Source: Candidatus Kuenenia stuttgartensis (GTDB taxonomy: Bacteria > Planctomycetota > Brocadiia > Brocadiales > Brocadiaceae). From it: DNA of 32,000 bases. Within the stretch, counting starts at the first letter, position 1; each line of letters starts with the position of its first letter. This document shows positions 1 to 32,000 of the stretch, one piece after another. The notes below the pieces were generated by a model. The model did no database searches, was not told the origin of the DNA, and saw only the letters and a program-made list of their open reading frames with translations. Location of the stretch: the NCBI RefSeq assembly GCF_900232105.1, contig NZ_LT934425.1, positions 1,200,001-1,232,000 on the forward strand, given 5' to 3'. Made by a program: the position numbers and the translations under genes.

Positions 1-398
1 TGTCGAATTGCACTCCCCTGGAGATTGAAGCGATAAGACTTGCACTCGCACATAAAGACGATCTCTGTGCATTGGGCGCATTGTCAGAATCGGTGAAACT
101 CCATGAGGGTTTGTCTGTGGGAGCAGCGTGGAGCGTGTACCAAGTGGCAAAGGAATTAGGGATAGAAGAGGCATTGGGAAAGGACTTTGAAGGAAAGCTG
201 GCGCTTTGGCAAGTAATGGCAAGGGTAATAGGCCAGGGGTCAAGACTGTCTGCAGTAAGGCTGGCGCAGATACATGCTGCGGGTGACGTCCTGGATATGA
301 AGCGTGGGTTTGACGAGAACAATCTGTACGATAATTTGTCATGGTTGTCAGAGAATCAGGCAAAGATAGAGCGAAAGCTGTTTGAGTTAAGATGCTAA
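1..398 (+). pseudogene. IS1634-like (IS4-superfamily DDE) transposase, N-terminal fragment; open to the window edge and cut off on its 3' side
   Basis: Frame 3 is open from base 3; the track ORF 72-398 only starts at an internal TTG. The translation ...CTPLEIEAIRLALAHKDD...NLYDNLSWLSENQAKIERKLF is colinear with ...SDIQAEQIKLICKT...KIYYELDKIHKNKISIENHLF of the intact 627-aa transposase at 18244-20127. Similarity ends near 390, where the next element starts. Confidence 0.6.
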
Positions 399-430
399 GC
401 CCCACAATAAATGAACCTGGAATTCTCAGA

Positions 431-733
431 TTAAGTGGAATTAATATATTGAGGTAAAACGGATTTTAGCAGATAGACAGCATCTGGGAAAGAGGAGTTG
501 GAATCTACCATGACGATGTCGATGGTATTAAAGTTTTTTTTACAACGGAAACACCTGGCGAGGTTCGTATTTGGGTTGGTGGCGGAATTAAATTCAGAAC
601 AGAGAGGGCAGAGGAAGCGGAAATAGCCTTCGGAGTATTTATGAGGTATGGAGAGGACATCAGCGATGAGTCGATCGATGGGGATATCGTTTCGTAATGA
701 GCGCAAGAGTTGAGGGGAAAAGAGACGGGCCAT
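431..733 (-). CDS. CHC2-type (primase-like) zinc-finger protein, last gene of the transposon module
   Basis: IPIDRLIADVLSIPHKYSEGYFRFLCPLCSEFNSATNPNTNLARCFRCKKNFNTIDIVM follows the DnaG/TraC zf-CHC2 layout (CP.. x ~17 C..C, then ..D.I.FVM). It starts 11 nt after the ATPase gene, so it looks operonic. Confidence 0.6.
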   Translation of the reverse strand: MARLFSPQLLRSLRNDIPIDRLIADVLSIPHKYSEGYFRFLCPLCSEFNSATNPNTNLARCFRCKKNFNTIDIVMVDSNSSFPDAVYLLKSVLPQYINST

Positions 734-744
734 GGTAGACCTCC

Positions 745-1536
745 TTAAAAAGATTGAATTTCAGCAAGAGCCTGATGGAAGATATCCTGGGTAATTTTCT
801 GTGATTGTCTGATGGAAGCGTTAATCAGGCAGGCGGTGGAAATGGCGTTGATTTGCCTTGGGATGCCGGCGGAGAACTCATGGATCAGGTCTTTGACGTC
901 TGAGTCAAAGATTTTATCGGATGCGCCGGAAGATTTCAGATGGAAGTCTATGTATGCAGCGGTTTGAGTTTTAGTAAGGGGATGAATGTGGTAATGTACC
1001 GAGATGCGTTGTGCGAAGTCGGCATGGATGTCTCTTTTGAGGATATATTTGAGGTGTTCCTGTCCCGAGAGGATGATTTTGAGATGAGTGGAAGAATCAA
1101 GCGGAGAGCTGACAAGGAGTCTGAGGTCTGTGATGGCGTCGGTTTTCAGGAGATGAGCCTCGTCGATAACGATAATGGGAGTGAGATTTGAGCGCAAGGA
1201 TTTATCCATAATTTGGAGGAAGAGCCGGTCTTTGGTGTGTTTTGGTATTTCACCGAGCTGGGAGACGATTAAGGAGAGAAGGCTGGATGATTTTAGGTGG
1301 GTAAAATGGAGGTAGATGGGGAGAAACAGGTTTTGGGGGATTTGTGAGAGGAAGAGTTTGAGGAGTGTGGATTTTCCGACTCCCGTCTGTCCGTAGAGGA
1401 CGGCGATAGAGCCTGAGTGTAAGAGGTATTGGAGTCGTGCAAGCCCCTGGGTAAAGCGTTCGTCTTTCATGATAAGGCTGGTGTTGATTCTTTCAGAGAA
1501 CGGCTGAGTAGTCATGGAAAAATGAGAAGTAAACAT
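745..1536 (-). CDS. AAA+ ATPase, TniB/TnsC/ExeA-like (AAA_22 type) transposition helper
   Basis: Walker A GQTGVGKST and Walker B IIVIDEAHLL. About 260 aa, and it starts 2 nt after the transposase stop, the typical TniA-TniB / Tn552 p480-p271 arrangement. Confidence 0.8.
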   Translation of the reverse strand: MFTSHFSMTTQPFSERINTSLIMKDERFTQGLARLQYLLHSGSIAVLYGQTGVGKSTLLKLFLSQIPQNLFLPIYLHFTHLKSSSLLSLIVSQLGEIPKHTKDRLFLQIMDKSLRSNLTPIIVIDEAHLLKTDAITDLRLLVSSPLDSSTHLKIILSGQEHLKYILKRDIHADFAQRISVHYHIHPLTKTQTAAYIDFHLKSSGASDKIFDSDVKDLIHEFSAGIPRQINAISTACLINASIRQSQKITQDIFHQALAEIQSF

Positions 1537-1538
1537 GG

Positions 1539-3099
1539 TTAAGAGACCTCCTTTTTCGAGTAAGCGATTTGTAATTCACGAATGATATAGGGTAAGGTTT
1601 TCACGGAGGCATTTTGGAATGCCTCCGTGAGCAATGATTCGTTGAGAGCGGGGATACGGTTGTAGCATTTTTTAAGCGATTCGAGTTCATGAGAGCTGAA
1701 GGCGGAGAGAGAGCCTTTGTGTCCCATGAGGAGTGCGAGTTTCTGGACGAATGCCATGAATGGCCAGGGTCGTTCGGAGATGATTTGGTGGTAATCAATG
1801 CCTTTGGCCTGAGCCTGGAGAATGGATTTGTGTTTCTGAGTGATAAGGTCGAGGTAATTATGTTTTGGTTTTGAAGGTGAGGCGGCTGGAGTTTCAGCGC
1901 CCTGGTCGCGCAGGTAGAGATTTCCCGAGCCGAGGTATTCACCGTTTGCGGAATAGATCAAGACCTTTTTGAGATCGCCGTATGGGTCGTAACGGACTTC
2001 TACTTTATCGCCTCTGAGTTTGGGGTCAACACGGTAAAAGCGGTTATCAATGCGGACATCGGCAAAGGTTCTGTCAACGGTTCTGGGGATGCGTTTCATG
2101 AAGAAGGCAAGAGCGGCGTCCATATCGACGTGTCGGATGACGGTAAGCCCCTCGTCGTAGCGTTGTTTTGGAGATTGATTGGTTTCGGAGTGGATTCTTG
2201 CGTGATAGACAACGGCAAGGTAAGCGGAGAAGGCCTGGTTAATGGCATCAAGGGTGATAATGTCGCCGGAGCGGACTTCCGACTCGAACTGTGTCTGGCT
2301 GGTGCCGAAGAAACGTTCGACCAGTCCGCCGGGAGCAGGGTCGCGTGGTGGTCTGTGGATGAGTTTAATGCCGAGGTTGTAACAGGCAGAGCGCAGGGCG
2401 TCAGAGTGGTAGACCTTGGCATTGTCGAGGTAGAGTTCTTTGGGCGAGCCGTGGATAGTCCAGGCCCTGATGAGAGAATCGATAAGGATATCGAGGGTTT
2501 GTTTGAGATAATACCGTCCTTCGACCACATAACGGCTGTAGCAGTCGATAAAGAGACAGAGGTTTGTGGGAAGCGCCTCGCCGTCAACGAGCACGAAAGG
2601 GCCTTCCTGGAAGTCGCCAATCCAGAGGTCGTGGGTATGCTCACGGCTAAGAGCGTATACGCACCTTTTGCTGTGAGACGCCGAGTTTGAGCCGGGTCGC
2701 CCCTGCGAGTCTGAGATGGCGGTAGAGGGTGGATTTGGGGATCGTTTTCCCATAGTATTTCTCAAGAAAGCGGTTGAGGCAATCGTCGCTGCGGCGTGGT
2801 TGTTCTTTTTTGAGTTCAACGGCTTTGTCGATAATTTCAGGAGAAAACCTTCTGGATGCGCCACGGTCGCTCCTCGCCTTTCTTGCAAGAGATTGAAATC
2901 CATCTTTGCGGTAGCGGTTGAGTTTTCTCCTGAGGGTAGAGATAGTGGGTCTTTTCCGCTTTCCGTTGGGGAATACGACCTCCTGAAGGCAGAGTTTTTT
3001 CAGAAAAAGGTTGGTCTGCTCCTTCTCAATCTCACCGAAGATGACAGGATGCAGAAGATTGCACCAGAATAAAGCCCATTTTTCGTCTTTCGATTTCAT
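1539..3099 (-). pseudogene. Mu/Tn552/TniA-TnsB-like DDE transposase (HTH + rve core + Mu-transposase C-terminal domain), split over two frames
   Basis: ORF 2647-3099 gives the N-terminal HTH part. ORF 1539-2903 gives the integrase core (HTHDLWIGDF...FIDCYSRYVV...LYLDNAKVYHS...GGLVERFF) and a Mu-C-like beta-barrel (RTVDRTFADVRIDNRFYRV...). The frames switch (+1) at an A4 run, plus-strand TTTT at 2666-2669. Confidence 0.75.
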
Positions 3100-3137
3100 A
3101 ATTCACCTCCTTTTTTAAGTGTGGAGGTGATTGTAAC

Positions 3138-3776
3138 TCAAGACCAGCCGCTTTTTGTTGCCAGTTCGGGGAAAAATGAATGCCCAAAAATTCGGTGATA
3201 TTCCGGCTCGGCGCTGAACAATTGAATCGATTGATCGAGGGAGGTTTTTCGTTGTTTGCTTTTATACTTTCCGTGGTAAATGGGAAACATTTGGCGAAAA
3301 ACCGGAGAGTTGGGGTCGGCCTGCCTGATGAGGTCAAAGGCGTTGCGGAGTGTGTATTTCAGTGAGCCAAAGAAACGCAGCCACCTCCAAACGGTTGACC
3401 AGGCAAGCATGCGGTTGTCTATTTCCTGTGTTCGGGTAGTATATCCGATGGCAGAGGAGACACTCCGGTAGGTTTCTGTATCATCTTTGACATAAGCCTG
3501 ACTGAAGGAGAGACAGTGATCCTTTACGTACCGCTTGTAAGGGAGCGCATACTCAGGATAGGAAGTAAACGTCTTCTTGCACAAGGAACATTTCCAACGT
3601 CCCAGGAAAGATTCTATCGTATGAACAAGGGAGTCGATAATAACGTGAAACAACCGATATCTGCATTCATGAAGGGTGAAATTGACATGGGTACTCTTGC
3701 ACTTTGGACAAAAGCATGGCTTCTGTTTTGTCGCAATAAGCTTTTCATGCTTGTGGATTTTTTCTATAATATTCAC
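3138..3776 (-). CDS. Zn-ribbon protein of unknown function, first gene of the transposon module (possible target-selector/TniQ analogue)
   Basis: Two CxxC pairs (CFCPKCKS...H, CSLCKKTF). Same strand as the transposase and 38 nt upstream of it. I recognise no catalytic motif. Confidence 0.5.
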   Translation of the reverse strand: MNIIEKIHKHEKLIATKQKPCFCPKCKSTHVNFTLHECRYRLFHVIIDSLVHTIESFLGRWKCSLCKKTFTSYPEYALPYKRYVKDHCLSFSQAYVKDDTETYRSVSSAIGYTTRTQEIDNRMLAWSTVWRWLRFFGSLKYTLRNAFDLIRQADPNSPVFRQMFPIYHGKYKSKQRKTSLDQSIQLFSAEPEYHRIFGHSFFPELATKSGWS

Positions 3777-4145
3777 GCACTGCCTCCTTTGTATAGGGGG
3801 GAAATGGGCAGGAGGATGAAGTTTCCCAACGTTCGGTCCTCCTGCCCTGAGTTTTTTATGTTCCGGAAAAATCTTACAAAACTTGTCCTCGTGAAAACGG
3901 GGAACTGGGAAGTAAACCGCCGTTAGGAAGTTTGGAAGTGGTTTTAACCCCTTCCAAACTATTTAATGAGGCTTTACTCCGCCTTACGGACGGAACTTCT
4001 TTCTAACGGGGTAAACGATGTATTTTTCTTAACGTGAACAAAAAATCAAGTGAAATACTTACGCAGGATAAAAAAAAGGCGGGGTAGCTGGGTAAGATTT
4101 TTCAAATCATTTGCTGGGTATTAGACTCAAATATTCTGAGACTAA

Positions 4146-5348
4146 TTGGGCATTTTTGGAGCATTTATTCTAAGACGTAGCACCCGGTATCAGTTTGTCG
4201 ATGCGGTACAAATGGTAGTGATAGGGTTGATAGCAGGGGCGACATCGATGGTAGAGGTGATGAAGGTGTGTACAGATGAGGTATTGAAGAAGATGTCCGG
4301 GTGGAAAGAGGTACCTGTAGATACTACGATAGGACGTATTATGAAGCTGGCGAGTCAGGGAGATATAGTGGAACTGACGGGGGTGATCCACCGGTTTAGG
4401 GGAAAGATATGGAAGCGTGCGGTGAGATCAGGCCATAAACTCAGGAGTGCTCTTTGCGAAGTATGGATAGATGTTGATTCTACCGTAGATGGTGTATATG
4501 GGAAACAGGAGGGTGCAGAGGTAGGATATAATCCGCACAAGAAGGGGCAGAAGGCGTATCATCCCTTAATGGCATTTATTGCAGAAACAAAGGAGGTATT
4601 ACATAGTTGGTTCCGCTGTGGAAGCGCCTACACGAGTAACGGAGTAGTAGAGTTCATGAAGGAATGTATGGCGTACATGAATAAGGGGGTAAGGGTGGTA
4701 TTTCGGGGAGACAGCGGTTTTTTTACCGGAGAATTACTTGAATACCTTGAGTCAATATTGGCGGGATATCTGATTAAGGTAAAGCTGAAGAATCTGGAAG
4801 GATTGCTTGAAGGGCAGAAATGGAATGAGGTGAAAGGGGAGCCAGGATGGGAACAGGCTGAATTTTGGTATCGATGTGCAGGGTGGGATCGTGCGAGACG
4901 TTTTGTGGCAGTGCGGCAATTGGTCAAAAGAGAAAAGAAATTAGTAGAAGTGTCCGTGTATGAGTATTTTTGTTACGTTACAACGGAGCGGTTAAGTCCG
5001 ATGGAAGCGCATCGTTGTTATGGAAAGAGGGCTACCTGCGAGACTTTGATAGAAGAGAGTAAAGGACAGATGAATGCGGGGCACATACGTACGGGTGAAT
5101 TTTTGGCCAATGCTGCGCTATTTCAGTGTGCGGTGTTAGCGTATAATCTTTTGAAGTGGATGGGATTGCTCAGTGGTGGAGTGATACAACAGTGGGAAGT
5201 AAAGACGATGAGACTGTGGTTAATCCGTGTGGCAGGGAAACTGGTGGAGAGAAGCCGGCAGATGACATTAAAATTGCCGGAGAAATTTCTCCATCAGGAG
5301 GAATGGGAAAAGTGGGAACGCATGTCACTGGATGTAGTTTTTCAGTAG
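4146..5348 (+). CDS. IS1380-family DDE transposase, 5' end degenerate
   Basis: Layout typical of IS1380/ISEcp1-like enzymes: WIDVDSTV...GYNPHKKGQKAYHPL...FRGDSGF...YGKRATCETLIEESK. Family-like similarity (..KSFAGY..LGIFGAFI..) continues upstream of the TTG at 4146 but crosses three in-frame stops. Confidence 0.8.
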   Translation: MGIFGAFILRRSTRYQFVDAVQMVVIGLIAGATSMVEVMKVCTDEVLKKMSGWKEVPVDTTIGRIMKLASQGDIVELTGVIHRFRGKIWKRAVRSGHKLRSALCEVWIDVDSTVDGVYGKQEGAEVGYNPHKKGQKAYHPLMAFIAETKEVLHSWFRCGSAYTSNGVVEFMKECMAYMNKGVRVVFRGDSGFFTGELLEYLESILAGYLIKVKLKNLEGLLEGQKWNEVKGEPGWEQAEFWYRCAGWDRARRFVAVRQLVKREKKLVEVSVYEYFCYVTTERLSPMEAHRCYGKRATCETLIEESKGQMNAGHIRTGEFLANAALFQCAVLAYNLLKWMGLLSGGVIQQWEVKTMRLWLIRVAGKLVERSRQMTLKLPEKFLHQEEWEKWERMSLDVVFQ

Positions 5349-5861
5349 AAAACCGACGTTGTATTTCGTTTTTTTAGTCTTTTGAGAGTGGTAAGTATAC
5401 CGCAGATGGAGACAGTACATCCCTATCTTGATTTTCATTGCATCAGAGAGCACGTTTCCGACAATTTCCCATGTCTTTTTGTTTAAAGTAGTACAATAGC
5501 GCTACCACAATTGCTAAAAAACGGATATCTGTTATCGCTTTTTGCCAATCTTGGTAGTGGAAAATACTGATTTTCGCATTGCGAAAATCGTTTGCAGGAT
5601 TTAGGTACAAATTAAACATACACCATTAGGCAGAAAAAATATAAAATCACCCATGAAAACTCAAAGATGTAGTGCCGAAAAATGAAGGACTAAAGTCGTA
5701 TCACATTGGCAATAAAAGAGATACGATTTCTGCTTGTCGAAGTTGGGTTAACTGAAGTTCACCTCTGCGAAACAACATAAGAATATGTGAACATATGAGA
5801 TAAGTAATTTTGCGTACCATTGTCAATATCTATCGTTGTACGCAGGGTTAAATTGCCGCAA

Positions 5862-5954
5862 TCAAACTTGCCATGAAATGAAAAGAAGATTTATCGGTAC
5901 TTGACTCTCTCCGCCAAGGGCATTAATTAAATGCTGTTCTGTCATTCTTTTCAT
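5862..5954 (-). pseudogene. Rubrerythrin-like gene start, truncated after about 18 codons
   Basis: MKRMTEQHLINALGGESQ matches the usual rubrerythrin N-terminus (..TE.NL..AF.GESQARNRY). It is preceded by a G-rich SD. Similarity is lost after GESQ near 5901. Confidence 0.35.
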
Positions 5955-6054
5955 AAATACCCCCCTAGAAAAATAAAGCCTTACTACGAAAATATTCTTT
6001 TCAAACATCTTCGGTGGTAAGGCTGTCTTTTTTGCAACTACTAATACAGAAAGA

Positions 6055-6294
6055 TCAGACCAAAAGACCATTAAATTTATCCCTCCATTCTCTATATTCA
6101 AGTACGTAGTTATAGCCGCAAACCTTGCTTATTTCTCTGTTTTGTAATATTTTATCTATTATAAACGCACATTCTCTCGTTTCCCTTTGCGGACCATAGG
6201 GGTTGAAGATCATACCCTCTTTCTGAACAAAAACATAGTCACAGATTAACAGAATATTCTCAAAGATATAAAAGGTAAAACCTGGGGTATGCCC
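6055..6294 (-). pseudogene. Rubredoxin-MBL-fold-like protein, 3' part (separated from the 5' part by IS4 copy 1)
   Basis: Reading across the IS gives ...GIEALHSGGHTP|GFTFYIFENILL..., restoring a GHTPG motif typical of metallo-beta-lactamase-fold proteins. Confidence 0.6.
6284..6294. repeat. Target-site duplication (left) of IS4 copy 1: GGGGTATGCCC
   Basis: The identical 11-mer lies directly outside both IS termini, here and at 7679-7689. Confidence 0.9.
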
Positions 6295-7678
6295 CATAAG
6301 CGCTAACTTGTTTTAGGTATGCTCGAAGTATTTTGATATCTGTGTTTTTCGGATTCTTGTATTTTCTGCTAAAGAACAAGCAATGTCATTCCAGCACTTA
6401 AGAACTTCCTGTAATGATAACGCTGGTTCTATAGCCCGTTTTACTTGATTAAGCATAAAAGCAAATTCACGCCATTTGCTTTTAGTCTTCTTGCTTGACA
6501 ATGAAGTATCCCCAGGGGGAAAAAGACGTAGCAAAATCTATTAGTTTTTCTGTCAAAAGAGCAACGAATAGTTTGCCATAAAGCCAAGCTTTTGAGCTAT
6601 CATCATCGTATTTAGGTAAGTGTCCAAATTGTGCTATTTGTTTAAATCTTTTAAAGACCAGTTCAATTTGCCATCGAACTCGATACCATTCTAAGATATC
6701 AAAAGCGGTAAATTGATTTTCAGGAAACGTTGTGAATACTATTACGTACTTGGCATAAATAAGGGTCTCCGGTTTTAGTTCAATGCCCTTTTTGCTTGCA
6801 TGTCTTTTAAGTTTTTTATGAGCTATTTTAATGGCTTCTTCTGTTTTGTGTATTATACAAAGACGACCTTTGACATATTCAGTATTATCAACGTTTGGAA
6901 TAAAAACGTTCCATGATTTTATAGCAAGGGGTCTTTTTAAATATTGGATTTCTTTCAATAAAGGAAAGGGTTTCTTTTCTTCGCCGAATATCCGTAGAGA
7001 TTGCGAATTAACTCTAACGCTAAGATAAGCGCCTTTCCTTGTTGCATGATGAATTCCTTGGCCAGTACAGTAACCTCTGTCAGCTATAATATAATCATCT
7101 TTTTTCATCGGAAACTGCCGAAAAGATTCTCCTGTGCCTTCTCCTTCAGTTCCCGTAAGTTTAAAGAAATCGCAAGATAATGAAGGAACCTCAATACTAT
7201 AATGAATGCGCCAAAGACTTCCTGTTTTCCCAGGTTCCTTTACTGTTGTTGCATCAAATAAGCGAAGATGAAAATTATTCCGTTTATTAATTTGGAGGCC
7301 ACGCTCACGGAATAAAGATAAACATAATTTATATAGCCATTCTTTGCTCTTTTTTAATCGCTTTAATAAGGCAACATCGGATAAATCTGCTAAGTTAGCA
7401 CGCTTGGCTCGAACTACTGTTTCACGCAATGAATAGCCACATCCTAAATGAATTAATAATGTTCGAAGAAGCTTTTCTTCAGATTTATCCTTGCGCAAGC
7501 CTTTTAAAGCATTTGTATCAACGGCTAAACTTTTCCAATCGTTTGGGAAGAAAGTTCTTAGAAGATCCCAATCTTCTCTCATCATGGCTTTATCCTCCTA
7601 TAGAGTGATTAGCGGGATAATTAACATAAAAATACCATGATGAATAAAATTTGTCAATAAAACAAGTTAGCGCTTATG
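6295..7678 (-). mobile_element. IS4-family insertion sequence, copy 1 (1384 bp)
   Basis: Termini are CATAAGCGCTAACTTGTTTTA ... TAAAACAAGTTAGCGCTTATG, about 21-bp perfect inverted repeats. It has an 11-bp TSD, and all three track ORFs are identical to those of the copy at 15025-16408. Confidence 0.92.
6482..7585 (-). CDS. IS4-family DDE transposase (367 aa; C-terminal ~60 aa continue in the +1 frame as ORF 6313-6534)
   Basis: DDE_Tnp_1-like: FDATTV..., IIADRGY..., and the Y-2-R-3-E-6-K signature YRVRWQIELVFKRFK. Confidence 0.9.
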   Translation of the reverse strand: MMREDWDLLRTFFPNDWKSLAVDTNALKGLRKDKSEEKLLRTLLIHLGCGYSLRETVVRAKRANLADLSDVALLKRLKKSKEWLYKLCLSLFRERGLQINKRNNFHLRLFDATTVKEPGKTGSLWRIHYSIEVPSLSCDFFKLTGTEGEGTGESFRQFPMKKDDYIIADRGYCTGQGIHHATRKGAYLSVRVNSQSLRIFGEEKKPFPLLKEIQYLKRPLAIKSWNVFIPNVDNTEYVKGRLCIIHKTEEAIKIAHKKLKRHASKKGIELKPETLIYAKYVIVFTTFPENQFTAFDILEWYRVRWQIELVFKRFKQIAQFGHLPKYDDDSSKAWLYGKLFVALLTEKLIDFATSFSPWGYFIVKQED

Positions 7679-7689
7679 GGGGTATGCCC
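7679..7689. repeat. Target-site duplication (right) of IS4 copy 1: GGGGTATGCCC
   Basis: Identical to 6284-6294. Confidence 0.9.
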
Positions 7690-8184
7690 TCCGCTATGTA
7701 AGGCTTCTATGCCTTTTTCAAAAAAATTCTCTTTAAACTTTACATCAAAGGTGAAACCTGCACAGATTCTGTGGGCAGAATCCAGGTCATGTATGCGTAC
7801 CTGGGATTTAAAAAATTCACGGTACTGGTTACTCGCACCAAGAAAATGGTGATGGGTAAAGATGATTGCATCAACAGGCTCAAGACGATTGTCAAAGCAG
7901 GAAGGGCAGTCTATCCAAAAAGACTTATCTCCTGTCTCGATACGATAAGCAGCATGTTCCAATCCAAGGGCGGGGAAGGAGTTCAAGCGGGTTACCTTTT
8001 CGTTCACAGGGGTTCCCATGACTTTAAATTTCGCAGAACATTCCGCTGAAGTAATAAATTTTTCCTTAGGGGCACCACAGAAAGGACAATTATCAGGATA
8101 ATATCCTACTATGTTATAACCACATACCAAACAAACATATTGTTCTTTTTTCACTACACAATTTATTAAAGGGACACTTCCCAT
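7679..8184 (-). pseudogene. Rubredoxin-MBL-fold-like protein, 5' part
   Basis: The probable start is the ATG at 8184 (MGSVPLIN...), with GGAGG 8 nt upstream. It has a rubredoxin-like CLVCGYN...CPFCGAPKEKF and an atypical MBL motif, IIFTHHHFLGAS. The gene is interrupted at GGHTP by IS4 copy 1. Confidence 0.6.
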
Positions 8185-8517
8185 ATTTAATTTACCTCCG
8201 ATTCTTTTTCCTTTTCCTTTTCCTTGGCCTACCGGCCTTCTTTGGCAAAAGGCCACGATCAAGCGCTTTCTCAGGCTTTTTTACAAATCGCTCTGTGCCA
8301 AGCGGCCTCCCTGTTTTGTTATAGCCACTGAGGGTCTTTAGATTAAAACGCCTTGTCTTCATCGTCAAAAAAAGACGTCTCCCCGATTGTTTCCACGTTG
8401 GGTGATATGGTGCAGATAATTCACAGCGCAGACTCTCGCTATTTTTTTGGCATACAGGGCATACAGAGGAAAATATCACACCTTAACGTGCATGTCAAAA
8501 AATATGGGAAATGTCCC
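8171..8517. repeat. TIR-bounded repeat element, long copy (347 bp)
   Basis: GGGACACTTCCCATATTT (8171-8188) and AAATATGGGAAATGTCCC (8500-8517) are inverted repeats (17/18). Both ends and about 75 bp of interior recur at 10914-11058. Confidence 0.8.
8192..8347 (-). pseudogene. C-terminal remnant of a RAYT / IS200-like (Y1, COG1943-type) transposase
   Basis: ...NKTGRPLGTERFVKKPEKALDRGLLPKKAGRPRKRK matches the characteristic tail of REP-associated tyrosine transposases (..G...LGse.F...ie..lGR.l...k.GRPRK). The catalytic N-terminal part is absent. Confidence 0.55.
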
Positions 8518-8550
8518 TACAATTCCCTACAATTCCAACGTAATTTTTTC

Positions 8551-8579
8551 TTGACGATAATAAACATTATGTTTATTAT
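8551..8579 (+). promoter_or_regulatory. higBA promoter with overlapping palindromic operator
   Basis: TTGACG (8551-8556), 17 nt, then TATTAT (8574-8579). The spacer plus -10 form a palindrome with perfect 11-bp arms, ATAATAAACAT-T-ATGTTTATTAT (8557-8579). The higB ATG lies 7 nt downstream of the -10. Confidence 0.6.
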
Positions 8580-8585
8580 CTCTCA

Positions 8586-8645
8586 ATGATAAAATCATTC
8601 CGTTGTCGTGAGACTCGAAAAATATTCTACCGCGAATATTCCTAG
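8586..8645 (+). pseudogene. higB: higB toxin, 5' fragment (19 codons, then the TAG supplied by the insertion)
   Basis: MIKSFRCRETRKIFYREYS is the canonical N-terminus of HigB/'killer protein' RelE-fold toxins. Confidence 0.8.
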
Positions 8646-10342
8646 CGCGGCCTTTGGCCGCAACCAAAAAGGTGATTTTTAGTTTATTATAAAGTATAGT
8701 AGTATCCTCGTAAATAGTAATCAGACAATTTGGAGGACACTACTTATGAATAAGTTGATGGAATTATATCGAGACAGGATCGTGGGTGCAATAAGCGGTC
8801 TGGACAGGATTCGTTTTCGCGGGACATTGCGGTGGTTGGCCAGTGAGCGTGGGATGGGAACATTCATGAACCAAGCGAGAATTCTGCTTAAGGATTTTTC
8901 CGGTTGGGTCAATGGGCTTACGGCACAGGTGCGAGACAGTTGTGAATCGCGGGCGAAAGATTTGGGTATCGAGGTGCGGTATTTGATGAGCAGCGGTGTT
9001 GATAAGGAGAAGTTGGCTCGCCAGATCGCGGCGGATAAGAGGATTACGGAAGGTTCCATCTGCCTGTTGAGTGTGGTAGAGCCTTGTATTGCGCCGATGG
9101 TCAAGGGCAACAAGGCCAGCAAGAAGCTCGAGTTGGTAATGGCGCCCCGCAAGTGTGTCTTTGTGTATCATTATTTTAACGATCCAGTGTTTGGTTTTGG
9201 TCATGTTCGTATCCAGAGTTGGGCGCCGTTTAATATTTTCATTTGTCTCAATGGTCGTCATTGGCTGGAGCGGCAACTTCAGAAGCAAGGTATTGATTAT
9301 GTTAAGGACGGCAACTGTTTTGTGCGTATAGAGGATATTGCGGCTGCGCAGGTTCTGCTCCATGAGCAGCTTAAGACTGACTGGGCGAAGCTGCTGAACG
9401 GGCTTGCGTTGGGCAGTTGCCCGGCATTGTCGCAGATTCTTCGTCCGTTGGAACCGGAGTATTACTGGTCTGCGGATGAGACGGAGTGGGCGACGGACAT
9501 CATGTTTAAATCGGTTGAGGCATTGGAGGAGTTGTTTCCATCGTTTGTTCATCATGCGATGCGGGTTTGCGACAGTTCTTCGGTGATGAAGTATTTGGGT
9601 AGGCGTAACCTTGCAGGCGCTGCCCCTGATGAGGTTATCAGCGACTATCGAAGACGCTATGAAGGTATACGGGTCAAGCACAGTGTGAATTATAATTCAG
9701 TGAAGATGTATAACAAGAGCGGTAGTCTCTTGCGTATTGAGACAACGATCAATAATACGCGGGACTTTAAGGTCTTTCGGAGTCCCAATGATGATGAAGG
9801 CAAACCGGCGTCATGGCAGAAGATGCGTAAGGGCGTAAGCGATCTTCATCGACGGTGTGAGGTGAGCCAACAATGCAATGATCGTTATGGGGATGCTTTG
9901 GCGGCGGCTCAGGTAGAGGAGAAACTGAAAGAAGTGGTGAGCAGCGCTTGTAACAAGGTTGTCAAAGAGGGCAAGAGGTATCGAGGTTTGAATCCCTGGC
10001 AGCAGGATGATTACCAGATGCTGATGTTCCTGTCCAAAGGCGAAAACGCGATAAATGGATTCCGCAACCATGATTTGCGTAAGTGGCTTTACCGGGAATC
10101 CGAACAATCCGGCAAGGATCAGCAAAAGAAATATTCCGGACGAACGACCCGACGGATAAAGATGCTGCGGGCACACGGTCTAATCCGCAAAGTTCCGAGG
10201 GCCAACCGCTATGTTTTGACGGAGAAAGGCCAGAAGTTCTCTTGTTCACTGATGACCGCTTCAGCCCTTGATATTAAAGCACTTACGGAAATGGCGGCAT
10301 GAAAAACACGCATAAAAAACAAGAAATTGATGGATAGTAGTA
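8643..10342 (+). mobile_element. 1700-bp single-ORF insertion in higB; no TIR, no TSD; family unknown
   Basis: It lies exactly between two colinear halves of higB. It is visibly GC-richer than higBA, and a hairpin GCGGCC-TTT-GGCCGC sits at 8647-8661 near the left end. Confidence 0.7.
8746..10302 (+). CDS. 518-aa protein of unknown family (putative mobility protein of the insertion); C-terminal winged-helix-like segment
   Basis: A long ORF with GGAGG 9 nt upstream of the ATG. I recognise no DDE/rve, HUH, or Ser/Tyr recombinase motifs. The C-terminus, RTTRRIKMLRAHGLIRKVPRANRYVLTEKG, resembles a wHTH. Confidence 0.7.
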   Translation: MNKLMELYRDRIVGAISGLDRIRFRGTLRWLASERGMGTFMNQARILLKDFSGWVNGLTAQVRDSCESRAKDLGIEVRYLMSSGVDKEKLARQIAADKRITEGSICLLSVVEPCIAPMVKGNKASKKLELVMAPRKCVFVYHYFNDPVFGFGHVRIQSWAPFNIFICLNGRHWLERQLQKQGIDYVKDGNCFVRIEDIAAAQVLLHEQLKTDWAKLLNGLALGSCPALSQILRPLEPEYYWSADETEWATDIMFKSVEALEELFPSFVHHAMRVCDSSSVMKYLGRRNLAGAAPDEVISDYRRRYEGIRVKHSVNYNSVKMYNKSGSLLRIETTINNTRDFKVFRSPNDDEGKPASWQKMRKGVSDLHRRCEVSQQCNDRYGDALAAAQVEEKLKEVVSSACNKVVKEGKRYRGLNPWQQDDYQMLMFLSKGENAINGFRNHDLRKWLYRESEQSGKDQQKKYSGRTTRRIKMLRAHGLIRKVPRANRYVLTEKGQKFSCSLMTASALDIKALTEMAA

Positions 10343-10567
10343 CGAAGGTTTCCTCGTGATATGCAAATGCGCGCATTTGCAAAGCTCAATGCGATTGATG
10401 CAGCCATCCATCTTAAAGATTTGCACCTGCCACCATCAAACCGGTTTGAGGCGTTAAAGGGCGAACGTAAGGAGCAGTATAGCATTCGAATCAATGATAG
10501 ATGGCGTATTTGTTTTGAGTGGCGTAATGGTAACGCAGAAGAGGTCGAAATTGTTGATTATCATTAA
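10343..10567 (+). pseudogene. higB: higB toxin, 3' fragment
   Basis: RRFPRDMQMRAFAKLNAIDAAIHLKDLHLPPSNRFEALKGERKEQYSIRINDRWRICFEWRNGNAEEVEIVDYH is the conserved HigB core and C-terminus. It ends 12 nt before higA. Confidence 0.85.
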
Positions 10568-10579
10568 GGAGGTTACATA

Positions 10580-10894
10580 ATGGCTAAACGTCGTATTACT
10601 CCAGTTCACCCTGGGGTATATCTGAAAGAATTACTCGATGAATTAAAAATATCACAATACCGGCTATCACAGGATTTAGGTGTGCCTGCCATGAGGATCA
10701 ATCATGTGGTACATAGCAAACGTCCGGTAACTGCAGAGCTTGCCTTGCGTTTAGGGCGCTATTTTGGTCAAAGCCCGCGCTATTGGATGAACCTGCAAAG
10801 CCGGTATGATATGGATATTGCCGAAGATGCCTTATTCGAACAGGTAACACGTGAAGTTCGCCCCTTTAACGGTAGATTTATAATTCACAAGTAA
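10580..10894 (+). CDS. higA: HigA-family antitoxin (XRE-type HTH)
   Basis: PVHPGVYLKELLDELKISQYRLSQDLGVPAMRINHVVHSKRPVTAELALRLGRYFGQSPRYWMNLQSRYD is the typical HigA/VapI HTH. The SD AAGGAGG lies upstream. Confidence 0.9.
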   Translation: MAKRRITPVHPGVYLKELLDELKISQYRLSQDLGVPAMRINHVVHSKRPVTAELALRLGRYFGQSPRYWMNLQSRYDMDIAEDALFEQVTREVRPFNGRFIIHK

Positions 10895-10913
10895 ACTTCG
10901 TTCATAGGTCGAA

Positions 10914-11058
10914 ATAGAGGGACACTTCCCATATTTAATTTACACCCGATTCTTTTTCCTTGCGCATACTCTTGCTATTTTTTTGGCATACAGGGCATAC
11001 AGAGGAAAATATCACACCTTAAAGTGCATGTCAAAAAATATGGGAAGTGTCCCTCTAT
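10914..11058. repeat. TIR-bounded repeat element, short (MITE-like) copy, 145 bp
   Basis: Perfect 23-bp terminal inverted repeats, ATAGAGGGACACTTCCCATATTT / AAATATGGGAAGTGTCCCTCTAT. The interior matches 8189-8215 plus 8430-8499 of the long copy, which makes it an internal-deletion derivative. Confidence 0.8.
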
Positions 11059-11260
11059 AAGACCATAAAAGCAGAGGGACAAATATTGCTACCACAAATT
11101 CAATCTTTTTCATACTTTTACGTCCTTTCTGGTGCAGCGCACCATTAGTTTTTCTGTCTGGCGTTTTATTGGGAGTACACTTGTTTGAGACAACATCCTC
11201 TATTTACACAGCGATCCTTTCTGTTTTCTCGCAGCCAATGTATAGTCTCGCGCATGTTGT

Positions 11261-12058
11261 TTATTCGAGGAATTCAATGCGTTTAATATAAGCCTCGGCT
11301 TTTCCTCCACCCTCCGTTGTAGTAGTGTCAACCTCAAGACATAAAGCAGATATTGCAGGAGCTTCTTCTTTGTAATATGTTTGAAACGCACTAGTCAAAT
11401 CAAACTCTGAAATTACCGTTTCATTAAGTTCCGGATTACCTACACAGACAAAACGCCCACTGTCGTGAAAATATTTCCCTTTGTAAGGTATGTTAATTTC
11501 GTCAGCTTCGCCGAGAAACAGGCTTATGAAATAAGGTAAATCCGGTATCATAAAATACCCACTGGACAATTTTTCTGGACCAAAAAATATATATAAACCC
11601 AAAGCCTGATTCCTATTTCCGCTCTCAAAGTTAGCATCATTCGGGTATTTACTGATTCCCCATTCAATGCGCACTTTAGAAACTTTCGGAATAATGACAT
11701 CCTTAAAAACAAGAAAACCTCTGACGGGTTGCTTGGTTTTAATAAACAACATACCCTTCTGAATGGATAATTCAATTTCCGGATGATACTTAGCTGCACC
11801 CTCACAATAAAACCCCTTCGATTCCAACCATTTACGGACAGTACCGCCTGAATAATTCGAAAAATCGATTACATATTTTACCTTCTGAACCTTTTCATTG
11901 TCTTGTTTTTCCAGACTGTTGTCCTTAGCATCCTGCGATGACTCATGGCTCTCAGCTTGTTTATTTTCTTCAGAAGAAACGTTTCCGCTCAAAACAAATA
12001 TTACTATAAATATGAGACTTGCAATAAAACTTTTCATTTTCGTTTCCTTTCCTTTCAT
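11261..12058 (-). CDS. Secreted protein, DUF3047-like (function unknown)
   Basis: Signal peptide MKSFIASLIFIVIFVLSGNVSS; the start may be the ATG at 12037. The body pattern (...IEWGISKYPNDANFESGNRNQALGLYIFF...ISALCLEVDTTTTEGGGKAEAYIKRIEF) resembles DUF3047. Confidence 0.6.
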   Translation of the reverse strand: MKGKETKMKSFIASLIFIVIFVLSGNVSSEENKQAESHESSQDAKDNSLEKQDNEKVQKVKYVIDFSNYSGGTVRKWLESKGFYCEGAAKYHPEIELSIQKGMLFIKTKQPVRGFLVFKDVIIPKVSKVRIEWGISKYPNDANFESGNRNQALGLYIFFGPEKLSSGYFMIPDLPYFISLFLGEADEINIPYKGKYFHDSGRFVCVGNPELNETVISEFDLTSAFQTYYKEEAPAISALCLEVDTTTTEGGGKAEAYIKRIEFLE

Positions 12059-12075
12059 GAAAAATAATGAAAGGA

Positions 12076-12113
12076 GAGAAGTTGGGATTTAACATATACA
12101 TTCCCAACTTCTC
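12076..12113 (-). terminator. Hairpin downstream of the 61-aa lipoprotein gene (possible intrinsic terminator)
   Basis: GAGAAGTTGGGA-N14-TCCCAACTTCTC forms a 12-bp perfect stem. On the minus strand it is followed by the T-rich TCCTTTCATTATTTT. Confidence 0.4.
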
Positions 12114-12168
12114 AACCGTTTAACCTTATAACCTCACGTTTTCAATTATCCAAAACGCATTTGTAGTA

Positions 12169-12354
12169 CTATTTTGCAGCGTCCTGAATTTTCTCACCAG
12201 CCTTTTCGGCCTGTTGCCCGGCTTTTTCTAAGGCCTTATCTAATTCCTTGCCTGCGCTCTCCACCGAACCCTCTTTTTTCTGGCAGCCGGCTAACCCTGC
12301 AATCAGAGCACTTATTGCTAACGCTACCATTACATTCTTGCCAAATTTCATCAT
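12169..12354 (-). CDS. Small lipoprotein (61 aa)
   Basis: Signal peptide with lipobox LAGC (MMKFGKNVMVALAISALIAGLAGC). The mature part is charged and Lys/Glu/Ala-rich. Confidence 0.75.
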   Translation of the reverse strand: MMKFGKNVMVALAISALIAGLAGCQKKEGSVESAGKELDKALEKAGQQAEKAGEKIQDAAK

Positions 12355-12429
12355 TTATATCTCCTTTATTAAATACAAACTATATAAACGGGAGTATGCT
12401 GAGATTTCCCCAACCCATGGGCTACGATT

Positions 12430-13284
12430 TTACCAAAAATTGTTTATATCACTTTCAAGTGTATCAAGGCGTCCGGAAATTTCGCCTTTTTCATCGGAGG
12501 TAAGGGGTTGGCCTTTTATCCGTTGCAAAAATTCCCTTCGGACTTCATCTAATCTCAATTGGAAATCCCTTCCCCGGACACGCGGCAATCTTCCGATCAG
12601 CATCCCATCGTCAATCTTCCTCTGGAGTACGATCATCCAATCCTCGAGCCTTGTCTCATCGATTCTTGAAGGATAGGCACGCACCTTCTTGACCTCCCCT
12701 TCCAGCTCGTTCAGTGTCGCGATAAGGGGATCCCATTCTTTCTGCGTGGTCTTTCTTTCCCTCAGCACCGTATAATCCCTTCGGAGATTATCAAGTTTTG
12801 TCATAAAAGCCTGAGATTCGTTAGGGGTTAATTCACCAGATCCCAACCCATTGCCAATCGTCTGTTGAAGCAAAAACATTCGATCCGAGAATTGTGTCTC
12901 ATCGATTCTTGAAGGATAGGCACGCACCTTCTTGATCTCCCCTTCCAGCTCGTCCAGTTTCGTGATAATGGGATCCCATTCCTTCTGCGTGGTCTTTCTT
13001 TCCCTCAGCACCGTATAATCCCTGCGGAGATTATCAAGTTTTATCAGAAAAGTCTGTGCCTCGTTATGGGTTAACTCACCAGATCCCAACCCATTGCCAA
13101 TCGTCTGCTGAAGCGAAAACATTCGATCCTCGGTTTTCCTTTCGTTTTCAGGCCATCTTTGAGAATGATAAACCAAATCACATTGTACCAGAACGGTCGT
13201 CATCCCCAGAACAATTGCAATAAGTAATATCTTTTTCTTAAAATACCCTCCTTTCAAATATTTCAAATAATCAATTGCCTTCAT
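12430..13284 (-). CDS. Exported/anchored repeat protein, three ~81-aa helical modules (paralogue of 13646-14242)
   Basis: The likely start is the ATG at 13284 (MKAIDYLKY...), with GGAGG 9 nt upstream. A hydrophobic N-terminus ends ..VLVQC. Modules follow DRMF.LQQTIGNGLGSGELT..E.Q.F..KLDNLRRDYTVLRERKTTQKEWDP...L.ELEGE.KKVRAYPSRIDET. Confidence 0.75.
   Translation of the reverse strand: MKAIDYLKYLKGGYFKKKILLIAIVLGMTTVLVQCDLVYHSQRWPENERKTEDRMFSLQQTIGNGLGSGELTHNEAQTFLIKLDNLRRDYTVLRERKTTQKEWDPIITKLDELEGEIKKVRAYPSRIDETQFSDRMFLLQQTIGNGLGSGELTPNESQAFMTKLDNLRRDYTVLRERKTTQKEWDPLIATLNELEGEVKKVRAYPSRIDETRLEDWMIVLQRKIDDGMLIGRLPRVRGRDFQLRLDEVRREFLQRIKGQPLTSDEKGEISGRLDTLESDINNFW
12653..13138. repeat. Intragenic tandem duplication, 2 x 243 bp (81 aa)
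   Basis: 12653-12895 and 12896-13138 align base for base with roughly 90% identity. A third, more diverged unit lies at 12430-12650. Confidence 0.85.
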
Positions 13285-13435
13285 CTTTCTTTTCCTCCTT
13301 TCTGAATTGTACATCGATGTAGATTTTTCAGATTGTTTATTCAGGAAACTGATACTTCAACCATGTATGTTGGGTTTCGTTCCCCGACCCAACCTTATAA
13401 ATTAGGCCTTCGGCAACTTTTCATGGATACTGAAC

Positions 13436-13463
13436 GTAGGGGTTGAAGATTTTCAACCCTTAC
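13436..13463. repeat. REP-like GTAG hairpin
   Basis: GTAGGGGTTGAAGATTTTCAACCCTTAC, with near-perfect 12-bp arms. It is preceded by AAATTAGGCCTTCGGCAACTTTTCATG, which recurs before the next hairpin. Confidence 0.65.
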
Positions 13464-13516
13464 ATTGAAACATTGAAATCCCTTAACGGTAAATTAGGCC
13501 TACGGCGACTTCTCAT

Positions 13517-13543
13517 GTAGAGCGAAGTGGCACTTCGCTCTAC
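13517..13543. repeat. REP-like GTAG hairpin
   Basis: GTAGAGCGAAGTG-G-CACTTCGCTCTAC is a perfect 13-bp stem followed by GCAATTTTGAAATGCTAAAAC. A close relative lies at 29827-29875. Confidence 0.7.
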
Positions 13544-13645
13544 AGCCGCAATTTTGAAATGCTAAAACATCAAGAAAAGTCCCACAGGGTTCGGGCAACA
13601 TAAACGGGAGTCTACCGGGATTTCCCCAACTCATGAGCTACGATT

Positions 13646-14242
13646 TTACAAAGCATTGTTTACATCGCTTTCAAGTAAATCAAGGCGGCTGGAGGTCTCT
13701 CCTTTTTCCTCGGTGGTTAAGGGTCGGTCTTTTATTCGTTGCAAAAATTCCCTTCGTATATCATCTAATCTCAATTGAAAGTCCCTTCCCTGGACACGCC
13801 GCAATCTTCCAATAAGCATCCCATCGTCGAGCCTCCTCTGGAGCACGATCATCCGATCCTCGAGTTTTGTCTCATCGATTCTTGAAGGATAGGCGAGCAC
13901 CACCTTAACCTCCTTCTCCATATCTTCCAGTTTCGTGAGAAGGGGCGCCCATTCCTCTTGCGTAGTCTTTCTTTCTCTCAGCACAGTGTAATCCCTTCGG
14001 AGATTATCAAGTTTTACCACAAATTCCTGAGACGCATCAAGGGTTAATTCACCGGACCCCAACCCCTTGCCAATTTCCTGTTGAAGCAAAAACATTCGAT
14101 CCTCAGTTCTTCTTTCATTTTCCGGCCATCTCTGAGAGACCGAAGCACATTGTACTAGAACGGTCATCATCCCCAGAACAATTACGAGAAGCAGCATTTT
14201 TTTCTTAAAATACCTTACTTGCAAAAAATCAATTACCTTCAT
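13646..14242 (-). CDS. Exported/anchored repeat protein, two ~81-aa modules (paralogue of 12430-13284)
   Basis: It has the same N-terminus (MKVIDFLQVRYFKKKMLLLVIVLGMMTVLVQC), modules, SD and 5'/3' flanks as the upstream paralogue. Confidence 0.8.
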   Translation of the reverse strand: MKVIDFLQVRYFKKKMLLLVIVLGMMTVLVQCASVSQRWPENERRTEDRMFLLQQEIGKGLGSGELTLDASQEFVVKLDNLRRDYTVLRERKTTQEEWAPLLTKLEDMEKEVKVVLAYPSRIDETKLEDRMIVLQRRLDDGMLIGRLRRVQGRDFQLRLDDIRREFLQRIKDRPLTTEEKGETSSRLDLLESDVNNAL

Positions 14243-14466
14243 CTTTTCTTTCCTCCTTTTCTAATTGTACATCGGGATAGACTTCCCAGAATGGTTATTC
14301 AGGGAACTTATACTTCAGACATGCAGGCCTGCGCTTTCAACCCTTGCTATTGTTTATTTATCTTTTGCTTATGCTTATACACGCCTTTCGTTTCTATAGT
14401 ACATTCCTTTCCTTAAAATGATTCGTGACAAATCGTGTCCTTCTCGTTTTCAATCTCCTCCTGCGA

Positions 14467-14625
14467 CTAGCTCCTGCTCAACAAAATCAGGATCAGTACG
14501 ATAATCAGCACCATCCCAAAAACAAAGCCGGGTTTATAACCCCACGACCGACTATATGGCCAGGTTGGGATTACGCCCAAAATGACCAGAATCAGAGCTC
14601 CGATTAATATTGTGCTAAGTGACAT
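14467..14625 (-). CDS. DUF3309-like small membrane protein (52 aa; below the ORF-track cutoff)
   Basis: Hand translation gives MSLSTILIGALILVILGVIPTWPYSRSWGYKPGFVFGMVLIIVLILILLSRS*. The signature is ..P.WPYSR.WGY... The SD GGGAG lies upstream. Confidence 0.7.
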   Translation of the reverse strand: MSLSTILIGALILVILGVIPTWPYSRSWGYKPGFVFGMVLIIVLILILLSRS

Positions 14626-14662
14626 ATTCGTGCTCCCGTTAAAAAATGAAGGTTAAATTAAA

Positions 14663-14735
14663 GTAGGGGCGAAGCATTTGCTATAAATTGTCATAAATGC
14701 GTTCATACCTAAACCGGCAAATGCTTCGTCCCTAC
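14663..14735. repeat. Large GTAG-type inverted repeat (19-bp arms, 35-nt loop)
   Basis: GTAGGGGCGAAGCATTTGC ... GCAAATGCTTCGTCCCTAC, 18/19 complementary. Confidence 0.75.
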
Positions 14736-14837
14736 TTTTTCAAAAAACTAAATTGTTACACAAAATGTGAGTTTTATAAGAATGGCACGGGTAAAACCCG
14801 TTTGCCCATGCCACCCGGCCATATCAATATTAAAAGG

Positions 14838-14985
14838 GGAGCATTCCCGATTTTTGGTTAACTAATTGTACATTGTGACACAAGCATCCTGCTTGTTGTA
14901 TTTTACCCTCAAGCTGGATGCTTGTGGTACTATTCTTCCCCTTCCCCCTGCTAATGGCATTTTTACAAAAAATCGGGAATGCTCC
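14838..14985. repeat. 148-bp MITE-like unit with nested inverted repeats
   Basis: The outer arms GGAGCATTCCCGATTTTT / AAAAATCGGGAATGCTCC are 18 bp and perfect. The inner arms are CACAAGCATCC (14879-14889) / GGATGCTTGTG (14916-14926). Confidence 0.6.
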
Positions 14986-15024
14986 TGTTCAAACTATGTC
15001 CCCCGCTGGCGGGGGTGCAGGGGG

Positions 15025-16408
15025 CATAAGCGCTAACTTGTTTTATTGACAAATTTTATTCATCATGGTATTTTTATGTTAATTATCCCGCTAATCACTC
15101 TATAGGAGGATAAAGCCATGATGAGAGAAGATTGGGATCTTCTAAGAACTTTCTTCCCAAACGATTGGAAAAGTTTAGCCGTTGATACAAATGCTTTAAA
15201 AGGCTTGCGCAAGGATAAATCTGAAGAAAAGCTTCTTCGAACATTATTAATTCATTTAGGATGTGGCTATTCATTGCGTGAAACAGTAGTTCGAGCCAAG
15301 CGTGCTAACTTAGCAGATTTATCCGATGTTGCCTTATTAAAGCGATTAAAAAAGAGCAAAGAATGGCTATATAAATTATGTTTATCTTTATTCCGTGAGC
15401 GTGGCCTCCAAATTAATAAACGGAATAATTTTCATCTTCGCTTATTTGATGCAACAACAGTAAAGGAACCTGGGAAAACAGGAAGTCTTTGGCGCATTCA
15501 TTATAGTATTGAGGTTCCTTCATTATCTTGCGATTTCTTTAAACTTACGGGAACTGAAGGAGAAGGCACAGGAGAATCTTTTCGGCAGTTTCCGATGAAA
15601 AAAGATGATTATATTATAGCTGACAGAGGTTACTGTACTGGCCAAGGAATTCATCATGCAACAAGGAAAGGCGCTTATCTTAGCGTTAGAGTTAATTCGC
15701 AATCTCTACGGATATTCGGCGAAGAAAAGAAACCCTTTCCTTTATTGAAAGAAATCCAATATTTAAAAAGACCCCTTGCTATAAAATCATGGAACGTTTT
15801 TATTCCAAACGTTGATAATACTGAATATGTCAAAGGTCGTCTTTGTATAATACACAAAACAGAAGAAGCCATTAAAATAGCTCATAAAAAACTTAAAAGA
15901 CATGCAAGCAAAAAGGGCATTGAACTAAAACCGGAGACCCTTATTTATGCCAAGTACGTAATAGTATTCACAACGTTTCCTGAAAATCAATTTACCGCTT
16001 TTGATATCTTAGAATGGTATCGAGTTCGATGGCAAATTGAACTGGTCTTTAAAAGATTTAAACAAATAGCACAATTTGGACACTTACCTAAATACGATGA
16101 TGATAGCTCAAAAGCTTGGCTTTATGGCAAACTATTCGTTGCTCTTTTGACAGAAAAACTAATAGATTTTGCTACGTCTTTTTCCCCCTGGGGATACTTC
16201 ATTGTCAAGCAAGAAGACTAAAAGCAAATGGCGTGAATTTGCTTTTATGCTTAATCAAGTAAAACGGGCTATAGAACCAGCGTTATCATTACAGGAAGTT
16301 CTTAAGTGCTGGAATGACATTGCTTGTTCTTTAGCAGAAAATACAAGAATCCGAAAAACACAGATATCAAAATACTTCGAGCATACCTAAAACAAGTTAG
16401 CGCTTATG
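15025..16408 (+). mobile_element. IS4-family insertion sequence, copy 2 (1384 bp), inverted relative to copy 1
   Basis: It has the same termini and length as copy 1, and its three track ORFs are identical. No direct repeat flanks it (left ...GTGCAGGGGG, right ACCCCTTGCCC...). Confidence 0.92.
15118..16221 (+). CDS. IS4-family DDE transposase (identical to 6482-7585)
   Basis: The 367-aa translation is identical. Confidence 0.9.
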   Translation: MMREDWDLLRTFFPNDWKSLAVDTNALKGLRKDKSEEKLLRTLLIHLGCGYSLRETVVRAKRANLADLSDVALLKRLKKSKEWLYKLCLSLFRERGLQINKRNNFHLRLFDATTVKEPGKTGSLWRIHYSIEVPSLSCDFFKLTGTEGEGTGESFRQFPMKKDDYIIADRGYCTGQGIHHATRKGAYLSVRVNSQSLRIFGEEKKPFPLLKEIQYLKRPLAIKSWNVFIPNVDNTEYVKGRLCIIHKTEEAIKIAHKKLKRHASKKGIELKPETLIYAKYVIVFTTFPENQFTAFDILEWYRVRWQIELVFKRFKQIAQFGHLPKYDDDSSKAWLYGKLFVALLTEKLIDFATSFSPWGYFIVKQED

Positions 16409-16540
16409 ACCCCTTGCCCACCCCCACTGGTAGGGGATTTAAAGATTTAATGAAGCATGAAAGTAGATTTTCAAATATCATCGGCAAATCATGGTTTCAT
16501 TCTTTCTTCCATGCGAAGCTGGAGCTTCTCAAACAATTAC

Positions 16541-16565
16541 GTTCCCAAGCCCGGAGCTTGGGAAC
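16541..16565. repeat. Perfect hairpin (REP-like, or terminator between convergent units)
   Basis: GTTCCCAAGC-CCGGA-GCTTGGGAAC, followed on the plus strand by AAGCGTTTTTA. The palindrome GAAGCTGGAGCTTC lies 13 nt upstream. Confidence 0.4.
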
Positions 16566-16660
16566 AAGCGTTTTTACCTTTTCAAAAAGCTAAAGTGTTA
16601 CAATATTTTTCTTGTTGCGTAACATGAGTCGCCCGAAGATAAAGCAAAGATCTTACGTGC

Positions 16661-18151
16661 TTATTTTATTAAATAAACAGTAACCTTTATCTTTTTATTT
16701 ACTCCCTTTGCCTTAAAATTGATGTCTGCTTTGCCTTTCCCCTTTTTAGCCTTAATGGTAAATATCACCTGTCCGTTAGCGTCTGTTTTTTGTCCGGATG
16801 GAGTAATCTTTATTTTCTCCGGATTATTTTTAGAAACCTTTGTTTTTACCTTCACGTCCTCGGCAACGCAGCCATCTTCGCCGGTTACCGTTACTATTAT
16901 TTCCGCACTCTCATTTTTCACAATTTCCAACTCTTCCGGATGTGCGGCAATTGATGCGGCTATACAGGTAACCGGAGCAGGTGTTGTCGTTGGCGACGGC
17001 ATTGGAGCAGTTGCCGTTGGTGACGGTGTTACCGCCGCCACAAAAGCGGTAGCTGTTACCACCCTTGGATAACCGGTGGTATTAATTTCATCGAAATAGG
17101 TAATCGTTAATGTCTCCCCTGCGGCTGCCTGAATACGTTCATATTCCAATGTGCCTCCGCTGTCTACCACCTGAATTGTTCCCACAAACGCACCTGTATC
17201 GGCGCCCGTTTCAACCATCCTCACCCTTGTAGTATTAAATGGGGACGTTTCAATAAATACATCGTTTGGCAGCACCTCTGCTTCTGTATGGTTCGTATTT
17301 CGCTCCGCATCTGCCAGCATCATTTTGGCATAGTCTCCTATAGAATAGGAGTCGGCATCAAACGAAAGTGTTGCATCAAAACTGCCGAATGTTAGTTCCC
17401 TTGAGATTGTTGCCTCTGTCAGTGCTTTGCCGGTGTATTCCACAGTGGCAGTACCGCCCTGCACTGTTTTTATAACGCCAATATTTGATCTGACATTTGA
17501 ACTGGCGCCGCCGGTGGTGGCTGTTCCCGTCCTTATAGTTGCAAGGAAAGTGCCGCTGTCAGCGCCGTCCTCATTCAGGTCAAGCAGCAGGTCTTTTCCG
17601 GAATAATAGTTTACGCCAAATACCTTAATGGCGGTGGTAAGCACCTCTTCCGATGCGGAATCGGCGTTTCTGCCGAGATCCGTTACGGTGACAACTACGG
17701 TATCGCCAAAAAGATATGCCATATCCTTGCTCAGTGACATACTGACTGTGTAACCAGGCGTTGGCGCAGGAGAAGGCGTGGGCGTTTCTGCTGGTATTGT
17801 CGGAGTGGGCGTCTCCGTTGCCGGTGGAGTAGGCGACGTAACAAATATTGGCGTAGGAGTAAACTTCAGTTCAGGCGACGGCGTGGGGCTGGGCTTTGAC
17901 GTTGGCGTTTGAGGCGGCGCTGATTCGGTGGTAAAACTCCAGCTATAGTTTGAATTCAGGCTGGTTCCGGCATAGTTTGCAGCACGAACGCCAGCGGTGA
18001 TTGTTGCAGTATATGCGGTGCTGTATGCCAGATTTACCAATGGGGTAAATGTAGCGGCCGCTCCGTTTGCGGTTACCAACCCGGTGACTTTATTAACTCC
18101 ATCGCTGAGTATAAACGTATCATTCGTAAGGGTAGAACCGTTGATATACAT
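16661..18151 (-). pseudogene. Giant surface protein, C-terminal part (494 aa beyond the IS junction)
   Basis: Downstream of the TSD-encoded MY, translation continues INGSTLTNDTFILSDG...YSWSFTT, completing the SbsA/Big_5-like repeat cut by the IS. After that come a Pro/Thr linker, two further beta-rich domains and a C-terminal Ig-like domain. The first 15 residues of the track ORF are IS-derived. Confidence 0.85.
18146..18151. repeat. TSD (ATACAT) of the IS1634-family element
   Basis: The same hexamer lies at 20211-20216, directly outside both termini. Confidence 0.8.
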
Positions 18152-20210
18152 CCCATGTTCCGGAAAGAAATTACTAAAGTCAAATTTGGCAAACACTTAT
18201 AAACATTGATTCTGCGACTACATGTCTTTTGGAAGTCTTTTAATTACTGGCCGAAAACAACATTGGACATTCCAAGTTTTTCCAATAGCATTTGTGTGAC
18301 GGCGGGAAGTTTCACGGCTTTCTTTAAGGTTTCACCGGTATTTTTAGCCTCAAGAGTGGCGATATCTATATCTTTGAACGGCGCATAGAGTTCCTTTGAG
18401 TTTAAAAAATCTTTTTCTCCTATTGCCTTTCGTTGGTTTGATAGATAACGGTTTATAAAATATGCCAGGATGCAGATAGTATAGACGGCTTTAACATGTG
18501 CCTCGGTATTGACAAAGAAGGGCCTGATTTTTAAGAACGATTTTACATTTTTAAAGACATCTTCTATTTTTGTCTTGTCCCGATAGGCTCTAACTATAGA
18601 TTGGGGTTTTGCTTTAAACGCACCTCCATCTTCCCGTTCTGTATGGTTAGTGATAAAAACACATACGCCATCCAACAATCTATCTGCGGCTATAACATCA
18701 GTTAACAGCTTGATTTCTATTTTGAAACTTTTGACGGATTTGACCTGCCCGTTTTTCAGTCTATGGGTAACGGTGATGGACGTCAGAACAGGGTCTTCGA
18801 AATATTTATGAATCTTTAACCTTTTCAGCTCATCTACAATGCGGCTCTTTGTTGCGTCATATTGCCGGTCTCTTTGGGCATTTTTAAGGTTTTTATTCTC
18901 TTCTTTGAGATAATCCTTAAAAAAGGTTATTTTCTCGTCTCTATTATTGCGGTCTTCTATAAATAAAGTGGGATTAAAACCGGTAATAAAACGCTTGTTT
19001 CCTATGACGCCATTGTCATGGTAGTATAATTCATCATCATAGTTTAAAAACCCTTGCGGGATAGGTATATCGGAGGCGTCCTTATCTTCTATGGATAACC
19101 CATTAAGAGACTTTAAACTGACACCGCAAGAGGGTATCTGATTTCTATCCAATGCCGAGATGTATTTGAGTTTGGCTTCTTCTATCAAATTGGCATTGTC
19201 CTCAGAGATTATGCCTCTGTCAAATACAAGGGTGACGTTTTTATCAGTCAATTTGAATCTGGTTTTACAGGCATTGATATTCTGTTTGAGGGTTTTTACC
19301 TCAGCGGTGTTCCCGGGGAATACATCCCATTTGAAAGGATATCCCTCAGAGTTGATAAGAACACCCAGTAAGACCTGCCGCCTGCCATGACACTCTATTT
19401 TGCCCTTGCCAAATGCCGATAGATCACAGTTATATCCCACAAAGTAGGAAGTAGTTAGGTCGTAGTTGATAAATTTATAGGATTCCGGACGTTTCCAGAA
19501 GGTTTGGTTAAAAAGGTGGTTCTCTATAGATATTTTGTTTTTGTGTATTTTATCTAATTCATAATAGATTTTATCGTCATTTAGGCCTGAAAGATCAATT
19601 TTAAGAATGTCCTCCAGCGCGCTCTTTTTCGCCCAATGAGGAATGGAATAATGAGAACACGGATCGGTGCACCTGTTAATAGTCAGTATCTTTGCAATCA
19701 TATTGGTAGGAAGGGCGCCTGCAGTGACATCGTAGTCAAAAGCCTGATCAAGCTGCCACTGGTTCCACAACTCATTAACAACGGCTATATCGAGATATGC
19801 CCTGCTTTCCAGGACTGCAACGTCTTTGAGCTGAGTCTGCAATTGATCTGTGTTTTCAACTGTTTTACATATCAGTTTGATTTGCTCGGCTTGAATATCG
19901 GAAAGTTTCCCGATGGGCCAAAGTATTCTTTTTCTGACCTTTTTGCCATCCCTGTAGGATTCGGCAATAGAGTAAGATTTATAGGTTTTCCCTTTGTATT
20001 TAGAATCGCTATAAGTAAGGTGCATAATGTAGTCCCAATATTCTTTGACTACACTATCATTAATAAAATATTTTGTCAAGTCAGTATTTATAGGGTTATA
20101 AAGGATTTGTATTAATAAATAGGCCATTTATTCTGCGACTACATATTATTTTGAATTTGTGGAAACCCGCTTAAAATAAGGATTTTGTTGAAATCTTTCC
20201 GGAAAGGGGG
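18152..20210 (-). mobile_element. IS1634-family insertion sequence (2059 bp) inside the giant gene
   Basis: The termini CCCATGTTCCGGAAAGA and TCTTTCCGGAAAGGGGG are inverted repeats (14/17). It has a 6-bp TSD and a single 627-aa transposase ORF. Confidence 0.85.
18244..20127 (-). CDS. IS1634-family (IS4-related) DDE transposase, 627 aa
   Basis: Size and layout fit the family: YDLTTSYFVG..., LVFDRGIIS..., and C-terminal YRDKTKIEDVFKNVKSFLKIRP, the Y-R-E-K region. Confidence 0.8.
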   Translation of the reverse strand: MAYLLIQILYNPINTDLTKYFINDSVVKEYWDYIMHLTYSDSKYKGKTYKSYSIAESYRDGKKVRKRILWPIGKLSDIQAEQIKLICKTVENTDQLQTQLKDVAVLESRAYLDIAVVNELWNQWQLDQAFDYDVTAGALPTNMIAKILTINRCTDPCSHYSIPHWAKKSALEDILKIDLSGLNDDKIYYELDKIHKNKISIENHLFNQTFWKRPESYKFINYDLTTSYFVGYNCDLSAFGKGKIECHGRRQVLLGVLINSEGYPFKWDVFPGNTAEVKTLKQNINACKTRFKLTDKNVTLVFDRGIISEDNANLIEEAKLKYISALDRNQIPSCGVSLKSLNGLSIEDKDASDIPIPQGFLNYDDELYYHDNGVIGNKRFITGFNPTLFIEDRNNRDEKITFFKDYLKEENKNLKNAQRDRQYDATKSRIVDELKRLKIHKYFEDPVLTSITVTHRLKNGQVKSVKSFKIEIKLLTDVIAADRLLDGVCVFITNHTEREDGGAFKAKPQSIVRAYRDKTKIEDVFKNVKSFLKIRPFFVNTEAHVKAVYTICILAYFINRYLSNQRKAIGEKDFLNSKELYAPFKDIDIATLEAKNTGETLKKAVKLPAVTQMLLEKLGMSNVVFGQ

Positions 20211-20216
20211 ATACAT
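20211..20216. repeat. TSD (ATACAT) of the IS1634-family element
   Basis: Identical to 18146-18151. Confidence 0.8.
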
Positions 20217-23200
20217 TGAAAAGGTTGCAGATATTGCCGTGTCTATCGCCACACTTGCTGCCCCATTGAGCGGTTTTGTCGAATTTATGGTAAGGGTTAC
20301 GACCGGAGGCGGTGAAGGGGGTTCCGGCGCAGAAACGGTGGTAAAATTCCAGGTATAAGAAGAAGCCATCGCATTCCCAGCCAAATCCTTCACCCCGGTG
20401 GTAATCGTTGCCGTATAGGCAGTGGAATAGGATAGATTATTCAGTGGTGTAAATACGGCCGTCGTGCCATCGCAGGTTACTGCTCCGCTAATGCTGCCGC
20501 TACTATCGCTTAACGTAAATGAGGTTGTGGTGATGGTAGATACATTCATTGTTTCGCTGAATGTAGCAGTGGTAGCATTATTTATTGCCACGCCGGATGC
20601 ACCATTGGAGGGATTCGTGGAATTCACTGTGGGCGGTGTTGTATCCGTTACTGTTCCGGTGGTAAAGCTCCATGTATATGCAGACGACATCGCATTTCCT
20701 GCCAAATCTTCCACTCCCGCTGTAAGCGCAGCCGTATAGGTGGTATTGGATGAGAGATTTGCCAGTGGAGTAAATGTGGCGATGCTCCCATGATAAGACA
20801 CCGCTCCGCCAATGGTGCTGCTGCCATTGACCACTGTAAACGTGGCTATGGTAAGGGAAGAAGCGCTCATAGTCTCACCGAATACGGCAGTAATAGCGCC
20901 GTTAAGGACGACATCCGTGTCCCCGTTGGCAGGAACTGTGGAACTGACCACAGGCGCGGTGGTATCAGCCGATGCGCCGGTTGTAAAACTCCACGTGTAG
21001 TCAGATGCCATCCCATTGCCTGCCAAATCTTTCGCTCCTGTGGTAATCGTTGCTGTATAAGTTGTATTAAGCGCCAGATTTGTCAGCGGAGTAAATGTGG
21101 CGGTAGCGCCTGCACTGGTTACCGTGCCGTCAATATTACCAACGCCATCACTCAGGATAAACGTAGCCTCAGTAATGGTAGAAGCGCTCACTACCTCGCT
21201 GAACGTGGCTGCGATTGCGCCATTGTAAGCAACCCCTGTAGCGCCACTGGCCGGGCTTGTAGCGCTGACCACGGGCGCCGTGTCGTCCGTGGATGTCCCT
21301 GTGGTAAAACTCCACATATACGCAGACGCCATATTGTTTCCAGTATGATCTTTTACCTCAGTTGTTATGACGGCAGTGTAAGCAGTATCGGAGTCAAGGA
21401 TACCTGACGGTATAAATTCAGCGGTTCTGTCATTGTAGGACACCGTTCCACTGATATTGCCGCCGATGTCGTCGCTTACAGTGAATGCTGCCGTTGTAAT
21501 CGTAGAATTGTCCATAGCCTCGCTGAACACGGCGGCGATGGCTCTGTTGACGGAAACATCATTGTCGCCATACGCCGGGCTTGTGAAGCTGACCCCAGCC
21601 GTTACCGTCACCGTTCCGGAATTTACTGCAGTAAGACTCCCAGACGTCGCCTTTATTTCAGCAGTACCTGCAAAATGTCCGGTAAAAACCGCACTCTTAC
21701 CGTCGCCGGATGAGGCAATATCACCGGAAATCACACCACCAGTGATGTTCTCAAGCGACCACGTATCTGCCGCAACATTAGCTACAAAATTATCCGAGGC
21801 ATCCCGGGAAATGGCATATGCGGTAATCAGGTTGCCCGGTGTTATACCCTGCGCAGGAACAATTTCCCCGCTTCCATCCGGTTCCGTCTCTACCCCCACC
21901 TTTGTGGCTGCTCCTGCCAGTATGGTAAAGTCATCGCTTACGTCGGAAGCCAACTCGCTACTTGAAGCCGTCAGGTTCTTTGTGCCAGCCAGGTTGATAC
22001 TCAGGTCATTAAATGTTGCAAGACCACTGGCCTGCGTTGTTTCCACCGTTGTCCCGCTAAGCACACCCGTTCCGGAAGACAATGTCATTGTAATTGAAAC
22101 ACTACCGGTAGATACATTATTTCCATAGATGTCCTGTAGCTGTACCGTCACCGATGGACTGATCGTATTTCCCGCCGTAGTATCCGAAGGTTGCTGGCTA
22201 AAACCCACCTTCGCCACCGCTCCCGCCGATATGGTAAACGCATTGCTGACGGCTGAATTTAATCCGTCACTTGATGCCGTAAGGTTTTTTGTACCCGCAA
22301 TGTTGATGTTCAAATCATTAAACGTTGCGAGGCCGCTTGCATTTGTCGTTTGTAGTATTGTTCCGTTAAGTTCCCCGGTCCCGGAAGACAATGAAATCGT
22401 AATATCAACCCCGGCGGCAGCTACATTATTACCATTGACATCCTGCAACTGTACCGTTACTGCCGGGCTGATCGTAGCCCCTGCCGTGGCATCAGAAGGT
22501 TGCTGAACAAAGACCACCTTTTTTGCCGGTCCTGCTATAGTTGTAATGCTACCGCTCGTGCCCGTTAAGTTGTCAGCATCAGTTCCCGTCACGGTGTGAA
22601 CAGTTCCTGCTGTCGTACTGGTGGTAAAGGTTACCGTTGCAAGGCCGTTGACGTCTGTTATGCTCGTGCCGGATGAAAAGGATCCGCCATTGGTGCTGCT
22701 CCAGGTGACTACTTTACCATCTGCACTTACTGCATTATCATTGGCATCCGCAAGTTGCGCTGTAATTGCTACGCTGCCTCCCGCTGCCGGGCTGTTGTCG
22801 TCTGAACTTACGATGTACTTGCCTGCAAAAGGTCCGGCAGTCCATTGTGAAAATGCATCTACACCGGTAAGCGATAGCGTGTTGGCGTCCGTATCTCTTG
22901 AGGGAACATACCGGCTGGGCCAGGTCGTTCCCCCATCCGTGGATTTTGCATAAATCAAATTTGCTTCGTTTATTCCGTTCAACTCGTTATCTGCATATTT
23001 TGATACGAGGGTAGCATCCAGGCCGGCGTTTGTCGTTGGGGTAATAACAAATATTCTGTTTATCCCGGCAACTCCGTCAATAGTCTGAGCAGTTCCCGTG
23101 CCTGTCTTTCTCAAAACAACCGTAGAACCCGGTGCTGAGCCAGCAGCATTTATCTGGATTCCTAAACCACCAAATGTTTCATTTACCCCCGTTGACAATG

Positions 23201-25021
23201 TGCGTGTTGTCTGAATATTCCCGGTAACGACACTGTCATTTGTAGTATTCCCATCAGTATCGTTTGTTTCTGACAATATTCCGGACGAACCAAGAGTCAG
23301 GGTATTACTACTCCCCGTTGTAAGTATTCCACCCGACACCGTAAGTGTCCCATTAACGGTTGCAGAACCGCCAAGTGTAACTCCACTGGAATTATTGACC
23401 TTGAGGTTTCCATAGGTAAGGGCACTGACCTCCTGCGCCGCTGTACCTGTATATTCCACGGTCAGATCCGTAAGCGTCTTGTTTGAAATGGTATATTGAG
23501 CATTAAAATCAGGAGTAGTTGCCGTCCGTGTTACTTTGACAGTACCGTTCCCGGTCAAAGCGCCGCTTCCGCTGATTACAACTGAAGCACCAGGACTCAA
23601 AACGGCATTCAGGTCAACATCCAGCGTTCCATCAATACTAAAGTTCGTATTTACAGAAACGGCAGCGCCGGTATTCGAAATCGTCAGATTGTTAAACGCC
23701 GTTGTTGTTCCGCCTATGGTTTGTGCGGCGGTTCCATTCAACGTTATTGTGCTTGTTGATGCAGTAAAGGCACCGTTATTTGTAAAGTCTCCTCCAATGG
23801 AGTGGCTAAAGCTGCCAGAGTCAAACGCAGCGCTGGAACCAATGGTGAGGCTGCCGCTAACTGTCATTGCGCCTCCTGCGGCGGCAGAAGCGGTTTCCGA
23901 CATCGAGAAATCTCCGTCGATGGTCAGCGCCGATGCTGGCATGGTCTTTGTGCCGGTACCACTCAGTATGAGATGCCAATATCCCACTGTTCCGCCATTT
24001 GGATTTAACACCGTCTGATCTCCGCCGTTATACTCTACCGTATTTATCAGGAATCGTGCCCGCCATGTTCCATTATTGGTAATTGCACCGGCGATGCGCA
24101 TGATATTGTCGGTGCTCATCGTCAGTTCTGCGCCGGCGTCGATGGTAATATTGTAGAAATTCGTTTCCCCGGACATTGATGCGGCAGCGTTCGTAAAAAT
24201 TACGGTGCTCGTATCGGGATTAAAAGTTCCGTTATTTACCCAGCAACCGTTGCTGCCATCAATGGTAAGCTGCGAACTTGAGGTTCCGTTCAAAATACCG
24301 CCGCTCCGGATTGTCATGCTGTTGATTGTAACGCTGGAGGGTAGTACCGGGGAATAGTTGCCAGAGGGTAGGGCAGGAATTATTACGTCGCCAGTTGCTC
24401 CCGGGACGCCGCCTATCCAATTCGCCGGGTCTGTCCAGTCCGTACTGAAATCGCCATCCCAAACAATATCTGTGGCCACCCTATTGGCAAGTGTCCACTC
24501 GAAATCTCCAAAGATTGAACTAAATGCGGCAATACCCATATTAGACAATTCAATCCAGTTGTCTGTTGTATTGAGACTTGAACTGCCACGTTCCTCTACG
24601 GCGGCTTCGGGGTCAGCATGATAATGCCATGAACTCAGATTACTTTCCGTATTCCCATTAAGTTCTGAATCGTGGTAGTGGAGTTTCACTGTAGCAACAG
24701 AGCCGCTTCCCCCGGTTCGGATAATGTCATAGTATCTCGTAATAGCAGTTGTTTTCCAGGAAGGGGCAGAGCCGATAGTAATTTTTACACTCATTTCTGT
24801 TGGCAACGTTCCTGCATCAGAAAAGGTTATCGTGGTAAACTGACTACCGAAACTATACTGGGTATTGGAGGTAATGGTTGTCCGCTTGACAATGCCTGTC
24901 ACATCACCTGTTCCTACCGTAGTTGCTGAAGCGCCCATCGTAAGCGTGTTGGAGCCTATGGCAAGGTTGCCGGTCAAGGTCAAGGTTGCATTCACCGTGA
25001 GATTTGTGGTTGCTGAAACAG

Positions 25022-26047
25022 CGACGGTTGTATTTGAAATCGTTAAACTATTAAATGTTGTTATACTTGTGCCGGCAATGGTTTGCTCTGATGTACCATT
25101 AAATGTCACGACGCCAGTACCGGCAGTAAAGGTGCTGTTGTTTGTCCAGTTGCCTGTCAGACTCAGGGTGCTCGAATTGCCATCAAGTGTTCCTGCAGTG
25201 AGCGTTACATAGCCATTGATAATGTGAGATAATCCGCTGCCGGGATTTAACGTCCCGCCGCTCCCATTCATCGTTAATGATGCAGCCGTAACACTGCCTG
25301 TAAGAGTCGCCGTGCTTGCTGTCCTCTCAAAGGAAAGCGCCCCTGTTGTAGAGAAACCGGCGATGTTTGGCGTAGCGCTCGTTCCGCCAATGGTTATATT
25401 GGAGCCGTTAGCGGTAAACGTGGCGCTATTAGTAAAACTCCCGTTTAACGTCAGGGCATAGTTGCTTGCTGATGTGTTGAATGTCCCTCCCGTAATATTT
25501 AATGTCCCGTTCACAATTATGGCCGCCCCCAGCGTTCCCGTTCCTGTGCCGGACTTTGTAAGGTTATTAAAGGTAGTGGCATTATTGGTAATCGTTTGTG
25601 CGCCGCTTCCGTTAAAATTGACTGACCCTGTACCGGCGGTAAACGTTGCCGAACCTGTCCAGTTACCGGTCAGGCTCAGAGTACCTGAACTGCCATCGAG
25701 TGTGCCCGCAGTGAGTGTTACGTTACCGTTGATGGCGTGAGATAATCCACTGCCAAGATTTAACGTCCCGCCGCTCCCGTTCATCGTTAATGATGCAGCC
25801 GTAACATTGCCGGTAAGAGTCGCAGTGCTTGCCGTCCGTTCAAATGAAAGCGCCCCTGTTGTCGAGAAACCTGCAATGCCCGGCGTAGCACTTGTTCCGC
25901 CAATAATTATGTTAGACCCATTTGCCGTAAATGTTGCATTGTTAACAAAACTGCCGTTCAAGGTTAAAGCATAGTTGCTTGCGGATGTATTAAGCGTACC
26001 TGCCGTGATGGTAAGGTCGCCGTTTACTATGATGGCGGCGCCAAGCG
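25022..26047. repeat. Intragenic tandem duplication, 2 x 513 bp (171 aa)
   Basis: GAGATAATCC... at 25226 recurs at 25739. The protein units TLGAAIIVNG.L.IT.GT.NTSASNYALTLNGSF...TFN.LT are near-identical. Confidence 0.8.
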
Positions 26048-29000
26048 TCGCCGTCCGCCCGGATTTGTCAATAGTGAGATGATGATAGGTTGTTCCCTTT
26101 ACCGTTTGCGCAGCGGTCGTGCTGGTGTAGTTAACCGTATTGGAATTGACCGTTGCCGTCAGGGTAGTAATGTCTGAAGTACCGCCAATATTTAAAACAG
26201 CGCCACTGCCCTGGGTAAGCCCGCCAGAACCGCTTAAGGCTGTGTCAACGGTCAGGGTTGTGTTGTTGGTGAGGGTAACTTCTGCAACCGTCACACTGGG
26301 AATTGAAATCGCCGATGTTCCTCTGATTGCTTGGTTGTTTGTGTCAAAGGTATATACTCCCGTTCCGGCGTCAAAGGTCGCGCCGTTATGAATGATCCCT
26401 CCCTGAAAGGTCACCGCCTCATTAGCCGAATTATTCCATGTTCCGCCAGCATCAATTGTGACCAATCCTACAAACATCTTTGTTCCGGTTTTGCGTGTGA
26501 TACCTAATGTGCCTGCAATACTCGTGATGCCATTTGCCGTTAAGGTGTTAGAGCCTGTATTGAACGTTCCTGCCGTTACAGTAAGGACTCCGTTCACTGT
26601 GGTGGTAGCACCCAGAGTTGCTGTATTTGACACCTTGTTAATCGTGAGATGATGATAAGTCGTTCCTTTTACCGTCTGATTGCCAGCGCCATTATAATTA
26701 ACCGTATTGGGATTGGCAGTAGCAGTCAGGGTAGTAATGCCTGAAGAACCGCCGATGTTTAATACGGCGCCGCTGCCCTGTATAAGCTCCCTTCCACTGC
26801 CACTACCACTACTGCTTAAGGCAGTTTCAACCGTTAAAGTTGCATTATTCGTGAGGGTTGCTCCCGAGGCAACGGTTATTGTTGGAATCGAAAAGTCACT
26901 ATCGACAGAATAATCTGTTGTAAAAGTAGCAGCGGTAAGTGATTTCGAGGCCGCCGTGCCGCTGAGTGTGCCGCCGCCTCCTGACTTCTGAAATGTCCAT
27001 GTGCCCTGAGTCCCCGTGATTGACCCTGTTCCGTCTATCTGCAGATTGCCATTCATCGTAACGCCTTCTGTGACGGTGAAATCCATGGCGCCACCGTCAT
27101 TTATTATAATATCGCCAAATGTCTTTGTGTTCGACTTTGAAGTGATGTTTATTGCGCCAGTTACGCTTGTTGTTCCTGTGACGGTTGATGTAACACCTCC
27201 AATACCAAGCGTTCCGGAGGTAATGGTAAGATTGCCGTTTATTGTGATAGTTGCCCCGAACGACGCCGTATTCGAGGCCTTATTAATGGTAAGGTGATTA
27301 AATGTAGTAGTCTTGCTTCCGATTGTTTGATCATTCGTTCCGGTAAATACTACGGTACCGGTGTTTGCCGTAAATGTTCCTGAGCCTGTCCAGTTGCCGT
27401 AAAGCGTTAAAGTACTCGATCCCCCATTCAATGTTCCTGCGGTTAGCACAACATTGCCTGTGATGGTGTGGTTGAATGCAGCGCCAAGATTAAACGTCCC
27501 GCCCGATGCGTTTACGGTAAGATTGCCTGCTATAGTAAGTGTCGAATCAGGTGTTTTTGTCCCTGCGCCTGAGATTGTCAGGTTTTGATAACCCGGTGTT
27601 CCGGATACAGTCTGAGTTATTCCCGATGTATATTCCACCGTTGTTCCGGAGGCGATATTTAATGTATTAAACGATGGAAACGTAGTCCCTACTGTCGCTG
27701 AGCCTAGTTTAACCGTTCCGGATGTGAGGTTAAGAACGCTGGAGCCAGATAGGGTGATTACATAACCTCCATCGCTAAAGACACTATTTGATGTTACGTC
27801 GCCAATCGTAAGCGTGTTAACTGTTATATTGCCCCCAAGGGTGCCCCCGGCGGTATTATTGACCTTCAGCGTTACATATGTTCCTGCATGTATTGCCTGG
27901 GTAGCGGAACCATTATAATTAACCACGTTCCCGCTTGCAGATGCCGTCAGGGTGGTAATGTCTGAAGTACCGCCGATGTTTAAAACAGCGTTGCTTTCCT
28001 GCGTGATCCCTCCCGTGCCGCTCAAGGCCGTGCCAACCATCAGGGTAATGCTGTTGGTAAGGGTAACGCCCGTAACGGTTACTCTGGGGATAGAAATCGC
28101 TGTTGTCCCTCCTATTACCTGGCTGTTAATATCAAAGGTTTGCACTGCCGTTCCAGCGGTAAAGGCAGCGCCGTTATGTGTAATCCCTCCCTGAAAGGTC
28201 ACCGCTTCGTTAGCCGAGTTATTCCAGACACCGCCTGAATTGATCGTAACCATTCCGGTAAACGTCTTTGTTCCGGTTGTGCTCGTGATACCTAATGTTC
28301 CTGTAACACTCGTAATACCGTTTGCAGCTAAGGTATAAGCGCCTGTATTAAGCGTTCCTGCCGTAATGGTAAGGTCTCCATTCACGGTAGTTGTAGCGCC
28401 AAGCGTTGCGGTTTGGCCTGATTTGTTGATAGTTAGATGGTGATAGGTAGTCCCTTTTACTGTTTGTGAAGCCGTTGTACTGGTGTAGTTGACCGTATTG
28501 GGATTGGCAGTCGCAGTCAGGGTGGTAATGGCTGAAGTGCCGCCGATGTTTAAAACAGCGTTGCTTCCCTGGGTAAGCCCACCTGTGCCGCTTAAGGCTG
28601 TGCCAACCGTTAAAATTGTGCTATTAGTGAGGGTGACTCCCGTAACGGTTATACTGGAAATGGAAATTGCCGTTGTCCCTCCGATCTCCTGGCTGTTTGT
28701 TGCAAATGTCTGCACCCCAGTTCCGGCGGTAAAGGTCGCGCCGTTATGGGTGATTCCTCCCCGAAAAGTCACTGCCTCATTCGCTGAGTTGTCCCACGTT
28801 CCACCCGCATCAATTGTAACCAGTCCGACAAAGATCTTTGTCCCTGTATCTGAAGTGATGTTTACCGTTCCGTCAATAGTTGTCGGGCCGGTAACCGTTG
28901 ATGTTACTCCCCCTAAATTAAGCGTACCGGTTCCGTTAACAGAAAGATTTTCTGCAATGGTTAAAGTACCGCTATTTACCGTTGCTGTGCCATCGATGGC

Positions 29001-29826
29001 CAAATTTCCAAAGGTCATGCTGACAGTCGGAGCGATGGTAGTAGTTGAGGCAAGGGTGGTAGTAGCCTTGGACAGGTTAAAAGTGCCTCTCGTATTGGTA
29101 ATATCTCCACCAAAGGAGATTGTTGCCGCGTCGCTGGATGTGAGATCTGAGCCAGCTCCGTTTTTGATATAATCACCAGAGAACGTTAAGGCACCGGTTG
29201 AAACTGTAATGTCGCAATTTCGTTGTTGACTTGTCGCTGCCCCTTGCAGAGTAGTCCCGCCTACGGTAAACGTACCTGTACCCACCGTGAGGGTAATATT
29301 CGTCGTGGCCGCAGTGGGTTGGGCGGTAAAATCGCCGCTGCACGAGAATATTCCTCCATTAAAGGTAATCGTCATATGCGAACCGCTTCTGGCAGGGCTC
29401 AGGTCGGCATTTACACATGAAAGGGTAACGCCGGAGGCAAGATTTATGTTATGCACTCTGGCTGTTGTAGTAATTGTATTGGTAATATCACCCGAAATGG
29501 TCAGGTTTCCATTAATTGTCAGTGTTGATGCAGCGGAATTACCATAGGTAAGTGAAGCGATTGTTGTGGAAGTGGTTATCGTAGGCTGGTTGGTAATAGC
29601 GCCGGTGCCTATCTCGACTGCATCATCTGACGCGGGAGGGAGGCTTGGGGTACCGCTAACGGTAGTCCAGTTTGATGCCGTTTCCCATGCAGAACTTGTG
29701 GCGCCGGACCAGCGAACCGTTCCTGCGGCGAGCGCTTCTGCATCACCGGCAAAGGCCAGTGTGAGTATAAAAAGTGTTAAAATTATAAACTTATTCACGT
29801 AAGTCAGGTCATCTCAAAAACTTTAT

Positions 29827-29853
29827 GTAGAGCGAAGCGCCACTTCGCCCTGC
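29827..29853. repeat. REP-like GTAG hairpin (relative of 13517-13543)
   Basis: GTAGAGCGAAGCGCCACTTCGCCCTGC followed by AATTTTGAAATTACTAAAC. Further hairpins lie at 29879-29912 and around 29970-29985. Confidence 0.65.
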
Positions 29854-30003
29854 AATTTTGAAATTACTAAACATTCCATTCTCGTTTTCAAGCCGGAACT
29901 TGGAAACGAGAATTAAATTAGGTTGGGCTTTTAAAAAACGAAAACCCAACGGCATTCATTTCTACTCACCCCTACCCCTCCCAAGAGGGGAATTTGAAAT
30001 TAC

Positions 30004-31491
30004 TTACCGGTGCGTATTTTTCCCTTCTTTCTTGGAACAATAGAGTGCATTGTCGGCTTTTTTGATTAAATCCTCCATGTCATTGCCGTCTGCCGGATAT
30101 AGACTGATGCCTATGCTGACGGTAATGCCGATTTTGTCATTATTAATCAGGAATTTTTGGGAAAGTAATCCGAGAAGCTTCTTCGCCACATGATTTGCAT
30201 CCTCTCTATGATTAATGTTTGTAAGGATAACCATAAACTCATCTCCCCCAAAGCGGGCAACCGTATCACATTCCCGGACGCATTCCTTCATCCTCACGGC
30301 TGCCTCCTTTAACAGCAAATCTCCCATATGATGCCCGAAGGAATCGTTAACGGCCTTAAAGCCATCCAGGTCAAGCGCCATGACGGCTGCCATCTTCTTA
30401 TTACGTTTTGCCTGAAGGATGGCCATTTCCAGCCGGGCACGAAATAAATTGCGATTGGGGAGGTTGGTAAGGGCATCGTGATATGCCATGTGTTGAATAC
30501 ACGCTTCCGAACGTTTACGTACAATGGCATTGCCTATAATCTCAGAAACAATACGGAGCAGCATTATATCTTGTTCTTTGCAGGAGCAGCCGTTCAAAAT
30601 ATTTTCACAACTAATAAATCCGAATGAATCTTTGTCCGCAAATACCGGAAAGGACAATACGGATTTGACTTCCCGTTTAATCAAAAACTCTTGTTCTGCC
30701 GCTGCTTCTTTTGGCATACGGCACACCTGTGGGATATGAATAACATCGCCCGCACGCAGGTGTTTCATCCACCATGTGAATGCGAAGAAGGAAACGTCCA
30801 TAAATCGACGTCTTTGAGAGGGTATGCCTTCGTTGCACCATTCATAAACATTGTCAGCCATGCCGTTATTCGTACCGGACAGCACAAGGCATACCCTGTC
30901 AACTCCGATCTGCCTGCCAATTTCTCCCTCGCCTATTGTTTGGAGTATTTTTGGAATAGCCTCATCAACAGAAACAGACTCCATCAATATGTTCGACAGT
31001 ATATACAGGATTTCATGCCGCTGTTCATTTTGCTTTTGTATTGTTATATCTTCCTTTATCGCAAAAAAATGTGTTATCATTCCTTCCTCATTCATGAGGG
31101 GAGAAATAGACGCCTTCTCCCAGTAGAAACTGCCGTCTTTTTTCTTATTACAAAACACCCCTTTCCATTTTTTGCCGGAGGTAATTGTTTCCCACAAATG
31201 TTTATACTCTTCGGGAGCAGTCCTGCCGGATTTCAGTATGCGGGGATTTGCCCCTGTAACCTCTTCCCGGGTATAGCCGGTGAGTTCAGTAAATTGCGAA
31301 TTTACATATTCAATAGTTCCCTTTATGTCTGTCACAATTACTGCACATGGGATTTGTTCTATTAACGTGTAAAACATGATACGTTTATCTTTTCTGCCTG
31401 TTACCGCGCTCTGCGTGGCAACAAATTGTTTTGGACGCTCTGAGTCCGGATTATTACTCGAGATACAGGGCATCTGATCCTGCATTCCCAC
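30004..31491 (-). CDS. PAS-GAF-GGDEF diguanylate cyclase
   Basis: PAS: IEQIPCAVIVTDIKGTIEYVNSQFTELTGYTREEV...KKDGSFYWEKASISPL. A GAF-like middle follows. GGDEF domain: DALTNLPNRNLF...LDLDGFKAVNDSFGHHMGD...RFGGDEF, with an RxxD I-site (RECD) 5 residues upstream. The true start may be an internal Met. Confidence 0.85.
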   Translation of the reverse strand: MGMQDQMPCISSNNPDSERPKQFVATQSAVTGRKDKRIMFYTLIEQIPCAVIVTDIKGTIEYVNSQFTELTGYTREEVTGANPRILKSGRTAPEEYKHLWETITSGKKWKGVFCNKKKDGSFYWEKASISPLMNEEGMITHFFAIKEDITIQKQNEQRHEILYILSNILMESVSVDEAIPKILQTIGEGEIGRQIGVDRVCLVLSGTNNGMADNVYEWCNEGIPSQRRRFMDVSFFAFTWWMKHLRAGDVIHIPQVCRMPKEAAAEQEFLIKREVKSVLSFPVFADKDSFGFISCENILNGCSCKEQDIMLLRIVSEIIGNAIVRKRSEACIQHMAYHDALTNLPNRNLFRARLEMAILQAKRNKKMAAVMALDLDGFKAVNDSFGHHMGDLLLKEAAVRMKECVRECDTVARFGGDEFMVILTNINHREDANHVAKKLLGLLSQKFLINNDKIGITVSIGISLYPADGNDMEDLIKKADNALYCSKKEGKNTHR

Positions 31492-31808
31492 GCGAGAGCG
31501 CTGGAACGGGAAAAAACATTACACACTCTTTCGCATTGCTTGTTTTTCGTTGGGCAATGCCCATCCTACTTAACTCACTTTGTTCTGAATGATAAGAAAG
31601 ACGTTGGGTTTTGCCTTTACAACAGACATGCTGGTTACTATTGAGGCGTGTAATCTGAAGGTGGTTACGATAGAGATATGTGCGGAGTGTGAACTTGCCG
31701 AGACGAAGCGTAAAGTTTGTATTGGCTTTCGCTACTGTGATTTGTCCGAACCTAAGAATCTGTGTGCATTCAAATAAATCAAAGGCGGAAAGCGATAGCT
31801 CTGTGCTG

Positions 31809-31837
31809 TATACGGCTGCGCTTCGCGCAGCCGTATA
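31809..31837. repeat. Perfect 13-bp-stem hairpin
   Basis: TATACGGCTGCGC-TTC-GCGCAGCCGTATA. The right arm runs straight into the tandem array. Confidence 0.8.
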
Positions 31838-31913
31838 ACCATAGCCGTATAACCATAGCCGTATAACCATAGCCGTATAACCATAGCCGTATAACCATAG
31901 CCGTATAACCATA
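31831..31913. repeat. 14-bp tandem repeat (CCGTATAACCATAG), 5 perfect units plus 1 partial
   Basis: Units start at 31831, 31845, 31859, 31873, 31887 and 31901. This produces the artefactual 14-aa-periodic ORFs YGYTAMVIRLWL... Confidence 0.9.
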
Positions 31914-32000
31914 ATAGTCATGTAAGAATAAAGCACAGTAATGTCTAAAATCAAAAAAAATCTTACTGTCGAAGGCTGAATAATTCAGCACTTATCGGTA

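Follow-up and report, generated by a model that had tools for sequence, protein, structure and literature searches.

The known transposase chemistries are few, namely DDE, DEDD, HUH Y1/Y2, and the serine and tyrosine recombinases, and the HUH Rep, relaxase, and TnpA proteins share one common fold. Rep_trans enzymes (PF02486), such as RepC/RepD of pT181/pC221, RepSTK1, and the MOB_T relaxases NicK, Tn916 Orf20, and RelSt3, are replication initiators of plasmids and phages and relaxases of ICEs (PMC5714925, PMC13107129). RepSTK1 and RepDE consist of two five-strand modules with pseudo-2-fold symmetry (PMC4797284), and the Rep_trans motifs follow each other in the order N' (D), I (RxD), II ([TS]x[YE]xG), III (YxKxxE), and IV ([WL]xRxE) (PMC5714925). 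Rep-Arvir (DUF7845; RepSNJ2 of betapleolipoviruses) is a Rep_trans relative that is invisible to sequence search and for which the same Foldseek pattern as the one described below was reported (PMC13107129). The described roles of Rep_trans enzymes are replication and conjugation; transposition is unreported as far as we found (PMC5714925), and our literature search yielded no report of a Rep_trans-type enzyme acting as a transposase.

Here, we analyzed a 32,000-nucleotide stretch of Candidatus Kuenenia stuttgartensis DNA (the window), in which the toxin gene higB is interrupted by a single-ORF insertion (Table 1). We found that the inserted segment is an IS copy that was active recently and belongs to a widespread, undescribed family. 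We further propose, with a probability of roughly 60%, that its 518-amino-acid protein is the IS transposase and combines a Rep_trans-like, TBP-fold, metal-dependent tyrosine nuclease with a MarR-like winged helix.

The initial annotation had described higB as split into halves that join in frame to a complete toxin of about 93 amino acids, and had proposed searching for an uninterrupted copy. The fragments 8586-8641/2 (MIKSFRCRETRKIFYREYS) and 10342/3-10567 indeed join in frame to 93 amino acids, and the joined protein matches PF05015 (E 1e-17) in a single stretch from residue 13 to 93 that spans the junction. In agreement with this, it aligns without gaps to 93-amino-acid orthologues with an identity of up to 91%. 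We found higB uninterrupted at the same locus in Ca. Kuenenia stuttgartiensis CSTR1 (L068), L072, and L073, while the occupied allele is present in the window, L069, and L071. In L070, the higB site contains one extra A, which may be either an excision footprint or a sequencing error. Empty and occupied loci show 0 mismatches over 1 kb per side, and the strains carrying them share more than 99% ANI. The empty site reads ...GAATATTC^ACGAAGG and the occupied site ...GAATATTC[CTAGCGCGG...GATAGTAGT]ACGAAGG, which gives the junctions TTC^[CTAGCGCGG...GATAGTAGT]^ACGAAGG.

Because empty and occupied alleles could be compared, the insert is defined as 8642-10341 (1700 bp), i.e. one base further left than the 8643-10342 assigned initially. 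The latter junctions were rejected, as they would require a single-nucleotide polymorphism precisely at the junction, while the shifted ones require none. The shift is also supported by the 166 unique insertion sites, 90% of which have a C as flank base -1. The initial annotation had seen neither a target site duplication (TSD) nor terminal inverted repeats (TIR). The empty site excludes a TSD as well as a loss of bases at insertion; a direct repeat that seemingly flanks the insertion is already present in the uninterrupted target and is thus not a TSD. Comparison of the end sequences (left, CTAGCGCGGCC; right, ...GGATAGTAGT) revealed no TIR either. A chance origin of these ends can be excluded, since independent copies have precisely identical ends.

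Table 1 Features of the interrupted higBA locus and of the inserted element (positions in the window)
Feature	Position	Strand	Remarks
higB 5' fragment	8586..8641	+	codons 1-18 and first two bases of Ser19
Left-flank target motif ACCGCGAATATTC^	8629..8641	+	local form of (A)ACCAC(A/G)GA-N3-4-C^
Insertion sequence	8642..10341	+	1700 bp; ends from empty site and independent copies
Left end	8642..8672	+	CTA, GC, hairpin, and AACCAAAAAGG box; shared among subfamilies
Stop TAG of higB 5' fragment	8643-8645		read-through into the element
Left-end hairpin GCGGCC-TTT-GGCCGC	8647-8661		5 nt inside the end
AACCAAAAAGG box	8662-8672		directly after the hairpin
Internal copy of right-end tip, ATAGTAGTA	8696..8704	+	kept in Brocadiales subfamily; possible wHTH binding site
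Shine-Dalgarno sequence GGAGG	8732..8736	+	9 nt upstream of ATG
ORF of 518-amino-acid putative transposase	8746..10302	+	sole ORF of the element
Right-end tip TAGTAGT	10335..10341	+	common to subfamilies
higB 3' fragment	10342..10567	+	third base of Ser19 to stop; starts ACGAAGG
higA antitoxin (HTH_3)	10580..10894	+	intact

The insert carries one ORF with a good Shine-Dalgarno sequence and is richer in GC than higBA, as observed before (48.5% versus 42.9%, with 37-41% in the 3-kb flanks). Its non-coding left end comprises 104 nt, of which only about 27 are conserved between subfamilies. Across the family, the left end consists of a GC hairpin followed by AACCAAA, and the right end, in which we saw no hairpin or other structure, of TAGTAGT; these sequences are retained even where the proteins are only 29-45% identical. 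Compensatory changes occur in the stem (GCGGCC/GGCCGC, GCGGGC/GCCCGC, GCGGCT/AGCCGC, CCGG/CCGG), whose loop of 3-4 nt is variable. The left junction, C^CTAGC, precedes the stem by 5 nt, and the other junction is TAGTAGT^A. The perfect hairpin of the initial annotation is hence confirmed, but at an offset of 5 nt and not of 4 nt. The internal copy of the right-end tip is a candidate binding site of the winged helix.

Insertion is oriented; its target is C^A, with a CACRGA motif lying about 10 nt upstream and an apparent preference for tandem repeats. The pattern C[AG]C[AGT][AG]A is located at -11/-10 in 77 of the 166 sites, compared to 7 expected. The start of the higB 3' fragment, ACGAAGG, fits the right-flank preference ^A-Y-R-R-A. 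Target pentamers differ among identical copies (CAGAT, CGGAA, CAAAG, TAAAT).

Further copies, which the initial annotation had suggested comparing by their flanks, are numerous. CP049055 contains at least 10 copies that are identical at 1699-1700 of 1700 positions; they lie at unrelated sites, most of them intergenic, and have unrelated flanks and the same ends. Of the 10 copies listed for this genome, 8 are on the reverse strand, a number too small for judging a bias relative to replication. Further genomes are likewise multi-copy. Tandem copies were present as well, along with a 154-nt miniature derivative that retains only the ends and with contigs that terminate exactly at the element ends. 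The protein family yielded more than 4500 matches and 5502 clusters at 50% identity. These clusters span many phyla, including Planctomycetota, Proteobacteria, and Acidobacteriota, and their annotations are all "hypothetical" or "ArsR regulator". A homologue with 29% identity is encoded on the completely sequenced plasmid pOLGA1 of Paraburkholderia phytofirmans OLGA172. The segment is thus not a single-copy sequence confined to one context, which would have spoken against mobility. Our literature search revealed no description of the element, whether by its end sequences or ISCku names or in work on the IS content of Kuenenia, on Rep_trans/TBP-like transposases, and on new TSD-free IS families. 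Together, the copies, the empty site, and the lack of a match to a known IS in the profile libraries searched support the earlier suggestion of an autonomous element with an undescribed transposase family.

In order to classify the protein, we used hmmscan with Pfam, NCBIfam, PHROGs, and PADLOC, which returned weak wHTH matches and no transposase, phage, or defence family; a profile search of the PDB gave wHTH only. Inspection of the translation had pointed to no known recombinase signature and to a wHTH-like C-terminus only, and the profiles, too, detect the C-terminal wHTH alone, and weakly, with no known IS family matched in Pfam/NCBIfam. The AF2 model (pLDDT 93.3) predicts a TBP-like sheet of two five-strand modules (residues ~12-386) and a C-terminal winged helix (~420-518). 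If only long strands are counted, they follow each other as 1, 2-5, 6, and 8-11, and on this count the order agrees with the published RepSTK1/RepDE layout. Foldseek placed TBPs at ranks 2-4 in the PDB with modest scores and at E 5e-4 in BFVD, where the best match reached 6e-5; MarR-type wHTH proteins were also returned. According to hhalign, there is no internal duplication between the protein halves. The core of about 400 residues outside the HTH is strongly conserved, with invariant Y, E, and R, and the invariant tyrosines Y143 and Y322 lie on different sheet modules. No histidine is among the conserved residues in the family alignment, as expected for a non-HUH enzyme.

Five motif blocks are collinear between the protein and RepD: N' (GLD20RIRFRG versus SFD46AMTIVG), I (E247WATD251 versus D142LAFD), II as a partial match (Y-E-G307-I-R versus Y178-F-G180-V-R), III (K320-M-Y322-N-K324 versus R189-I-Y191-N-K193, with the trailing E absent), and IV (L-R330-I-E332 versus W-R-V-E214). 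Motif I differs, being Q-x-E247-x-A-x-D251 in the protein and R-x-D142-x-A-x-D in Rep_trans. RepD D46, D142, Y191, and E214 pair with D20, E247, Y322, and E332, and the matched RepD residues are published metal ligands, the nucleophile, and flanking basic residues (PMC4797284, PMC5714925). The AF2 model places the proposed residues on strands 1, 6, 9, 10, and 11, which are equivalent strands by order. The motif-chain score against Rep_trans gave z values of 1.5-4.3, around 3, in 40 members, and the score of the window protein was reached by 0 of 100 shuffles. In contrast, sequence and profile comparisons were negative throughout: neither 86 full-length members nor 10 core fragments matched PF02486 at E<=10, hmmsearch --max did not reveal a link to Rep_trans, and an hhalign comparison between the family and 12 aligned Rep_trans sequences gave P=0.02 and a probability of 2%, and brought no motif other than N' into register. 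A RepD homologue search returned only Staphylococcus Reps with at least 85% identity, which are unusable for a profile, and a single-sequence AF2 model of RepD (pLDDT 43) was too poor for a reciprocal fold search. Searches for a sequence-level link to Rep_trans or Rep-Arvir were negative; the proposed link of enzyme class is drawn from fold class and motifs and not from significant sequence statistics. The initial verdict that the protein is unclassifiable holds by sequence, but the predicted fold and the five motifs point to Rep_trans/TBP-fold tyrosine nucleases.

Like Rep_trans enzymes, the protein is predicted to have a curved antiparallel sheet of about ten strands in two modules with TBP-like connectivity, collinear N' and I-IV-like motifs with Asp/Glu ligands and a tyrosine in [KR]-x-Y-[ND]-K on strands and not on a helix, and, attached to this core, a DNA-binding domain of HTH type; its presumed DNA substrate likewise contains a GC-rich hairpin. 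Unlike them, it escapes detection by HMM/HH methods, has a core of ~400 instead of ~220 amino acids within its 518, and carries additional invariant residues in the first module (E112, Y141/Y143, R155). Moreover, canonical Rep_trans enzymes nick CT^AA within the hairpin loop, whereas the element junction is 5 nt outside the stem. Rep-Arvir is comparable in that a TBP-fold nuclease is joined to a MarR-like wHTH and works on a conserved hairpin, and Foldseek likewise gives wHTH from the PDB and giant-virus TBPs from the viral library. It differs in showing no sequence or profile similarity to the 518-amino-acid family, in its tyrosine motif (KHYY versus K-M-Y-D-K in the family), and in that it initiates the replication of archaeal viruses and plasmids and is not a multi-copy chromosomal element.

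The differences in the first module bear on an alternative that we consider unlikely, namely that the IS is autonomous and has a chemistry unrelated to Rep_trans, with either a DDE-like centre of five conserved sheet acids and no covalent tyrosine, or Y143 as the nucleophile. The mobility evidence holds equally for such an enzyme, the negative sequence and profile tests against Rep_trans are in line with it, and the invariant Y143, E112, and R155 correspond to none of the catalytic residues published for Rep_trans. However, the five collinear blocks put those published residues on equivalent strands (PMC4797284, PMC5714925). In addition, tyrosine single-strand nucleases, and not DDE enzymes, typically go along with a missing TSD, a hairpin at one end, and an oriented target.

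For the preferred reading, a tyrosine nuclease with a fold as in Rep_trans initiators and MOB_T relaxases (RepC/RepD, NicK, RelSt3), the metal would be bound by D20, E247 (with D251), and E332, with Y322 of the motif K-M-Y-N-K as the nucleophile. If the steps resemble those of Rep_trans and HUH enzymes, the left-end hairpin/AACCAAA and the right-end TAGTAGT might be recognised by the winged helix together with the sheet, after which one strand would be nicked at flank-C^element and TAGTAGT^A with formation of 5'-phosphotyrosine links. The single strand would then move as an excised circle or via rolling-circle displacement and be rejoined at a C^A step that follows a CACRGA motif by about 10 nt. 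Such a single-strand tyrosine mechanism would account for the fixed orientation, the lack of TSD and TIR, and the precise empty sites. That the element is the founding example of a further mechanistic transposase class, in which a TBP-fold, Rep_trans-type non-HUH tyrosine nuclease moves single-stranded DNA, is in our estimate an even bet.

Rep_trans-like chemistry may represent a non-HUH analogue of the chemistry of IS200/IS605 and IS91. As in IS200/IS605 (HUH Y1 TnpA; IS608, ISDra2), there is no TSD or TIR, insertion has a strict orientation and takes place 3' of a short target, which is retained at the left end, a hairpin is subterminal, reuse of a site leads to tandem or abutting copies, and there are MITE derivatives. 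In contrast to these elements, the protein has no Y1_Tnp (PF01797) match, HUH motif, or conserved histidine and is much longer (518 versus ~150 amino acids), the hairpin is at the left end only and not at both ends, and the target includes the longer CACRGA motif. As for IS91/ISCR/Helitrons (HUH Y2), the bottom strand reads 5'-ACTACTA...hairpin-GCTAG-3', which puts a terminator-like hairpin within a few nt of the 3' end, insertion is beside a short target without TSD, and two tyrosines (Y143, Y322) are invariant. However, the protein lacks the HUH/Y2 domain (PF04986/PF14319), the zinc-binding N-terminus, and the helicase, and its two tyrosines are on separate sheet modules and not on one helix.

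The Rep_trans-like motifs and a GC hairpin resembling a double-strand origin would also suit a tiny integrating rolling-circle replicon or satellite, in which the protein is the initiator, the hairpin the origin, and the chromosomal copies an integrated episome. This appears improbable. Many contigs are indeed about 1.7 kb in size, but those examined run from left end to right end and are not circularly permuted, so that a circular episome was rejected. Moreover, phage records contain no matches to the element, plasmids carry it in chromosomal-type contexts only, and the at least 10 identical integrated copies and the MITE fit transposition. It is even harder to reconcile the data with an ORF that is a DNA-binding passenger or regulator of an element moved by an enzyme encoded elsewhere. 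The wHTH is the only sequence-recognisable domain, and PGAP annotated one remote homologue as ArsR regulator; yet the single-ORF unit has the same ends in many phyla with no obvious shared helper, the conserved ~400-residue core lies outside the HTH, and the miniature copy with ends alone is as expected if the ORF acts in trans. Finally, an IS110/IS1111-like element guided by a bridge/seeker RNA, or a self-splicing intron, would share the absent TIR and (usually) TSD, the sequence-specific oriented insertion (into repeated sequences, as in IS110/IS1111), and a 104-nt non-coding left end, but we dismiss both as highly improbable, given no DEDD domains (PF01548 and PF02371; Pfam/NCBIfam), no Rfam match in the window, introns included, an unstructured right end, no conserved long non-coding RNA beyond the ~27 nt shared between subfamilies, mostly intergenic copies, and flanking pentamers that vary among identical copies and that a fixed guide thus cannot specify.

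Overall, if our reading is correct, a second, non-HUH lineage of rolling-circle nucleases has also been recruited to transposition, in parallel to HUH. This would reveal a large IS family of thousands of clusters that was overlooked by every annotation pipeline checked, assign a function to thousands of proteins now called "hypothetical" or ArsR regulators, and help to annotate IS in environmental genomes, those of anammox bacteria among them. The element would also be a scar-free, oriented, motif-directed inserter and a possible tool, with a need in cis for about 27 nt at the left and about 10-60 nt at the right end. For Kuenenia itself, the insertion inactivated the higB toxin and spared higA, so that in one lineage a toxin-antitoxin pair was disarmed by an IS while the pair of its sister strains is whole.

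Joining the two pieces of higB that flank the insertion yields a 93-aa protein in which one PF05015 match (residues 13-93) spans the junction, and the rejoined HigB aligns without gaps to 93-aa HigB proteins at up to 91% identity. This confirms the initial annotation, which had described the toxin gene as cleanly split with both halves in frame. We found higB uninterrupted at the same locus in strain CSTR1 of Ca. Kuenenia stuttgartiensis (CP049055; L068) and at loci L072 and L073; the insertion is carried by L069, L071, and the window. The window and L068 show no mismatch within 1 kb on either side of the insert, and the exact HigA protein is present in several Ca. Kuenenia stuttgartiensis assemblies. 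The empty allele reads GAATATTC^ACGAAGG and the occupied allele GAATATTC[CTAGCGCGG...GATAGTAGT]ACGAAGG. From this comparison it follows that the insert lies one base to the left of the 8643-10342 called initially, while its length of 1700 bp stands. No base was duplicated or lost, and the ends are not inverted repeats, both as proposed earlier. Also in line with the initial description, the element has a single long ORF with a Shine-Dalgarno sequence and a perfect hairpin in its left end, and it is richer in GC (48.5%) than higBA (42.9%) and the 3-kb flanks (37-41%). The right end is without significant structure. Overall, the element splitting higB is a real finding, well beyond chance. In a Kuenenia MAG (JAOSKF01; L070), the higB site is TTCAACGAAGG, which is the empty site with one extra A that frameshifts higB; this base may have been left behind by excision of the element or may be a sequencing error in a homopolymer.

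Features of the window at and around the higB insertion
Feature	Coordinates	Details
IS4/IS5-type DDE transposase ORF	6482-7585 (-)	PF01609, 367 aa, ~1 kb upstream
MITE-like variant before higB	8167-8518	352 bp, with extra 212 bp at 8214-8425
Small inverted repeat in higB target	8622-8641	ATATTC-TACCGC-GAATAT, ends 2 nt before insertion point
Left junction region	8630-8661	...CGCGAATATTCC TAGCGCGGCCTTTGGCCGC...
Element	8642-10341	1700 bp
Left-end hairpin	8647-8661	perfect
Internal ATAGTAGTA	8696-8704	Brocadiales subfamily
ORF of the element (IS protein)	8746-10302	518 aa, GGAGG 9 nt upstream
Right junction region	10332-10353	...GGATAGTAGTA CGAAGGTTTCC...
higA	10580-10894	intact
MITE-like copy after higA	10915-11056	142 bp
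Large diverged direct repeats	12384-14323 and 25143-28864	72-85% identity, inside/between long ORFs
Tandem array	31815-31926	~7 copies of 14-nt unit AGCCGTATAACCAT

The higBA cassette is bracketed by the two MITE-like copies, which have 22-bp terminal inverted repeats (TAGAGGGACACTTCCCATATTT), and the surrounding region is an IS hotspot. The large direct repeats are paralogous repeat-protein genes.

The search for further copies, suggested in the initial annotation, showed that the element is mobile and multi-copy. The genome CP049055 holds at least 10 copies (1699-1700/1700 identical) next to unrelated neighbours, e.g. in the ftsW-murG spacer and at flagellar and restriction genes. The exact 518-aa protein was found on 153 contigs. 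A scan of a genome collection revealed 56 element loci in Brocadiaceae, Pirellulales, Gemmataceae, Desulfobacterota, Acidobacteriota, Alphaproteobacteria, Hydrogenedentota, and others, with multiple near-identical copies in several single genomes. In independent copies, similarity to the window starts at ~8641-8645 and stops at ~10342-10348. Two full copies lie head-to-tail at L024 (1590-1610), 9 nt apart (ACAGAGTTC), such that the right flank of one is the target motif of the next. At L028 (4589-4742), a 154-nt miniature built solely from left-end (24 nt) and right-end (~60 nt) sequence sits immediately against the right end of a full copy, and L154 shows the same right-end/left-end abutment; in both cases, the same insertion point was reused. 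Metagenome contigs of ~1.7 kb bounded by the element ends are the signature of repeat collapse, not of a circle. These observations support the initial reading of a new autonomous element. The protein family is very large, with >4500 matches and 5502 clusters at 50% identity, and no match was found in the phage records searched. All attached names are "hypothetical", apart from one PGAP ArsR call for a remote member on plasmid pOLGA1 of Paraburkholderia phytofirmans OLGA172 (L205, 252808-254322). This full-length homologue is 29% identical and retains an upstream hairpin, CCGG-ACGAG-CCGG, followed by AACCAAAC; with a named strain and a complete plasmid sequence, it may suit experiments. Records labelled Staphylococcus aureus and E. 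coli also contain the exact 518-aa protein, probably owing to contamination of the assemblies with anammox DNA.

The element ends are conserved between subfamilies whose proteins share as little as 29-45% identity, with the consensus N-Y-R-GCGC(G/A)GC-loop-GCCGC-AACCAAA on the left and (A/T)TAGTAGT on the right. The loop of the left-end hairpin varies from 3 to 12 nt, with stem pairing kept by compensatory variants (GCGGCC/GGCCGC, GCGGGC/GCCCGC, GCGGCT/AGCCGC, CCGG/CCGG) and a recurrent mismatch at the third stem position. For target analysis, we used 166 unique left flanks, including 80 loci contributed by a scan of metagenomes. The base preceding the element is C in 90% of these flanks, and C[AG]C[AGT][AG]A begins at -11/-10 in 77 of the 166 (7 expected); right flanks start with A-(C/T)-R-R-A. 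Upstream and downstream pentamers of the same site resemble each other beyond the consensus (163 matches versus 133±5, a value reached in 0 of 2000 permutations). Typical sites are CACAGATTAC^ACAGATTA and CACGGAACAC^ACGGAATA; that in higB is CGCGAATATTC^ACGAAGG. Since both repeat units already exist in the empty higB allele, they reflect target preference and not duplication. The target box resembles the element's own AACCAAAAAGG box. Many insertion sites at L058-L067 (e.g. L063, L064, L067; L058, L059) lie within short tandem repeats of 9 nt (CACAGATTA; CACGGAAYA), which are found repeatedly in the Kuenenia genome, and two of these sites adjoin PDDEXK_3 (GxxExxY) genes.

As stated initially, the IS protein lacks a recognised recombinase signature: Pfam, NCBIfam, PHROG, and PADLOC returned a weak C-terminal winged helix as the only family match, and a PDB profile search returned a MarR-type wHTH alone. 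Invariant or near-invariant residues include D20, R21, G26, E112, Y141, Y143, R155, W159, E247, D251, G307, K320, Y322, K324, R330, and E332, among others. No histidine is found among the conserved core residues, so that the classical HUH motif is absent. The AlphaFold2 model (86-sequence alignment; pLDDT 93.3, pTM 0.83) predicts a long first strand at residues 12-27, four long strands within 103-169, a sixth at 240-254, and four more within 298-335, with helices on one sheet face and a C-terminal helical/wHTH region. Foldseek against the PDB gave nothing significant; ranks 2-4 were TATA-binding proteins (TBPs; probability ~0.6, TM ~0.4 normalised by TBP length), MarR/ArlR wHTH domains were also among the matches, and RepDE was absent from the best 50 listed. 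In a viral structure library, the best matches were a 483-aa protein without a name (E 6e-5) and, behind it, TBPs of giant viruses (E 5e-4).

The motif K-M-Y-(N/D)-K ... L-R-(I/V)-E resembles RepC/RepD of pT181, members of the plasmid rolling-circle initiator family Rep_trans. We retrieved a RepD-type gene (PF02486) for comparison and confirmed the RepD peptide against plasmid records. Five blocks correspond: SFD46AMTIVG of RepD to GLD20RIRFRG on predicted strand 1, RLD142LAFD to TE247WATD251 on strand 6, Y178FG180VR to Y305EG307IR on strand 9, R189IY191NK193 to K320MY322NK324 on strand 10, and WRVE214 to LR330IE332 on strand 11. A diverse Rep_trans alignment gives the same consensus (S-I-D-R-I-T-I-V-G, R-x-D-x-A-x-D, Y-x-G-x-R, R-x-Y-N-K-K, W-R-x-E). 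In RepSTK1/RepDE, a concave 10-stranded sheet has strand 1 in the centre, 2-5 on one side, and 6 and 8-11 on the other, so that two modules of five strands are related by pseudo-2-fold symmetry; the metal ligands D46, D142, and E214 lie on separate strands, and the nucleophile Y191 on strand 10 is framed by R189 and K193 (PMC4797284). Among the family motifs N' (D), I (RxD), II ([TS]x[YE]xG), III (YxKxxE), and IV ([WL]xRxE) (PMC5714925), I and II match the IS protein partially. Scored over 40 family members, the collinear blocks lie 1.5-4.3 SD above shuffles, with N', III, and usually IV falling on the predicted residues. Rep-Arvir, a TBP-fold Rep_trans relative with a MarR-like wHTH, is invisible to sequence search and gave wHTH matches alone in the PDB, whereas the viral library yielded TBPs of giant viruses (PMC13107129); it thus provides a precedent with the same Foldseek pattern.

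Profile comparisons were negative: hhalign of the IS family with the Rep_trans alignment gave P=0.02 (probability 2%, N' block alone in register), hmmsearch without filters was null, Pfam searches never matched PF02486, and DUF7845 showed no similarity. Moreover, the canonical Rep_trans nick is CT^AA in a hairpin loop (PMC9371924), whereas the element meets its flank 5 nt beyond a hairpin whose loop is tiny and variable, so that such a loop nick is inapplicable. Given these nulls, the partial motifs, and the different nick position, we rate at about 0.6 the probability that the IS protein is a Rep_trans-like tyrosine nuclease, as reasoned from sequence blocks and predicted fold, and we do not place it within PF02486. 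More speculatively, the second invariant tyrosine, Y143, which shares module 1 with E112 and R155, might provide another active site per monomer.

In the mechanism we propose, wHTH and sheet would recognise the hairpin/AACCAAA box on the left and the tip on the right, and in the Brocadiales subfamily perhaps also the internal ATAGTAGTA. Y322, activated by a metal on D20, E247/D251, and E332, would cut one strand at C^(element) and TAGTAGT^A, generating 5'-phosphotyrosine links. The strand might then be excised as a circle with resealing of the flanks, as in IS608, or be displaced by a replication fork until the hairpin ends transfer, as in IS91 and Helitrons; the bottom strand is laid out as 5'-ACTACTA...hairpin-GCTAG^-3'. 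It would finally be inserted at a C^A step whose position is set by the CACRGA box upstream, a pattern seen at the sites themselves.

In behaviour, the element is nearest to IS200/IS605 or, when the opposite strand is read, to IS91 and Helitrons, the HUH enzymes being unrelated to the IS protein. In predicted enzyme fold, Rep_trans, MOB_T, and Rep-Arvir appear nearest, and in the literature searched their reported roles are replication and conjugation alone. The literature searched contained no description of the IS family or its end sequences. Overall, our results suggest that the element is an IS of a single-strand, tyrosine-nuclease type, whose enzyme would belong to a lineage without a reported role in transposition.
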